A stretch of DNA of 64,000 nt, from the NCBI GenBank assembly GCA_050253335.1, contig JBFWJG010000003.1:1-64000 (forward strand). The letters run 5' to 3'. The DNA comes from Deferribacterales bacterium (GTDB lineage Bacteria > Chrysiogenota > Deferribacteres > Deferribacterales > Geovibrionaceae). Below the pieces are notes generated by a model. That model ran no database searches. It had not been told where the DNA came from and was given only the letters and a program-made list of their open reading frames with translations. Every line of letters begins with the position of its first letter. Within the stretch, counting starts at the first letter, position 1. Made by a program: the position numbers and the translations under genes. Positions 1 through 64,000 of this stretch are shown here, piece by piece.

Positions 1-119
1 AGCTCCTGAAGCAGTTGCTTCTGGCTTGATATTTTTTCTGATATTTCCTTATTGAATTGCTCAAAGTCTTTGTCTTCGTTTTGTACTTTTTCACTTGCCG
101 ATTTTTCTTTATTTCTTTT

Positions 120-842
120 CAGAGCAACGTTTCTTTCAGGAAAGACCTTGTTATTATGGATCTCACAAAGACACCCACAGATCTCCGAAAGGTTCTTGTT
201 CTGGCATTTGCCAATATTACGGAACAGGAGATTTACAAGGGTGACCGTAAGACTCCGCAGTTTGTCACACTGGATGAGAGCTGGCAGACTTTGAGCGAGA
301 ACCCTTATGCGGCAAGGTTTGTTGAAGGGCTTTACAGGAAGGCAAGGAAATATAACGCTTCGGTTTCCATTGCCACTCAGTCACTACATGACCTCCACCC
401 TGAACACGGCAAACTCAAATATCTCGGCAACGTAATAAGAACCCAGTCGGCTTTCAGCTTCGCACTGTATGATGAAGACTTTGATTTTGCATTTGAGCAT
501 AAGATACTGAATATGGGTGAGTTTGAGTTCAATATGCTTATCAAAAAAATTCCGAAAGACTCTGTTCCTAAATATTCTGAAATATATGTCCGCACTCCCA
601 GCGGAAACAACGTCATCAGGCTGATTGTGGATGAGTTCATGTATTTCATGAATACATCCGACCCGGCAGACTTCAACTATCTCAAGAGTCACGCAGAACG
701 TTTCATTCAGAATGGCCACAGCAAACAGGAAGCAATGAGCATGGCGATTGACGAGGCTGTTAAGGAAGCTAAGAAGGCAGGAGGGATAGGCAAGCTCAGG
801 GATTATATTAAATCACGTTTCGGCACGGAGGCGGCATCATGA
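120..842 (+). pseudogene. traC: C-terminal fragment of conjugative ATPase TraC/VirB4 (5' part missing)
   Basis: Walker B region 'FVTLDESWQTL' and 'YRKARKYNASVSIATQSL' typical of the TraC C-terminus, followed by trbI/traW/traU; all three + frames hit stops within nt 1-56, so it cannot continue upstream. Confidence 0.75.
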
Positions 843-1135
843 GAAACCTTATTGTTGCAATAGCTTTAATGGCGGTTATTTGTGCTTACCACTTTACTGT
901 TATTGAGCGCAATTACATAAAACGTGCGGATCTCGCCGTGGTTGACACAGACCTCTATTTGGAGGAACTGGCAACGGCAGTTTATGAAGGTCAGCTCACA
1001 TCAGACCAGTTTAAGTCCAGTGTGGAGCATTTCCGCAACGGTCTGGAGTCATACCGCGCCGCCGGTTACATAGTATTCTCTGCCCGCAGTGTTGCCGCAG
1101 GTGTGGACAATGACATCACCGGAGAGCTGAAATGA
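839..1135 (+). CDS. trbI: TrbI-like F-type conjugal transfer protein
   Basis: N-terminal TM helix, C-terminal 'SVAAGVDNDIT', position between traC and traW. Confidence 0.55.
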   Translation: MRNLIVAIALMAVICAYHFTVIERNYIKRADLAVVDTDLYLEELATAVYEGQLTSDQFKSSVEHFRNGLESYRAAGYIVFSARSVAAGVDNDITGELK

Positions 1136-1782
1136 AAGCCGTCCTGATTGCTCTGTTGCTTATTCCTGCTGCCGTATCCGCAAAAGATCTGGGCACAACC
1201 GGCAAGACATATCCCGTTGCTGAAAAAGACCTGTTGCACGAGATAGAGAACAGAGCGGCGCAGACTGACTGGGAAGGCATCTTCAGGAAAGAGCAGGAAA
1301 AAATCCGCAATGAGGCTGGCAAAGGCAAAATCCCGCTGCCAGCTTCTGACAATGCTACAAGCTATCTCATCGACATGACATATACACTGCCGCACGACAT
1401 TCCCAAAGTCAGCCCTGAAGGGCAGGTAGTGGGCGTGCTCTATCCTAAGGGCTATAAGTTCAACCCGCTTGAGTACACGAAGATAAACGAAACATACGTC
1501 ATCTTCAACAGCAGCCGCAAGGCGGAAGTGGACTGGTTTGTCAGCAACTACCGCAATCAGCCGCTGGTTTATCCCATCATTTCCGAAGGAAACGTTTTTG
1601 ATGTGGCCGAACGGCTCGGCAGACCTGTCTACCTGCTGGATGAGCAGCTCCGGAAGCTTTTCCAGATAGAGCGCACTGTCAGTGTGGTTTATCCGGAAGG
1701 GAAGTTTATGAGAGTCGATGTACTGAGGATTACAGATGAAGAAAATAATAATCACAATAATATTGGCGTTCGCGGTCTTTGA
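1132..1782 (+). CDS. traW: Conjugal pilus assembly protein TraW
   Basis: Signal peptide followed by 'KDLGTTGKTYPVAEKDLL' TraW signature. Confidence 0.8.
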   Translation: MKAVLIALLLIPAAVSAKDLGTTGKTYPVAEKDLLHEIENRAAQTDWEGIFRKEQEKIRNEAGKGKIPLPASDNATSYLIDMTYTLPHDIPKVSPEGQVVGVLYPKGYKFNPLEYTKINETYVIFNSSRKAEVDWFVSNYRNQPLVYPIISEGNVFDVAERLGRPVYLLDEQLRKLFQIERTVSVVYPEGKFMRVDVLRITDEENNNHNNIGVRGL

Positions 1783-2752
1783 GGCTTCGGCGGTCTGCGC
1801 CGGGCCGTTCATGGATCCCATCACCCGTGTACGCTGGAACTGCCTTCTTCCGATAACAATCGGCGGAATTCCGTGGGGAAGCTCCGGCAACCCTCTGGCG
1901 GATGCTGCCGACCGCAACGCCGGAGTCGGAACGCAGATGCCGCTTTGTGTCTGTGCAGACCCGTTTCCGCGCATAGGTATCACCCTCGGTTATAGGGAGC
2001 CTATCAGGATAATTGAAAGTGTGAAAGACCCTTTTTGTTTTCCCAGTCTTGGCTTCGGCATGAGCCAGACAGCATGGGGCGGCGGAGCGAAATCAACAAA
2101 CAAAGGCAAAGGCGGAGGGATAGACTACACAAACACGCATATGTATATCTTTCTGCCGTTCACACTCATGGAGATATTCACTGACCTTATCTGTATGCAG
2201 ACTGACGCAAAATACACAGGCATAGCGGGCGGTCTCAGCATTGCATATATGTCCGAGTTTATGCCGCAGAAGAAATCCGATGCCCTGGCTCTTCTTATGA
2301 CTCCTGAAGCTCTCTTGTTCGCGAACCCCGTAGCCGTGATGGCCTGCCAGATTCCGGATGCTATCGCAACTATGGCAGAATACACTATTCCGCCCCTCTA
2401 CTGGTGCGCGGGCAATCACAGCATCTTTCCCCTGTCAAACAACACCATAAGCATGGGCAACTATGTTGAAGCCGCAGAAGTCAATGCTGCCAAGCTGATC
2501 TTTGAGCAGCACAGAAGCCTCCAGCTCTGGGGCTCTCTCGGAAGTCAGGGGCTGTGCGGTTATTATCCCATGCCGATCTGGAACAAAATGCAGTATCGCC
2601 TTCAGACAGCCATGCCGGTTCCTGATTACTACTGCCGCAGATTAGGCCAGCCTTCAATCATATGGAACCACGGCAAGAATCCACCGGGCGCACCGAATAA
2701 CGACAATCTGGCGTTCATACTCTGGCGCAAACGAGACTGCTGCGCGTTTTAA
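1736..2752 (+). CDS. traU: Conjugal transfer protein TraU
   Basis: 'DPITRVRWNCLLPITIGG', 'CVCADPFPRIG', Cys-rich, ends 'WRKRDCCAF'. Confidence 0.9.
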   Translation: MKKIIITIILAFAVFEASAVCAGPFMDPITRVRWNCLLPITIGGIPWGSSGNPLADAADRNAGVGTQMPLCVCADPFPRIGITLGYREPIRIIESVKDPFCFPSLGFGMSQTAWGGGAKSTNKGKGGGIDYTNTHMYIFLPFTLMEIFTDLICMQTDAKYTGIAGGLSIAYMSEFMPQKKSDALALLMTPEALLFANPVAVMACQIPDAIATMAEYTIPPLYWCAGNHSIFPLSNNTISMGNYVEAAEVNAAKLIFEQHRSLQLWGSLGSQGLCGYYPMPIWNKMQYRLQTAMPVPDYYCRRLGQPSIIWNHGKNPPGAPNNDNLAFILWRKRDCCAF

Positions 2753-2762
2753 GGAGGAAATT

Positions 2763-3467
2763 ATGAAAGATTTGCTTGAAAGAGTTCTGGCAGATAAGCC
2801 TGAGTGTATGATGACAGATATCCAAGATACAACAATTTATCAAGGCACTCTTTATCGCTTCATAGTCGAAGAATATTGGCAGAATAACGCCTCAGTAAAT
2901 ATCTTTCAGGTTTGCGGCTCATGCCATCCTGACTATATAAACAGCCCTTGGATATATATCCTCACGGACGGAAAGAGGATAAAACGCAATCTTGAGATGT
3001 TCAGAGAAAACCCCGGTTACTACACTGAATCGGCTACTAAAGACCCCACTATGTTTTATACAAAGCATGATAATGTGCTTTATCTGTCCGGTGACGGAAA
3101 CCACAGAACCGCCATAGCAAAGGCATATTTCCATTATATCGGAGCTGAAGAACTCAAAGGCGTTAAGCTCACTGACAATGTTATTGACCATGCTCTTGCC
3201 GAAGCTTTCAGCAAACTTCAGACAATGTGCGCTCAAATTAAGAAGCCCACACTGATTCCTGAACTGATCAGCCAGCTTACAGCAAGAGATGACGGTGCAG
3301 GCTGGCAGAAAAACAGGTTCAAACTGACTGTGAAGCTGATGAATGTTTCTTCCGGAAACATTATCTTTCTTAATACTGATGAGATTTATGAGCTTATCGA
3401 AGAAATGAAATCCAATCCATTGTTCCGTATGTTCCGTTCAAACAGATACGCTAAATTTCTAAGGTGA
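2763..3467 (+). CDS. Hypothetical protein with ParB/Srx-like DGxHR motif; paralogue of 15948-16670
   Basis: 'LSGDGNHRTAIAKA'; AAGGAGG RBS; C-terminus nearly identical to that of 15948-16670. Confidence 0.6.
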   Translation: MKDLLERVLADKPECMMTDIQDTTIYQGTLYRFIVEEYWQNNASVNIFQVCGSCHPDYINSPWIYILTDGKRIKRNLEMFRENPGYYTESATKDPTMFYTKHDNVLYLSGDGNHRTAIAKAYFHYIGAEELKGVKLTDNVIDHALAEAFSKLQTMCAQIKKPTLIPELISQLTARDDGAGWQKNRFKLTVKLMNVSSGNIIFLNTDEIYELIEEMKSNPLFRMFRSNRYAKFLR

Positions 3468-3470
3468 TTT

Positions 3471-4244
3471 ATGAAAAAACTCCTGCTTATTTTTACTCTT
3501 ATGTCAGCGGCAGCATATGCCACTGAACCTCTTCAGGTAAATAAAAAGAAAGAATTCTGGACAGACCGGGAAAGGGGCTGGTACTGGTACGAAGAGGAAC
3601 CTATAAAGGAAGAACCCTCAAATGACAATAAAACCGCTCAGAAGCCGTTTTCTAAGCCGTCAGTTGATTGGGATGCTGTCTGGACGATGCACCCGCAGGA
3701 ATTCAGCAAACTCATTGATGATGTGAAGCATTATGCAATAATGTACCCAACGCAAGAGAATGTGAAGGATTACCTTCAGATGCAGTCCATTGCTTTGGAT
3801 CGCTCCAGGGCGTTCATGGATGCGGCCACCATGGTGAGCCAGACAACGCCGGAACTCTCCAGAGAAAGCACGTTCCCTGTGTCCACCGTTGGCCAGAACG
3901 AGCTGCACAGACAACGCCAGGCTAACATAGACTCTATCCTCCAACAGAACAGGGAACGTTATGCCCTGCTGTACTTCTATTCACCGACCTGCGGCGCATG
4001 TGCAAAACAGCAGCCGATATTACAGTATTTTGAGCAGGAAACAGGCTGGTACATAAAGCCGGTGGACGTGAATGAAGACCAGATAGCCGTCATGCGCTTC
4101 GGCATCCAGTCCACACCGTCACTGGTGATGATAGAAAGGAACTCTCCGGAATGGATCCTCATCGGTTCCGCCATCCTCTCTCTGCCTGAGATTAAGGAGA
4201 GGATCGTCCGCAGCATTGACAAAGGGCAGATGGTGGGGAGGTAG
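3471..4244 (+). CDS. traF: Conjugal transfer protein TraF (thioredoxin-like)
   Basis: Signal peptide, 'RGWYWYEE', 'FYSPTCGAC', 'TPSL'. Confidence 0.85.
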   Translation: MKKLLLIFTLMSAAAYATEPLQVNKKKEFWTDRERGWYWYEEEPIKEEPSNDNKTAQKPFSKPSVDWDAVWTMHPQEFSKLIDDVKHYAIMYPTQENVKDYLQMQSIALDRSRAFMDAATMVSQTTPELSRESTFPVSTVGQNELHRQRQANIDSILQQNRERYALLYFYSPTCGACAKQQPILQYFEQETGWYIKPVDVNEDQIAVMRFGIQSTPSLVMIERNSPEWILIGSAILSLPEIKERIVRSIDKGQMVGR

Positions 4245-4246
4245 GG

Positions 4247-4375
4247 ATGTTTAACAGGAAGGAATTGAAAAGATTTCGAGAGGAAAATGCCGCTTTAAGA
4301 CAGCAGATTAAGCAACTTACTGAAGAGTCTGAACTCATAAAAATGATTTCTTTATTGTCTACGTTGACTTTTTGA
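4247..4375 (+). pseudogene. 42-aa coiled-coil ORF, probably truncated by insertion of the AT-rich methylase cassette
   Basis: ATG 2 nt after the traF stop; MFNRKELKRFREENAALRQQIKQLTEESEL..., ends where composition turns AT-rich. Confidence 0.35.
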
Positions 4376-4596
4376 TTGAATAAAGAGCATTCTTTCAATC
4401 CTTATTCTACTAATGTATAAGTTTCTTAAACGTAATATCATATCTTGTTAAACATTACCAGATACTGCTCAAAATGTGCCAAAGATTCAGATTTTAGCAT
4501 CAAAGTGTAAAATATTTTTAAGAGTAAATATTCCTGGACATTATTGTTGACTTGTCTTAATGTTAATATTAAATCAAGTTGAAACAAGGGGTTATT

Positions 4597-5829
4597 ATGG
4601 GTTATAATTTCATTGATCTATTTGCAGGTTGTGGAGGGTTGTCGCTTGGACTCAAAACAACAGGCTGGAAAGGTCTATTTGCAATTGAAAAAAACCAAGA
4701 TGCCTTTGAAACCCTTAAGCATAATTTTTCAAATAAATATCCATTTGAATGGCCAGATTGGTTGCCATTTGAAAATATAGATATCAACTATCTGTTAGTA
4801 CATTACAGAGATAGATTGTATCAGCTTAAAGGGAAAGTTGATATGATTGCGGGAGGACCTCCGTGCCAAGGGTTTTCTTATGCAGGAAAAAGAGATGCGG
4901 CAGACCCTAGAAATAGCTTATGTACATCATATTTAAATATAGTTGAGTTAGTTGAACCTAAAATAATACTTTTTGAAAATGTTAAAGGATTTACTTCTGG
5001 TTTTAAAGTGCAAAATAGCAACGGTATCACAAAAAAAACGAAACCCGTATCTGAACAAATAAGCGATGCATTTACTAAACTAGGATATAAGGTTTTTTCA
5101 AATGTTATATCTGCTTCTGATATTGGAGTACCACAATCAAGACATCGTTTTGTTATGATTGCCATAAAGCACGATATAATAAACAACAGTGTAACTAATG
5201 AAATTTTCTTTGATAAATACATGAATTTTGTCAGCAAATTTAAAGAAGAAAAAAAGTTACCAAAAGACAAAGTCACTGTGAGAATGGCTATTGATGACTT
5301 ATCTATAACTAATAATAAAATTATACCTTCCAGAGAATCCCATGGTTTTAATGAAATTGAATATCTAAACACTAGTATTGACAACAGTTACTTAAAGATC
5401 ATGAGAAATAATTGTAATAAACCAAGCAACTTAAGACTAGCAAATCATAAAGAAAGTACAATAAAACGTATGAGATATATTCTATCTCATTGTAGCAGAG
5501 GCAAATCTATAGATAATGCCACAAAAGAATATCTAAATATTAAGAAACAAACAACTATTCCATTAGATCCTGATGGAATAGCGCCAACAATAACTACTCA
5601 TCCTGATGACATTATTCATTACAGTGAACCCAGAATTTTAACCGTTAGAGAGTTAGCTAGACTTCAGTCTTTTCCTGATTGGTTCGAGTTTAAAGGGAAG
5701 TATACAACAGGTGGACTGAGGCGAAGAAATGAATGCCCAAAATATACTCAAGTAGGTAATGCAGTCCCCCCTCTTTTAGCTGAATCTTTGGGTAAATTTA
5801 TAATGAAATTACTAAATGGTGAACTATGA
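4597..5829 (+). CDS. DNA (cytosine-5)-methyltransferase
   Basis: Motif I 'DLFAGCGG', IV 'GGPPCQGFS', VI 'ENV', VIII 'QSRHR', IX 'RELARLQSF', X 'VGNAVPP'; ATG start chosen (TTG at 4579 possible). Confidence 0.95.
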   Translation: MGYNFIDLFAGCGGLSLGLKTTGWKGLFAIEKNQDAFETLKHNFSNKYPFEWPDWLPFENIDINYLLVHYRDRLYQLKGKVDMIAGGPPCQGFSYAGKRDAADPRNSLCTSYLNIVELVEPKIILFENVKGFTSGFKVQNSNGITKKTKPVSEQISDAFTKLGYKVFSNVISASDIGVPQSRHRFVMIAIKHDIINNSVTNEIFFDKYMNFVSKFKEEKKLPKDKVTVRMAIDDLSITNNKIIPSRESHGFNEIEYLNTSIDNSYLKIMRNNCNKPSNLRLANHKESTIKRMRYILSHCSRGKSIDNATKEYLNIKKQTTIPLDPDGIAPTITTHPDDIIHYSEPRILTVRELARLQSFPDWFEFKGKYTTGGLRRRNECPKYTQVGNAVPPLLAESLGKFIMKLLNGEL

Positions 5830-8258
5830 GCAATCAGTTATACTTTAAAGTCAACACTGAGTTAAAAAGTATCATTGGAAAGGATCTTATAAATGATGAT
5901 AATGTTGCTATAATTGAACTTATTAAAAACTCATATGATGCGCAAGCTAGTCTGACCACAGTTGAATTCAACTCAATGGACGATAAATTAATAATTGCGG
6001 ATAACGGCATAGGAATGAGTTTAGAAGATATAAGTGAGAAATGGCTGAATATTGCACATTCGAGCAAGAAAGTCGTTAAAGATAAGGCGATTGCTGGTAA
6101 CAAGGGAGTTGGACGATTTTCTTGTGACAGGTTGGGAACTATTCTCGAAATGTACACGTTTACAAAGAATTCCCTCCCCATAAAACTCACTGTTAATTGG
6201 GAAGATTTTGAGATATACGATCCTCAAAAAGAAATAACTCATATCTCAATGAAATACGAAGAAGTAAGTGCAAATGAAGTTTTTAATCAAACAAGTTTAA
6301 AGTTGACAACACAAGGGACTGTTCTTGTAATAAAAAATCTTAGAAAAAAATGGGGTAATGAATCTTTAATAAAACTAAGAAGAGAGTTAGGAAAATTTAT
6401 TAGTCCCTATGCAAATACTGATTTTTTGATTGAGATGGTATGTATTGGAGAAGAATTTTCCTCTAATCTCAATGGAGCAATAAGAAATACAATCATTTCC
6501 GATACAATAAGTAAAACTTCATATATAAAATCAAAAATTGAAAATAATATTATAACTTCTTCCTTGTTTTACGAAGGGCAGCAACTTTTTACCATATATG
6601 AAAATAATCCCTATCAAAATTTAGATAACATAGAAATGGAAATTGTTTACCTAGGTACTTATGAAAAAGCATTTTTTACTCGCAGAATGGGATACAGAAA
6701 TTCTGAATATGGATCAATTTTTTTATTTGTAAATGGTTTTAGAATATCTCCGTTAGGTGATCCTGATAATGACTGGCTTGGTGTTGATAGACGTCACGCA
6801 CAAGGTACAAGACGCTATCTCGGTAATAGAGATATACTGGGAAGAATTGATATAAAAGATAATAATAACCTATGGAAAGTTACTTCTAGCCGAGAAGGTA
6901 TTGTTGAAAATGATTCATATAATGAACTTACTTTTACAAATATTGGTGAAACAAGAGGAAGACTTGGGTATTTCCAGAGAATATTTAGAAAACTGGAGAG
7001 GTATGTTATTGAGGGATTAGACTGGGATGGTTATGAAGATGAAAATGCCTTCAATATATTATTAAAAACAGGTAACGATAATAATCTTGAGAAACGAACT
7101 CCTGATAACAATCGTCGCAAACAAATAGTTCAATCATTACTATCAATAATAACAGCAGGTGGTACAAAAAGTTCTGATATTTTATTTCTAGAGTTTAATG
7201 ATGGTTTTCTGACAGTGCTCAAAGAACAACACGATAATATTATAAATACTTTTTATAATGAAATGGAAGGGATTATAGAAAAGAGTGATAAGCCAGAGCA
7301 ATTTCATAGAAATCTTGAGCATTTTAAGCAGTTGGTTGAAAAAGCAAAAGAAAAAGATCGGAAAAATCAATTACTTCTACAGCAAAAATATGAATTAGAA
7401 AAGAAGCTCGAACAAGAAAAAGAAAAATCAAGATTACTGGAAATAGAGCGGATTAAAGCTGAAGAGGAAAAAACCAAAGCAAATGAAGCGCGTATTATTG
7501 CCGATAAAGCGCGTATTGAAGCAGAAAAAGATAAAAAGACGGCGGAGATTAAAGTCCAGCAAAAAGCACAGGAGAACTTATTTTTGAAAGCAACTTTATC
7601 AACAGACATGGAAGATGTTGTTAAAATTGCTCATATATTCATTATTTGGTCGAATACAATCAAAAAAACCATTAGCCGCTTAATCAGTGAGTTGTCTATA
7701 TCTAATCCAGAGATACTTGAGAAACATACACGAGTGTATTATGCGCTCGAACTGATAGATAAGATTAATGCCAACTCAAAGATTATCTCAAAACATAATG
7801 TTAAGATCAACTCCCAGAATACAACAACTGATTTAATTGGTTTTATTAAAAACTACTTGAATGATGCGTTAATTAGCATCGAAGATCAAAGGTTAGAGTA
7901 TAACATAAAGATATCAGATGATATTGAATTTATAACAACATTTAAAACGCTCGAGTTTTCAATAGTATTAGATAATTTACTTAATAATGCGAAAAAAGCT
8001 GGAGCAACAATGATTACTATAGATATACAGGAACTTACAAAGGATTATATTATTTTAGCATTTTCCGATAATGGAAAAGGCTTAAGCGAAACAATCAATG
8101 ACCCTAATGATATTTTTAATTTTGGATTTACTACAACAGACGGCTCTGGAGTAGGCTTATATCATTGTAAATCCATTATAGACGAATTGAAGGGTGAGAT
8201 CTCTGTAAGCAAATACAATGGGTTTACTTTATACATTAAAATTCCGAAACTGGTGTAA
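5826..8258 (+). CDS. MORC/GHKL ATPase fused through a coiled coil to a C-terminal histidine kinase module
   Basis: N-terminal GHKL boxes 'ELIKNSYDA', 'DNGIGM', 'GNKGVGRFS'; E/K-rich coiled coil; second set 'DNLLNNA', 'DNGKG', 'IFNFGFTT', 'GSGVGL'; candidate phospho-His in 'KIAHIF'. Confidence 0.85.
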   Translation: MSNQLYFKVNTELKSIIGKDLINDDNVAIIELIKNSYDAQASLTTVEFNSMDDKLIIADNGIGMSLEDISEKWLNIAHSSKKVVKDKAIAGNKGVGRFSCDRLGTILEMYTFTKNSLPIKLTVNWEDFEIYDPQKEITHISMKYEEVSANEVFNQTSLKLTTQGTVLVIKNLRKKWGNESLIKLRRELGKFISPYANTDFLIEMVCIGEEFSSNLNGAIRNTIISDTISKTSYIKSKIENNIITSSLFYEGQQLFTIYENNPYQNLDNIEMEIVYLGTYEKAFFTRRMGYRNSEYGSIFLFVNGFRISPLGDPDNDWLGVDRRHAQGTRRYLGNRDILGRIDIKDNNNLWKVTSSREGIVENDSYNELTFTNIGETRGRLGYFQRIFRKLERYVIEGLDWDGYEDENAFNILLKTGNDNNLEKRTPDNNRRKQIVQSLLSIITAGGTKSSDILFLEFNDGFLTVLKEQHDNIINTFYNEMEGIIEKSDKPEQFHRNLEHFKQLVEKAKEKDRKNQLLLQQKYELEKKLEQEKEKSRLLEIERIKAEEEKTKANEARIIADKARIEAEKDKKTAEIKVQQKAQENLFLKATLSTDMEDVVKIAHIFIIWSNTIKKTISRLISELSISNPEILEKHTRVYYALELIDKINANSKIISKHNVKINSQNTTTDLIGFIKNYLNDALISIEDQRLEYNIKISDDIEFITTFKTLEFSIVLDNLLNNAKKAGATMITIDIQELTKDYIILAFSDNGKGLSETINDPNDIFNFGFTTTDGSGVGLYHCKSIIDELKGEISVSKYNGFTLYIKIPKLV

Positions 8259-8259
8259 T

Positions 8260-9168
8260 ATGAGATTAAACTACAAAGTTCTATGGCTTGATGACCAAAT
8301 TCGCAGTGTCAATGATGAAATAGAAGAAGTCAAAACCTACATTAACAGCAAAGGTTTTTATCCTGATTTTACTACAGAGTCAACATTTACAAGAATGTAC
8401 ATCGAAAAACAGCTTTCTCAGCCATGGAATATAATTGTTTTTGATTACGATACAGGGAATGCTGAATTTAGTGGTCTAACGGCCATTGATACAGTCAGAC
8501 GGTGTGAATATTATACTGAGATCGTTATATACACAACAACACAATCAAATCTTGATAAAATAAGAACAGAATTTAAAGAGGGTGTATTTTCATCTCTTCG
8601 AGATAACGTTGTTGAAAAGGTAAAAACCGTTATTGACTTGACATTAAAAAAGATAATGGATGTAAATGTTATGAGGGGGCTTGTCCTTGCTTCTGTTGCA
8701 GAAAATGATTTTCTAATGAATAAAGTTTTAGAACATATATTAGAAACAGAGCCCAGTTTGATTCTGAAACAAGAAACATTGAGAAAAGAGATTGATAATA
8801 AAATTGAAGATACAAATAAAAGAAGAGCACAGAAGCTTGACGAAAATAATGACACATTAATTAGTTACTATATAAATTCCAACATACTCACCTCTGAAAC
8901 TCGAAAAGATTTTTTTATGAGACTTGGAAAGAATCATTCTGATTGTAAGAAATATTACGAATCAATTAAGCCGTATACAGATATACTTAAAAAACGTAAT
9001 TTACTCGCTCATGGACATACTTGCATTGATTCTGGTAGAGAGTGTATTCGTTCAATACATGAAAATGAAACAGGAATATTTACCCTTGAAGATGCACTTG
9101 ATTTACGGAAAAAACTTATAAGTTATAAGGATATTTTTGAGGATATTGCAAAGATATTTGAAAGATAA
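8260..9168 (+). CDS. Response-regulator receiver domain fused to a putative HEPN-type RNase domain
   Basis: 'KVLWLDD', 'IIVFDYD', 'IVIYT' receiver strands; helical C-terminus with 'KKRNLLAHG' (RxxxxH) at nt 8995-9012; ATG 1 nt after the kinase stop. Confidence 0.65.
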   Translation: MRLNYKVLWLDDQIRSVNDEIEEVKTYINSKGFYPDFTTESTFTRMYIEKQLSQPWNIIVFDYDTGNAEFSGLTAIDTVRRCEYYTEIVIYTTTQSNLDKIRTEFKEGVFSSLRDNVVEKVKTVIDLTLKKIMDVNVMRGLVLASVAENDFLMNKVLEHILETEPSLILKQETLRKEIDNKIEDTNKRRAQKLDENNDTLISYYINSNILTSETRKDFFMRLGKNHSDCKKYYESIKPYTDILKKRNLLAHGHTCIDSGRECIRSIHENETGIFTLEDALDLRKKLISYKDIFEDIAKIFER

Positions 9169-9244
9169 CAATAAGTATTCCCAGCAATGCTGAACATAAT
9201 ATTTCATACATAATTTTAGGCAGAAATAATTATAATCCCCCCAC

Positions 9245-9276
9245 CACCTCCTTAGCCATTACATGGTAAGGAGGTG
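9245..9276 (+). promoter_or_regulatory. Hairpin sequestering the ssb Shine-Dalgarno (copy 1)
   Basis: CACCTCCTTA-GCCAT-TAC-ATGG-TAAGGAGGTG; ATG at 9282. Confidence 0.7.
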
Positions 9277-9281
9277 CTTTC

Positions 9282-9662
9282 ATGTATCACAACAAGCATA
9301 CCATAATCGGAAACATTACCAGAAAACCGGAACTGGAATACCCCAAGAGTAAGAAAGGCAGTGAATTTGCCCTCTGCAAATTCGGCGTTGCCGCCAACAA
9401 ACCTAAGTCGGAAAATCCTTTCTTTATCGAAGTTGTTGTTTTCGGCGCACAGGCCGAAGCTTGCGCTGAATATCTCGACAAGGGCGCACCTGTCTTCATC
9501 GAAGGTGAACCGCAGTATGATTCATGGGAAGACAAGGAAGGGAACTTTTCCTCAAAAATCTACCTGAAAGCCAACGATGTTCAGTTTCTGCCCAGAAAAG
9601 AGAAATCAAAAAACGAACCCGACAATGATACTGACAAAAAAGGCAACAGACGGAGACGCTGA
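9282..9662 (+). CDS. ssb: Single-stranded DNA-binding protein
   Basis: 'NKHTIIGNITRKPEL', 'FGAQAEACAEYLDKGAPVFIEG', 'ANDVQFL'. Confidence 0.9.
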   Translation: MYHNKHTIIGNITRKPELEYPKSKKGSEFALCKFGVAANKPKSENPFFIEVVVFGAQAEACAEYLDKGAPVFIEGEPQYDSWEDKEGNFSSKIYLKANDVQFLPRKEKSKNEPDNDTDKKGNRRRR

Positions 9663-9859
9663 TGCCTGACTACAATGACAGCTACATCGAATTGCTTGAA
9701 GAACACATCCAACTGAAGCGCACCCTAGAGAAGGTGCGCCTTCTTGTATCCCTCACAGTCGGAACATCCGAAGAAAACAGAGACTATGAACGGATCTTCA
9801 ATGAAATTTATCACATCATGCTTGCCGATGATGAGCGCATCGGCAGGATAACAAGCTGA
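9662..9859 (+). CDS. Hypothetical 65-aa protein
   Basis: Start overlaps the ssb stop; fills the gap to traN. Confidence 0.6.
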   Translation: MPDYNDSYIELLEEHIQLKRTLEKVRLLVSLTVGTSEENRDYERIFNEIYHIMLADDERIGRITS

Positions 9860-9868
9860 AGGTGTCCT

Positions 9869-12544
9869 ATGAAACATCTTATCCTTATAACCACTCTTCT
9901 TGTGAGCGTTGCGGCGCATGGTGCGCCGTGGCTGTGCGGAGAGACAGATGTCATATACGACTCGCAGAGCTTCTGCGCATCCGCTTGCGGCGGTGACTGC
10001 GTTGAAATGACCCCTGATAGTGGAACGTGCAGCGGCACATATAAGAACTACGCATTTGACCGCACCACAAACAAGACGTACGCTTTGAGTGTAAGTAAAG
10101 GCAAGTGGGCGGACTTTTTATCCGGTCTGGCGATTATCCGTGATGCAAGGACAAACGACATATTCAAAGGACTGCTGAGTTTCAGCGGAGAGTCTGAAGC
10201 GTGGATAGGTCTGTACGACCCGAACATGACGCAGAGCTTCAATGTTGTGAACGATACCCGCTTTAAATGGCGGGATAACACAGTCCTGAACTACCGCAAC
10301 TGGGCGGAAAGACAGCCTGATAACAAGCTCAATCCTGCCGACATAGGGCAAACAGACATTTACGGCGAACATTACGGAGTGATAAACCTTGCCGGGCTCT
10401 GGAGCGATGCCGCATCAAACGTGATGATGAATGCCCTCGTTGAATTCGCAGGCGTACAGTCATGCGTCAGCGGCACTGTTCCCGGAGAAAACGTTAAACC
10501 AGGTGAAATGGAAAATGCCTATTGTGACGGCAGCAGTAACTGCTATCTCTGCACCGATAACACGGACATCTACCAGTGCGCACAGGGAGAAGGCGGGTAT
10601 CTCTGCCCACAGGGGCAGCAGGAGTGCAATGTAAATTACGCTGAAGCCGGATGCCCCGCAGGAACTGTGCTTAACCCGGTGACAGATAAGTGCGAAACTT
10701 CGCCGTCTGTCTTCTGCCCTTCAGGGATGACATATGACAGCGGTCTGGACAGGTGCGTTGCTCCTGCCGTCTGCTCCGGAGGCGGAATACTCAATGCAGT
10801 ATCCGACAAGTGCGAGACAGTAATTACATCCGGCAACTGCCCCACGGGTTATACATTTGATCCGGTGCTTGATATATGCAGGGCTTCGGTAAAGTGCCCG
10901 ACAGGAGCGACATACAACTCTGCTACTGACAGATGCGAAGCGGCGGTAACAACAAGCTGCCCCAGCGGTTACACATACAACAGCAGCTTGAATAAATGTC
11001 AGTCCAACCCCGTCTGCTCCACGGGAATATACAACTCGACTGCGAAAAAGTGCGTTATTAACGCAACCATAGGAAGCTGTCCGGTTGGATATACGGAACA
11101 GGGCAATCAGTGTGTGAAGACGACCACATATCCGGCAACGGCAAGCTGTCCGCCCAACCATCTTTTTTATCCCGGAAAAGGATGTGAAAAACAAGGGCAT
11201 GTCAACATATACAGGTGCGGAAACTCAGGTGTACGAAGTGAATGTGCCGTTACTGCCTATGATGATTATTTATGCCAGTCGTCAGAGTGTGAGCGCGGTT
11301 GTGAAATAACAACCACCCCGTGCGGCACAGGAACTTATACTTCTGCAATGTACACCTGTCCCAGCGGCGGAACGCTCTCAGGCACAACCTGCACAGTCAC
11401 TGAAACCGCGCCGAAGCCGGAACCTTCCTGCGCAACCGGCTTTACCTACGATGCAGCCCTTCAGATGTGCGTCAAGACACCCACATGCAATAACGGCGGT
11501 GTATTCAATTCATCCACAAACAAATGCGAACTGACGGTTTCTACATCATGCCCCGCGGGTATGACATACAACTCTGCTGCCGGAAAGTGCGTTGCCTCTG
11601 CCGTGTGCTCTCAGGGCGTATATGATGCGGCTCTGGATTTATGCAAAATCAGCGTATCAACCCTTTGTCCCTCAGGATACTCATATGATAAGCCGCAGAA
11701 TAAATGCCTCAAGGTTCCTCTCTGCACCCAAGGGAGCTATTCCGTCACGGTTGATAAGTGCGTCAGCAACGCATCAAAGAACTGCCCCACGGGAACAGCT
11801 CTGAGCGGCAGTGTCTGCCAGTCCTCCCCTTCATGCCAGTCCGGTTCATACGATTCAGGCCTTAACCAATGCTTCGCCGGTGCGACATGCCCTTCTTCCG
11901 GAAACCCCTGCGTTAACATCGGAGGCTCCTGGAGATGCTCCGTTTACGGATGCTACAGCTCCACAGAACAAGGCAACTACAACAACGAAGACACAGAGGA
12001 AGGCGCGAACGACAAGAAAGCAGACGGCGAAGTTGACGAAGCCGGACAGTGCATGGGCACAATCTACATATTCAACGGCGGTGACCGCAGATGCAGAAAG
12101 CCCGGTGTGCAGACAGGCTTCACCGACTGCTGCAAGGATAAAGAAGACTGGTTCGGACTCTCTGAATGTAAACCCGCAGAACAGGCTTTATCAACCCTGC
12201 GGGACTGGGGAGAGGTGGACGGTCAATGCCACTACGTGGGTGATTACTGCTCCGAAAAGTGGCTCACAGTGTGCGTCCAAAAGAAAAAGACTTACTGTTG
12301 CTTCGGCTCCGCCCTCGCCCGCATCATCGGCGAACAGGGACGGCAGCAGCTCGGTATAGGCTGGGGTACGCCGAAGAGCCCTGAATGCAGAGGTTTCACT
12401 CCGGAGGAGTTCCAGAAGCTTGATTTCGACAAGATAGACTTCTCCGAATGGTTTGAACACTACGTTGAACCTGAAATGCAGCAGAACATCAACGAGAACA
12501 TCAGAAACGCCTTTGAGAACATCCCCGTTCCGGTGGTGCAGTGA
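9869..12544 (+). CDS. traN: Mating-pair stabilisation protein TraN with N-terminal C-type-lectin-like domain and Cys-rich repeats
   Basis: C-terminal 'CHYVGDYC...KKTYCCFGSALARIIGEQGRQQLG.GWG..KSPECRGFT.EEFQKLDF.KIDFSE' TraN signature; many CPxGxxY...KC repeats; 'AWIGLYD...FKW.D...NYRNW...QPDN...WSD'. Confidence 0.9.
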   Translation: MKHLILITTLLVSVAAHGAPWLCGETDVIYDSQSFCASACGGDCVEMTPDSGTCSGTYKNYAFDRTTNKTYALSVSKGKWADFLSGLAIIRDARTNDIFKGLLSFSGESEAWIGLYDPNMTQSFNVVNDTRFKWRDNTVLNYRNWAERQPDNKLNPADIGQTDIYGEHYGVINLAGLWSDAASNVMMNALVEFAGVQSCVSGTVPGENVKPGEMENAYCDGSSNCYLCTDNTDIYQCAQGEGGYLCPQGQQECNVNYAEAGCPAGTVLNPVTDKCETSPSVFCPSGMTYDSGLDRCVAPAVCSGGGILNAVSDKCETVITSGNCPTGYTFDPVLDICRASVKCPTGATYNSATDRCEAAVTTSCPSGYTYNSSLNKCQSNPVCSTGIYNSTAKKCVINATIGSCPVGYTEQGNQCVKTTTYPATASCPPNHLFYPGKGCEKQGHVNIYRCGNSGVRSECAVTAYDDYLCQSSECERGCEITTTPCGTGTYTSAMYTCPSGGTLSGTTCTVTETAPKPEPSCATGFTYDAALQMCVKTPTCNNGGVFNSSTNKCELTVSTSCPAGMTYNSAAGKCVASAVCSQGVYDAALDLCKISVSTLCPSGYSYDKPQNKCLKVPLCTQGSYSVTVDKCVSNASKNCPTGTALSGSVCQSSPSCQSGSYDSGLNQCFAGATCPSSGNPCVNIGGSWRCSVYGCYSSTEQGNYNNEDTEEGANDKKADGEVDEAGQCMGTIYIFNGGDRRCRKPGVQTGFTDCCKDKEDWFGLSECKPAEQALSTLRDWGEVDGQCHYVGDYCSEKWLTVCVQKKKTYCCFGSALARIIGEQGRQQLGIGWGTPKSPECRGFTPEEFQKLDFDKIDFSEWFEHYVEPEMQQNINENIRNAFENIPVPVVQ

Positions 12545-12987
12545 TGAAGAAGCGTTATTTCATACCTGTGTTCACTGTGCTTTTTATCCTGAACATTATT
12601 GCCGCACATGCGGGTAGGAATATTTCTGAAAGTGTTCCTTTCAAGTGGTTCTTCTTCAACCGCTTTGAGAAGCCGGAATACGGCGATTATGTGATGTTTA
12701 AAAGCCAGCGTGACCCAAAAGGAATAATCCCTGAGGGTGTGCCGCTGGTGAAGCGCATAGCCTGCTCCGGCGGGATGTTTATTCAGGTGGATGAGGAAGG
12801 CTTCAAATGTGACGGTAAGCTCATTTCAGAGCGCACCGACCCGGACAATATGACTATGTACTATGAAGGCATAATCCCTGAAGGGATGTTCTTTGCGGCG
12901 GGGGATCATCCCCGCAGTTATGACAGTAGATTATGGGGGCTTATCAATGAAGAAGATATTATCGGCGTTGTTCATCCTTTGTTTTAG
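12541..12987 (+). CDS. S26-family conjugal signal peptidase (TrhF-like)
   Basis: 'NISESVP', 'LVKRI', 'GDHPRSYDSRLWGLI'. Confidence 0.85.
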   Translation: MMKKRYFIPVFTVLFILNIIAAHAGRNISESVPFKWFFFNRFEKPEYGDYVMFKSQRDPKGIIPEGVPLVKRIACSGGMFIQVDEEGFKCDGKLISERTDPDNMTMYYEGIIPEGMFFAAGDHPRSYDSRLWGLINEEDIIGVVHPLF

Positions 12988-13753
12988 CGTTGCTCTGGCA
13001 TCTCCGAAGTTCTCTGACGGACTTATGGACAGAATCAGTGAGCTGAGGGGAGACAATAAGACAAAATCTGAAGAGAAGCTTCAGAAGCCGAAAGTTGAAA
13101 ATAATCCGAACCTGAAACTGCCGGAGAATCCGGCAATGAAAGCAAGAGCTGATAAGGTTGCAGCGGAAGACATACCGGAGCTGATGAAGCAGGTGGATGT
13201 GTACAAAAAGCAGATAGCTAAAAATACTGTCGGCATCGATGACAATTCATCCTGCTGGGATGACCGCGCGGATCTGAACGACCTTCACCTGTATGTTTTT
13301 ATCAGCTCCAGCATTCCCGAAGAGACTCTGAAGACATATGCCAAAGATATGCAGAAGCTTCCCGGCGCAATTATGGTAATTAACGGCACAGTGGGCGGAA
13401 TCAACAACATCATGCCGACAATAGACCTGCTCACAAAGATGTCATGCGGAAAGACAGTCAATGAACTCCAGAAAGAAGATACCAAATGCCCGATGGCAAG
13501 GACGGATATTAACCCGTTCCTCTTCCGTGCCTTTAACGTTCAGGCAGTTCCTGCATTTGTCTATTCCGAAGTGCCTTACAATGAGCTGATGCAGAAGGTA
13601 ACCATGGGGGATAACGTCACGGGCGGTTTCCTCAAGTTCTCAGGTGATGTTTCAATCGATCACGCCCTCTTCCGCTTTGAGGGCGAGGGAGTGGCGGCTG
13701 CAAAGACTATGCGGAAACAGCTCAAATCCGGAGGATTCTATGAGGGGATGTAA
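12947..13753 (+). CDS. trbC: Pilin assembly protein TrbC (F-type)
   Basis: Signal peptide; 'YVFISSSIPEETLK', 'INPFLFRAFNVQAVPAFV', 'GDVSIDHAL'. Confidence 0.85.
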   Translation: MKKILSALFILCFSVALASPKFSDGLMDRISELRGDNKTKSEEKLQKPKVENNPNLKLPENPAMKARADKVAAEDIPELMKQVDVYKKQIAKNTVGIDDNSSCWDDRADLNDLHLYVFISSSIPEETLKTYAKDMQKLPGAIMVINGTVGGINNIMPTIDLLTKMSCGKTVNELQKEDTKCPMARTDINPFLFRAFNVQAVPAFVYSEVPYNELMQKVTMGDNVTGGFLKFSGDVSIDHALFRFEGEGVAAAKTMRKQLKSGGFYEGM

Positions 13754-15935
13754 GGCTCTGCTTGCGGTTCTTCTCATCTTTGCTCTTGGAGCTGATGCGA
13801 ATGAAGGCAAGAGCCTGGCTAACACAATCGGAAAGCAGATGCAGGACAGCTATGCAGATCCGAAGGATGCGAAGAATAAGCTGATGAACCCCGTGATCAG
13901 CTCAACGAAGATGAGCACCATGTCCGCTTCATATAAATGCCCGGACACGGAGATGGTCTATTCGTCATCTTCTGAATGCGCTTCTGAATGCCAATCTACC
14001 TGCGTTAAGAATGAATTTAACGCTATGATTCAATGCTCAAGCGAGGAAGAGGCGCTTTCAATAATGCCCGCAGGCTTCGGAACCGGCGGCGAGGTTCAGC
14101 TTCAGGTTGCATTTGACACAGACCTTGACGGCACAAAGGATCAGACATTCGTCACATCAAACATAAGCGGCTTCTGCACAAACGGATATGTGAGCTGTAC
14201 ACCGGGCACATGGAACAACTGCAAATACTTTGAATTCGGCGTTAAGCATAAATGCGAGAACAGCGGCGCAACATATGACACTTACCGGGAGTGCAATACT
14301 TCCTGCGGCGGAGTCTGCACACCTGCGGACAATAAAGTCACGGCAACACAGAGACCTGTGACTGAAATGCGTCATGCAGGGGGTTGCTACTGCGCCAACG
14401 CATCCTGCGGAAGCTCATTCAATGCAACGTTTCAGCAGTCACTCGGCTATTTCGGTGGCGGAATCAGCGCGCACCTGATGAATGAGCTTGGAGTAGTCAT
14501 ATCCGACACCAAAATTGATGTGACCACACTGTCTGTAAAATACCTCGGCGCGTCCGCCACATCATGCGCAGGAGCACAGGAGAATGTGGAAGGTCTGAAG
14601 CGTTTTTATCAGCTCGGAGAAAAGCCTGACGCAAGTGAAGAACTGCTTAATCAGATGTCAGATCCCGGCAGCAAATACAATACGGTCATGGAGCCGATGA
14701 CTAACAATGTCAGTAACCATGAATGTGTTATCAGAAGCATCCCTATCGTCAACACGGGAGAAATAGACGAGTTCTGGTGCACACCGGACAGCATCACAAC
14801 AAAGACAGTCCAGCGAAGCGGCTACAGTGACAGGCAGCTCACTCAGCATTATCAGTGCATCGACAATGACGGTGACGGCCGCGGTGAAACCATGCGCTAT
14901 AAGCTGGACTGTTCCAATCAGGGAGAAAGCTACGGCAGATGCGACAATGAATCATCAAACGGCTGGCAGTCGGTATCACTCAATTCATATCCGGGCGGTG
15001 ATCAGAACTCCGGCGCAAAAGTTAATATACGCTGGGGCTCCGGCGGGGGAACTGACACTGCGCAGCTCCTGTATAACATCACTTGCTCTGAGTCCCTGTG
15101 TCAGCTTAAACACTGGGTACATGCAGGTTCCTACGGCACTTCAAACAACGCTCTGACCACGATGACCCTTTCATCAATCCGGGAAGAACTCCTGACAGTC
15201 TCAAGAAATGACACATGCACAGCTTATGCCGAGGATCCGGACTGCCGTTTGTATGAGGAGGAGATAAACGGCACAGACACCGTATCAAACTACCTGGCCA
15301 CAGGCATGATGTTCCAGAGCAAATGCACGGAGGTTTCAGGGAACTCCGGCAAATATATCGTATGCGACTACGGAGACAGATTTGATGTCACCGGGGCATC
15401 AATGAGCTTCATCACAGCAGATGGGGTTCAGAGGTATGCTGACCCATCCGTATATACCATTTCAAGCCGTAATGACGGAATGGAATACTTTGAGATTAAG
15501 CGCACATACACATGCGAAACAGACACAGAATTTGACTTCTCCGGAGCGAAAGCACAAGGCGACATGATCGGCAGCACAATTAACAGGGATACGGGTGATT
15601 TCAATTATCTGGTAGACGGGCAGACAAACTCAGGCAATGTGAAAATAGACACAGACGGGTATGACTCATGTACATACTCATGCGTTGTCCAGACAGAAAA
15701 TCAGGACACAGAGGTGTTCCCGGATCAGGAGACCCGCCGGACGACAGCAGACATCGTAACCGAAGAGCGCCCCTGCGGTGTGGACAGAAACACTGCTGAA
15801 CGCACCTGCCCATATGACTCACTCACGGAATCAATTATCAAAGACTGCACATGCACCAGCGCATTCAATCAGGTCATTGCCGGTTTCGGCATTGTATCGG
15901 ATGCAGTTAAAGACATGATTTGCAGCGGAGATTAA
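13740..15935 (+). CDS. Large secreted Cys-rich protein, probably a second TraN-like component
   Basis: Signal peptide, many Cys, located between trbC and traH where traN sits in F-type systems; lacks the TraN C-terminal signature. Confidence 0.55.
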   Translation: MRGCKALLAVLLIFALGADANEGKSLANTIGKQMQDSYADPKDAKNKLMNPVISSTKMSTMSASYKCPDTEMVYSSSSECASECQSTCVKNEFNAMIQCSSEEEALSIMPAGFGTGGEVQLQVAFDTDLDGTKDQTFVTSNISGFCTNGYVSCTPGTWNNCKYFEFGVKHKCENSGATYDTYRECNTSCGGVCTPADNKVTATQRPVTEMRHAGGCYCANASCGSSFNATFQQSLGYFGGGISAHLMNELGVVISDTKIDVTTLSVKYLGASATSCAGAQENVEGLKRFYQLGEKPDASEELLNQMSDPGSKYNTVMEPMTNNVSNHECVIRSIPIVNTGEIDEFWCTPDSITTKTVQRSGYSDRQLTQHYQCIDNDGDGRGETMRYKLDCSNQGESYGRCDNESSNGWQSVSLNSYPGGDQNSGAKVNIRWGSGGGTDTAQLLYNITCSESLCQLKHWVHAGSYGTSNNALTTMTLSSIREELLTVSRNDTCTAYAEDPDCRLYEEEINGTDTVSNYLATGMMFQSKCTEVSGNSGKYIVCDYGDRFDVTGASMSFITADGVQRYADPSVYTISSRNDGMEYFEIKRTYTCETDTEFDFSGAKAQGDMIGSTINRDTGDFNYLVDGQTNSGNVKIDTDGYDSCTYSCVVQTENQDTEVFPDQETRRTTADIVTEERPCGVDRNTAERTCPYDSLTESIIKDCTCTSAFNQVIAGFGIVSDAVKDMICSGD

Positions 15936-15947
15936 TGGAGGACAGAT

Positions 15948-16670
15948 ATGTATAATCTGCTTAAAAAACTTCAGGAAGAACAACCGGAGTTCATAACGGC
16001 AAAGATTGCTGATTGCAGTACCGTTTATAACAGTCTGTGCCGTTATGCACGGGAAATATCATATAAATCAGAAGCAGCAGTAAATATCTTTGAGGTCAAT
16101 GCAACAGATGCCCCGCAGTTTGCTGACAAATCATGGCTGGAGCTTCTGACATCATCAAATGACAGGACAAGAAATGCGGTGCTCGAAGCCATGAATAATC
16201 CGGACTACTACTTCACATCAGTAAAGAAGGGCATTGCATATAAAAGAGTCGGTCAACATCTTATCGTGTCTGACGGTTGCCATTACAAAACAGCAGTGGC
16301 CAAGGCTGTACTTTTCAGAGCCGGAAAGTACAACTTCAAAGGTGTTGACCTTACTGACTATCTTATTGATTTTTCAATGGCAGAATCTCACAGATATTTA
16401 CGGAAACTCCTGAATACAAAAGGTCTGTATTTTCCGGACGGTAAGTCAAAAATCCTGCCCCGCCTATTCTTACGGAGAACCGACATCAAAGAGGGAGTCG
16501 GCTGGAGAACAGAAAGATACACACCAGTTATTCAGATAAATAATCTGAAAACCGGCGGGAAGATGGATCTCATCACTGCAAAAGATGTGCTAGATCTCAT
16601 ATCTGAACTGCACTCAAGCCCGATTCTCCGGAGATTCCGTTCAAACAGCTACGCAAAGTTTCTGCGCTGA
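15948..16670 (+). CDS. Hypothetical protein, degenerate ParB-like paralogue of 2763-3467
   Basis: 'VSDGCHYKTAVAKA'; C-terminus 'PILRRFRSNSYAKFLR'; GGAGG RBS. Confidence 0.6.
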   Translation: MYNLLKKLQEEQPEFITAKIADCSTVYNSLCRYAREISYKSEAAVNIFEVNATDAPQFADKSWLELLTSSNDRTRNAVLEAMNNPDYYFTSVKKGIAYKRVGQHLIVSDGCHYKTAVAKAVLFRAGKYNFKGVDLTDYLIDFSMAESHRYLRKLLNTKGLYFPDGKSKILPRLFLRRTDIKEGVGWRTERYTPVIQINNLKTGGKMDLITAKDVLDLISELHSSPILRRFRSNSYAKFLR

Positions 16671-16681
16671 TTCTCAATCCC

Positions 16682-16716
16682 GAACCTCCTTAGCCATTTA
16701 TATGGTAAGGAGGTTC
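16682..16716 (+). promoter_or_regulatory. Hairpin sequestering the traH Shine-Dalgarno (copy 2)
   Basis: GAACCTCCTTA-GCCAT-TTAT-ATGG-TAAGGAGGTTC; ATG at 16720. Confidence 0.7.
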
Positions 16717-16719
16717 AAT

Positions 16720-18063
16720 ATGCTTCAAAAAACTATTTCAGCACTTCTCTTACTTCTCATTTCAGCCTCTGCCCACGCAAACTGGGTAGAGGACTGGTTT
16801 GACACCATGAACACAACAAGCTCCAGCTCATACCAAGGGCAGGAACGGGGCTTTGCTACGGCGGGCGGCTTTCAGGCACGTATGCGGGTGAAAACGGATA
16901 ACCTTATGACTATCTCCCCTCCGCGCTTCAATATCGGCTGCGGCGGGATCGACATCTTCATGGGAGGTTTCAGCTTTCTCAACGCTGATTACATGGTTGA
17001 TAAATTCGAACGTATCATCCGCATGGCTCCGGCTCTGGCGTTTCAAGTGGCGTTAAACGAACTGTCCTCAACAATCAGCGAAAAGGTCGAAGGCATGGAG
17101 CAGATCATGAACGCCCTGAATGCCCTTCAGCTTGACGAATGCCAGGCGGCGAAGGGAATAGTAAACTTTGCGGCAGATATGTACAAGTCGGGGCCTACTG
17201 AGGCGATAGGAGCAGTGGCAAAGAATGTTGAGACCGGTGTTTCAAATCTTTTTACTTCAGCAAAAAAAGATGCCTCAGATAAACCCGGAGAAACAGTTAA
17301 GAAATCTATGAACTCGTTACCTGCAACACTAAAAGCAGAGCTCCTGAAACCCGGCAGTATGCTCAAAAACATCGGTGACAAGTTCGGCCTCTCAACAAAC
17401 GAAGTTAATCAGTTCCGCGCCTTGGTAGGAGATGTGAACATCAGGCTCACTGACGATGATTTCAGCATGGCATACGAGCCGGGATGCAGCGAGGCAACCT
17501 ATGAAGCCCTTGTGGAAGAAACGCCCTATTCCAAGACATTATCAGGCACATGCTTTGAGTCAGGAGGAGACAACCTTGAAGATAAGGTCAGCAAGATACT
17601 TGATTCTCTGGAAAACAAAATAGCTCTGAACCGCTCAGCTCCGGCTTCAGCTAATGAAGCATATTTTCTGGGAACTGTTCCGTACCCCATCAAATACATT
17701 CTGAACATCGCCAATAAATACGGAAGCTCACAGGTTACCACAGTGAAGGATAGCCTCCGGACTCCGGCGGCCTATGCCTTCGCATACGGCATATTCAGCA
17801 ACATGCTTTACAACCTTCAGGATCTGCTTATCGAGTATCAGTCCATGATTAAAAGTGCCGGAAAAGACAACGGCATAACTCATGGCGAAGCCCTCAAAGA
17901 GCTTTTGAAGGTCGTTGAAATGAAACAGGACGAAGCATATAAAGCATATGCGATGAATACAAATAAAATGGCTAAGGTTTACACTCTGCTTCAGAACTAC
18001 AGCGATACCGACAAAATGATCAATGAAGTCCTCAAAAGATACGGATTTCACAGACGTGAATAG
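16720..18063 (+). CDS. traH: Conjugal pilus assembly protein TraH
   Basis: 'YQGQERGFATAGG', 'PPRFNIGCGGIDIFMGGFSFLN', 'APALAFQVAL'. Confidence 0.92.
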   Translation: MLQKTISALLLLLISASAHANWVEDWFDTMNTTSSSSYQGQERGFATAGGFQARMRVKTDNLMTISPPRFNIGCGGIDIFMGGFSFLNADYMVDKFERIIRMAPALAFQVALNELSSTISEKVEGMEQIMNALNALQLDECQAAKGIVNFAADMYKSGPTEAIGAVAKNVETGVSNLFTSAKKDASDKPGETVKKSMNSLPATLKAELLKPGSMLKNIGDKFGLSTNEVNQFRALVGDVNIRLTDDDFSMAYEPGCSEATYEALVEETPYSKTLSGTCFESGGDNLEDKVSKILDSLENKIALNRSAPASANEAYFLGTVPYPIKYILNIANKYGSSQVTTVKDSLRTPAAYAFAYGIFSNMLYNLQDLLIEYQSMIKSAGKDNGITHGEALKELLKVVEMKQDEAYKAYAMNTNKMAKVYTLLQNYSDTDKMINEVLKRYGFHRRE

Positions 18064-18065
18064 CC

Positions 18066-21000
18066 ATGCAGCTTGATTATTATGTATATGGAGACTTTCA
18101 GTCGGTAGTAAACGCATTCCACATGGTTGCGAACCTGTTCAGTAATCACACCTATCAGAGCTGGTTCACTGTTGTGATGCTGCTCACCATTGCGGCATTC
18201 GCGTTTCAGGCAACGGCAGAAAGGATTTTCGGCGCAAAGGCTTCTGATGCCATATGGATTAAAAGGGTAATGATAGGCACTGTCCTGTACAGCATATTTA
18301 TGGTTCCCACAATTACGCTTCATATCTATGACCCTTTTAAGAACAAGTATGAAGCAGTCGGCGGCATCCCTGCCGGAGTGGGTTTAATAGCAGGAATGAC
18401 CAGCGGTTTCACACGGGAGATTTCAGAGCTGATAGAGACTGCCGGAAGCCCTATTATACACATTGATGATATAGGATTCGGCAACGGCTATGAAATGCTG
18501 TCCGCTACTTCTGCCCTCGGTTCAATAGGTCTTTCGCAGGATCAGTATCTCACAAGGACACTGGCGGATTACTTTGACAAATGTATTATTCAGATGAATG
18601 CCTCCGGAGACCTAGACTTTGATGCTCTGTGGAACGGCAACGGTAAAACAATTCTTGAGAATATCGCAACGGATTACCGGATATTCTCAAGCACGGTGTG
18701 GACATCCGCCAATCCCGGCGGCGCATTGTTTCAGTGCGCCGATGCCTATCAGCATATAGTCACCCAACTTACACAGCCCGCCCGTGTAGATAAGGCGTTC
18801 AGGGTGTTTTGCAGCAAAGTTAACTACAATCCGACAGATGCCACAGAGTTCATGATGTGCCGTCAGAAGTTCAGAGGTGTTTACGAGGCATTCAGCACAC
18901 CTGAAGGATTCGGATATAACGAAACAAGCCTGTTTGCGTCCGCCGTGGTTGCGGAAATGTATCTGACTGACGGCTTAAATGCCGGAGTTGAGCGGGCAAA
19001 AGAGATAGCCCGCAGTATGGCCACAGCGAGTGATGCAGTGAGCGGAGCAATGGCAGCGGACTTCATGCCGATGATTCAGGGAATGGTGGCCACAATCCTC
19101 ATATCCCTATTCGTTATTGTGGCCTTGCTCATGTACGTTGCGCCAATGGATGCCTTCAAGTTCTATTTCGGTCTCTGGATCTGGTTTCTCACATGGGTTC
19201 TGGTTGACGTGGTGATCAATATGCAGGTTCAGAACTATGCTTATGAGGTATTCCGGGAGATACGTGAGACAAGTCTGAGCCTCACGACCATGTTCAGTAT
19301 AGGCGACAGGTCAGCGCAGGTTCTTGGTTGGTACAGTAAGGCAAGATGGATGAGCATGACCATAGCCTCCATGATGACTTACGGCATATTCAAGTTCGGC
19401 GGCGGCGCGGCATTCGCAAGCTTCGCAGGGGCACTCGGCGCAAGCTACTCCGGTCAGGCGGCAAGTCAGGGCGCACAGATAGGCGCACCCGGCGGAGAGG
19501 CGGCGCAGTATAAGAAGACACTGGATGACCTTTCAATGGTTCCCGCAACGACTATGGGAGCAGTGAATTCAAGGCAGTGGTATCAGTCTGCATCAACAAT
19601 GAGATCATCTGAAATAGGGCAGACTATAGGTCAGGGCGAGAGTCTGGCCACAGAAGCCGCTAAAAACTTCGGAGGTAATGCAATGGATCTCGGAAGAATG
19701 ATCGGCAGCGGCGCGGCTTACAATCAAATCAAAAGTGGTCATTCCGCAGCCCAGCTTGAGGACGCAGGTTATGATGCTGAACGTGTTGCTTCCGGAGAAA
19801 CCTACAACACCATGGGCAACACCGGAGCGGCGGAAGGTTCCAGAGCCGTTGAAAAAGAAAACGGGCTTAATGATGGAGAACTTCTTGCAACCGGCGGAGT
19901 CGGCAGGAACCTGAAGTATTTCACTGACGCAAAATTCCGTGAAAACGAAGCCAATGAATCCGGAGAAAGCCTTCTGGCTGAATACCAGAAAGAATCCAAC
20001 ATAAGGACTGTCGCAACTGATGACGGCATACTCCACTACGGAAAAGCACCTGAAGGCGCAGTTGTCAGCAGTGATCTGCGCTCCGGTGAAACCGGCTCAC
20101 ACTCTTTCTTCAACCAGAAAGTCAATGTGGACGGCAAGGAACTCACACTCTCCGGGGAAGCTTCACAGCGTGGCGGTCAGCTCACTGTGAACGGAACAGA
20201 CGAACACGGTAACGCTTACTCAATCTCCGGACTCGGCAGCATGAATGATGACGGCATCGACTTCTCGGCAACTTCCAGATTTGTTCAGTCAAAAGAAGAA
20301 TCCATGCGGGGAACAATGTTCAGCGGCTTCATTGACACTGACGGTGACGGCAAAGGTGACCGCTACACAGACATAAGCTTTGATACCGCAACAGGACTCA
20401 TCACAGCCCGGCGTGACGGCAAGAACTTCACTTTCAAAGGCGATATTTCCGACTATGACGCTGAAAACAAGATGATTTCCATCTCTCCCGGTAGTGAAGT
20501 ATCATGGACGGCTCAGTATAAGGATGTTCAGGTTCGGACAACAGACGGCAAGTATGTCAGTCTGGTTGGAACAGTCGAAGCATCCGGAACAGGTATGCCG
20601 GGCGATAACTCAATGATCCGCCTGAAGGGACAAACCTCAGACGGCTTCATGGCGAACATCGAGGGCAAAGGAAACGTTCTCCGCGCCGCCCATGGTGACG
20701 GTCATGTCCTCAACGGTCTTGCCTCAGTTTCCCGACTGGAGAAAACAGCCACCAAGGACACACATACCAGAGAAAGCGATGTGGACGAAAAGATCCAGAG
20801 AACGGAAGATACCGTTGAAAAGAAATTCGTCCGTGCAACCACAGAAAGCTATGTTGATGACACTCAGGTTAAAGGTCTGGCAGCGGTCATGAACAATCCG
20901 TATCTGGCGCAAAGAGTCGTTAATGCAAAAGATAAGGAAAGTATTGCCGAAGCATCAATACAGACGGCTCAGGCAATTGCTCCCAATCTGCCTACATCGC

Positions 21001-21479
21001 TTAAATATAGTGTGTCTGATACTGAAACCGAACAAAATGTAATGAAGGGCGGTATATCTGGACAAGGCTCTGCAACTACTAAACTTGGCAAGGGGGAAAA
21101 TCAAGCTTCAGGCGGAGTAGGAATTAACGCTGGCATGGAGCTTCAAAAAATAACAGAACATAAGGAAGGCACATCTCAAGATAAGGATCCTCACGTTACA
21201 GGGCTTGCATCAACAATATACAGCGCAAGGCTCAGAGCTGATGAGCTGGTTGCTGACGGTAAGATAGAACAGAATGATGTTGATGACTATATTGCAAGTC
21301 GCATCACTGACTATGCAAAAGAAACGACACAAGGTGTTACCGGTATAAAAAATGAGCGTTATATCCCTGATTATGCCAGTGGAAACAATCCGTCAATGCA
21401 CGATAACAACGATATTTGGAACACTGCTACAGGTAAAGCTTTCAAAACTGCCAAAGAGGGTTTTGAAACAGAAAAATAA
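18066..21479 (+). CDS. traG: Conjugal transfer protein TraG (membrane N-domain plus long soluble C-terminus)
   Basis: Directly after traH; N-terminus 'DYYVYGDFQSVVNAF', several TM segments, 1137 aa. Confidence 0.88.
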   Translation: MQLDYYVYGDFQSVVNAFHMVANLFSNHTYQSWFTVVMLLTIAAFAFQATAERIFGAKASDAIWIKRVMIGTVLYSIFMVPTITLHIYDPFKNKYEAVGGIPAGVGLIAGMTSGFTREISELIETAGSPIIHIDDIGFGNGYEMLSATSALGSIGLSQDQYLTRTLADYFDKCIIQMNASGDLDFDALWNGNGKTILENIATDYRIFSSTVWTSANPGGALFQCADAYQHIVTQLTQPARVDKAFRVFCSKVNYNPTDATEFMMCRQKFRGVYEAFSTPEGFGYNETSLFASAVVAEMYLTDGLNAGVERAKEIARSMATASDAVSGAMAADFMPMIQGMVATILISLFVIVALLMYVAPMDAFKFYFGLWIWFLTWVLVDVVINMQVQNYAYEVFREIRETSLSLTTMFSIGDRSAQVLGWYSKARWMSMTIASMMTYGIFKFGGGAAFASFAGALGASYSGQAASQGAQIGAPGGEAAQYKKTLDDLSMVPATTMGAVNSRQWYQSASTMRSSEIGQTIGQGESLATEAAKNFGGNAMDLGRMIGSGAAYNQIKSGHSAAQLEDAGYDAERVASGETYNTMGNTGAAEGSRAVEKENGLNDGELLATGGVGRNLKYFTDAKFRENEANESGESLLAEYQKESNIRTVATDDGILHYGKAPEGAVVSSDLRSGETGSHSFFNQKVNVDGKELTLSGEASQRGGQLTVNGTDEHGNAYSISGLGSMNDDGIDFSATSRFVQSKEESMRGTMFSGFIDTDGDGKGDRYTDISFDTATGLITARRDGKNFTFKGDISDYDAENKMISISPGSEVSWTAQYKDVQVRTTDGKYVSLVGTVEASGTGMPGDNSMIRLKGQTSDGFMANIEGKGNVLRAAHGDGHVLNGLASVSRLEKTATKDTHTRESDVDEKIQRTEDTVEKKFVRATTESYVDDTQVKGLAAVMNNPYLAQRVVNAKDKESIAEASIQTAQAIAPNLPTSLKYSVSDTETEQNVMKGGISGQGSATTKLGKGENQASGGVGINAGMELQKITEHKEGTSQDKDPHVTGLASTIYSARLRADELVADGKIEQNDVDDYIASRITDYAKETTQGVTGIKNERYIPDYASGNNPSMHDNNDIWNTATGKAFKTAKEGFETEK

Positions 21480-21501
21480 TTGACAAAAGGAGAATTAAAA
21501 C

Positions 21502-21529
21502 TTGAGAATATGCTCAAACAGGCTATAAT
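21502..21529 (+). promoter_or_regulatory. Putative sigma70 promoter of the small post-traG gene
   Basis: TTGAGA-N16-TATAAT upstream of AGGAG RBS and ATG 21550. Confidence 0.55.
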
Positions 21530-21549
21530 TAAGGTATAGGAGATGTGTC

Positions 21550-21747
21550 ATGTGGGTTATAGGATTAATCGTTTTGGCAGCGTTCATTGCTTTCTTGGTT
21601 TTTACCCCTCCGATGAAAGCAGAAACTGCTGAAAAATTACTCGAAAAAAATAATGAACCTGATGATTTCCATAATGATGGTGGAGTCAAATGGTTACAAG
21701 ACTCTTCCAGAGAGTTATACACCAATCCTTTTTATAGAGGAGATTGA
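21550..21747 (+). CDS. Small single-TM protein, candidate entry-exclusion protein (copy A)
   Basis: RBS, hydrophobic N-terminus, immediately downstream of traG, own promoter and terminator. Confidence 0.6.
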   Translation: MWVIGLIVLAAFIAFLVFTPPMKAETAEKLLEKNNEPDDFHNDGGVKWLQDSSRELYTNPFYRGD

Positions 21748-21754
21748 ACACCCC

Positions 21755-21782
21755 AGCCGGAGCTAAAAACTCCGGCTTTTTT
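21755..21782 (+). terminator. Intrinsic terminator (copy 1)
   Basis: AGCCGGAG-CTAAAAA-CTCCGGCT-TTTTT. Confidence 0.8.
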
Positions 21783-21794
21783 AGGAGATGTATC

Positions 21795-22031
21795 ATGTGG
21801 GTTATAGGATTAATCGTTTTGGCAGCGTTCATTGCTTTCTTGGTTTTTACACCTCCGATGAAGGCAGAAACTGCTGAAAAACTGGCTAAAGATTTGGAAA
21901 ATAATTCTGACAACAATGCCAATAAGAATTTGTCCGGTAATTTTGGGTATGATGCTTTACAAAACTACAATGAAACACGCACAAACCCAGCCTACAGCTA
22001 TCTCTCCGATAACATCCACTACAAAGACTAA
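21795..22031 (+). CDS. Small single-TM protein, candidate entry-exclusion protein (copy B)
   Basis: First 30 aa identical to copy A; divergent C-terminus. Confidence 0.6.
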   Translation: MWVIGLIVLAAFIAFLVFTPPMKAETAEKLAKDLENNSDNNANKNLSGNFGYDALQNYNETRTNPAYSYLSDNIHYKD

Positions 22032-22038
22032 CCATCCT

Positions 22039-22066
22039 AGCCGGAGCTAAAAACTCCGGCTTTTTT
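22039..22066 (+). terminator. Intrinsic terminator (copy 2)
   Basis: Identical to 21755-21782. Confidence 0.8.
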
Positions 22067-25000
22067 ATCTGGTCTTCAGTTCCCGACACAGAACCTTTGC
22101 AAATTCCAACCCGCTCCAATCAGAACGGTTTCCTATGACATAAACACGTAACTTTGCCCTTGTGACAGCCACATTCAAAAGATTAGGCTTGCTGCATACC
22201 CAGTTCCGGCTGCCGTAGCCTTTTGAACCAGAAGCAGAGCCGAGGACGATAAATACAATGTCCGCCTCCTTACCCTGAAAAGTGTGGACAGTACCGCACT
22301 GAATTTTATCTGATAATCCAAGTTCCCTAACTGCCTTTCTTGCGGTAGTTGCAACTTTCCTGAAAGGAGCAATGACATAGACACTTGCCTCCCTGTCTTT
22401 TCCAACCACAGGGAAATCCCCTTTCAGTCTTGTCAGGGCTTCAGCTAAGAAGTCAATTTCTTCTTGAACAACCTGTTCCTGTGAAGAACCTTTTATATCA
22501 AACCAACAACTATCACCAAGCACACACGAAACTGATTCAGGGTTATTATTTGCCTGAACCATCTGGTTGCCATAAGCTATTTCATTGGATATTGAAAACA
22601 TCGGCTCAATGCACCGTCTATGCGCTCTTAAAGGCAATCCAACCCAAGTATCACCCACATAAGAGCCATACTTCATGGTACGGTCGGCAACTGTCTGAAC
22701 GGATGCAGACAGAGGGCAGAAATATTCTTCAACCTTGTAGTGCTGTTTCATTTTTTCTACAATGATATTCGGAACTGTCATAACAGGTTCTATCTGCATG
22801 GGATCTCCTATGATAACAGCCCTTTTGGAACGCCAGATAGCCCCCGCTGCCATTTGAGGAGTAGACTGTCCGGCTTCATCCACCAGAAGCCAGCCCAGAG
22901 ACTCCTTTCCAAGCCCTTTAAAAAGCCGAGAGAGTGATGCAAAAGTTGTTGAAACGACAGGAGTAATGAAAAAGAGCATGTTCCATATTGAGAGTAATTC
23001 CTCTGCGGAGATAACTCCACCCTTGTTATTCAACAACCCCTTTACAGCCTTCATATTTGCGTCCCACTTACCAGCCGTAGCGCACATCGTCCACTCATGA
23101 AGCTTGAGAGCTGCCAAGAATAATTCTGCGCGTAACACTTCTACTTCTTTTGTCGTCCATAAGCTTTTGAGATGTATTTCCTGCTTCTCTTGTACAAAGA
23201 ATTTTTTATCAGGAAAATTTATATCTTTAGTTTGTAGAGGGTTAAATAAAGCCTGTAATTTTTCAAGTTCTAAGAGAATAGCCTTTTTCTGCTTGTTCAG
23301 TTCATTTATTACAGATTTACTGAGTTGAGATAAAGAATCAATTTTTTTATTAATATCCTTAAGTTCCTTGTCAACAAGAATAATCTTTTCATTTACAACG
23401 ATATAACCCTGTTCAAGCTTCTCGTACCCTTCCAGCCAAAGCTTATATGAGAGAAACTTAAACCAAACAGCTAAAATCCACGGTTTACGACGCTCATGCT
23501 GTCCGAGTCTAATCTTTTCATTCTCTTGCTGCCGTTCCAGAGATTTTTTTTCTGACCCTAATGCTTCTTTTTGAGAGACGAGTTCACTTATCTGAAGACG
23601 AAGCTGCTCACTCTTGTCATTTTCCTCTGCAAGCTTACTTTCAACATCAGTTAGTGCTTCTTCTAGTTCATATATTTCTTCAATAAACGGTTGCAGACTG
23701 ATAATATGTTCTTTATAAGCATTAAATATTTTAAGCTTTTTATTAAAATTATCCTTCGCTACTTTCCAGTTCTTTGAAGCCTCTTTATAATTACTTTTCC
23801 AATGTTCCAAATAAAGCTTCAGCGTGCATGGCATATCAGGGACAAAAACCTTGTTCACATGCTGAGACTGAACAATGCCACTACTGAATTTTATCTCAAT
23901 TTCACTTATTGACGGATTCTGGAAGTAATCAGATACCGATATATACTCAGCACTTTCAGGACTTTTTTTAACCTTTTTAAATATCCAAATATCATTTGCT
24001 TTGCTCTCAGGTTCACCAAAGAGGTTTTCAATATCAGACTGCTTGGTTTCATTTTTTATTACGATATTCTTTAAGAGTTCGGTATCCCGCCCCTCAAAAG
24101 GATCATAAACCTTACTGATAAATTCATGTCTATTAACAGCATTGCCCAAAGGCGCAGCCACTAAGCCCCACGCACTCTCACCAAATTTATTTAGAGCAAC
24201 TTCCTTAATATAACTTGTGTCAGGGAAGGCTTTTGAGTCAATTTTTGTCGGTATTTCCGCTGATATATTCTTGACAGCATTATTATTACTGCTGGCAACC
24301 ACTATCTGCGTATTCTGCATTATGTTACAGTCTAGGCTGTAAACTTTTATATTTTCTGATGAAAATTCGCCCTTAAACAAGTCTTTCGGGTAACGCAGAT
24401 CAGATATTTTCTCGGCTCTTTTGATTATCACATCGGCGACTACGTCCTGAAGCAGTGTTGTCTTACCTGTTCCGGGCGGACCATTGACGGAGATAAGTTT
24501 TGAATGTGGCTCTGAAGAGTCCAGTATTTTGAAGACCGCTGCTTGTTGAGCAAGCATAAGGGAATGTTCGGGATTGGTAGCCCATCTGCCCATCGGCAGC
24601 AGCTCTGGTCTTAGGCACTGTTTTAAATATGTTTTGTTGGCGAGAATATCTCTTCTTTCTTCTGAATTTGTAGTAGATAGGTATGCCTCAAGAGCTTGCC
24701 CGAATATCTCCCCAGAGTTATTTACAAGCGTGTCGAGATCTGAAAGGAAAAAGGAGTTAATCAGGTCAGAATCCGTACTTATTTCAGAATTGTTTCTTAA
24801 ACCAAAACATCTTACAAAAACCTCAATATTTTCTTCTTCCAGAGGGTAGCGGATAATTTTGGTAATCAGATCGATTTCATCATTGATAAAATCCCAATCA
24901 ACTTGCTTTTTGTCATCGTTTACAGAGAATTTACTTGATATTCTGCCGTCAAAGGCAAGGGAGTAATTTTGAAGCTCGTCATTAATACTTTCTAAACTTT

Positions 25001-25394
25001 CGGGAATGCTTAGTTTTTCAATACCTATAATAAAGCTTGCCAGAGTATAGCTTTTTTCAACAGGTTTTCCTTTTCCATCAACGCAGAAAACGGCAAAACA
25101 ACCGCCACTTTCATCAATTCTTTCTTTTTCGTCTATACTCATTTCAGGAGAATCAGGAATAAGGCTTAAAATATGCCTGATAATATGTTGCTTGGAAGTA
25201 AATCCTAAATAAACCTGAAAATAAACCTTTTCGCTAATGGACTTCTGCCACGGGAAGGGCTTTCCTAAGTTTTTGTTATATGAACTATATGCAAAAGTTT
25301 TTTCATCGTCATTTTTTTGTAACGAAGGAACATCAAATATATCAACGGCTCGCCAAAATTTCAGAATGTTTGTTACTCGTTGTCTGTCAGTCAT
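22065..25394 (-). CDS. Superfamily 1 UPF1/DNA2-like helicase with central coiled coil
   Basis: 'GPPGTGKTT', 'DEAGQ', 'IGDPMQIEP', 'HRRC', 'GTVHTFQGKEAD', 'LNVAVTRAK'. Confidence 0.9.
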   Translation of the reverse strand: MTDRQRVTNILKFWRAVDIFDVPSLQKNDDEKTFAYSSYNKNLGKPFPWQKSISEKVYFQVYLGFTSKQHIIRHILSLIPDSPEMSIDEKERIDESGGCFAVFCVDGKGKPVEKSYTLASFIIGIEKLSIPESLESINDELQNYSLAFDGRISSKFSVNDDKKQVDWDFINDEIDLITKIIRYPLEEENIEVFVRCFGLRNNSEISTDSDLINSFFLSDLDTLVNNSGEIFGQALEAYLSTTNSEERRDILANKTYLKQCLRPELLPMGRWATNPEHSLMLAQQAAVFKILDSSEPHSKLISVNGPPGTGKTTLLQDVVADVIIKRAEKISDLRYPKDLFKGEFSSENIKVYSLDCNIMQNTQIVVASSNNNAVKNISAEIPTKIDSKAFPDTSYIKEVALNKFGESAWGLVAAPLGNAVNRHEFISKVYDPFEGRDTELLKNIVIKNETKQSDIENLFGEPESKANDIWIFKKVKKSPESAEYISVSDYFQNPSISEIEIKFSSGIVQSQHVNKVFVPDMPCTLKLYLEHWKSNYKEASKNWKVAKDNFNKKLKIFNAYKEHIISLQPFIEEIYELEEALTDVESKLAEENDKSEQLRLQISELVSQKEALGSEKKSLERQQENEKIRLGQHERRKPWILAVWFKFLSYKLWLEGYEKLEQGYIVVNEKIILVDKELKDINKKIDSLSQLSKSVINELNKQKKAILLELEKLQALFNPLQTKDINFPDKKFFVQEKQEIHLKSLWTTKEVEVLRAELFLAALKLHEWTMCATAGKWDANMKAVKGLLNNKGGVISAEELLSIWNMLFFITPVVSTTFASLSRLFKGLGKESLGWLLVDEAGQSTPQMAAGAIWRSKRAVIIGDPMQIEPVMTVPNIIVEKMKQHYKVEEYFCPLSASVQTVADRTMKYGSYVGDTWVGLPLRAHRRCIEPMFSISNEIAYGNQMVQANNNPESVSCVLGDSCWFDIKGSSQEQVVQEEIDFLAEALTRLKGDFPVVGKDREASVYVIAPFRKVATTARKAVRELGLSDKIQCGTVHTFQGKEADIVFIVLGSASGSKGYGSRNWVCSKPNLLNVAVTRAKLRVYVIGNRSDWSGLEFAKVLCRELKTR

Positions 25395-25506
25395 CTTTAC
25401 CCTTCAGACGTATTTTAAGCTAACGTGCCTAAAGGGTAACATAAATTTTCAAGATGTGTCAGCAATTTTAAATTTTGAGAAAACAGTATAAATGTTTTAA
25501 TATCAA

Positions 25507-26649
25507 TTAATAATCTATTCGATCAATCAACTCCTTGCCTCTCCATTCTGTATTTGGTTCACCAAGATATATAGAGCCATAATCTTCATATGCTTCGATG
25601 TTATAACCAATATCATCAATCAATAAAGCACTGTATTCTTTAATCGTACTTTCAAAACTATTTAACAAATCCTTATCTACCAAACACCCAAGTTCAGATT
25701 TGCTTATTAAGTTTTCGATGCGCTCTATTGCACTCGGGTGTGTTTTAACAGATAAAGGTGATGCTGGTGAAATGTAATCACTTGCAACCTCATATAAAGC
25801 AAGCCCTATAAACCAAAGTATTGCAGAATTTAAAATTCTGGAACGCTCAACCATATTATATTTTGGAATTAAAATTGAAAAGATATCAGCCTCTAATTCT
25901 TGCTTTTGAGAATTATTGAAAACCTTGACGAATCCATAATCATTATTAGTTTGACCCACTGCTTGTAGTATAGGCTTTTCAATCATATCACCTACCGACA
26001 AATGCCCCAAACAACAGTGTGCAAACTCATGTCCAACAATAAATTTCAATTGATCCGAAATAGGTTTATGAATATCAAAAACAATATTTTCAGGAACAAT
26101 CCCTCTTGGATCAAGAAGAAAATCCATACTTTCAGTTTGCAGCATTGTTCTTACAGCTATCCTTAAAGAATTGAATTTAACACTTATAGGAATTTGTCCC
26201 CCAAAGTCAAGTATGGCTAAATGAAAAAACTTAAGAAAAAAGTTTAAGGATTTGCTTATTGAACATATAATTCCAATCCCAGAGTCATAAATAATACCAT
26301 TCGGTTCACTTGTGAAAATATCCCCACAATAAATTGCTTGGCATCTCAACCTGTACTCTTCAGGAAGCTTTCTTAGGACTTCAGCATAATGCTCTCTACG
26401 AAAATATGACTCAGGACTCCAATTTAAATTACCTTGTTTTTCGTGAAAATATTTTAAATGATAAAATACCCTAGAGTATCGTGGATGGTCAGTTAGAGTA
26501 TCGGCTCTGAGTTTCAGTAAATAGTCCTCTCCATTTCGTATATTGTAAATTCTTTCAATTTCTTGTTTTGAATATAAACCCATATACCATTCAGGTCCAA
26601 ATGGATAGTCACTTAAAAAACTTTTTCTAGAGCGAGGGGCTATGCTCAT
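25507..26649 (-). CDS. Soluble zinc metallopeptidase (Lit/U49- or M48-like)
   Basis: 'GHEFAHCCLGH', 'QELEAD', 'THPSAIERI'; GGAG RBS before ATG 26649; AT-rich. Confidence 0.7.
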   Translation of the reverse strand: MSIAPRSRKSFLSDYPFGPEWYMGLYSKQEIERIYNIRNGEDYLLKLRADTLTDHPRYSRVFYHLKYFHEKQGNLNWSPESYFRREHYAEVLRKLPEEYRLRCQAIYCGDIFTSEPNGIIYDSGIGIICSISKSLNFFLKFFHLAILDFGGQIPISVKFNSLRIAVRTMLQTESMDFLLDPRGIVPENIVFDIHKPISDQLKFIVGHEFAHCCLGHLSVGDMIEKPILQAVGQTNNDYGFVKVFNNSQKQELEADIFSILIPKYNMVERSRILNSAILWFIGLALYEVASDYISPASPLSVKTHPSAIERIENLISKSELGCLVDKDLLNSFESTIKEYSALLIDDIGYNIEAYEDYGSIYLGEPNTEWRGKELIDRIDY

Positions 26650-26687
26650 TGATACTTCTCCGCATGATCTGAGCTTAATTAGATGCT

Positions 26688-26996
26688 TCAAGCACTCTGC
26701 CTTTTTATAAAAAGAGTATATCCAAGGGCAGCAAGAATTTCCTTCAAAGTCTTCAGCTTGGGATTGCCCTGACCGGAGAGAGTCTTATAAAGCGATTCTC
26801 TGGATAGACCTGTTACCTCAGATAATTTGGCAAAGCCTATACCTGCTTGAACAACCTGCCTGATTGCCAACAAAAACTCCAGTTCATCACCGTTCTCGGC
26901 ATAATTCTCCGCTGCAATCTCAAGATACTCAATGCGACTTTCAGGTGTAGAAAGCCTTTCCTGAATAAGATTATCAAGCGTTCTATAAATTCTCAT
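26688..26996 (-). CDS. HTH antitoxin (addiction module antidote)
   Basis: 'FAKLSEVTGLSRESLYKTLSGQGNPKLKTLKEILAALG'; overlaps the upstream toxin gene. Confidence 0.88.
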   Translation of the reverse strand: MRIYRTLDNLIQERLSTPESRIEYLEIAAENYAENGDELEFLLAIRQVVQAGIGFAKLSEVTGLSRESLYKTLSGQGNPKLKTLKEILAALGYTLFIKRQSA

Positions 26997-27303
26997 TGTA
27001 GTCACTCCACAACTGTTTTGCCGACTCAATATCTTTGCTCTGAGTCTTCTTGTTTCCACCACATAAAAGAATAACTATCTTGTTATTTTTTATGCCGTAA
27101 TAAACCCGATACCCGCCTCCATAGGTAAAGCGTAGCTCATACACGGAGGAACCGACAGATTTATGATCACCTAAATTCCCAGACCTAATCCGGTCTAATC
27201 GCTGAAGGACTCTCACTTGATCCTTAGAATCCAGATCCCCCAACCAAATATTAAAAGGTTCTTTCCCATCTTCTGTCCGGTAGATTATAATTTCATATGA
27301 CAT
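26983..27303 (-). CDS. RelE/HigB-family toxin (addiction module killer)
   Basis: 'GNLGDHKSVG', 'ELRFTYGGGYRVYY', 'LLCGGNKKTQSKDI'. Confidence 0.9.
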   Translation of the reverse strand: MSYEIIIYRTEDGKEPFNIWLGDLDSKDQVRVLQRLDRIRSGNLGDHKSVGSSVYELRFTYGGGYRVYYGIKNNKIVILLCGGNKKTQSKDIESAKQLWSDYNENL

Positions 27304-27560
27304 AAATAAAAGTAGCCCAAAAGATACAAATATTCAAGGTTTAATTTAAACGATTCACCAAAACCTATTTTTTCCTTGATGTCAATTTGCTTACAGCAGC
27401 ATTATATAGCAATAAAAAAAGGCGCTGAACAAAAGATATATATCTTTTATATCAACGCCTTTCAGAAATCGGGTCAAAAGAATCAACTACATCTTCCCTC
27501 ACTGACGGATAAATGGCGGATAAATGTCTGAATAGATCGTTCATTGGTCAGTGATGAAAT

Positions 27561-27668
27561 AATGGTGTAAGCAAGACAACTGCCACAGAAGAGCTTGGCA
27601 ATCTATCAGACAAAGATTTACTGTTCCATTCAGGAACTGGGCGAGGCAGCAATTATACTTTAAAATAA
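27561..27668 (+). pseudogene. Remnant of a C-terminal winged-HTH domain
   Basis: Start-less frame NGVSKTTATEELGNLSDKDLLFHSGTGRGSNYTLK*, flanked by 22-bp direct repeats at 27514-27535 and 27748-27769. Confidence 0.5.
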
Positions 27669-27807
27669 TCGGCCGCTAATTGGCCGAATTGGCCACTAAT
27701 TGACCGCTAATTGGCTGATACATTAAGTCAACAGCCTATTATCTCATTGGCGGATAAATGTCTGAATAGGCAGAGCTAAGGACTGTAGATATTTGTTTAA
27801 AGATAAC

Positions 27808-28086
27808 TTATATTTTTTGCCCAAACAGGTTAGAGTGTTTACCGATACGTATTAAACGGACTTCTTCAGAAGTGATTTCATAGATTAGCACAACATCGGG
27901 AAATAGATGACAATCTCTACAGCCAAGAAATTCACCGATGAGCGGATGATCCTTATATTTGACAGGCAGAGAAGTCTCCTCCATGAGCAACCCTATAACT
28001 TCTCTAAGCTCAGACTCTACTGCTTTATTGTGTTTAAAAGCCTTATAGTCTTTCTTAAATTTACTCGTTATAACAAGCTCTTTCAA
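27808..28086 (-). CDS. yafQ: YafQ-family mRNA interferase toxin
   Basis: 'FKKDYK', 'KYKDHPLIG', 'RDCHLFPDVVLIY', 'RIGKHSNLF'. Confidence 0.9.
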   Translation of the reverse strand: MKELVITSKFKKDYKAFKHNKAVESELREVIGLLMEETSLPVKYKDHPLIGEFLGCRDCHLFPDVVLIYEITSEEVRLIRIGKHSNLFGQKI

Positions 28087-28343
28087 GAGTTCAAATCCTC
28101 GAAGAGTTCGTCCACGTTTTTAAAGCGTTTGGTACTTTTTCCGCTTCTGGCTTCTTCTATAGCTTCTCTCGTTTCCTTGTTGGGTAGCTTTATTTCAAAA
28201 GGTATCCCATTATTAAGAACGATCTGAGAATAGAAAATATTTACTGCCTCGCTTGCTGTGAGACCAAGAGCAGAGAGAATATCATTAGCTTCTTTTTTCA
28301 GTTCTTCAGGCATTCTGACCTGTAAAGTTGCACTTCTCATCAT
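28083..28343 (-). CDS. dinJ: RelB/DinJ-family antitoxin
   Basis: 'LQVRMPEELKKEA', 'SEAVNIFYSQI', 'IPFEIKLPNKET'; AGGAGG RBS; overlaps yafQ. Confidence 0.88.
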   Translation of the reverse strand: MMRSATLQVRMPEELKKEANDILSALGLTASEAVNIFYSQIVLNNGIPFEIKLPNKETREAIEEARSGKSTKRFKNVDELFEDLNS

Positions 28344-28473
28344 GCACCTCCTTGTAGTGCTAATGTAATGACAATATATTTGGAGTGCAATAGTGAATTA
28401 AATAATATTTTTCATTCCCCAACGTATCTAATTATAATATCAGCTTCTTTGGTCTGAAAGGTGAACGCTGCTA

Positions 28474-28497
28474 ATTCTGTCAGAATTCTGACAGAAT
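28474..28497. repeat. Perfect 24-bp palindrome near the element end
   Basis: ATTCTGTCAGAATTCTGACAGAAT is self-complementary. Confidence 0.8.
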
Positions 28498-28598
28498 GAA
28501 GGAATTTGCAGGAAACAATGGGATATTAAAAACAGATTAAATCATTGCTGATATTCATTTTAGATCCTTTAAGTTCCCGCTGATTCCCATATCTTTAA

Positions 28599-28622
28599 GG
28601 GTTCGAGTCCCCCTTTCGGCAC
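28599..28622 (+). mobile_element. att site: duplicated tRNA 3' end (tRNA-Leu-like)
   Basis: GGG-TTCGAGT-CCCCC-TTTCGGC-AC = T-loop plus 3' acceptor strand with no 5' half; followed by a hairpin at 28631-28679. Confidence 0.8.
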
Positions 28623-28630
28623 TCTGAGAA

Positions 28631-28679
28631 ATCCGGAACTGTGCAGAGGTAGAGGAACTCTCCCCGCACAGTTCCGGAT
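28631..28679. terminator. Long hairpin downstream of att (probable terminator)
   Basis: ATCCGGAACTGTGC...GCACAGTTCCGGAT 14-bp inverted repeat. Confidence 0.65.
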
Positions 28680-28680
28680 C

Positions 28681-29178
28681 TTATTCAACCCATGTGAAAA
28701 ATCCCTGTCTGAAAGTATAGAATGAGAATCTGCCCCCTTCTTCCGGTTTTGACACAACAGAAGAAAGAGAGCCTTTTTCATCTATGGCGTAGCAAAAAGG
28801 CGGTTCGTTCCCGCTTTTCATAGGAACTGAAACCCGCACAGGTTCTTCTGAGCTTCCCTTGAACTCTATGCCGATAACGGGGTTAGCTGATATTTTGCCG
28901 TCAGGCAGAGTCAGCACGCCTTTGTTCAGGGTAATCGTCAGAGTAAGCCCCCGGGGCGGGAAAATATCTATGCCGTCAAGGGCGGTGCCTGTGTTCCGTA
29001 TACGGCAGACCTCTCCGCCGCATACAGCTATATTCACTGACTCCCCTGCTTTGTAGAAGTCATTTTTCGGGGGTTTCAAAGACATGGCTTCACCGGAGGA
29101 GCATATTGTTATTATGAATATCACAAAGGTTAAGAAACGGCGCAGCCCTTCCGAGCCGCGCCTTTTATCTGTCATCAT
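28681..29178 (-). CDS. Membrane-anchored or secreted protein resembling the N-terminal beta domain of the upstream lipoprotein
   Basis: Hydrophobic N-terminus; motifs shared with 29175-31181; start overlaps its stop. Confidence 0.6.
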   Translation of the reverse strand: MMTDKRRGSEGLRRFLTFVIFIITICSSGEAMSLKPPKNDFYKAGESVNIAVCGGEVCRIRNTGTALDGIDIFPPRGLTLTITLNKGVLTLPDGKISANPVIGIEFKGSSEEPVRVSVPMKSGNEPPFCYAIDEKGSLSSVVSKPEEGGRFSFYTFRQGFFTWVE

Positions 29179-31181
29179 TTTTTAAGCGCCCTTCTTTCCG
29201 CAGCAGAAGGAATATCGCAGGTGACTCTGGGAACAAATGCTGAAGCACCTGACGGAAGAACTATTCCATATACCGCCGGATCAAGAACTATCGGGAAGTA
29301 GAAGTCAACCCAGTCCGCACCTGTGCCCGTATGAGCATCATTCGACGGGTTGCTTGCGCCCAGATAGCCTGTCATTATGTATTCGACTTCATAATCTGTT
29401 TCTTCATACAGTTTAACAGAAATTTTGAAGTTTGTTCCTATCTCTTCCTCGTCATTATGGTCGCTGTAGTAATGCAGACGAACAAGATATTCACCGTTCC
29501 ACCTGATAGTGTCTGTTGTTGTCAGTGTCCAGTGTTCCGGCCCGTATCCTGTTGTTATATCATAGTCAAGCTCACCGCCGTCAGCTGTAAACTTATGGAA
29601 ATAGGCGGAATAATCGCCGTTCGGGTCGATGACATAAAGATCCACATCCGTATCATTCTTGTCCCATGTGAGCGTAACAAGCATCACTGCGCTGTCCACA
29701 TTGACATTGATACTGAATGGGTTTGCGTCCATGTTGTTGGGAGAAACCGTAACAAGCTCTCCGCTGACTCTGCCTTTTGTGACAAAGCTCAGCTTATTCT
29801 CGCCTGTTTTAAGGCTCACGCCAACGCTGAAGTTGCCGCTGTTGTCAACAAGAGTTGAAAATTTCTCTGTGCCGACAAACACATCCAGATTAGTAATAAG
29901 CACTTCGCTGCTTTCCACAACACCGACAAGCTGAATATTCCTTGTGGTGACAACCTCTCCGTTGGTGTGTGAGGTTATGCTTATCTGAGGCTTGTTGTCT
30001 GAAGTGAAGCTGTGCTGAGCGTCCTGAAAGATATTTTCGTATGTTTCATTGAGGCTGTAGGTGCCTGTACCGTTCAGGAAAAATTTTGTATAGTTTCCGT
30101 AAGGCTGAAACTGTTTTGTCTCTGTGTCATAAATAATATAGGTGGTATCGCCCGGATGGTTCGGGTCATAAATGAACAGCTGACCGTCGCTTTCGTCCAC
30201 CCCGTAAGCAAGCACAGCGTGCCCGCCTGTGAACTGTCCGTTTTCACCCACTGATTTAATACTGAGATTAACCGGACGTTTTGTCAGCTTGATTGCGCTG
30301 ACTATTGCTTTATACCTGTATTCATCAGTAGTGTTGATATTCGGCAGGATATATTCTGACCAGTTCCATGACTGGTTTGCGGCGCTGAACGCCCTTGTGG
30401 CTATAACATCCTGTCCGATTACCGAGTCACCGTTCACATCTGTGCCGACGCTTGTGAGGTATCTGTCATAAAGCCCGCCGTGGCCTTCCCTTTTCTGGTC
30501 GTAGTACCACTGGGCAAAGGTTGTCATGCCGAAACATTCGCCGCCTGTGTGATAGCTTGAGCCCATATTGGCGATATTGAATCCGTCAACCAAAGGACGA
30601 AAGCCTGTGTCCTCGTCCGGAGAGTCGGTAAGGACGTCCACAATCCATGCCCATACAGATGTGTGGGTGGTGACGAATGTGAAGGTTTTATTCACGGTAT
30701 CAACATTGGTTACCAGAACAGGCCTGAGCACGCCGTTTTCATCAACATAAAAAGGCACGGGTACGTTGCTGGCATCATCAAAAGGAAGAGTTATTTCCAC
30801 AGGCTGGGAGAACGTTGAGCCTCCCTCAGAGTGTATATAAAGCGTCCCGCCCTGAGCCGATGAGCTTACGCCCTCGGGGAGAGCCACATTTCCGGTATTA
30901 TAGCCGACTGTTATCTCTGAAATATTGTCAAGAGCGCCGGAAGGGAAAGTTATCACCGCTCCGTCAAGCGCCGTGTCTGTTCCGCTTATGGTGACAGTTC
31001 CGCCGTTTTCACCTATTGACGCAGTTTCAAGAACAACATCACTGCCCGGCGTAAAGACCGCTTCGCCTTCAGGCAGATCATCCCCGCTGCTGTCACCGCT
31101 GGTTCCGCCGCCGCTGCCGCCGCCGCATGCATACAAAATCGTGAACATGAGTCCGATAAGTAAAAGTTTCAAGAGTCTCAT
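29175..31181 (-). CDS. Lipoprotein with putative papain-like catalytic domain and YfaP/DUF2135-like C-terminal domain
   Basis: Lipobox 'LYA-C' plus G/S linker; 'GECFGM', 'GHAVLAYG', 'IYDPN'; 'VTLTWD..DTDVDLYVIDPNG', 'LDYDITTGYGPEH'. Confidence 0.7.
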   Translation of the reverse strand: MRLLKLLLIGLMFTILYACGGGSGGGTSGDSSGDDLPEGEAVFTPGSDVVLETASIGENGGTVTISGTDTALDGAVITFPSGALDNISEITVGYNTGNVALPEGVSSSAQGGTLYIHSEGGSTFSQPVEITLPFDDASNVPVPFYVDENGVLRPVLVTNVDTVNKTFTFVTTHTSVWAWIVDVLTDSPDEDTGFRPLVDGFNIANMGSSYHTGGECFGMTTFAQWYYDQKREGHGGLYDRYLTSVGTDVNGDSVIGQDVIATRAFSAANQSWNWSEYILPNINTTDEYRYKAIVSAIKLTKRPVNLSIKSVGENGQFTGGHAVLAYGVDESDGQLFIYDPNHPGDTTYIIYDTETKQFQPYGNYTKFFLNGTGTYSLNETYENIFQDAQHSFTSDNKPQISITSHTNGEVVTTRNIQLVGVVESSEVLITNLDVFVGTEKFSTLVDNSGNFSVGVSLKTGENKLSFVTKGRVSGELVTVSPNNMDANPFSINVNVDSAVMLVTLTWDKNDTDVDLYVIDPNGDYSAYFHKFTADGGELDYDITTGYGPEHWTLTTTDTIRWNGEYLVRLHYYSDHNDEEEIGTNFKISVKLYEETDYEVEYIMTGYLGASNPSNDAHTGTGADWVDFYFPIVLDPAVYGIVLPSGASAFVPRVTCDIPSAAERRALKK

Positions 31182-31419
31182 AGCCTGACCTCCGCTCTTG
31201 TTATTGGATCGTATTTCAATTATACACCCGTTTGACGCAATGCAACCGAATCTGAAAATATTTATCCCCGACTCGCATCTGACCTCGTATATATAGCATT
31301 GATAAATATATGTTATTTACAATATGACGACTTCATGCGGAAAAAAGATATGAACATAGGACGATATCGGCGTAAGTTTATGCTGTTTTGTGAATTTTAA
31401 GAGAGCTACGCTCAGCCGG

Positions 31420-31461
31420 AAAAAAACCTGCCCGTCCTTCTGCGGTTAAGGCACGGGCAGG
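31420..31461 (-). terminator. Intrinsic terminator of the arr operon
   Basis: CCTGCCCGT/ACGGGCAGG stem with T-run on the minus strand. Confidence 0.65.
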
Positions 31462-31488
31462 AATATGGAGGGAAGACCCTGTCTGTTG

Positions 31489-32109
31489 TTATATTGTGGA
31501 AGCGGTAAATTTTTTAAGTGCTTTTCCGACCGCTTTATAAAATGAAGTTTCGGCATTTTCAGCTACAGCATCCGCGAATTTTGACGCAAACGGGAGGAAA
31601 TATGCCGTTTCGAACATTTTTCTCAGCTCCGTCAATATACCTGCATCCTCTTTATTTTTCTCTATTTCTGCATTTCTTAGGCGCACTCCGAGCAGATGCA
31701 TAAACTCAAGCTCTATTGCGATGTGATCCGCCGGTTCGTGCATTTCCTCTTCAACCTGAAGTCCGGCGGCTTCGTAAACAGCCGCGACATCCATTGTTGT
31801 TTTCCCCATAATCTGCCTGTCCTTTTCAAGATAAACAGAACCGTAAGGCGGGCAGGGCAGTTCGAAAGGGCCTATGAAAAGCCTTGCGAAATCCAACTCA
31901 AGAGCCTCTTCCGAAGTTTCGGCAAAAGCCGTCTTCAGTTCCTCGGCCTCTTTATTTATTCCAAGCGAATCCAGCCCGAAGACTAAAGATTCGATTATTG
32001 TCTTTTCTTCCAGTATTGTTTCTTTGGGCGGATAAAAACACAATGCAAAAAGCCTGTAAATTTCAGTTTCTATCACTGCCGTTTCGGGGAATTTCGTTTC
32101 CATATTCAC
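31489..32109 (-). CDS. arrD: TorD/DmsD-family molybdoenzyme chaperone
   Basis: 'FARLFIGP', 'PPYGSVYL', 'EPADHIAIELEFM'; follows arrB. Confidence 0.85.
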   Translation of the reverse strand: MNMETKFPETAVIETEIYRLFALCFYPPKETILEEKTIIESLVFGLDSLGINKEAEELKTAFAETSEEALELDFARLFIGPFELPCPPYGSVYLEKDRQIMGKTTMDVAAVYEAAGLQVEEEMHEPADHIAIELEFMHLLGVRLRNAEIEKNKEDAGILTELRKMFETAYFLPFASKFADAVAENAETSFYKAVGKALKKFTASTI

Positions 32110-32192
32110 TCCGTTGTGAAAAAAATAAACTCAAATAATGGCGGAGAGGCAAACGCCCCTCCGCCGCCGGTTTTCAAAGTGCAGCAGGCGCG

Positions 32193-32948
32193 CTACACCT
32201 TAAACTTTCTTATGTAGTAAACATTAGGTTTGGTCCCTTCCTCGGGTTTAAGCACCATGGAGGGATATTTAGCAAGAAGTTTGCTTACTTCGCTGTTCGG
32301 ATCGTCCTTATCACCCACAACCCTTGCTCCTGACGGGCAGGATTTCACGCACCATGGTTTTTCGTTGACCATCAGCCTGTGGTGGCAGAGGTAGCATTTT
32401 TCGGTAACGCCTGCTCTGCGCACAGCCTCGTACTCAGGGTGAGAGTAATTTGTTTTATAAGGAGGAAGCCCGCCTGTTTTCTTTGCGGTTTCAGCACCGC
32501 TTGCAGTTGCTCCGGGAATCACCGCAGCTTTAGAAGTGTATGCCGAATGCACATCCTCGCCGTCAAAGTTAAAGCTGATTACGCTGTATTCGGCTTTTTC
32601 CGCCGCCACATCCTCCGCGCTGTAAGGACATGCTATCTGGCATGAGCGGCAGCCGATGCAGCGCTCATCATTGTGCATAGTTATGCCTTCGGGCGTTTTG
32701 AACATAGCCTTTGGCGTCACAGGGCACGCTTCAACACATGCGGCATTTGAGCAGTGGTTACAGAGAACAGGGATGGCTGCAAAGCTCACATCGGGAAATC
32801 TGCCTTCCATCTTGATCATAAAATCAGCCCAGTTGAAGGTCTGTCCGTTTTTTCTGTCGGGTGTGTTGTTTTCAGTTTTGCAGGCTATTCCGCAAGCCCC
32901 GCACCCAACGCATTTCTGAAGATCTATTACCATACAGTATTGAGCCAT
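32193..32948 (-). CDS. arrB: Respiratory arsenate reductase Fe-S subunit
   Basis: 'CVGCGACGIACKTEN', 'CNHCSNAACVEACP', 'CIGCRSCQIACPY', 'CYLC...CVKSCP'. Confidence 0.9.
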   Translation of the reverse strand: MAQYCMVIDLQKCVGCGACGIACKTENNTPDRKNGQTFNWADFMIKMEGRFPDVSFAAIPVLCNHCSNAACVEACPVTPKAMFKTPEGITMHNDERCIGCRSCQIACPYSAEDVAAEKAEYSVISFNFDGEDVHSAYTSKAAVIPGATASGAETAKKTGGLPPYKTNYSHPEYEAVRRAGVTEKCYLCHHRLMVNEKPWCVKSCPSGARVVGDKDDPNSEVSKLLAKYPSMVLKPEEGTKPNVYYIRKFKV

Positions 32949-32959
32949 TTTTTACCTCC

Positions 32960-35491
32960 TTACGCCTTCTCGATTTTGACGCCGCAAAGACCGCCGTTTC
33001 TTGCTGTCGATCCGGTGAGCCTGTCGTAGTCGGCGGGGATAAGCTCATTGTTGTTAAACGTGTAGGCCTCTTTGCCGAACCTTTTTGAAGCAACCTTTCC
33101 GTATGCCCAGTGACCCTGTCCGTAAGCTTTTGCCACTGTTCCGGGGCGTATTCCCTCCCAGTAGCGTACTTTCGTCATGAATGTGCCTGCCACGGAAGAT
33201 ATTTTCGCCATTCCGCCGTCAGCTATGCCGAGTTTCTGCGCGTCTGCGGGGTTCATTTTGAGAACGTCCTCCCAGCTTGCATCACCTGCATCAACCTTCT
33301 TAAATTCCATGTACCACGTACAGTTAGCGCTTCTTCCTTCTCTGTTCAGCCTTGATTTGTGGTCAATGAACGTGAAGGGATATTCCTCTCTGCTGCCGTA
33401 GCGGAAGGGAGATTCATAGTGAGGCACAAATGCTTTTTCGCCTCTGGCCTCGTAGTTGCAGGCCTCAAGAACCTTATCCACATCAACTTTGTTGTTTGCT
33501 GCGTGTTCATTGAGCGCTTTTTTAAGCGTTTCACTGTAGAACTCAAATTTCTGAGTCGCGGTTTTGTATTTGCCCCAGCGCCCTTTAAATTTATAGGGAG
33601 CGGAGTTCCACACGCCGACCTCTTTGAATTTTTCCCATGAGCCGATAACATCGCCGAGTGCGGGGTCTGTGTTTGACCATGCAGGGTGGGTGTAGTATTT
33701 AACCGCATTTACGGCAAATTCTTTCTCGTTTTCGGGAAGCTTGCCTGTTTCAACATCCTTGAACTCATTGGTGTAGAACTCAAGAAGCTTTGTAAAACCT
33801 CTTTCGGCAAATTTTTTCGCCAGAAGATAAGGAATTTCGGTTTCATCATCTTTGCAGTCCCACACAGGCTTAATAACAGGCTGAAGTATGGTGCTGAAGC
33901 TGAACTGACCGCCCTTGTTTTTCAGATATGCCCATTTTTCCGTTGCGGACTGGGTAGCGGGCAGAACTATGTCTGCAAACATAGTCAGTTCTGAAGCATG
34001 GGTTGTAAGGTGGACGTAGAATATTTCGTTTTCTGCAAACATCTTCTCCCATCTCTGGGCACCGGTGCCTGAGAAGGGGAAGTTGTTCATGTAGCCGAGA
34101 CCCATTTTTATGTCGTAGGGTTTTTTCGCCATAATGGCGTCCGGCAGGTTGTTTGTTATAACTCCGGAGCCGGGCTTGCCGCTTGCCATTGCGGGGAAAG
34201 CGAGTGTGCCCCTCTGGTCTATCTTTTTATTCTTTTTCTTAGCTGTTTCATCAAGATAGGGATCAAGCTTCTGGAGGCCGTTGCCGAGAATTTTGGCTCC
34301 TGCCATGTGCCCGCCTATGTTGTCGCTGCTGCCCATTAGTCCGCTGAGAGCGTGAACAGCCATAGCGGCGTAAGTTCCCCTGACATGCATGGCGGCGCCC
34401 GGCCCGAGCCATACAACAACATTAGGAGCGGCCTTTGCCATATCCCTTGCCGTCTGGTATATCTGCGATGCGGGAATACCGCAAAGCTTCTCAGCCCATT
34501 CGGGAGTTTTATCCTTGAGCTCTATGTTCCACCACTTAACAATACCGTTGGTCTGGATCTCCTTAAATGTGTCTTCCGCTACCGTTTCCCCTTTTTTAAA
34601 GCGGTTCATGCCGTCAGTAAAGTCGCCCACATAATCTTTGTACCAGAGCCCTTCAGTGAGTATAACGTGAGCCATAGCCACTGCAAGAGCTCCGTCTTCA
34701 CCGGGAAGAACAGGAAGCCAGTCATGAGCTTTTGCGGATGAGGCGTTCATTTTGGGGTCAACAACCACAACTCTGGCTCGATCCAGCACTTCACCGAACT
34801 TTTTGATGGTATATGGAACCTGGCGGTTTGAGCTGAGAGGATCAAGACCCCAGATAAGCATGAACTTGGTATTGAGCATATCATAATCACGGTAGTCCCA
34901 GAGACCCTCAGTGAAAAATGCGCCTGATTTTTCAGCCTCGGCACAGAGAGCAGAGTGGCTTATGTTGTTTGGAGAACCGTAGATCTTTGTCATCGCATCA
35001 TAAAGCAGAACGTTCATGTGCGTGTAGCGGCCGCGGTTAAGCATATATTTATGAGCTTCACCGTTGTTGCGGAGCTCCATCATTTTATCCGCAATGGTGT
35101 TAAGAGCCTCGTCCCATGAGATGGGAACAAATTTGGGGTCAACGCCTCTGCCTTTTTTGGGGTTAGTCCTCTTCATGGGCACTTTAACCCTGTCGGGGTC
35201 ATAGACCTGCTGAAGAATGAGGTGTGCTCTGGGGCAGCATGTCCCTTCGTTTGATTTACTGTTGGGGTTGCCGCGTACCTTTACGGCTCTTCCGTCCTGA
35301 ACAAAAATCTGTATAGGGTCCCATGTGGTACAGCCCTGACAGGATGTGGAAATCCATTTGCCGGGAGCCTCGCCTATCTTCTTTTCGCCTTTTGCCGGGG
35401 CAAGGGCGTTGCCGGAAACACCGCAGCCCACCGCGGCAACTGCACCTGCGGCGGCGGAAGCTTTAATAAAATTCCTTCTGCTTATACGCAT
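32960..35491 (-). CDS. arrA: Respiratory arsenate reductase catalytic Mo subunit
   Basis: Tat signal 'SRRNFIK'; 'CQGCTTW'; ArrA-type 'RGRY'; Mo-ligand 'SHSALCAEAEK'; 'GQGHWAYG'. Confidence 0.93.
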   Translation of the reverse strand: MRISRRNFIKASAAAGAVAAVGCGVSGNALAPAKGEKKIGEAPGKWISTSCQGCTTWDPIQIFVQDGRAVKVRGNPNSKSNEGTCCPRAHLILQQVYDPDRVKVPMKRTNPKKGRGVDPKFVPISWDEALNTIADKMMELRNNGEAHKYMLNRGRYTHMNVLLYDAMTKIYGSPNNISHSALCAEAEKSGAFFTEGLWDYRDYDMLNTKFMLIWGLDPLSSNRQVPYTIKKFGEVLDRARVVVVDPKMNASSAKAHDWLPVLPGEDGALAVAMAHVILTEGLWYKDYVGDFTDGMNRFKKGETVAEDTFKEIQTNGIVKWWNIELKDKTPEWAEKLCGIPASQIYQTARDMAKAAPNVVVWLGPGAAMHVRGTYAAMAVHALSGLMGSSDNIGGHMAGAKILGNGLQKLDPYLDETAKKKNKKIDQRGTLAFPAMASGKPGSGVITNNLPDAIMAKKPYDIKMGLGYMNNFPFSGTGAQRWEKMFAENEIFYVHLTTHASELTMFADIVLPATQSATEKWAYLKNKGGQFSFSTILQPVIKPVWDCKDDETEIPYLLAKKFAERGFTKLLEFYTNEFKDVETGKLPENEKEFAVNAVKYYTHPAWSNTDPALGDVIGSWEKFKEVGVWNSAPYKFKGRWGKYKTATQKFEFYSETLKKALNEHAANNKVDVDKVLEACNYEARGEKAFVPHYESPFRYGSREEYPFTFIDHKSRLNREGRSANCTWYMEFKKVDAGDASWEDVLKMNPADAQKLGIADGGMAKISSVAGTFMTKVRYWEGIRPGTVAKAYGQGHWAYGKVASKRFGKEAYTFNNNELIPADYDRLTGSTARNGGLCGVKIEKA

Positions 35492-35528
35492 CCGTTCCTC
35501 CTTAGTTAAACTGAACTAAATCGTTTAA

Positions 35529-35544
35529 TGCAAAACGGATGCCA
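35529..35544 (-). promoter_or_regulatory. sigma54 -24/-12 promoter of arrABD
   Basis: Minus strand TGGCAT-CCGTT-TTGCA matches TGGCAC-N5-TTGC; adjacent gene encodes a GAFTGA activator. Confidence 0.85.
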
Positions 35545-35595
35545 TGAATTTTATGCATAAAGCACTGATAAAACAGATTAATTAGACGAGGCTAA

Positions 35596-35631
35596 GTATA
35601 CTTAATATACAACCTCGTATAGAAACTATAC
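35596..35631. promoter_or_regulatory. Pair of palindromic GTATA-N5-TATAC sites, putative upstream activating sequences
   Basis: GTATACTTAATATAC (35596-35610) and GTATAGAAACTATAC (35617-35631), 21 bp apart. Confidence 0.7.
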
Positions 35632-35640
35632 AAATAAATG

Positions 35641-37020
35641 TTAAATACTTATGCCGTATTTTTTCATTTTCGCATTCAGAGTCACTCTGGTTATTCCAAG
35701 CTCCTCGGCGGTGTGCGAAAGGTGGTTCGAGTTTTTCAGCAGACTTTTCTCTATAAGGGTTTTCTCAAGCTCCTCCACGCTTCTGTTAAGAGTATCCGAC
35801 GGAAATTTAGCAAAAAAATATTCCCACAGAACTGTTGCGGAGTTCACGGACTTTTCAGCCGTATGCTCCGCAAGCTGTATATCGGACTCAGTTATCCTGT
35901 TTGAAGAAGAGAGTATCACGGCTTTTTTGATAACATTCTGCATCTCCCTTATATTTCCCGGCCAGGGGTAGCTTCTGAATATATCAACTACCTCCCTGTC
36001 TATGCAGCAGATGCTTTTACCGGCCTCACGGGCGTATTTCGCAGTGAAGAATACGGCAAGCGGAGGGATGTCATCTGTTCTTTCCCTCAGAGGCGGAAGC
36101 TTGATGTCGACAACATTCAGCCGGTAAAACAGATCAGTGCGGAATTCCCCTGCGCCAATGAGTTCCGCTATGTTCCTGTTTGTGGCGGAAACAATGCGCA
36201 CGTCAACATGAACAGGCTTGTTGGAACCGAGCTTCTCAATTGTGCCGTTCTGGAGCACTCTCAGCATTTTAGACTGAAGTTCAACAGGCAGTTCACCTAT
36301 CTCGTCCAGAAAAAGGGTTCCGGTGTGGGCAGCTTCAAACTTCCCTATTCTGTCCTGATGGGCTCCGGTGAAGGCTCCTTTGACATAGCCGAAAAGCTCG
36401 CTCTCAAGCAGTTCACGGGGGATAGCCGCGCAGTTTATCACCACAAAAGGCTTGTCCCTGCGGTGGCTCCGTTCGTGAACAAGACCTGCTATCAGTTCTT
36501 TGCCTGTTCCGCTTTCTCCGGTTATGAAAACAGGGGTGTTCGAGTTTGCGACTGTGGCAATGAGCTTAAAAACATCACGGATCTTGCGTGACGAACCCAC
36601 AAAGGCAGAGCCTTTTTCATCGGTCTCCTCCACAGCGAGCGCGTCCTCCCCGCAGGAAATCTTCTCAGGGCGGGCATACTTCTCAATGCAGACGGTAAGC
36701 TCCTCATAATCAACCGGTTTCACAAGAAAGTCCGCCGCTCCCAGCTTAAACGAGTCAAGCACCGTATCGCTTGTGCCGAAGGCTGTCAGCATGACCACGG
36801 GTACAGATGGCGAAATTTCCTTTATTTTTTCCAGAACCTCAAGACCGTTCTCCGAGCCCAGCCTGTAGTCCAGCAGAATAAGGCTGAAGTTCTCCCCGCC
36901 GAGATGACTGAAAGCCTCGTCTGAACCGGAGGCGGTGCTGACTGAATATCTTCCGGAAAGAACCCGTTTCATGCCGTAGCAGAGGGATGTATCATCGTCA
37001 ATTATCAGTATTTTTTTCAT
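35641..37020 (-). CDS. NtrC-family sigma54 response regulator (ArrR/AioR-like)
   Basis: Receiver, 'GESGTGKE', 'GAFTGA', 'LFLDEIGE', Fis-type HTH. Confidence 0.92.
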   Translation of the reverse strand: MKKILIIDDDTSLCYGMKRVLSGRYSVSTASGSDEAFSHLGGENFSLILLDYRLGSENGLEVLEKIKEISPSVPVVMLTAFGTSDTVLDSFKLGAADFLVKPVDYEELTVCIEKYARPEKISCGEDALAVEETDEKGSAFVGSSRKIRDVFKLIATVANSNTPVFITGESGTGKELIAGLVHERSHRRDKPFVVINCAAIPRELLESELFGYVKGAFTGAHQDRIGKFEAAHTGTLFLDEIGELPVELQSKMLRVLQNGTIEKLGSNKPVHVDVRIVSATNRNIAELIGAGEFRTDLFYRLNVVDIKLPPLRERTDDIPPLAVFFTAKYAREAGKSICCIDREVVDIFRSYPWPGNIREMQNVIKKAVILSSSNRITESDIQLAEHTAEKSVNSATVLWEYFFAKFPSDTLNRSVEELEKTLIEKSLLKNSNHLSHTAEELGITRVTLNAKMKKYGISI

Positions 37021-38377
37021 AATCCTTCACTTTTATAATGAATTTTGCTCCGCTGGAATAAGACTTGTCCAGTTCAATTCCGCCGCCCAGAATCTCCAGA
37101 ATCATCTCCGTGTATGTCAGCCCCAGACCTGTTCCGGTCGCCTTGGATGTGTAAAACGGCATAAAAATTTTGGACTGTTTCTCCGGCGGGATTCCGCAGC
37201 CGTTGTCGGAAATCTCAAACACCACTAACCCGTTTTCACTCCTGAAACCGAAGCTGACTTTTGTTGCCCCCGCCTCTGCGGAGTTGTGCACCATGCTGAT
37301 CAGTACCTGATACAGCTTTTCCGGATCGCTGACAAAGCTTATGTTCTGCCCTGCCTGAACCGATGCCGAGAGATTATCTTTAAACCTGCTTTTGACATAC
37401 TGCACAAGATAGGCTGTCACCGCATGGGCGGATGTTTCCTCAAACCTGATCTCCATGGGGCGGGACAGACTGAGAAAGTCGTTAAGGGTCGCCACTATCC
37501 TGTCCGACTCTTTACGCATAACTGCCAGATCCTCTGCCGACTGAGGATCGGAATGATTTTCCTTCAGACTCATGGAGAGCAGATTTATTGTCATGATCGG
37601 ATTTTTGAGCTCATGGGCGAGCCCAGCCGCCATAGTGCCCACGGTCGCAAGCCTTTCACTCCTTTTAAGCTGTTCGCTTTGAAGGTAAATCTCGTTCAGC
37701 GCATCCTTGAGCGTGCGTGACATGTTTCCCAGAGTTTCCGCAAGCGCCTTTATCTCTGTTGTCGCGTATTTATCGGTTTCGATCTTTTCCGGCAGGTTGT
37801 CGAGGGTGAATTTGTTTATTTCATCCGAAAGAGACTGGAGAGGTTTGGTAATGAAAACGGATATTTTCGTGGCAAAAACAAGACCGATTCCCAGAAGAAT
37901 CAGGAAAAAAAAGCAGGTTTCCACAAACTGAAGCGCAACTGCGCTGTTCACATAAGCGCTGTTCAGAACGTACACCACTTCGCCGATCACTTCGTTTTTC
38001 GCAAGCACCTTATACTCAAAATACCACCCCTCACGCATGGATTCATCCCATACGCCCTGTGTGAGAGCATCCACCACAAGGTGTCCGCCGCTGTCGAAAA
38101 GATAGACATTTTTTATGAATTCATGGGCATCCGTGGAGGCTTTCAGAAGTGAATACATATCATATATGTTGTCGTAAAGCATCGCTTCTGAGATATACGA
38201 TTCGATAACCTTGTGCTGGCTCGCCAGTGTGTTTTCAGCGCCTCTTCGTATGAACTGATACTGGAAGGAGGTCACCACGGCAAGTTCAAGTACCATAGCC
38301 GAAATCCCCAGGAAAACTATCAGCAGGAGAACCCGGTTTCTGAATGAATCGGGAATAAACCTAGCGGGAATGCGCAT
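36998..38377 (-). CDS. Sensor histidine kinase (ArrS/AioS-like)
   Basis: Two TM segments, HAMP, 'AHELKNP', 'DNGCGI', 'GTGLGL'. Confidence 0.9.
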   Translation of the reverse strand: MRIPARFIPDSFRNRVLLLIVFLGISAMVLELAVVTSFQYQFIRRGAENTLASQHKVIESYISEAMLYDNIYDMYSLLKASTDAHEFIKNVYLFDSGGHLVVDALTQGVWDESMREGWYFEYKVLAKNEVIGEVVYVLNSAYVNSAVALQFVETCFFFLILLGIGLVFATKISVFITKPLQSLSDEINKFTLDNLPEKIETDKYATTEIKALAETLGNMSRTLKDALNEIYLQSEQLKRSERLATVGTMAAGLAHELKNPIMTINLLSMSLKENHSDPQSAEDLAVMRKESDRIVATLNDFLSLSRPMEIRFEETSAHAVTAYLVQYVKSRFKDNLSASVQAGQNISFVSDPEKLYQVLISMVHNSAEAGATKVSFGFRSENGLVVFEISDNGCGIPPEKQSKIFMPFYTSKATGTGLGLTYTEMILEILGGGIELDKSYSSGAKFIIKVKDYEKNTDN

Positions 38378-39224
38378 CTAGGAACTTCTTCATTTCTATC
38401 ATGCTGTCGAGGCTGTGGCTGTCCGGCGGAATCAGCCTGTCAACAAGAATACCGCCGAGGATTTTCCGTCCGTCATCATCCTTGTGCATGTTTGTCAGGG
38501 CATTCTGCATTTTTTTAAAAAGCTTTTCGGACACTTTGCCGGAAGCTACTATCGGAGGAGCGAGAAACTCAGGGGAAACATCGATTATACGGATGTTCGC
38601 AACCTTTTCGGGATACTTTTCCCTGAAGTATTCGAATATCAGACTGTCAACCGCCGCACCCGCAACCACACCGCTGTTCACAAGAAATATGGATTTGTCG
38701 TGGTTGCCTGTGTAATAAACCTTGGAAAAATAACGTTCAGGTGTTTTTCCCGTATTTTTGGTAACAAGGTAGGTTGGATAAAGCGCCCCGCTGTTTGACA
38801 GGCTGTCTGTGAAGGCGAATGTCTGCCCTTTGAGTTCATCAACCGACTTTATTCCGGACTTTTCTGAAACTATTACATAGGAATTGTAAGAGGATTTGCC
38901 CCTGACAACAGGAATGGCAAGAACCTTATAGTCTTTTTCATTCAGGTCAAGAAGAGCGCCGGTGCAGACAGTGGCCACATCCACCTCGCCTTCCCTTATC
39001 ATTGTGTTCATTTTGGCGTAGCTGTCCTTCTGAAAGAAAGCAACCTTCATACTAAGCTTTTTACCGAGATAATCGCTGAGAGCGCTGTACTGGCTGTAGC
39101 TTTCCCCGGGGGAAATAACCGAAGCTACGCCGAAGCGTATGGTATCTTTCTCAAGCGCATGACCGGAAGAGGACAGAAATATCGATAAACAGAAAAGTAA
39201 TAAAAGACTAAAAGTGTTCTTCAT
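38361..39224 (-). CDS. Periplasmic phosphonate-binding-family protein (ArrT/AioX-like oxyanion sensor)
   Basis: Signal peptide; 'VATVCTG', 'FTDSLSNSG', 'HDKSI...GAAVDSLI'; operon with kinase and regulator. Confidence 0.85.
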   Translation of the reverse strand: MKNTFSLLLLFCLSIFLSSSGHALEKDTIRFGVASVISPGESYSQYSALSDYLGKKLSMKVAFFQKDSYAKMNTMIREGEVDVATVCTGALLDLNEKDYKVLAIPVVRGKSSYNSYVIVSEKSGIKSVDELKGQTFAFTDSLSNSGALYPTYLVTKNTGKTPERYFSKVYYTGNHDKSIFLVNSGVVAGAAVDSLIFEYFREKYPEKVANIRIIDVSPEFLAPPIVASGKVSEKLFKKMQNALTNMHKDDDGRKILGGILVDRLIPPDSHSLDSMIEMKKFLDAHSR

Positions 39225-39344
39225 CAGTTTTTCTCCTACTCTGGGTATTGGAGGTAAAAACATTTAAGATGTATGGAGGCTCCAGACTCATTATGATATG
39301 CATAAAAATAAGAGAATTGAAAGAATAAATTAATCTGATAATTC

Positions 39345-39372
39345 TGCAGCCGGAAACAATATTCCGGCTGCA
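39345..39372. terminator. Hairpin downstream of arsC
   Basis: TGCAGCCGGAA-N6-TTCCGGCTGCA. Confidence 0.55.
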
Positions 39373-39380
39373 CAAGCCTC

Positions 39381-39809
39381 TCATGCTGTTTTAAGCCAAT
39401 CCTCAAGCTTTGCTCTTATCATATCCCTTACTTCTCTCGCAGCCTGAAGCTTCTCATCATGTCCGCCTTCCGCCGCGGATGGATCGGGGAATGTCCAGTG
39501 AATCCTTCTGACTTCCACGCCGGGGAAAAGCGGGCACTTTTCCGCGGCTTCCGCGTCGCAGACAGTGATGATATAGCTGAATACCTTGCCCGCCTTGAAA
39601 AAATCGAAAACACTGTCCACACTGTTTCCTGAAATATCAATACCTGCTTCCTTCATAGCCTCCACCGCAAACGGGTTAAGCGTTCCCGGGGTCAGTCCGG
39701 CACTTTCCGCTGTAAATCTGTCAGGGGCGATACTGTTGAGCAGGGCTTCCGCCATCTGGCTCCTTGCACTGTTATGCACGCATACAAAAAGAACTTTTCT
39801 TCTGGACAT
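39381..39809 (-). CDS. arsC: Arsenate reductase, LMW-PTP/thioredoxin type
   Basis: '[15 protein letters not shown]', 'TVCD...CP', 'HWTFPDP'. Confidence 0.88.
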
Positions 39810-39857
39810 GATTCCTCCGAAATCTGACTTATTTTTGACTTGCATTTCCGCTGCTTC

Positions 39858-39877
39858 ATTTCTATAAATATAGAAAT
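39858..39877. promoter_or_regulatory. Inverted repeat between divergent arsC and arsM, candidate ArsR-type operator
   Basis: ATTTCTATA-AA-TATAGAAAT. Confidence 0.5.
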
Positions 39878-39928
39878 AAGAAATTCTCATGAAGAATACA
39901 AATAAATGTCAGAAGTTTCGGAGGCAGC

Positions 39929-40729
39929 ATGAGCCAAAGCGGTAAAGATGGAATAAGAGCAGCAGTGAGAAATAATTACAGAAAATTCGCCGTAGCGGAG
40001 CCGGCCGGATGCGGATGCGAAACTGAATCATGCTGCGGCAGCGGAAAAGCAGCGGACGCAGAATCAATTTCCGTTGTACTCGGCTACTCCGCCGAGGAGC
40101 TGGCATCCATCCCGAAAAGCGCCAATCTCGGTCTGGGCTGCGGCAACCCCATAGCAGAGGCGGAGCTTAAAATCGGGGAAACCGTTCTGGATCTCGGCAG
40201 CGGCGGCGGGATTGACTGCTTCCTCGCCTCCAGAGCAGTGGGCGCGGACGGACAGGTGATAGGCGTGGACATGACACCTGAAATGATAAGCAAGGCACGC
40301 AAAACCGCCGAAGAGAGCGGATTCGGCAATGTTGATTTCCGTCTGGGCGAGATTGAAAACCTCCCCGCAGGAGACTCCACAGTTGATGTGATAATCTCCA
40401 ACTGCGTAATAAACCTCTCCCCTGATAAGGAAAAAGTGTTCAGGGAATGCTTCCGTGTTCTGAAAAAAGGCGGAAGAATCGCCGTTTCGGACATAGTGGC
40501 AACTGCCGAACTGCCTGATGAGGTTAAAAATAATCTTGCGATGTACACAGGCTGCATGGCAGGGGCATCACACATCAAAACACTTGAGGAAATGATGCTC
40601 AGAAGCGGTTTCAGCGAAGTAAGCATAACGCCTAAGGATGAAAGCCGTGAGTTTATCTCTGAGTGGTCACCGGGGAGCAGCATTGAAGACTATGTGGTAT
40701 CCGCAGTGATTAAAGCCGTTAAACAATAA
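39929..40729 (+). CDS. arsM: Arsenite S-adenosylmethionine methyltransferase
   Basis: 'NLGLGCGNP', '[12 protein letters not shown]', 'IISNCVINL', 'YTGCMAGA', N-terminal 'SCCG'. Confidence 0.93.
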
Positions 40730-40739
40730 GGAGAAACAG

Positions 40740-41924
40740 ATGAACAACGTAAACTGCGCCGATGAACGCAGAATGACAAGCATATTTGAAAAATACCTTA
40801 CCCTCTGGGTCGCTCTCTGCATAATCGGCGGCATAGCCCTCGGGAAGATCGCCCCGAATCTGGCAAAAACTCTGGACGGGATGTCGATCAATGTTAACGG
40901 CACTCCGGTGGTGTCACTGCCTATCGCTGTCTGCCTTTTCTTCATGATGTATCCCATAATGGTTAAGATAGACTTTGAAAAGGTAGTCAGAGCGGGCAGA
41001 AGCGGCAGACCGGTGTTTCTCACCCTTTTCATAAACTGGTGCGTCAAACCCTTCACAATGTACGCAATAGCCCTTGTGTTTCTCGGCTTTCTGTTCAGGG
41101 GGTTCATAGGTGCTGAGGCGGTGGATCTGGTTAAAATGCCATTCGGGCTTGATCTTCCAGTGGGAAGTGTTCACGGCGCGGGCACTGTGGTTCTTGCTGA
41201 CGGAGTAAAAATGCTTGAGATACCCCTCTGGCGGAGCTATTTCGCGGGGTGCATCCTTCTGGGCATCGCCCCCTGCACGGCTATGGTTCTGGTGTGGGGA
41301 TACCTTTCAAGGGGAAATGACGGGCTCACTCTTGTGATGGTGGCGATAAATTCTCTCACAATGCTTGTGCTTTACGGAGTTCTCGGCGGGTTCCTCCTCG
41401 GCGTGGGCAAGCTTCCCGTTCCGTGGCAGGCGCTTCTGCTTTCAGTCGGTGTTTATGTGGCACTGCCTCTTGTCGCCGGCTATTTCTCCAGAAAGCTTAT
41501 AATCAGCGCAAAAGGCGAGGAATGGTTCAGGGAAAAGTTTCTACACCTGCTCACTCCTGTAACAATAGGCGCACTTCTTCTCACCCTTGTTCTGCTTTTC
41601 AGCTTCAAGGGGGAGGTAATACTCGCCAACCCTCTGACGATTCTGTGGATTTCGGTTCCGCTGTTCATTCAGACAGTTTTTATCTTCGCCATTGGCTACG
41701 CCGGAGCGAAGATACTCAGGCTTAAATATGAAGATGCGGCTCCGGCCGCGATGATAGGCGCATCAAACCATTTCGAGGTTGCAATCGCCACTGCGGTGAT
41801 GCTGTTCGGGCTCTCTTCCGGCGCGGCTCTTGCCACTGTTGTCGGGGTGCTTATCGAGGTTCCGGTTATGCTTATGCTGGTCGGCATATGCAAACGGACT
41901 GAAAAATGGTTTGAAACAGCCTGA
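40740..41924 (+). CDS. acr3: ACR3-family arsenite efflux pump
   Basis: '[12 protein letters not shown]', '[10 protein letters not shown]', '[10 protein letters not shown]', 'SNHFEVAIA', 'VLIEVPVML'. Confidence 0.95.
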
Positions 41925-41935
41925 CAACATCCTCT

Positions 41936-41959
41936 GCCCCGCATTCTGCGGGGCGTTTT
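41936..41959 (+). terminator. Intrinsic terminator after acr3
   Basis: GCCCCGCA-TTC-TGCGGGGC-GTTTT. Confidence 0.7.
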
Positions 41960-42261
41960 ATATATCATCCGTCAGTCCGCTCAGCTTACGGAATATTATT
42001 TCTTCATCGGTTCATCCGCAATCCGCTTATATATAAAACACGGTTTTTCCAGTTTTAAAAACAGCTCAGATTTTTATTATGAAATTAAAGCAGTTTTTGA
42101 CAGAAAAAATGAATGGTTCGTCATTATAAATTGTCATAATAATCACTATAGCAGAAATAAAACACGATACCACGGAGGCAGGCGGCTGAGATAAATAAAC
42201 CTGTTGAAATTACAGGGAAAAAAGCACTAAATTTGATTGTGACTAATAACCGGGGTGACTG

Positions 42262-43110
42262 ATGAGTAAAATCTTAGATAAAAAACTGCTCTCAAGGGAT
42301 GTGGTGCGGATGAAGCTTCATGCACCGGAAATAGCCGCCGAAAGACAGGCGGGACAGTTCATAATAGTGCAGGCCGATTCCGATTTCAGTGAGCGCATTC
42401 CCCTCACCATAGCTGACGCTGATGCGGAAGAAGGAAGCATTACCATAATATTTCAGATTGTCGGCAAGTCCACTCTCAAGCTTGCTCAGAAAAATGCCGG
42501 AGACCATGTCGAAAACCTGCTGGGGCCTCTGGGCAAGCCGACGCACATAGAAAAGGTCGGCACGGTTGTCTGTGTCGGCGGGGGAATAGGCGTTGCGCCG
42601 CTCCACCCCATTGCTCAGGCGATGAAAAAAGCGGGGAACAGAGTGATCACCATTATCGGCGCGCGGAACAAAGAACTGCTCATCCTTGAAGACGAGATGC
42701 GCGCCATAGCCGATGAATTCATAGTCTGTACTGATGACGGCTCATACGGCCGCAAGTGTCTTGTGACCCAGCCTCTCAGAGAGATATGCGAAAAAGGCGG
42801 CGTTGACCTTGCCGTGGCCATAGGCCCTGCGGTCATGATGAAATTCTGCGCCGAGACCACCCGCCCCTTCGGCGTGCTCACATACGCATCCCTCAACACA
42901 ATCATGGTGGACGGCACAGGCATGTGCGGCGGATGCAGGGTAACTGTCGGCAATGAAACCAAGTTCGTCTGTGTTGACGGGCCCGAATTCGACGCCCATC
43001 TGGTGGACTTTGACAACATGATGCTGCGTCTGCGCTCCTACAAACCGCAGGAACAGGACGCAAACCACGAATGCCGCCTTCAGACCGCCATAGATGAACT
43101 TTCGAGGTGA
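42262..43110 (+). CDS. nfnA: NfnA/SudB-like FAD/NAD-binding [2Fe-2S] subunit
   Basis: 'GQFII', 'ERIPLTIAD', 'VGGGIGVAP', 'MVDGTGMCGGCRV', 'CVDGPEF'. Confidence 0.88.
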   Translation: MSKILDKKLLSRDVVRMKLHAPEIAAERQAGQFIIVQADSDFSERIPLTIADADAEEGSITIIFQIVGKSTLKLAQKNAGDHVENLLGPLGKPTHIEKVGTVVCVGGGIGVAPLHPIAQAMKKAGNRVITIIGARNKELLILEDEMRAIADEFIVCTDDGSYGRKCLVTQPLREICEKGGVDLAVAIGPAVMMKFCAETTRPFGVLTYASLNTIMVDGTGMCGGCRVTVGNETKFVCVDGPEFDAHLVDFDNMMLRLRSYKPQEQDANHECRLQTAIDELSR

Positions 43111-43113
43111 CAT

Positions 43114-44601
43114 ATGTCATACATTCCCGCTGACACTTTAAGAAAAGAAGCTGAAAAACTCGTAAATGAAATAGATTTCCCGAACCTTAAACCCAAGGAC
43201 AGGCTGAAAATCCCCATGCAGGAGATGCCCGCTCAGGAGCCGAAAGCCCGCGCGAAGAACATTCAGGAAGTGGCAATAGGCTATTTTGAGGAGCAGGTAA
43301 AGCTTGAGGCGGAGCGCTGTCTGCAATGCAGAAACGCCCCCTGCATAAAAGGCTGCCCTGTTGCGATAGATATTCCCGGCTTTATCAAAGCGGCGGCGGA
43401 AGGGGACTATCAGAAATCGGTAAACATTATAAAACAGTCCAGTATGCTCCCCGCCATATGCGGAAGGGTCTGCCCTCAGGAAACACAGTGCATGGCGGAA
43501 TGCACCGTGGGAAAATCCCTGAAAGATATGGACAAATCAGTCGCCATCGGCCGTATTGAGCGCTTCGTGGCGGACTGGGAAAGGGCAAAGGGAAAAATGT
43601 CCGTACCTGAAATTGCCCCGTCCACCGGAAAAAAGGTAGGTATAGTCGGCTCCGGACCCGCAGGGCTGACTGCGGCGGCGGACGTTCGCAAGGCAGGGCA
43701 CGAAGTGGTGCTTTTTGAGGCCTTCCACAAGCTGGGCGGCGTTATGATATACGGCATACCAGAGTTCCGTCTGCCGAAGGAAATACTTGATAAAGAGATA
43801 GATAACCTTCTCTCCATGGGTGTCCGGATCAAAAAGAACTTCCTTGTGGGCAGAACAAGAAAGGTTAAGGATTTAATAGAGAAAGACGGCTTTGATGCCC
43901 TTTTCATCGGAACAGGCGCAGGCCTGCCCAATTTTATGAACATAGAGGGTGAAAACCTTGTGGGTGTTTCCTCCGCGAACGAGTTTCTCACAAGGGCAAA
44001 CCTTATGAAGGCATACAGCCCCGATAAGGCGGACACGCCCATCTTCACCGGAAAAAGAACAGCGGTCATAGGCGGCGGCAACGTGGCTATGGACGCAGCC
44101 AGAATGGCTCTGCGTGTGGGTGCGGAAGAGGTTTACGTAATCTACAGACGTACCGAAAAAGAGATGCCCGCCCGCCGTGAGGAGGTCGCCCACGCCAAGG
44201 AAGAAGGGATAATATTCAACTTTCTTTCAAACCCCGTCCGCATCATCGGCGATGAAACAGGGAAGGTAAAAGCCGTTGAGTGCCTGAGATATGAACTTGG
44301 CGAGCCGGATGATTCCGGAAGAAGAAAACCTGTCGCTGTCAAGGGAAGCGAATTCATCCTTGAGATGGATTCCGTGATAATGGCTCTCGGCAACTCATCC
44401 AACCCGCTTATAAGCCAGACCGCGCCGGAGATAGGGGTGAACAGGTGGGGCAACATCACTGTGGATGAAGACGGCAAAACCTCCATGGAGAGGGTTTACG
44501 CAGGCGGGGACATAGTTCTCGGCGCGGCTACTGTCATCCTTGCCATGGGCGAAGGGAGACGCGCCGCCGCCTCAATAAACAGGCTTCTTGCAGAAAAATA
44601 G
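43114..44601 (+). CDS. nfnB: NfnB/SudA-like (GltD-homologous) NADPH-dependent large subunit
   Basis: 'RCLQC..APCIKGCPV', 'CGRVCPQE.QC', 'GSGPAG', 'GGGNVAMD', 'GAATVILAMG'; pairs with nfnA. Confidence 0.88.
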   Translation: MSYIPADTLRKEAEKLVNEIDFPNLKPKDRLKIPMQEMPAQEPKARAKNIQEVAIGYFEEQVKLEAERCLQCRNAPCIKGCPVAIDIPGFIKAAAEGDYQKSVNIIKQSSMLPAICGRVCPQETQCMAECTVGKSLKDMDKSVAIGRIERFVADWERAKGKMSVPEIAPSTGKKVGIVGSGPAGLTAAADVRKAGHEVVLFEAFHKLGGVMIYGIPEFRLPKEILDKEIDNLLSMGVRIKKNFLVGRTRKVKDLIEKDGFDALFIGTGAGLPNFMNIEGENLVGVSSANEFLTRANLMKAYSPDKADTPIFTGKRTAVIGGGNVAMDAARMALRVGAEEVYVIYRRTEKEMPARREEVAHAKEEGIIFNFLSNPVRIIGDETGKVKAVECLRYELGEPDDSGRRKPVAVKGSEFILEMDSVIMALGNSSNPLISQTAPEIGVNRWGNITVDEDGKTSMERVYAGGDIVLGAATVILAMGEGRRAAASINRLLAEK

Positions 44602-44734
44602 TTCTCAGTTCCCCTGCCGCTATATTTTAGGCGGGGGACTTTTTCTGTTTCTCATGTACAATTAGTTACAATTTGTTTCTCCACAGCAACCTCATTTTTT
44701 ACTTTATAATTATATTGGGTTTCAGGAGGAAGCT

Positions 44735-44821
44735 ATGAAGCCCGGTGATATTCTCTTGTTTGTTACAACAGTTATTTTCATAGCGGTTATGACTGTTGCA
44801 CTGATTTCAGTCTTTTATTGA
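44735..44821 (+). CDS. 28-aa hydrophobic small protein upstream of the two-component system
   Basis: AGGAGG RBS at 44724-44729; MKPGDILLFVTTVIFIAVMTVALISVFY*; stop 10 nt before the regulator ATG. Confidence 0.6.
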   Translation: MKPGDILLFVTTVIFIAVMTVALISVFY

Positions 44822-44831
44822 GAGGAACTGT

Positions 44832-45536
44832 ATGCAGACAAAATTAATGATTATAGATGACGACCTCAAGCTGATTAAAATGCTCAATAAATATCTCTCT
44901 GAATATTCGTTTATCATTGATTCATTCGATAATCCTGAAACTGCTCTTGAAAAGTTTCAGGAATGCTCCCCGAATCTCGTAATTCTGGATATAATGATGC
45001 CTAAAATAAACGGTTTTGAGCTTTGCAAGCGCATAAGAAAATTCTCTAATGTCCCCATAATAATGCTGAGCGCGCGTAGAGAGGTGGAGGACAGGATAGT
45101 CGGGCTTGAAATAGGCGCTGATGATTATCTGCCCAAGCCATTTGAACCCAGAGAGCTGGTGGCGAGGATTCAGGCGGTGATAAAACGAAGAGAACCGATG
45201 CCAGCAGGAGAAAGAAAAACCCCGCAGTACAGCTTCGGAAGACTCATCGTTGAGCCGTCTAAATATACCGCAACGCTTGACGGCGTCAGACTGGATCTTA
45301 CAACAAGCGAATTCGGTGTTTTGTATCTTTTTGTCAGAAATCCCTTCGTCACGCTGGACAGAGATAAAATACTCAACGAACTCAAAGGAATAGACTGTGA
45401 CGCCTTTAACCGCACAGTGGATGTAACGGTGAGTCGCCTCCGAAATAAACTCAAAGATGATCCTAAAGAACCTCAATATATAAAAACAGTATGGGGAACG
45501 GGCTACATGTTCATAGGAACAAACAACCATGATTAA
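44832..45536 (+). CDS. OmpR/PhoB-family response regulator
   Basis: 'LDIMMP', 'GADDYLPKPF', 'RTVDVTVSRLRNKL', 'IKTVWGTGY'. Confidence 0.95.
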   Translation: MQTKLMIIDDDLKLIKMLNKYLSEYSFIIDSFDNPETALEKFQECSPNLVILDIMMPKINGFELCKRIRKFSNVPIIMLSARREVEDRIVGLEIGADDYLPKPFEPRELVARIQAVIKRREPMPAGERKTPQYSFGRLIVEPSKYTATLDGVRLDLTTSEFGVLYLFVRNPFVTLDRDKILNELKGIDCDAFNRTVDVTVSRLRNKLKDDPKEPQYIKTVWGTGYMFIGTNNHD

Positions 45537-46824
45537 AAAGCTTCTCAGTTCAGTTTTTACCAAGCTTTTGTTCATTGTTATCTGCTCTGCTGTGTTGCTT
45601 AATATAATTCTATTCGGAATCTTCACCCATTATGTGGAAAACTCGGAAACGAGCCTCAACAGACACAGAGTTATTTATATCCGGTTTCTTCGTGATGAAA
45701 TAGGTTATCCGCCTGACATGAAGAAGGCAGAAGCTTTGTCCGCAAAAACAGGAGTAACAGTGATCTACTCATCATTGAAGGAAAGCTGGATAACAGGAAG
45801 AACAGAAGGAAGATTCCCTGAGAATAAACTGCACTACAGAAAAATCGATGAAAACCTCACCCTAGGGACACTTCACGGGTATCATTCCGCTGAAATTACA
45901 GAAGGCGATTCGAGTATTAAGTTTAGATTCTGGCCAATGACCGGAGAGATGGAGCGCCTCAGAATGTACGGGTGGTTCATGATCGGAGCAGTCTCGCTGC
46001 TTATGGGAGCAGTATACATGCTTATAAGGCATACCCTAAACCCCATCAACTCTCTCTCCGCAGCAATAGCAGAGGTTAAGAAGGAAAACTATGACTATAA
46101 AATAAACAGGTGCGGCAGCGATGAGTTGGCACACCTCTGCAATATGTTTGACTCCCTGACATCTGAAATTTCCCGCTCAATCAAATATAAAAATAAACTG
46201 CTTACAGGCATAAGCCACGAATTGCGCACTCCTCTGACAAGCCTACGCATCGCCGCTGAAATGGTTAAGGATGAATTCCTGCGTAAAGACATGACTGACG
46301 ATATAAAACAGATGGACACACTGATAGATTATCTCATGGAAGGAGCGAGAATAAAGTACGGGGCACTAAAGAAGAAGTATACTGATATTAATAAACTGAC
46401 CGGTGAAATATGTAATCCATATAAAGAAAAAAACGGAAGAGTTGTTTTTGTTCCGCACCCTTATCCCATTGAACTGAACGTTGACACGAAAGCTGTTGAG
46501 CACGCCGTCAGAAACCTTATAGACAACGCTCTAAAATATTCTGAAGAAAACTGCGAGCCTGTTACGGTGGAAAGCGGAGTAATGAACGGGTTCACCTTTA
46601 TAAAAGTCACAGATAAAGGAATAGGCATACCTGAAGATGAACTTAAATTCATAACCGAACCCTTTTACAGAACAGACATCTCCAGAAACAAAAAAACAGG
46701 AGGCTACGGTATCGGGCTTGACATATGCAAACAGATAGCCGAGGCACACGGCGGAAAGCTTGAGATCAAGAGCGTCCTGTATAAAGAAACAGAGGCCTGC
46801 CTTTATTTTCCGGTCGAACAGTAA
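45529..46824 (+). CDS. HAMP sensor histidine kinase
   Basis: 'ISHELRTPL', 'NLIDNALKYS', 'DKGIGI', 'GGYGIGL'. Confidence 0.95.
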   Translation: MIKKLLSSVFTKLLFIVICSAVLLNIILFGIFTHYVENSETSLNRHRVIYIRFLRDEIGYPPDMKKAEALSAKTGVTVIYSSLKESWITGRTEGRFPENKLHYRKIDENLTLGTLHGYHSAEITEGDSSIKFRFWPMTGEMERLRMYGWFMIGAVSLLMGAVYMLIRHTLNPINSLSAAIAEVKKENYDYKINRCGSDELAHLCNMFDSLTSEISRSIKYKNKLLTGISHELRTPLTSLRIAAEMVKDEFLRKDMTDDIKQMDTLIDYLMEGARIKYGALKKKYTDINKLTGEICNPYKEKNGRVVFVPHPYPIELNVDTKAVEHAVRNLIDNALKYSEENCEPVTVESGVMNGFTFIKVTDKGIGIPEDELKFITEPFYRTDISRNKKTGGYGIGLDICKQIAEAHGGKLEIKSVLYKETEACLYFPVEQ

Positions 46825-46915
46825 GAAAATACACTTTGTTACAAATCTAGATAAATCTGAAAAGCATTCCTCAACCTGAATCATTATTGTAATAAAAACA
46901 GAGAGGAGGCCGATT

Positions 46916-47275
46916 ATGGATAAAGAAAAAGTTATAGAGGCATTTAAGCTTACATGGGAAGAGTACCCCAGTCCTGTTATGCTTCTGAGCAGAAAGCACG
47001 ATATACTGGCTCTGAATAAGGCCGGCGAGCAGAACGGAATACCGACAGGAATAAAATGCCACAGTCTGGGAGATTCATCTTCTCATGCAAAATACTGCAA
47101 AGCAGCAGCAGCTCTCAAATCACGAAAGGCAGTGAGACACGTTTGTTATATTGAAGAAAGAGGAATTGTTTATGACGGCTTCTGGCTCCCTGTAGGGGAA
47201 GATTTCCTAATCCATTTCGGCAATGACATAACTGAATACGCCAAAGAAGAGATGTTAACAAAACCAGCCGAATAA
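46916..47275 (+). CDS. Small PAS-like protein
   Basis: GGAGG RBS; 'PSPVMLL...ILALNKAG', 'GIKCH'. Confidence 0.65.
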   Translation: MDKEKVIEAFKLTWEEYPSPVMLLSRKHDILALNKAGEQNGIPTGIKCHSLGDSSSHAKYCKAAAALKSRKAVRHVCYIEERGIVYDGFWLPVGEDFLIHFGNDITEYAKEEMLTKPAE

Positions 47276-47279
47276 ACTT

Positions 47280-47402
47280 AAAAAGCCGCTCCGGCAAGAA
47301 CCGGAGCTGCTTCATGTATTCTTTAAGCGGCGGCAACCTGTGCCGTGCATCATCTCCTTTCAAAGTTTTTTTGAACGGCGCCGCCGCTTATGAGCAGGTT
47401 AT
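47280..47402 (-). ncRNA. Candidate small RNA (promoter, GC hairpin, terminator)
   Basis: Minus-strand TTGCGG-N16-TATACT (47436-47409), AAGCGGCGGC/GCCGCCGCTT stem, terminator GCTCCGG-N6-CCGGAGC followed by a T-run. Confidence 0.35.
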
Positions 47403-47561
47403 AATTAAAGTATAAGGCATAGTCCTGAGTCCGCAACTCAAAGTTCGCAATATCCGCAAAAAATTATCTACTGAGATACAAACTCATTGATGAAACAATA
47501 TAAAAAAACCCGCCTTTTCAGGCGGGCTGTGTGTTTTTTCAATATATTGCCCTGATCAGCG

Positions 47562-48500
47562 TTACTGGATGTTTGCAGTGAGGTCGGTCTCCCCGATGAT
47601 GAATTTCATGGGGTTAACCTGAACGCCGTTAACCAGAACTTCGTAATGAAGGTGAGGGCCGGTGCTTCTGCCTGTGTTGCCCACTTCGGCTATCACCTGC
47701 CCTTTCTCAACGTTATCGCCTTCTTTAAGGAAAAGCTTGTTGCAGTGGGCATATCTGGTAACGTAGCCGAAGCCGTGGTCTATTGTGATCACGTTGCCGT
47801 AGCCCGCTTTTCTTCCGGAGAAGATAACAACGCCCTTGGCTGCCGATCTGATGGGGGTACCAACTTTGTTTGCGATATCAAGCCCTTCGTGGAAAACCCG
47901 TCTTCCCGTAAAGGGGGATATGCGGTAGCCGAAGCTGCTTGAGATCCAGCCTTTTGTGGGCCATATGGAGGGTGTGGAGCTCATTATCAGCCTGTGCTCC
48001 TCAAGGAAGTCGGAAAGCTCCGAAAGGCTCGCCGCCCTCTTTTCAAGCTCAAGGCCGAGGGTAACAAGGTTTTCGTTAAGTTCCTCAAAGAACTCCTTTT
48101 CCTTCCTCTCGCTCACTGCTGAGAGATCCTGAATAATGTCGACTTCTTTACCGCCGATGGCAAGCTGTTTCTGAGGAACAGGGCCGTTGGCATAGGTGGC
48201 AAGATTTCGAACTTTGTATTCCAGCTCGTCAACACTGGCGATCTTTTTCTCGATCTCCTCAAGCTGCATTGCGTAGCCTTCTATTTTTTCTTTAAGCTTT
48301 TCATTTTCCCGCTTGAAAACCAGCATATCGTGACGCTCGGAGTAAAGGCTGGTTAAAAAGAAAAAACCGGTAAATGAAACAACAGCGTAAAGCCCCACAA
48401 GCATTATAACCAGTTTTATCGCAGAGAGGCTCAGCTTCTTGGTCTTAACATCACCCAAACGGGATTCGTCAAATATCATAATGGTATAGCGTTTCTTCAT
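47562..48500 (-). CDS. M23-family peptidoglycan endopeptidase with coiled coil
   Basis: 'HEGLDIA', 'TRYAHC', 'GRSTGPHLHYEV'. Confidence 0.92.
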   Translation of the reverse strand: MKKRYTIMIFDESRLGDVKTKKLSLSAIKLVIMLVGLYAVVSFTGFFFLTSLYSERHDMLVFKRENEKLKEKIEGYAMQLEEIEKKIASVDELEYKVRNLATYANGPVPQKQLAIGGKEVDIIQDLSAVSERKEKEFFEELNENLVTLGLELEKRAASLSELSDFLEEHRLIMSSTPSIWPTKGWISSSFGYRISPFTGRRVFHEGLDIANKVGTPIRSAAKGVVIFSGRKAGYGNVITIDHGFGYVTRYAHCNKLFLKEGDNVEKGQVIAEVGNTGRSTGPHLHYEVLVNGVQVNPMKFIIGETDLTANIQ

Positions 48501-48580
48501 CTTACCTCCGAACGCATAAGAGAGAATCAATCCATGTTTGTTTTACATAATAAATTTCTCTTTAGCAAGAATAACCTTTG

Positions 48581-50290
48581 TCAGCGCAGGTTTTCGAGAA
48601 TCTCCATTACTGTTGAAATGCAGTCTTCCTTTTTAACAACAACAGTTTCCCCCGTTCTGCGCACAGTTACCTCAACATTCCCTTCAGCCAGAGACTTTTT
48701 GCCGATCGCAACACGGACGGGATAGCCCACAAGCTCGGCATCGGTGAATTTAACACCCGCCCTTTCGTCCCTGTCGTCATACATGACATCAAGGCCGAGG
48801 CCTGAAAGCTCTTTATAAATAGTGTCCGAAAGATCCGCCACTGCCTGCTCATTGGGGTTGAGGGAAACTATAACAACCTCAAATGGGGCAAGCTGAACAG
48901 GCCAGATAATCCCTTTTTCATCGTGGTTCTGCTCTATGGCGGCGGCGACAACCCTTGTCACCCCTATTCCGTAGCAGCCCATGATCATCGGGTTTCTTTT
49001 GCCTTCTTTGTCAAGATACACTGCGTTCATGCTTTCGGAATATTTCGTTCCGAGTTTGAAGATGTGCCCCACCTCGATTCCTCTGGTGAGAACATACTTT
49101 CCGCCGTCAACAGGGCAGATGTCCCCTTCGATGGCGTTTCTGAAATCGCCGAAGGTTTTGACCTCAAAGTCCCTGCTGAGGTTGGCGTTTATGATGTGCT
49201 GATCTTTTATGTTCGCACCCATGACAACGTTCTTCATGGCGCGCACGGCGTAATCGGCGTAGACTTCTATTTTAAGCCCTGCGGGGCCTATGAAGCCTGC
49301 GGGGGCTCCGCCTGTCTGCTCTGCTATGTCTTCATATGAGGCAAGCTCCGCCGAGGGAGCGCCGAAAAAGTTTTTGACCTTGGCAAGGTTGAGTTCGTGA
49401 TCCCCTCTTACGAGGAAGCAGTAGAACCTGCCGTCAACATTGACAACCATAGCCTTGAGAATCTTCATAACTGGAACACCGAGGAAAGCGGCAAGCTCCT
49501 CCACTGTTCTGGTGTTGGGGGTTTCCTTCTCCTCTGCGGGGAGTATATCCTCTTTCCACTCCTCCCAGTTATCCGCGCATATTGCCTTTTCAAGGTTGGC
49601 GGAATAGCCGCCTTTGTCACTGCTGATTACGCTGTCTTCGCCTGTGTCGGCGAGAACCATGAACTCGTGCGAATATGAACCGCCTATGGCGCCGGAATCG
49701 GCCTCGACCATGGTGTATCTCAAGCCGCAGTCGTCGAATATGCGGCGGTATGCGTCACGCATTTTGCCGTAGCTGACATTTGCGCCCGCGTCATCCACAT
49801 CAAAGGAGTAAGCATCCTTCATTATGAACTCTCTGCCGCGCATAAGGCCGAATCTGGGGCGGACTTCATCACGGAATTTTGTCTGAATCTGGTAGAGGTT
49901 TATGGGAAGCTGCTTGTATGAGGTGATGAAGCTTCTTACTATATCGGTAGTAACTTCCTCGTGGGTGGGGCCGAAGCAGAAGTTTCTGTCGTGCCTGTCC
50001 TTAATGCGGAGAAGCTCCTTGCCGTAATAGCTCCAGCGGCCTGATTCCTCCCACATTTCAGCGGGCTGGACAGCAGGCATGAGAATCTCTATAGCGCCTG
50101 AGGAGTCCATATTTTTTCTTATTATATTTTCAGCCTTGCGGATAGCCTTGAGTCCGAGGGGGAGGTAATCGTAAATCCCTGAAGCGAGTTTTTTGATCAT
50201 CCCTGCCCTGAGCATTGCCTTATGGCTTACTACTTCCGCCTCTGCGGGTATTTCTCTGAGCGTGGGGATAAAGTATTTGGTTAATCTCAT
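48581..50290 (-). CDS. proS: Proline--tRNA ligase
   Basis: 'PTLREIPAEAEVVSHKAMLRAG', 'GPTHEE', 'FRDEVRPRFGLMRGREF', 'MGCYGIGVTR'. Confidence 0.98.
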   Translation of the reverse strand: MRLTKYFIPTLREIPAEAEVVSHKAMLRAGMIKKLASGIYDYLPLGLKAIRKAENIIRKNMDSSGAIEILMPAVQPAEMWEESGRWSYYGKELLRIKDRHDRNFCFGPTHEEVTTDIVRSFITSYKQLPINLYQIQTKFRDEVRPRFGLMRGREFIMKDAYSFDVDDAGANVSYGKMRDAYRRIFDDCGLRYTMVEADSGAIGGSYSHEFMVLADTGEDSVISSDKGGYSANLEKAICADNWEEWKEDILPAEEKETPNTRTVEELAAFLGVPVMKILKAMVVNVDGRFYCFLVRGDHELNLAKVKNFFGAPSAELASYEDIAEQTGGAPAGFIGPAGLKIEVYADYAVRAMKNVVMGANIKDQHIINANLSRDFEVKTFGDFRNAIEGDICPVDGGKYVLTRGIEVGHIFKLGTKYSESMNAVYLDKEGKRNPMIMGCYGIGVTRVVAAAIEQNHDEKGIIWPVQLAPFEVVIVSLNPNEQAVADLSDTIYKELSGLGLDVMYDDRDERAGVKFTDAELVGYPVRVAIGKKSLAEGNVEVTVRRTGETVVVKKEDCISTVMEILENLR

Positions 50291-50430
50291 GCCGCCTCCG
50301 AAAATGATGGTTGAATATCCGAAAAAGGTTACAATTATTCGGTACATAAATCAACGGGTAGTTTTACCATAATTTCTTTGATCTGCCCATCCCGTTGGGC
50401 TATAGTGAATAACGCGCGGCGGGGGAATTT

Positions 50431-52080
50431 ATGCAGGATAAACAGCTCGGACAGTTGCTTATAGAGATGGGCTACCTCACGGAGGAACAGCTCGGTGTAG
50501 CACTCAGCGTTCAGCGTGTCCACTCCGGAGTTCTGGGGGAGATACTCACATCCCTTGCGTTCGTCTCCTCCGCCGAAACCGCCTCCGCTGTGGCGAAACA
50601 GGCGGGCAGACCATTCACTGATATTTCAGGCATAAGGCCGGACAGCGATCTCCTGCGGATGTTTGATATTGAAACGCTGAAAAGCCTCTCCTTCATACCT
50701 TTTGACCGAAGCGGAGACACAGTCCGCATAGCCTCGGCAGATCCCTTTGACATACGCATAAGCGACATTGTCCGCAGGAAAACAGGCTTCAGGCCGGAAA
50801 TCCATGTGGCGGACAGGGAAAGCATCCTCAGGAGCATTGAGATAAGCTTCTACCTCATAGAAAAGCCGGTGCGGGACGAAATATCCCGCCTTATTGTCCA
50901 CGGCGCCGACACCCCTTCCCTTCTGGATAATATACTGCAATACGCCGTCACTGAGCGGGCAACGGACATCCACATCTCCCCGGAAGCCCTGGGAGCACAC
51001 ATCTTTTTCCGCACTGACGGCATAATGAGGCACTGCTTCTCCGTTCCCGCCGGTATCCACGCTTCGCTCATTTCACGGATTAAGATACTCTCCCATCTCG
51101 ATATAGCGGAACAGCGCCTTCCGCAGGACGGCTCCATGACCGCCGAATTTTTCGGCGGGGAATATGACATACGAGTGTCGACCATACCCACCGCATACGG
51201 CGAAAATGCAGTGCTGAGACTTCTGGGCAAAAATCTCTCGATGTTCAGTCTGGAGAGTCTCGGCTTTGACGAATCAGTGAGAGGAAGGCTTGAGAAATGC
51301 TTCGCCAGACCCCACGGAATATTCCTCGTCACAGGCCCCACGGGTTCAGGAAAAACAACCACGCTTTACTCCGCACTGCGGAGGATTAACGCCCTTCAGC
51401 GGCGCATCCTCACTGTGGAAAACCCTATAGAATACAGGTTTCCCTTCATAAAACAGACTCAGGTGAACGAAAAGGCGGGCTACACATTCCCCTCCGCCAT
51501 GAGGGCATTTCTCCGGCAGGATCCGGATGTCATACTCCTTGGGGAAATGCGGGATGAGGAAACAGCGGAAATCGCCATGCGCGCCGCCATCACAGGGCAT
51601 TTGGTTCTCTCCACTATGCACACAAACGATGCGGTAACCGCCGTTCCGAGGCTTCTTGATCTCGGAATAAAGAATTATCTCATCGCCTCCGGCGTTTCGG
51701 GCATTATGGCTCAGAGGCTTGTGCGCAGGGTATGCCTCTTCTGCGCAGTGCGGAAGGAGGCTGACGCGGGCGACATTCTTTCATGCGGCATAGATCCTGA
51801 AACAGCGGCCAAGGGGAGCACAGACGGGAAAATTTTCCTGCCCGAACCTGAGGGATGCCCGCACTGCGGCGGCACTGGCTACACAGGCAGAACTGTGATC
51901 TCGGAATTTCTGGAAACCGATGAAGAGATTCAGGACATGATTATAAAAGGCGCAACACCCAACGAGATACATAAGGCCTCGCTGAAAAAGGGTATGCTGA
52001 CAATGGCTGAGGACGGCTTCCTTAAAGCTGTAAAAGGGATAACCACCCTCAGCGAAATCCGCAGAGTGGCGCTGAAATGA
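50431..52080 (+). CDS. GspE/PilB-family secretion ATPase
   Basis: MshEN-like 'QLGQLLIEMGYLT', 'GPTGSGKTTTLY', 'LRQDPDVILLGEMRD', 'TGHLVLSTMH', two CxxC. Confidence 0.93.
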   Translation: MQDKQLGQLLIEMGYLTEEQLGVALSVQRVHSGVLGEILTSLAFVSSAETASAVAKQAGRPFTDISGIRPDSDLLRMFDIETLKSLSFIPFDRSGDTVRIASADPFDIRISDIVRRKTGFRPEIHVADRESILRSIEISFYLIEKPVRDEISRLIVHGADTPSLLDNILQYAVTERATDIHISPEALGAHIFFRTDGIMRHCFSVPAGIHASLISRIKILSHLDIAEQRLPQDGSMTAEFFGGEYDIRVSTIPTAYGENAVLRLLGKNLSMFSLESLGFDESVRGRLEKCFARPHGIFLVTGPTGSGKTTTLYSALRRINALQRRILTVENPIEYRFPFIKQTQVNEKAGYTFPSAMRAFLRQDPDVILLGEMRDEETAEIAMRAAITGHLVLSTMHTNDAVTAVPRLLDLGIKNYLIASGVSGIMAQRLVRRVCLFCAVRKEADAGDILSCGIDPETAAKGSTDGKIFLPEPEGCPHCGGTGYTGRTVISEFLETDEEIQDMIIKGATPNEIHKASLKKGMLTMAEDGFLKAVKGITTLSEIRRVALK

Positions 52081-53279
52081 TCTTCTCAGTGTATGCGTTT
52101 GACCCGGCGGGGAAAAAGCAGCGCCTCACGGTCGAAGCTTCCGATGCGCAGGAGCTCACCGCATACCTCGCGCACTGCGGGCTTGAACCGCTGAAAATCA
52201 GTGAAGCTTCTTTTCTGACACGCCTCTTCCGCAGGAAGCACAGGGTTTCCCCTGCGGAGCTCACCGAGATTCTGGAGAGCCTGCACCTCGTGATTAAATC
52301 AGGTATACCCCTTTCCACGGGACTCAGGGAACTTACCGGAGACACAGATAACAAAGATGTAAAAAACATATTAAACCGCATATCATTCCGCACCTCGTCC
52401 GGTGATTCGTTCTCCGGAGCCTGTGAATCATGCGGCGGGGTGTTCGGCGAAACCGTGCTGAGCCTTATCCGCATAGGGGAGGAAACAGGCAGGCTGGATA
52501 AAACCCTGAAAGACGCTTCAAGCCATGTTCAGAGGGTAACAAACCTCAAAGCGGGCATCCGTCAGGCGCTGATGTATCCTGCATTTGCCTTCGTGGCGCT
52601 GATGTCCGCCCTTCTCTTCTGGATTATCTATGTCATGCCGCAGATGGCAGATACCTTCCGCGTGTTTGAAACGGAGCTTCCCCCCGTTACTCTGGGAATA
52701 CTCCGTGTTTCCGAATTTCTGGGCGGATACGGTCAGTTGATTCTGGTGTTTGCGGCGGCTGTCTGCCTGCTGTTTGTCTATCTGCGCAGGACAGACATCG
52801 GCTTCCGCCTGAAAACCGACAGAGCCTTGCTGAGAATACCGGTTGCGGGCAATCTGGCATTCCTGTTCAACATAGCCTTCTTTGCCGAATACATAAGGCT
52901 TATGACAGGCTCCGGCCTGCCGCTGTACCGCTCACTGACGGTTATGGAGGAGAGCTTCACAAACAGGGTGTTCACAAATGCGGTAAAAGGCATTATGACC
53001 GCTGTCAGCAGAGGGGAGTCTTTCTCCTCCGCAATGGCGGGGCAAAAGCTTTTCCCGCCGCTCATGGTGAGGATGGTCAGCATAGGCGAGCAGACAGGGC
53101 ATCTCACCGAACAGCTTGCATCAGCAGCTGAACATTACCTTGAAAAGGCTGAAAGAACGGCAAAAACAGTGTCAAAGGTGCTGGAACCTGCCGTGATCGG
53201 CTTTATCGGAATATTCATGCTGATAATCTTCATAGGGCTCCTCAGCCCGGTTTTCAGCCTCATCAGCGGAATAAAATAG
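52077..53279 (+). CDS. GspF/PilC-family inner membrane platform protein
   Basis: 'IGEETGRLD', 'ALMYP', 'GEQTGHL', 'LEP'. Confidence 0.92.
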   Translation: MIFSVYAFDPAGKKQRLTVEASDAQELTAYLAHCGLEPLKISEASFLTRLFRRKHRVSPAELTEILESLHLVIKSGIPLSTGLRELTGDTDNKDVKNILNRISFRTSSGDSFSGACESCGGVFGETVLSLIRIGEETGRLDKTLKDASSHVQRVTNLKAGIRQALMYPAFAFVALMSALLFWIIYVMPQMADTFRVFETELPPVTLGILRVSEFLGGYGQLILVFAAAVCLLFVYLRRTDIGFRLKTDRALLRIPVAGNLAFLFNIAFFAEYIRLMTGSGLPLYRSLTVMEESFTNRVFTNAVKGIMTAVSRGESFSSAMAGQKLFPPLMVRMVSIGEQTGHLTEQLASAAEHYLEKAERTAKTVSKVLEPAVIGFIGIFMLIIFIGLLSPVFSLISGIK

Positions 53280-54458
53280 CTACAGCAGAACAAAACCCGC
53301 GGCGGCTGAAAGCCCCACCACCGCCCATGAAGGAGTCTTCATAAACTGAAGAAGTCCGAATGCGCAAAGAGCTATTATCACCTCGAAACGTCCGCCGATT
53401 CCCTCTGTGAAAACAGGATTGTAAAAAGCGGCAAGAAGAAGCCCCACAACAGCGGCGTTTGTCCCCGCAAGAACGCTCTGAGCGGGGGGCAGACTCCGCA
53501 GTTTTTCCCAGAAGGGCAAAACACCCAGAACAAGCAGCATTGAAGGAAGAAATATAAAAACAAGGGCAAGCATCCCCCCTGTAAATCCGTTGGGTTCCGC
53601 ATGGGAAGCCGCGCCGAGATAGGCGGCAAATGTGAACAAAGGCCCCGGAACCGCCTGAACCGCGCCGTAGCCCGCCATAAACTCATCCCTTCCCAACCAG
53701 CCGCCCGCAGTAACCTCCGCCTGAATAAGCGGGAGAACAACATGGCCTCCGCCGAAAACCAGCGAGCCCGCCCTGTAAAAGCTGTCCGCAATCCTGACAG
53801 AATGAAGATCGGAATAAGAAGCCGCAAAAGGGAGGAGAACAAGAAGAGAAAAAAACAGCGCGAGATACAGCGCCCCGCTTCTCACAGAAAAACGCTTCAC
53901 CGCGGAGGCTTCACCCTGCTGACGCATTATAAGAAAATACCCCGCCGCTCCGCCTGCGATTATAACGCCAATCTGCATCAGGCCGGAAGAAACAGCAAGC
54001 ACACAGCAGGCTGATATTATTGCTATTCCCGCTCTCAGCCTGTCGGGGCAGAGCTTCAGCGCCATCCCCCACACAGCGTGGGCAACAACTGCGACAGCCG
54101 CCACTTTAAGCCCCTTGAGCCAGCCCGAATCAAGGGCTCCGCTGAATGAGGCCAGTCCGTATGCGAAAGCTATCATCGCAAGGGCGGAGGGCATGGTGAA
54201 ACCGACCCATGCGGCGAGCCCGCCAAGCTTCTCCGCCCGCCTGAGCCCCACGGCAAAACCCACCTGACTGCTGGCAGGCCCCGGGAGGAACTGGCACAAA
54301 GCCACGAGATCGGCATACTCCTGTTCGCTCATCCATTTCCGGCGGGATACAAACTCATCCCTGAAATAGCCCAGATGCGCCACAGGTCCCCCGAAGGATG
54401 TAAGCCCCAGACGAAGGAAAACTGTGAATACTTCTAATATATTTTTCATTCCGCTCAT
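53280..54458 (-). CDS. chrA: Chromate efflux transporter
   Basis: 'LGLTSFGGPVAHLGYF', 'CQFLPGPASSQ', 'FGGGHVVLP', 'QAVPGPLFTF'. Confidence 0.93.
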   Translation of the reverse strand: MSGMKNILEVFTVFLRLGLTSFGGPVAHLGYFRDEFVSRRKWMSEQEYADLVALCQFLPGPASSQVGFAVGLRRAEKLGGLAAWVGFTMPSALAMIAFAYGLASFSGALDSGWLKGLKVAAVAVVAHAVWGMALKLCPDRLRAGIAIISACCVLAVSSGLMQIGVIIAGGAAGYFLIMRQQGEASAVKRFSVRSGALYLALFFSLLVLLPFAASYSDLHSVRIADSFYRAGSLVFGGGHVVLPLIQAEVTAGGWLGRDEFMAGYGAVQAVPGPLFTFAAYLGAASHAEPNGFTGGMLALVFIFLPSMLLVLGVLPFWEKLRSLPPAQSVLAGTNAAVVGLLLAAFYNPVFTEGIGGRFEVIIALCAFGLLQFMKTPSWAVVGLSAAAGFVLL

Positions 54459-54545
54459 TGAATCTTCTCCGCTGTTGATATATTATCAATATAACATAAC
54501 AATATCGTAAGTCAATATTGTAATCCGATATAAAGAGGACTGCTT

Positions 54546-54845
54546 ATGCAAAGGGAAGCCGAACTGGCGTTTATAAAACTGCATATACTGCACCATGCGG
54601 CGAAAGAGGAAGTCTACGGAGCAGGGCTGATGGAGGAGCTTGCCCGTCACGGCTACAGGATCGGAGCCGGAGTGATGTACCCTGCGCTTGCGAAGATGGA
54701 GAAACAGAGCCTTATCTCCTGCCGAACGGAAAATGTGGGCGGCAAGCAAAGAAAATATTACAGAATAACGGAAAACGGCAGAGACCTGCTTGCTGAGATG
54801 AAGCTGAAAATTGAGGAACTGCACGAAGAGCTTAATGAGGATTAA
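54546..54845 (+). CDS. PadR-family regulator divergent from chrA
   Basis: 'KLHILHHA', 'YG..LMEEL.RHGY', 'YPALAKME', 'RKYYRIT'. Confidence 0.9.
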   Translation: MQREAELAFIKLHILHHAAKEEVYGAGLMEELARHGYRIGAGVMYPALAKMEKQSLISCRTENVGGKQRKYYRITENGRDLLAEMKLKIEELHEELNED

Positions 54846-54859
54846 AACGTTTCTTTTCC

Positions 54860-55399
54860 CTAAATGAACGAGGCTATTCTTCTCTTTAATTCCTCCGCGT
54901 GTTCAAGAGCCCGTCTCCTTATGTCCTCCTTATCTCCTGCGAGGTAAGGCACAAAAAGATAGCTTCCGCTCACAACCGGCTCTGCGTACACCATTCCGGT
55001 GTATTCGGCAAACTCTTTAATATCATTCAGAAGATTAAAAGCAGGCTTGGACGATGAGTCATCAACCCTGCCCCCCATTGTGGCGGAGGCTATGAGAATT
55101 TTCCCTCTGAGCCTGCCACCGCCTTCACCGAAGGCGAATCCGTCCGTAAAAACGTCAGAGAGCCATTTTTTAAATATCCACGGCATATTGAACCACTGGA
55201 GCGGGAACTGGAAGATAATAATATCCACTTCAAGGAGGGCGGCCTTTTCAGCTTCGATATCGAAGCATCCGCCGGCTGAAATGTCTGACAGGCAGTGCAC
55301 AGCCACCCCGCCCGTTTTACTGAGTTCCTCCGCTATTGTGCGGTTGACAACAGAACTCTCCGGACTGGGGTGACCGGACACCAGAAGTATTTTATGCAT
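54860..55399 (-). CDS. Flavodoxin-fold NAD(P)H oxidoreductase (KefF/MdaB-like)
   Basis: 'SGHPS', 'FQFPLQWFNMP..FKKWLSDVF..GFAFG'. Confidence 0.88.
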   Translation of the reverse strand: MHKILLVSGHPSPESSVVNRTIAEELSKTGGVAVHCLSDISAGGCFDIEAEKAALLEVDIIIFQFPLQWFNMPWIFKKWLSDVFTDGFAFGEGGGRLRGKILIASATMGGRVDDSSSKPAFNLLNDIKEFAEYTGMVYAEPVVSGSYLFVPYLAGDKEDIRRRALEHAEELKRRIASFI

Positions 55400-55408
55400 C
55401 AGTACTCT

Positions 55409-56047
55409 TTATTTCGTTCCGAAAAGCCTGTCTCCGGCATCGCCGAGACCGGGGACAATATAGCCGAGCTCATTAAGCTTTTCATCAAGGGCGGCGGTGT
55501 ACACTTTAATATCGGGGTGAGCATTGCAGAAAGCCCGCACACCTTCGGGAGCGGCGATCAGGCTCATGAACTTGATCGTTTCCGCGCCCTTGTCCTTGAG
55601 CATCTGCGCCGCGGCAATGGCGGAACCGCCAGTTGCGAGCATGGGGTCTATCAGTATGAATTCCCTCTTCTCGCAGTTCTGCGGAACCTTGAAATAATAC
55701 TGCACAGGCTGGAGGGTTTCGTGATCCCTGTAAAGGCCTATATGCCCCACACGGGCGGAAGGCATGAGTTTCAGCACGCCCTCCACCATGCCGAGCCCCG
55801 CACGGAGAATCGGCACGAGCACCACCTTCTTGCCGGAAACCTCATGGGCTTCCATCTCGCAGATGGGGGTCTTTATCTTCACCTTCCGCAGGGGGAAGTC
55901 CTTTGTAATCTCGTATGCCATAAGCATGGCAACCTCATCCACAAGCTCCTTGAAGTCCCGCTTTGAGGTTTTTTTATCCCTGATGTAGCGCAGCTTATGC
56001 TGAATCAGCGGGTGGCTGATCACCGTAAGATTCTTAAATTCCTCCAT
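55409..56047 (-). CDS. upp: Uracil phosphoribosyltransferase
   Basis: '[10 protein letters not shown]', 'DPMLATGGS', '[17 protein letters not shown]'. Confidence 0.98.
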
Positions 56048-57276
56048 TACTTATCCTCAGGAAGAATCAGGTTGAGAACAACGCCCACTATACCCGCAAG
56101 CCCTATGCCGCCGAGGGTAACTTTCCACATGGAAAGGTTAACGCCGCCTATCCCGCATACAAGAATAACGGAAGAGATGATCAGGTTTCTGGGTTTGGAC
56201 ATATCGACTTTAGCCCTGACGAGGGAGTTGATGCCTATGCCCGCTATCATTCCGAAAAGAAGGAACATGATTCCGCCCATTACGGGAACGGGAATAGTTT
56301 TAAGCACAGCGCCGAGCTTGCCGAAGAAAGCAAGGCATATGGCGAACACTGCCGCTATGCGCATATACATAGGGTCAAAAGCCTTTGTGAGCGCCACTGC
56401 GCCTGTAACTTCGGAATATGTGGTATTGGGAGGTCCGCCGAGAACGCTTGCCATGCTTGTCGCAAGACCGTCACCGAGGAGTGTTCTGTGGAGCCCGGGG
56501 TCTTTGAGGTAGTCTTTCCCCGTGGTGGAGCTTATTGCGAGAACATCGCCCACATGCTCAATAGCAGGAGCAATGGCAACAGGGAGTATGAATATAATCG
56601 CTTCTATGTCAAACTGAGGAAATGCGAAGGAGCCGTTTCTGGAAGCCTCTATCCACGGAATGGAGATCCATGCCGCCTGCATTATGGGCTCAAAGCTAAC
56701 ATGCCCCATGATGAGGGCTGCGATATAGCCGACACAGATTGCAGTAAGTATCGGGATAAGGCTGAGAATTTTTCTGCCGTATGCAACTACGACTATGGCG
56801 GTAAGGAGGGTTATTCCGGCGAGGATTACCGCTCTTATGCTGTACTGACCGTCACCGAAGTGCTTTGTCATCCCCACGGCAACAGGAGCGAGGTTAAGGC
56901 CTATCACCATAATAACGGGGCCTGTGACAATCGGCGGGAGGTATTTTTCTATGGCCTTCACTCCGCCCTGCTTCACAAGAAAGCTGAAAAGAATGTATGT
57001 AAGCCCCGCACAGGTGAGACCGCCGAGGGTTTTGGCAACGCCGAAATTCTGCATTCCGTATTGAATGGGTGCGATGAATGCGAATGAACTAGCAAGAAAA
57101 ACAGGTACTTTACCCTTAGTGACAACCTGAAAAAGCAGAGTTCCGGCGCCTGCGGTAAACAGGGCGATAGACGGGTCAAGCCCCGTCAGCAGGGGGACGA
57201 GAACCAGTGCTCCGAATGCCACGAAAAGCATCTGAAGCCCCAGAATAGTCTTCTTTACTCCCGAAATGTTCTCCAT
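56047..57276 (-). CDS. uraA: Uracil permease (NCS2)
   Basis: '[14 protein letters not shown]', 'EHVGD', '[12 protein letters not shown]'. Confidence 0.93.
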
Positions 57277-57298
57277 AAAACCTCCTTAATATAATAAT

Positions 57299-57812
57299 AA
57301 AAATTTTTCCATCCCTGGAAAATTTTTATACACACTCGCGGTCTGTAAAACAGACCTTCGTTCGCACGGCGCGCTCCCTTCTACTTAACAACAGTAATCC
57401 GTACATCCTGTCGGATTACTGTACACGCTCGCGCCGTGATAAACACGGCTTCGCTGCGCACGGCGCGCCCCCTTCCATGGGAGCGTTTATGACTCACGCA
57501 TCTCATGGAAAATTTTATACACGCTCGCGCCGTGGTGAACACGGCTTCGCTGCACACGGCGCGCTCCCTTCTACTTAACAACAGTAATCCGTACATCCTG
57601 TCGGATTACTGTACACGCTCGCGCCGTGATAAACACGGCTTCGCTGCGCACGGCGCGCTCCCTTCTACTTAACAACAGTAATCCGTACATCCTGTCGGAT
57701 TACTGTACACGCTCGCGCCGTGGTGAACACGGCTTCGCTGCGCACGGCGCGCTCCCTTCCATGGGAGCGTTTATGACTCACGCATCTCATGGAAAATTTT
57801 TATACACGCTCG
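57299..57812. repeat. Array of ~94-97 bp structured palindromic (REP/BIME-like) units
   Basis: ~55-bp core TACACGCTCGCGCCGTG..AACACGGCTTCGCTGCGCACGGCGCGCTCCCTTC at 57329 (variant), 57422, 57518, 57612, 57706, 57803 (partial) with two recurring linker types. Confidence 0.9.
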
Positions 57813-57837
57813 TCTTCGCTGACCCTATCCGGCTGTT

Positions 57838-57906
57838 GAGACTCTTCGCATAAGCTCAGAGTGACGCTGTTCAGTGTGTCATTCTGAGGCACAGCCGAAG
57901 AATCTC
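57838..57906. repeat. GTCATyCTGAG...CGAAGrATCT-type REP pair
   Basis: GAGACTCTTCG...CTCAGAGTGAC followed by GTCATTCTGAG...CGAAGAATCTC; same family at 63416-63496. Confidence 0.7.
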
Positions 57907-58208
57907 CATCCCCCTTTGCAAAGGGGGAAAGAGGGGGATTTCAGATGCTGTTTCCCGCTCATCGGCAGACCTTGACCCGCTCTGATTCGGATGCTTTCAG
58001 TCCGCCTTACTAAGTTTTACTCCGATACAAAAAACAATAATTATGAAAGATTTAACCGACGATTGAAGATACGGATACAGCACACGGCGCAAACGCACAA
58101 CAAAACATTTGATATTAAATTAATATTCTTTTCAGATCAAGCGGTGAATAAAAAGCTAATAAAAAAAGCCGCTCCTTTTCAAAAAAGAGCGGCCTCAGTA
58201 TTCCGTGT

Positions 58209-60161
58209 TTATTCCGTTCTGAACTTTCTCACCAGACTATCCAGCTCTTCAGCCAGTCTCTGGAGATCCGTTACTGTCCGGCTGACCTCTGCCATGCCGG
58301 AGGAGCTTTCCTCCACACCGGCGGAGATAACCTGAACATTATCGTTTGTTCCGGCTATCGCCCTGCCCTGTTCGTCCACCGCTGTTCTTATCACGGCCAT
58401 GGCGGAACGGATGTCATTAACAGCGTCCACAATATTGTTAAAATACCCGTCCACTTCCTTAATAGCCCCGACACCTTCATCCACTGTTTTTTCTGCTTTG
58501 TCCATATGGACGGAGGCGCTCTTTGTCTCAGTCTGAAGGCTTGTGATCAGCCCGCCGACCTCTTTGGTGGCGTTCTGGGTTCTTTCCGCCAGCTTGCGCA
58601 CCTCATCGGCTACAACGGCAAAGCCTCTGCCCGCCTCACCTGCTCTTGCGGCTTCGATAGCGGCATTCAGCGCAAGAAGGTTTGTCTGATCCGCAATATC
58701 GTTAATGACGCTTATTATATCTCCTATTCTGGAGGATGCCTCACCCAGTTTGCCTATTGAGCCTGCCAGCCTGCCGGTTTCAGCGCGGATGCCCTCGATC
58801 CTTCCCACAGCCTCAGTGAGCTGTCTGCGTCCGTTTTCCACTGTTTCCGAAGCTGTTTCGGAAAAGCTTATGCCGTCTGTCAGGCTTGCGTTTATTTCTC
58901 CTGCCGAGGCGCTCATCTCCTCAAGAGCGGCGGCAACTCCGGAAACCTGCGCCGCCTGTTCCTGAAAAGTGCTCGAGAACTGTTCCGTGGTTGAAGCCAG
59001 CTCCGAGTTGCCTGAGGCCACGCCCGCGGCATTCAGCTTCACTTCGGAAATTATGCCGTTTATCTTTGATATAAATCTGTCAAAATGATCGCAGAGCACG
59101 CCCAGTTCGTCATGCACCCTGCTGTTAATTCTTCTTGTGAGGTCCCCTTCCCCTCTTGAGATCTCCTCAAACATTCCCGCAAGAATCTTAACCCGCCTGA
59201 AAACGAGTATATTCAGCACGGCGAACATCACCGCGAGAATAGTTATAACCAGTGCGGCGGCGCCGAACATGAAGATTTTCACCATTTTATTCGCTTCGGC
59301 GATCTCTTTTGTTACCAGCTCGGTTTTCTCTGCCAGAAAAAAGTAGCCTATCTCCATGCCGTTTAAGCCCGTCGCAGGAACAGCGGTGATGAAATATCCT
59401 CCGGCCTCGGCATACCCGCTTTTAACAAGAGCCTCGGCGTCAATATCCTTAACCGCGTCCACAAGTTCGCTGTTAAAGCTTTTCTGCGCGACCACATATC
59501 TGCCCATCTTGGGATTTTCCCTTGCTTCCTCAGCTATATCGAGATATTTCTGATCCATAAGCATGAGAACGTCGGTTCCTCTTTCTTTCAGTTCTTCAAC
59601 AATGTCGTTTACTCCCTGAATGAACTCCATTGAGCCTATGTATCCGCCTTCATGAAAGATAGGCACAATAGCCCTGTGCGAAAGTCCGGCCACACCTATT
59701 TCAAAAACTACCATGGGCTTGCGGGTTTTCTTCATCTCAATCAGCGAATAGCGGAATGAGCTCAGATCGTCCCCGTATTTCTTCGGACTCCATGCGCGCA
59801 GGAAAGACTTTATATCCGCGGTATGGATATGAATCTGAACATTTTTCAGTTTGGTATTTTCCTTAAAACTCTCAGAAAGCTTCTGAAGCGGTTCAATCGC
59901 AAGCTCCCTGTTTCCAGTTACAAGTGCATCGACCACGGCCTGATTGTTTACCACGGCTAGAGCGTTCGTAAGCCCTACATCGTCCTTCGCCGCAAGCTTT
60001 TCATTAAGGGAATATACGAGGTTGTCGGCTGTCTTCAGGAACACAGATTCTGCTATATCTTTTGTAAGAGTGCGCATGTACAGGAAAAGTCCTGCAAAAA
60101 CAACCAAGGACGCGCCGAGAACAAAAATACCCAGCTTCTTTTTTATGGAAAGTCCTGTCAT
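58209..60161 (-). CDS. Methyl-accepting chemotaxis protein (Cache-like sensor, HAMP)
   Basis: '[40 protein letters not shown]'; two TM segments. Confidence 0.96.
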
Positions 60162-60345
60162 AAATCAACTCCGTGCTTCTTATTGTATTTTGACATGGGT
60201 TAAACCAGAATAATACATGCAAAAACAGATATGTTCAATAACATTTAAACACTTTTTTAGTCTTAAACAATACAAGGAAGATAGAATTAAAAAAACCCGC
60301 AGTAAGGTATACTGCGGGTCTGCTGATTTTATTAACTGATGTCTC

Positions 60346-61776
60346 TTATTTCTGTTCGGCTGTTTTCAGATCGCCCAGAACATAATCAATTACGTCCTTT
60401 GCGGTGAATGAGGAGTTGCCGCTGCTGAGAAACTCCTTCACTGCGGCGAAGCATGAGCCCGCCGTAACCAGAGGCTTCTCAAGGTAGCCGTTCACATACT
60501 GGGTCGCGTGGCCTATGTTGGCGAGAAGACCGTTGCAGAGGCATTTGCGCCCGTGCGTGTCTTCCTCCAGCCCGCCTTTCTCGATGTAAAGCTTAACAGG
60601 TTCCGCGGGGCATCTGTAGCCGACTGTGCCGTCTTCCTTTCTGAAAAGGGTGCGCAGATAGCCGAGATTGCATATTCTGGGCCTTACAGCATATTCAGAG
60701 GGTTCTGAAAGTGAGCCGAGAACCTTGAGAACCTTGAAAGGAAAGCCTGTGGGAGATGCGAAAATATCGGTGACAACCTCAAACTTCCCGAAGGAGAGAA
60801 TGGCTTTTCTCAGCTTTTCATCAAGGCCTGATTCACGGCAGAACGCAAAAGCGGTTCCGAGCTGAACTCCCGCAGCTCCTTTTTTTATTGCTTCCTTCAG
60901 TTTGTTTGCCTCGCCGAATGCCCCTGCAAGCCAGAAGGGAACATCAAGGGATTTGAGTTTTTCCAGATCGATGAAATCCTTTTCGCCGTACACGGGTTCG
61001 CCGGAATCATCAACGGTCATCCCGCCCCTTGGGGGAGCATTGTGTCCGCCTGCAATGGGATATTCCACAACAAGGCCGTCTACCTTGCCTGTGGATTTTT
61101 TAACCATAGTTGTGGCGAGTATGTTTGAGGAGATGATAGCCAGAAAATCCGGCCTTTTAAGAAAAGGAAGCCCGCTTCCGAAAAGCTCTTTGGGATCAAG
61201 GGAGATCTGAAAGCTTTCATCCTTGAGAGCGCCCTCAACGTTGAGCTTCATGTCTCCTCTGAGGTTTTCGGAAAAACGGTCAAGAATGCCCGGAATCTCT
61301 CTGGGAATTCCCGCGCCCATTATAACATAGTCTACTCCGGCCAGCATCGCTCCGTAGAGGGAGGCGAGGTTGGGAAGCTGTATTTTTTCAAGAAGATTTA
61401 TGCCCACTTTTCCGCTGTGCCCTTCTTTGGCGAGGTAAACCTCGGCAAAGTTGGCGGCGATGGTAAGCTCCGTAAGTTCTCTGGGTGAGTTAACACTGTG
61501 CATGGGCACTCCGGAGTATTTTCCGGCCTGAGGAAGCCCTTCTTCTCTGAAATATTTTTTAAGAATTTTAGCGGCGGCATCCTGAAAAGGGAACGCAGCA
61601 AGAGCCCGTCTCATATGACCGCCCTTGTCACCCTCCTGAAGCCTTCTGGCGAAAATAACATCCATGGCCACGCCTGAAACCACGCCTAGCTGCCCCTGTC
61701 TGGAGACCTCTCTTGCCAGTATCCAGTTTGAAACCGCGGCGCCCATTCCGCCTTGTATGATAAGTGGATGACTCAT
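60346..61776 (-). CDS. Nitronate monooxygenase / 2-nitropropane dioxygenase family flavoprotein
   Basis: 'IIQGGMG', 'MGAGIP', 'AGGHN', 'GVQLGTAF', 'SPTGFPFK'. Confidence 0.88.
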   Translation of the reverse strand: MSHPLIIQGGMGAAVSNWILAREVSRQGQLGVVSGVAMDVIFARRLQEGDKGGHMRRALAAFPFQDAAAKILKKYFREEGLPQAGKYSGVPMHSVNSPRELTELTIAANFAEVYLAKEGHSGKVGINLLEKIQLPNLASLYGAMLAGVDYVIMGAGIPREIPGILDRFSENLRGDMKLNVEGALKDESFQISLDPKELFGSGLPFLKRPDFLAIISSNILATTMVKKSTGKVDGLVVEYPIAGGHNAPPRGGMTVDDSGEPVYGEKDFIDLEKLKSLDVPFWLAGAFGEANKLKEAIKKGAAGVQLGTAFAFCRESGLDEKLRKAILSFGKFEVVTDIFASPTGFPFKVLKVLGSLSEPSEYAVRPRICNLGYLRTLFRKEDGTVGYRCPAEPVKLYIEKGGLEEDTHGRKCLCNGLLANIGHATQYVNGYLEKPLVTAGSCFAAVKEFLSSGNSSFTAKDVIDYVLGDLKTAEQK

Positions 61777-61990
61777 TTTTTTACTCCAAAGTACAAATTA
61801 ATTGCCGTCCGCACAAAATAAATTATTGTGCCTCATTTTACAAGAAATATATAACCCTTGCGCAGTCAGGATAAAAATATAATTTATGTATTATAGTTGA
61901 CAAGCAGAAATATACTGCAATAATACTATGCATAAACATGGGCGGTACACCTTTTAAACAATATATACAATAAGTTAACAGGTATTATTT

Positions 61991-62440
61991 ATGACAGAAC
62001 TTCAGGAAACCACAGAATCGGTTATGACTAACCGCAGAAATTTTATCCGTTCGAAAATTGCATTGAAAATGTGCGGCTTTTTCTTTGATCAGGGGGACGC
62101 CGGCGAAAGAGCTTACAGCGGGTGTTTCATGTGCAAAACCATAGACATGAGCGAAGGCGGGATGCAGGTCATGCATAACGGCAGTCTGAAGCCGGGCGAC
62201 ATGGTTGAGCTCAGGACAAAAAACGCAATAAGCTTCCCCAAATGCATGAAGTGCGACAAATACTACAACATGCGCTCGAAAATTGAGCTTATGCCTCTCA
62301 CCGCCAGAGTAATATGGACCCAAGGAAACAGATGCGGACTTGAGTATATCAAGCTCTCAAACTTCAACAGAAACGTTATCTCCAGAATAGTCTGGCAGAA
62401 GCATATAGAAGAGATTAAAAAGCAGAGTGAGATTAAATAA
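61991..62440 (+). CDS. PilZ-domain protein with Cys-containing insertion
   Basis: RxxxR 'RRNFIR' and DxSxxG 'DMSEGG'. Confidence 0.8.
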   Translation: MTELQETTESVMTNRRNFIRSKIALKMCGFFFDQGDAGERAYSGCFMCKTIDMSEGGMQVMHNGSLKPGDMVELRTKNAISFPKCMKCDKYYNMRSKIELMPLTARVIWTQGNRCGLEYIKLSNFNRNVISRIVWQKHIEEIKKQSEIK

Positions 62441-62530
62441 TAAAAATTGTTACCTGAAAATTTGTACTATCCTATTGACAACCTCCTAGGTATGGAATAT
62501 GCTAGAGCATAAACTAAATCACCTAGGAGG

Positions 62531-63133
62531 ATGTCAATGAGCCTTGTAACAAAACAAGCACCGCTTTTTAAAGAAATCTCCGTCGTGGGAAAAGAATTTA
62601 AAGACGTAAGCCTCGAAAGCTACAAAGGAAAATGGGTTATTCTTTTCTTCTATCCCCTCGACTTCACATTTGTTTGCCCCACTGAAATAACAGCTCTTTC
62701 AGACGCTACACCCGAGTTTGCAAAAAGAAACGCACAGATAATAGGCGTTTCCACTGACAGCAAATTCTCCCACCTTGCATGGATAAACACTCCCCGCTCC
62801 GAAGGCGGCCTCGGCGAAATAGCCTACCCCCTTGTTGCGGATTTCACTAAAAAAATCTCCGAGGAATACGGCGTGCTTCTCCCCGAAGGAATGGCACTCA
62901 GAGCAACTTTCATCATCGACCCTCAGGGCGTTGTTCAGTTTGAGCTGATCCACGCTTTAGGCATAGGCAGAAATGTTGACGAGGTTCTCAGAAGCCTTGA
63001 CGCGCTTCAGTTTGTTGCAAAACACGGCGAGGTTTGCCCCGCAGGCTGGACTCCCGGAAAAGACACGATGATCCCTGACCCTGAAAAGAAAAAGGATTTC
63101 TTTAAGAAAAATCCCGCAGGACATCAGTCTTAA
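62531..63133 (+). CDS. ahpC: Typical 2-Cys peroxiredoxin
   Basis: 'FYPLDFTFVCPTE', 'GEVCPAGW'. Confidence 0.95.
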   Translation: MSMSLVTKQAPLFKEISVVGKEFKDVSLESYKGKWVILFFYPLDFTFVCPTEITALSDATPEFAKRNAQIIGVSTDSKFSHLAWINTPRSEGGLGEIAYPLVADFTKKISEEYGVLLPEGMALRATFIIDPQGVVQFELIHALGIGRNVDEVLRSLDALQFVAKHGEVCPAGWTPGKDTMIPDPEKKKDFFKKNPAGHQS

Positions 63134-63333
63134 TAATAAAAATCCGCACATCCTGTCGGATTTTTATACACGCTCGCGCCCTGCTTAGCAGGGCTTCGCT
63201 ACACACGGTGCGCTCCCTTCCATGGGAGCGTTTTCGTTTACATCAGTCTTAATAATAAAAATCCGCACATCCTGTCGGATTTTTATACACGCTCGCGCCC
63301 TGCAAAGCAGGGCTTCGCTGCACACGGTGCGCT
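63121..63333. repeat. Tandem duplication (period 119 bp) of the structured repeat family, including the ahpC stop
   Basis: CATCAGTCTTAATAATAAAAATCCGCACATCCTGTCGGATTTTTATACACGCTCGCGCCCTGC at 63122 and 63241. Confidence 0.9.
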
Positions 63334-63415
63334 GAATCCCCTGAATCAAAATAGTGAAATCCCCTATTCTGATAACAAGATTGGGGATTTTTCTGTTTCA
63401 GGAAAATATACTCCC

Positions 63416-63496
63416 GTCATCCTGAGGCTTTGGCCGAAGGATCTGAACCCATGGATTTTTTAACGGTATCAGATTCTTCGCTATGCTCAGGATGAC
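63416..63496. repeat. GTCATCCTGAG...AGATTCTTCG...CTCAGGATGAC REP-like inverted pair
   Basis: Inverted arms at 63416-63444 and 63471-63496. Confidence 0.75.
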
Positions 63497-63573
63497 ATAT
63501 CCGTGTGCCTTTTGAGAATTTTCGACAATTCTATCCAGCTTCCTGAAAACAGACTGCAGTTCTCATAAAGAAA

Positions 63574-64000
63574 CTACTGAATCCCCGCGCCCATTGCCTT
63601 TGCTCTGCCGAGGCTGTCAGTGTTCTTCACATCACCTTTTTCGGAAACACCCGCAACAAGAAGCTTTCCCTTGTCTGTCCATCCGCTGTAGGCGGCAAGA
63701 TGCTCGTATGTTTTCACCATGCCCTCAAAAACAGCTTCCTCCTCATCCGCTCCGCAGGCGATAAGACAGCACTCCCTGACCCCGAGAGGATGTTCGGTAA
63801 TGTAGAAAGAGTAGAGCTTATCTATTGCGGCTTTAAGCTGGGCGGGGAATGAAAAGCAGTATAAAGGAGCGGCAAAAACAAGCACTTCCGCCTTTTCGAG
63901 ATGCGGTGCGAGCTCATTGAAATCATCATCAAAAACACATGCCCTGCCCTTTGAGAAACAGGCGTTGCAGGCTCTGCACCCTTTTATATCCTTAAAGGCC
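63574..64000 (-). CDS. Flavodoxin family / NADPH-dependent FMN reductase (5' end beyond the window)
   Basis: Frame extends past the listed ORF with 'GCRACNAC...CVFDDD', then 'FAAPLYCFSFPAQLKAAIDK'. Confidence 0.85.
   Translation of the reverse strand, partial: AFKDIKGCRACNACFSKGRACVFDDDFNELAPHLEKAEVLVFAAPLYCFSFPAQLKAAIDKLYSFYITEHPLGVRECCLIACGADEEEAVFEGMVKTYEHLAAYSGWTDKGKLLVAGVSEKGDVKNTDSLGRAKAMGAGIQ

Follow-up and report, generated by a model that had tools for sequence, protein, structure and literature searches.

A widespread three-gene cassette joins a C5 methylase and a MORC-type histidine kinase to a receiver with a probable HEPN ribonuclease domain

Three tightly linked, mobile genes in a Deferribacterales contig (JBFWJG010000003.1) belong to a widespread cassette that most likely serves in phage defence through a phosphorylation-switched RNA-cutting enzyme. 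If this is correct, phosphorylation by a two-component relay joins the known ways in which HEPN RNases are controlled. With no more than three genes, switches that consist of single residues and an enzyme activity as read-out, the cassette would also offer the simplest way to learn what the MORC-kinase sensors of bacteria detect.

Structure and genomic setting of the cassette

The window is the whole stretch of 64,000 nucleotides that was analysed. The features of interest are as follows.

3471-4244, + strand: traF, left flank, outside the cassette (PF13728, 210.8 bits)
4247-4375: 42-aa ORF between traF and the cassette
4597-5829, + strand: gene 1, C5 cytosine DNA methyltransferase, 410 aa, catalytic PPC90Q (PF00145, 218.6 bits)
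5826-8258, + strand: gene 2, soluble paraMORC-type GHKL ATPase, coiled coil and histidine kinase, 810 aa (PF13589, PF02518)
5901-6242, + strand: N-terminal MORC/MutL-type GHKL domain of gene 2, residues 26-139 (PF13589)
7632-7634, + strand: His603 of gene 2, predicted autophosphorylation site in an atypical H-box, invariant in 134/134
7962-8249, + strand: C-terminal kinase-type ATP-binding domain of gene 2, residues 713-808 (PF02518, 64.9 bits)
8260-9168, + strand: gene 3, receiver and probable HEPN ribonuclease, 302 aa
8260-8655, + strand: receiver domain of gene 3, residues 1-132 (D11/D12, D62, T92, Arg114)
8656-9168, + strand: probable HEPN ribonuclease domain of gene 3, residues 133-302 (R139-G140, R246-N247-x-x-A-H251, R283)
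9282-9662, + strand: ssb, right flank, outside the cassette (PF00436, 71.4 bits)

The original prediction described three tightly coupled genes in an AT-rich block between traF and ssb, and the coordinates, junctions and flanking genes bear this out. Genes 1 and 2 overlap by 4 nt (ATGA), and a 1-nt gap separates genes 2 and 3 (TAA-T-ATG). The GC content of the trio is 0.316 versus 0.489 for the genome and stays at 0.29-0.34 across the trio in 500-nt windows. The surroundings are an F-type tra region (traW-traU-traF ... traN-trbC-traH-traG). The domain predictions are supported, in genes 1 and 2 by Pfam matches (PF00145, PF13589, PF02518), with HEPN as a probable assignment. The motifs KIAH (H603), WLDD, FDYD and KKRNLLAHG lie where they had been placed. 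The KIAH, receiver and RxxxxH motifs are not chance occurrences, because H603 is invariant in 134/134 kinases and D62, R139, R246 and H251 in 142/142 receiver proteins.

Conservation and distribution of the trio

The trio is conserved as a unit. Of 172 loci examined, 164 have an ORF upstream of the receiver gene, and in all 164 the kinase is its immediate upstream neighbour. In loci with full context, a methylase homologue is at most four ORFs away in 74 of 76 cases. Mobility is supported by a GC content below that of the flanks in 76/76 loci and by 10 loci in viral contigs. In 401 genomes that, except for the centre genome, were not chosen for the trait, 12/12 family methylases adjoin a family kinase and 10/13 kinase loci have the full receiver-HEPN gene. 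Kinase and methylase accompany a truncated receiver in genome G497 and another output in G461 and G413. In two of the 13 kinase loci this methylase and kinase are thus paired with a different output, so effectors other than the RNase are possible. The family comprises 726 clusters at 50% identity and occurs in at least 14 phylum-level groups, archaea included. The full receiver-HEPN gene is present in 10 of the 401 sampled genomes, all of one phylum; in the phylum of the window the family is found in 2/68 genomes.

The claim that the system has no restriction nuclease is supported in that no such enzyme, nor Vsr, is a constant partner. The loci share no nuclease family, and the window block contains no cognate restriction endonuclease beside the methylase, as a Type II R-M system would. 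Directly downstream of the trio, HNH is the most frequent nuclease (15/143 loci) and Vsr is found in 5/143, so homologous loci carry such enzymes in a minority only. McrB-like genes occur within 14/76 loci. Most loci are without a conserved fourth gene. A phosphatase is coupled to the trio, as the next gene after it, in 19/143 loci, and two unrelated folds occupy this same slot.

The methylase and the MORC-type kinase

Gene 1 exceeds the PF00145 cut-off of 22 bits with its 218.6 bits, and the motifs FxGxG, PC, ENV and QxRxR are present, with C90, E127-N-V and R182/R184 invariant in 115/115 methylases. It is a member of one tight methylase family accompanying the kinase. Methylases that are relocated or inverted still belong to this family, as 9 relocated copies score 311-375 bits versus 55-191 for other methylases in the loci. 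In phage AcaML1 the same methylase family is partnered with McrB/McrC-like genes. A site-depletion test gave CGATCG as the best of 225 patterns (5 observed versus 22.4 expected), with the flanks also low (0.51).

Both GHKL modules predicted for gene 2 were recovered by Pfam and by their motif residues. PF13589 matches residues 26-139 with 77.9 bits, and PF13589 and PF02518 are both present in 42/42 kinase family members. The GHKL residues E31, N35, D59-G61-G63 and G94-G96-R97 are intact, each in 134/134 kinases, and are followed by a conserved region, up to about residue 400, that may by analogy be S5-like. In the kinase-type domain D716, N721, G775 and G777 are likewise found in 134/134. As in histidine kinases, the C-terminal HATPase_c has N, G1, F and G2 boxes and is preceded by an invariant His, H603, which is the predicted autophosphorylation site. 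H603 lacks the acidic residue that usually follows (at this position the 134 kinases have Q in 47, D in 33, I in 29 and H in 18 cases), and a Pfam search gave no HisKA or HEF_HK match. The kinases appear soluble, with no 19-residue hydrophobic stretch >1.8 in 65/65.

The receiver and the RxxxxH domain of gene 3

The receiver has the acidic pair D11/D12, the phospho-acceptor D62 (codon 8443-8445), T92 and a flavodoxin-like fold. D62 is invariant, and PF00072 is matched in 116 of the 142 receivers. The residue after strand 5, at position 114, is Arg in 127/142 and Lys in 9/142; judged from the model, R114 is probably the equivalent of the canonical Lys. With an atypical H-box and an atypical strand-5 residue, phosphotransfer may be unusual. 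The absence of an HTH was also predicted correctly: no HTH family matched gene 3, and none appears in the top 25 families, by frequency, that its homologues match. Databases label the relatives of gene 3 as response regulators.

The RxxxxH motif (codons 8995-9012) lies in a predicted helix, 239-251, of an alpha-helical domain. The conservation of R and H on which the original prediction depended was confirmed, as R139, R246 and H251 are invariant in 142/142 and N247 is found in 141/142. In a larger set the R of RxxxxH is present in 163/164 and the H in 164/164. The median identity of the domain is only 0.28 despite the invariant catalytic residues. Conservation of R246, N247 and H251 is far above background, which suggests catalysis.

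The HEPN identity of this domain is probable, not proven. Among 108 C-terminal domains, the three Pfam families most often matched are all HEPN (13, 7 and 5 members; best E 1.1e-7). The window protein itself is under the Pfam HEPN cut-offs (20 versus 26.8 and 18.9 versus 28.4 bits), and its nearest families are PF18735 and PF18737. A colinear hhalign alignment to the RiboL-PSP HEPN scored 27.6 versus at most 17.8 locally and 26.5 versus 8.3 globally (25 shuffles), with hhalign probabilities for HEPN alignments of just 6% to 40%. In the proposed comparison with HEPN folds, searches with the monomer model gave no match to a solved HEPN, which leaves the fold unconfirmed by structure. No PADLOC model matches gene 3.

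HEPN domains were expected to act as dimers. Gene 3 is predicted to form a helix-swapped dimer in which the RxxxxH helix is part of the interface, scoring 0.72 versus 0.00 for the best control; one of three runs gave 0.39. The score mark is reached by 20/30 solved homodimers and 1/23 monomers. At least 74% of contacts agree between runs, with pLDDT of at least 77. The interface lists R246 of both copies and H251 of one copy, which does not in itself show that the two RxxxxH motifs face each other.

Relationship to known systems

The cassette had been proposed as a candidate new system. The layout of methylase, MORC-type kinase and receiver is already known (Bellieny-Rabelo 2021, Ambrosia 2025), and only the receiver-fused HEPN output, for which the literature search found no describing paper, retains the claim.

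In 2021 Bellieny-Rabelo, Pretorius and Moleleki (PMC8011034, in the accessible part) described computationally HEF_HK (PF19191)/Response_reg_2 (PF19192) two-component-like pairs beside C5 methylases. The trio shares their layout of C5 methylase, double-GHKL kinase and receiver, with a soluble HATPase_c_3, His helix and HATPase_c, an adjacent receiver gene, an upstream C5 methylase and sporadic HNH and Vsr neighbours. However, their receiver query has 600 aa, keeps the Lys and is without a known output domain, whereas gene 3 has about 300 aa, an Arg and an RxxxxH domain. The HEF_HK His is followed by Glu/Asp, H603 by mostly non-acidic residues. PF19191 matched 0/42 kinases at E 0.01 and not the window protein at E 0.1, assuming that the model is present in the Pfam copy, as PF19192 is. 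PF19192 did not match the window protein and matched 5/142 receivers weakly (best E 0.0022), compared with 116/142 for PF00072. The authors propose R-M regulation, not an RNase.

The anti-phage system Ambrosia of Pseudomonas aeruginosa (AbrR-AbrA-AbrB-AbrC-AbrD; van den Berg et al., bioRxiv 10.1101/2025.09.30.679545) also combines a methylase, a HATPase/histidine kinase and a receiver in one operon, and its receiver Asp is essential. According to its available text, the Ambrosia methylase is of the N6 adenine type, the receiver is fused to a wHTH, the effector is an HNH protein and an XRE regulator is present; the host is not poisoned in defence, and the main text is without the term HEPN. The trio has a C5 methylase and receiver-HEPN and usually no HNH or XRE (no HTH matches; no HNH in the window). 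This separation is based on the published description.

ParaMORC ATPases in R-M operons (Iyer, Abhiman and Aravind 2008, PMC2292703) are mobile, carry a GHKL ATPase domain at the N terminus and are encoded next to cytosine methylases, Vsr and HNH. They act with SF2 helicases and DNases, and the main text contains neither "receiver" nor "two-component". R-M-associated HEPN RNases such as PrrC and RiboL-PSP/MAE_28990 (Anantharaman et al. 2013, PMC3710099) tie an RxxxxH domain to DNA-modification genes as a proposed suicide back-up. In the accessible text their control is by ATPase or R-M subunits, and the single mention of "receiver" refers to a domain in the membrane rather than to a receiver fused to HEPN. 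In DS-11 (DefensePredictor, PMC13092281) a regulatory domain is fused to a dimeric HEPN and both are required for defence. That domain is a ligand-binding CBS in one gene, whereas the trio uses a phospho-receiver. The legend of Fig. 6F in that paper lists HATPase and REC among unvalidated predictions.

Proposed mechanism and alternatives

We see an even chance that the trio is a self-contained mobile anti-phage or anti-plasmid module that defends by abortive infection or dormancy through an RNase gated by a phosphorelay. The gene 1 methylase, with its intact motifs, would mark host DNA, although such self-marking is not to be assumed because the Ambrosia methylase did not protect DNA (10.1101/2025.09.30.679545, available text). 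In the least certain step, the MORC-type ATPase of gene 2 would monitor the mark, by binding unmethylated incoming sites or sensing methylase interference, and the coiled coil would relay its ATP cycle to the kinase. The invariant residues and fixed adjacency suggest that the kinase autophosphorylates His603 and moves the phosphate to Asp62 of gene 3. Phosphorylation may then rearrange the modelled dimer and so assemble an active RNase site from its two RxxxxH motifs. RNA would be cut, translation would stop and the infected cell would become dormant or die. More tentative is the full version, in which the ATPase reads methylation state, the His-to-Asp phosphorelay switches the HEPN RNase directly with no transcription step or DNase, and the optional coupled phosphatase resets the relay or heals cut RNA ends, making dormancy reversible.

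The opposite logic is unlikely, but all residue conservation fits it equally. The kinase would silence the RNase by maintaining the phosphate on Asp62, an antitoxin acting by phosphorylation, for as long as methylated DNA or an intact methylase is sensed; infection would stop the kinase and the unphosphorylated dimer would cut RNA (compare HEPN silencing by AMPylation). The receiver-HEPN gene was never seen without the kinase (164/164), as expected if it is toxic alone, and HEPN domains beside R-M systems are proposed, in the part of PMC3710099 consulted, to become active only once the R-M system has been disabled. The loci of G497, G461 and G413, where kinase and methylase are kept, fit either logic. 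Ambrosia D60A abolishes defence and is not reported as toxic in the available text (10.1101/2025.09.30.679545), which favours activation in that relative. It is improbable that the cassette is chiefly an addiction module of a conjugative element or prophage, with phage defence secondary, in which loss of the element dilutes methylation, the stable kinase senses unmethylated host sites and the RNase kills the segregant. The tra setting of the window copy, 10 loci in viral contigs and a GC content below that of the flanks in 76/76 loci speak for this. Many copies nevertheless lie among housekeeping genes without an adjacent mobility gene in the scanned flanks, tblastn of 72,556 plasmids gave no match to a family member, and three large genes would be costly for simple addiction.

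A regulatory two-component system is quite improbable; here the C-terminal domain would be a HEPN-like dimerisation or RNA-binding module controlling the methylase or a nuclease encoded elsewhere, as proposed for HEF_HK/Response_reg_2 and Ambrosia. The HNH and McrB-like neighbours, the response-regulator names of relatives and the fold searches are consistent with it. It is opposed by the lack of HTH matches, by the near-invariant R246, N247 and H251 and by the rarity of a fourth gene to regulate. That the window copy is the remnant of a four-gene restriction system without its nuclease is already very unlikely. HNH, Vsr or McrBC-like genes do stand beside a minority of relatives, and the genome is without a match to the Vsr or HNH tested. 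Even the most frequent nuclease, however, fills few of the downstream slots, and none of the three window genes is damaged or lacks an invariant residue.

Organization and location of the cassette

Three intact open reading frames are arranged in tandem on the forward strand of the window.

4597-5829, + strand: gene 1, C5 methylase
5826-8258, + strand: gene 2, two GHKL domains
8260-9168, + strand: gene 3, receiver plus probable HEPN

Genes 1 and 2 overlap by 4 nt, and a 1-nt gap separates genes 2 and 3. The block is AT-rich (GC 0.316 vs 0.489 for the genome) and is inserted into an F-type conjugation region, with traF on one side and ssb on the other. These boundaries, junctions and setting, as well as the two GHKL domains of gene 2, are as originally predicted. 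In a related tra region of genome G035, traF is directly followed by traH and the trio genes are unmatched in the 17 kb fetched. PADLOC recognizes the methylase and, in gene 2, just the ATPase portion; none of its models matches gene 3.

Several other features were found in this region. Following traF, at the margin of the AT-rich block, is a 42-aa ORF (4247-4375). The surrounding 174 nt show 82% identity to part of genome G029, where 20 kb of fetched sequence contains no tra match. Two uncharacterized paralogous genes (2763-3467 and 15948-16670; 234-240 aa, 31% identity) lie within the tra region, and one homologue sits between traH and traG in G035. A second AT-rich stretch (22065-28000, GC 0.34-0.45) after traG carries genes for a 1109-aa SF1 helicase and an M48 peptidase-like protein, and is possibly further defence cargo.

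Genomic neighborhoods of relatives

The 172 loci compared comprise the window, G053, 10 viral loci, 80 of 100 genome matches and 80 of 249 metagenome matches; the sample was found through one motif and is rich in Bacteroidota. The gene upstream of the receiver gene is the kinase in all 164 loci that have an upstream ORF. Among the 76 loci with full context (at least 7 kb upstream and at least 3 kb downstream), a methylase homologue lies within four ORFs in 74, the remaining two being fragmented, and GC is below that of the flanks in every one. The trio is thus conserved across loci, and is real, intact and widespread.

The directly downstream gene was available in 143 loci and is variable.

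Genes directly downstream of the receiver gene
Methylase: 21/143
HNH: 15/143
NinI-like metallophosphoesterase: 14/143 (L047, L069, L070, L093, L094, L098, L102, L115, L117, L142, L153, L154, L177, L190)
PNKP-type HAD phosphatase: 5/143 (L031, L032, L033, L038, L108)
Vsr: 5/143
HhH-GPD glycosylase: 3/143
McrB-like: 3/143

The remaining downstream genes are unrelated or unknown, and some of them could be unrecognized nucleases. The proposal that the trio lacks a constant restriction nuclease or Vsr partner is borne out by the HNH and Vsr counts in these downstream slots. The phosphatase genes have intact catalytic motifs, and 16 of the 19 share 1-16 nt with the receiver gene. In one locus (L050:3290-12622) the trio lies inside a type III R-M operon, between the N6/N4 methylase gene and the type III Res gene. 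In five others (L034, L037, L040, L041, L120), four of which are in viral contigs, the family methylase lies downstream of the receiver gene and is encoded on the other strand.

Because the sample was motif-based and rich in Bacteroidota, all three profiles were also run over 401 genomes from the phylum to which G068 belongs; G068 itself was picked for the trait. With 2-5 candidates per genome scored, the family methylase was found in 12 genomes, the family kinase in the same 12 (13 loci) and the receiver in 11. Nine of the 13 kinase loci have the family methylase and a full receiver-HEPN, one has another C5 methylase with a receiver-HEPN, and in one the receiver ends at 137 aa. The output differs in the other two: a receiver-like protein of 240 aa and an unknown protein of 220 aa. 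These loci, L284:6692-8069 (G461) and L285:6980-8351 (G413), retain the family methylase and kinase, the 220-aa protein has no Pfam match, and they represent an effector swap. More distant double-GHKL kinases (L288-L293) accompany other methylases (C5, Eco57I-like, N6), with outputs that include short receivers plus a 200-aa partner, Vsr, and a metallo-beta-lactamase-fold protein.

Full-length matches are few in the window's own phylum (2 of 68 genomes). Phyla are intermixed in a quick tree of 80 kinases (17 changes vs a minimum of 13 and a shuffled mean of 26.3), which fits horizontal transfer without proving it.

Kinase and methylase families

Across 134 complete kinases there is no variation in the ATPase motifs of the N-terminus, in H603, or in D716, N721, G775 and G777 of the kinase domain. 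A membrane-like stretch was found in none of 65 non-redundant members of the gene 2 family, and PF19191 matched none of 42 family kinases.

With two exceptions, methylases encoded two genes upstream reach 318-428 bits against the window protein. The nine copies that are relocated or inverted reach 311-375 bits, and other methylases in the same loci 55-191 bits. By these scores the cassette methylases form one tight family. Members also occur without the kinase: on plasmids they lie next to a DUF87 gene and other unknown genes, and in phage AcaML1 (L229, JX507079.1, 4968-9663; 42% identity) McrB- and McrC-like genes follow. The family methylase is therefore a module shared among defence-type cassettes. 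In 65 non-redundant cassettes CGATCG occurs 5 times vs 22.4 expected, the strongest depletion of 225 patterns, and CGRYCG 24 times vs 54.6 (third most depleted); the figures in the flanks are 0.51 and 0.75. This depletion is a weak lead to the putative methylase target.

The C-terminal domain of gene 3

The original prediction proposed a HEPN RNase domain at the C-terminus of gene 3. In a Pfam survey of 108 C-terminal domains (E 0.1; 125 families matched in all), the top three families by match count are HEPN (13, 7 and 5 members), with a best E of 1.1e-7. Gene 3 on its own gives only weak Pfam matches, both to HEPN families. When the profile was aligned with 11 RiboL-PSP HEPN domains, the match was colinear over 112-142 columns, paired the first, RxxxxH and last helices, and outscored 25 column-shuffled controls as well as the profile in reverse. 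A two-copy model scored 0.72, and none of three controls exceeded 0.00; its runs gave 0.72, 0.39 and 0.73 with at least 74% of contacts in common and pLDDT of at least 77, the score mark being one attained by 20 of 30 solved homodimers vs 1 of 23 monomers. In the model residues 153-162 pack against the partner's 200-225, and R139, R246 and R283 are at the interface, with H251 there in one copy.

Family matches, profile alignment and dimer model favour the assignment, but the window protein scores under the Pfam HEPN cut-offs, hhalign probabilities against HEPN are 6-40%, and fold searches with the monomer model returned no solved HEPN. A helix-swapped dimer, we infer, would account for this last failure. 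The domain is probably a HEPN. G068 also encodes a stand-alone 186-aa protein (L216:1345-1905) with RG...E and RNxxAH motifs and a weak match to the C-terminal profile (E 9.4e-4), a possible solo relative.

Relationship to published systems

A methylase, double-GHKL kinase and receiver layout was described by Bellieny-Rabelo et al. 2021 (PMC8011034); in the accessible text, its HEF_HK/Response_reg_2 pairs share the layout of the trio but belong to another sequence family, and no output is named. Ambrosia is a validated relative whose methylase, output and effector, in the accessible part of its report, differ from those of the trio (bioRxiv 10.1101/2025.09.30.679545). A receiver-HEPN fusion is undescribed in the accessible portions of PMC2292703, PMC3710099, PMC13092281, PMC7159879, PMC12839542, PMC11090510 and PMC6563490. 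A literature search that covered few subscription papers returned no paper with the full combination and no receiver-HEPN phrase. Supplements to the HEPN survey of 2013, to the 2021 paper, to Ambrosia and to DefensePredictor, or Fig. 6F of the last, could contain the architecture. The class of methylase-linked MORC-kinase/receiver systems is already known; what sets the trio apart is that its receiver is fused to a probable HEPN RNase.

Proposed mechanism

The invariant His and Asp and the constant adjacency of the pair point to a working phosphorelay. The RxxxxH, likewise invariant, and the lack of a DNA-binding domain suggest that the output is enzymatic. Vsr and glycosylases repair deaminated 5-methylcytosine; their occasional presence beside a constant methylase points to real methylation of host DNA. 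In the most economical model sensing by the MORC-type domain would be based on methylation, phosphotransfer would follow, and RNA cleavage would then abort the infection. HEPN cleavage leaves 2',3'-cyclic phosphate ends, which PNKP-type phosphatases heal, so the phosphatase slot offers a lead that the response may be reversible.
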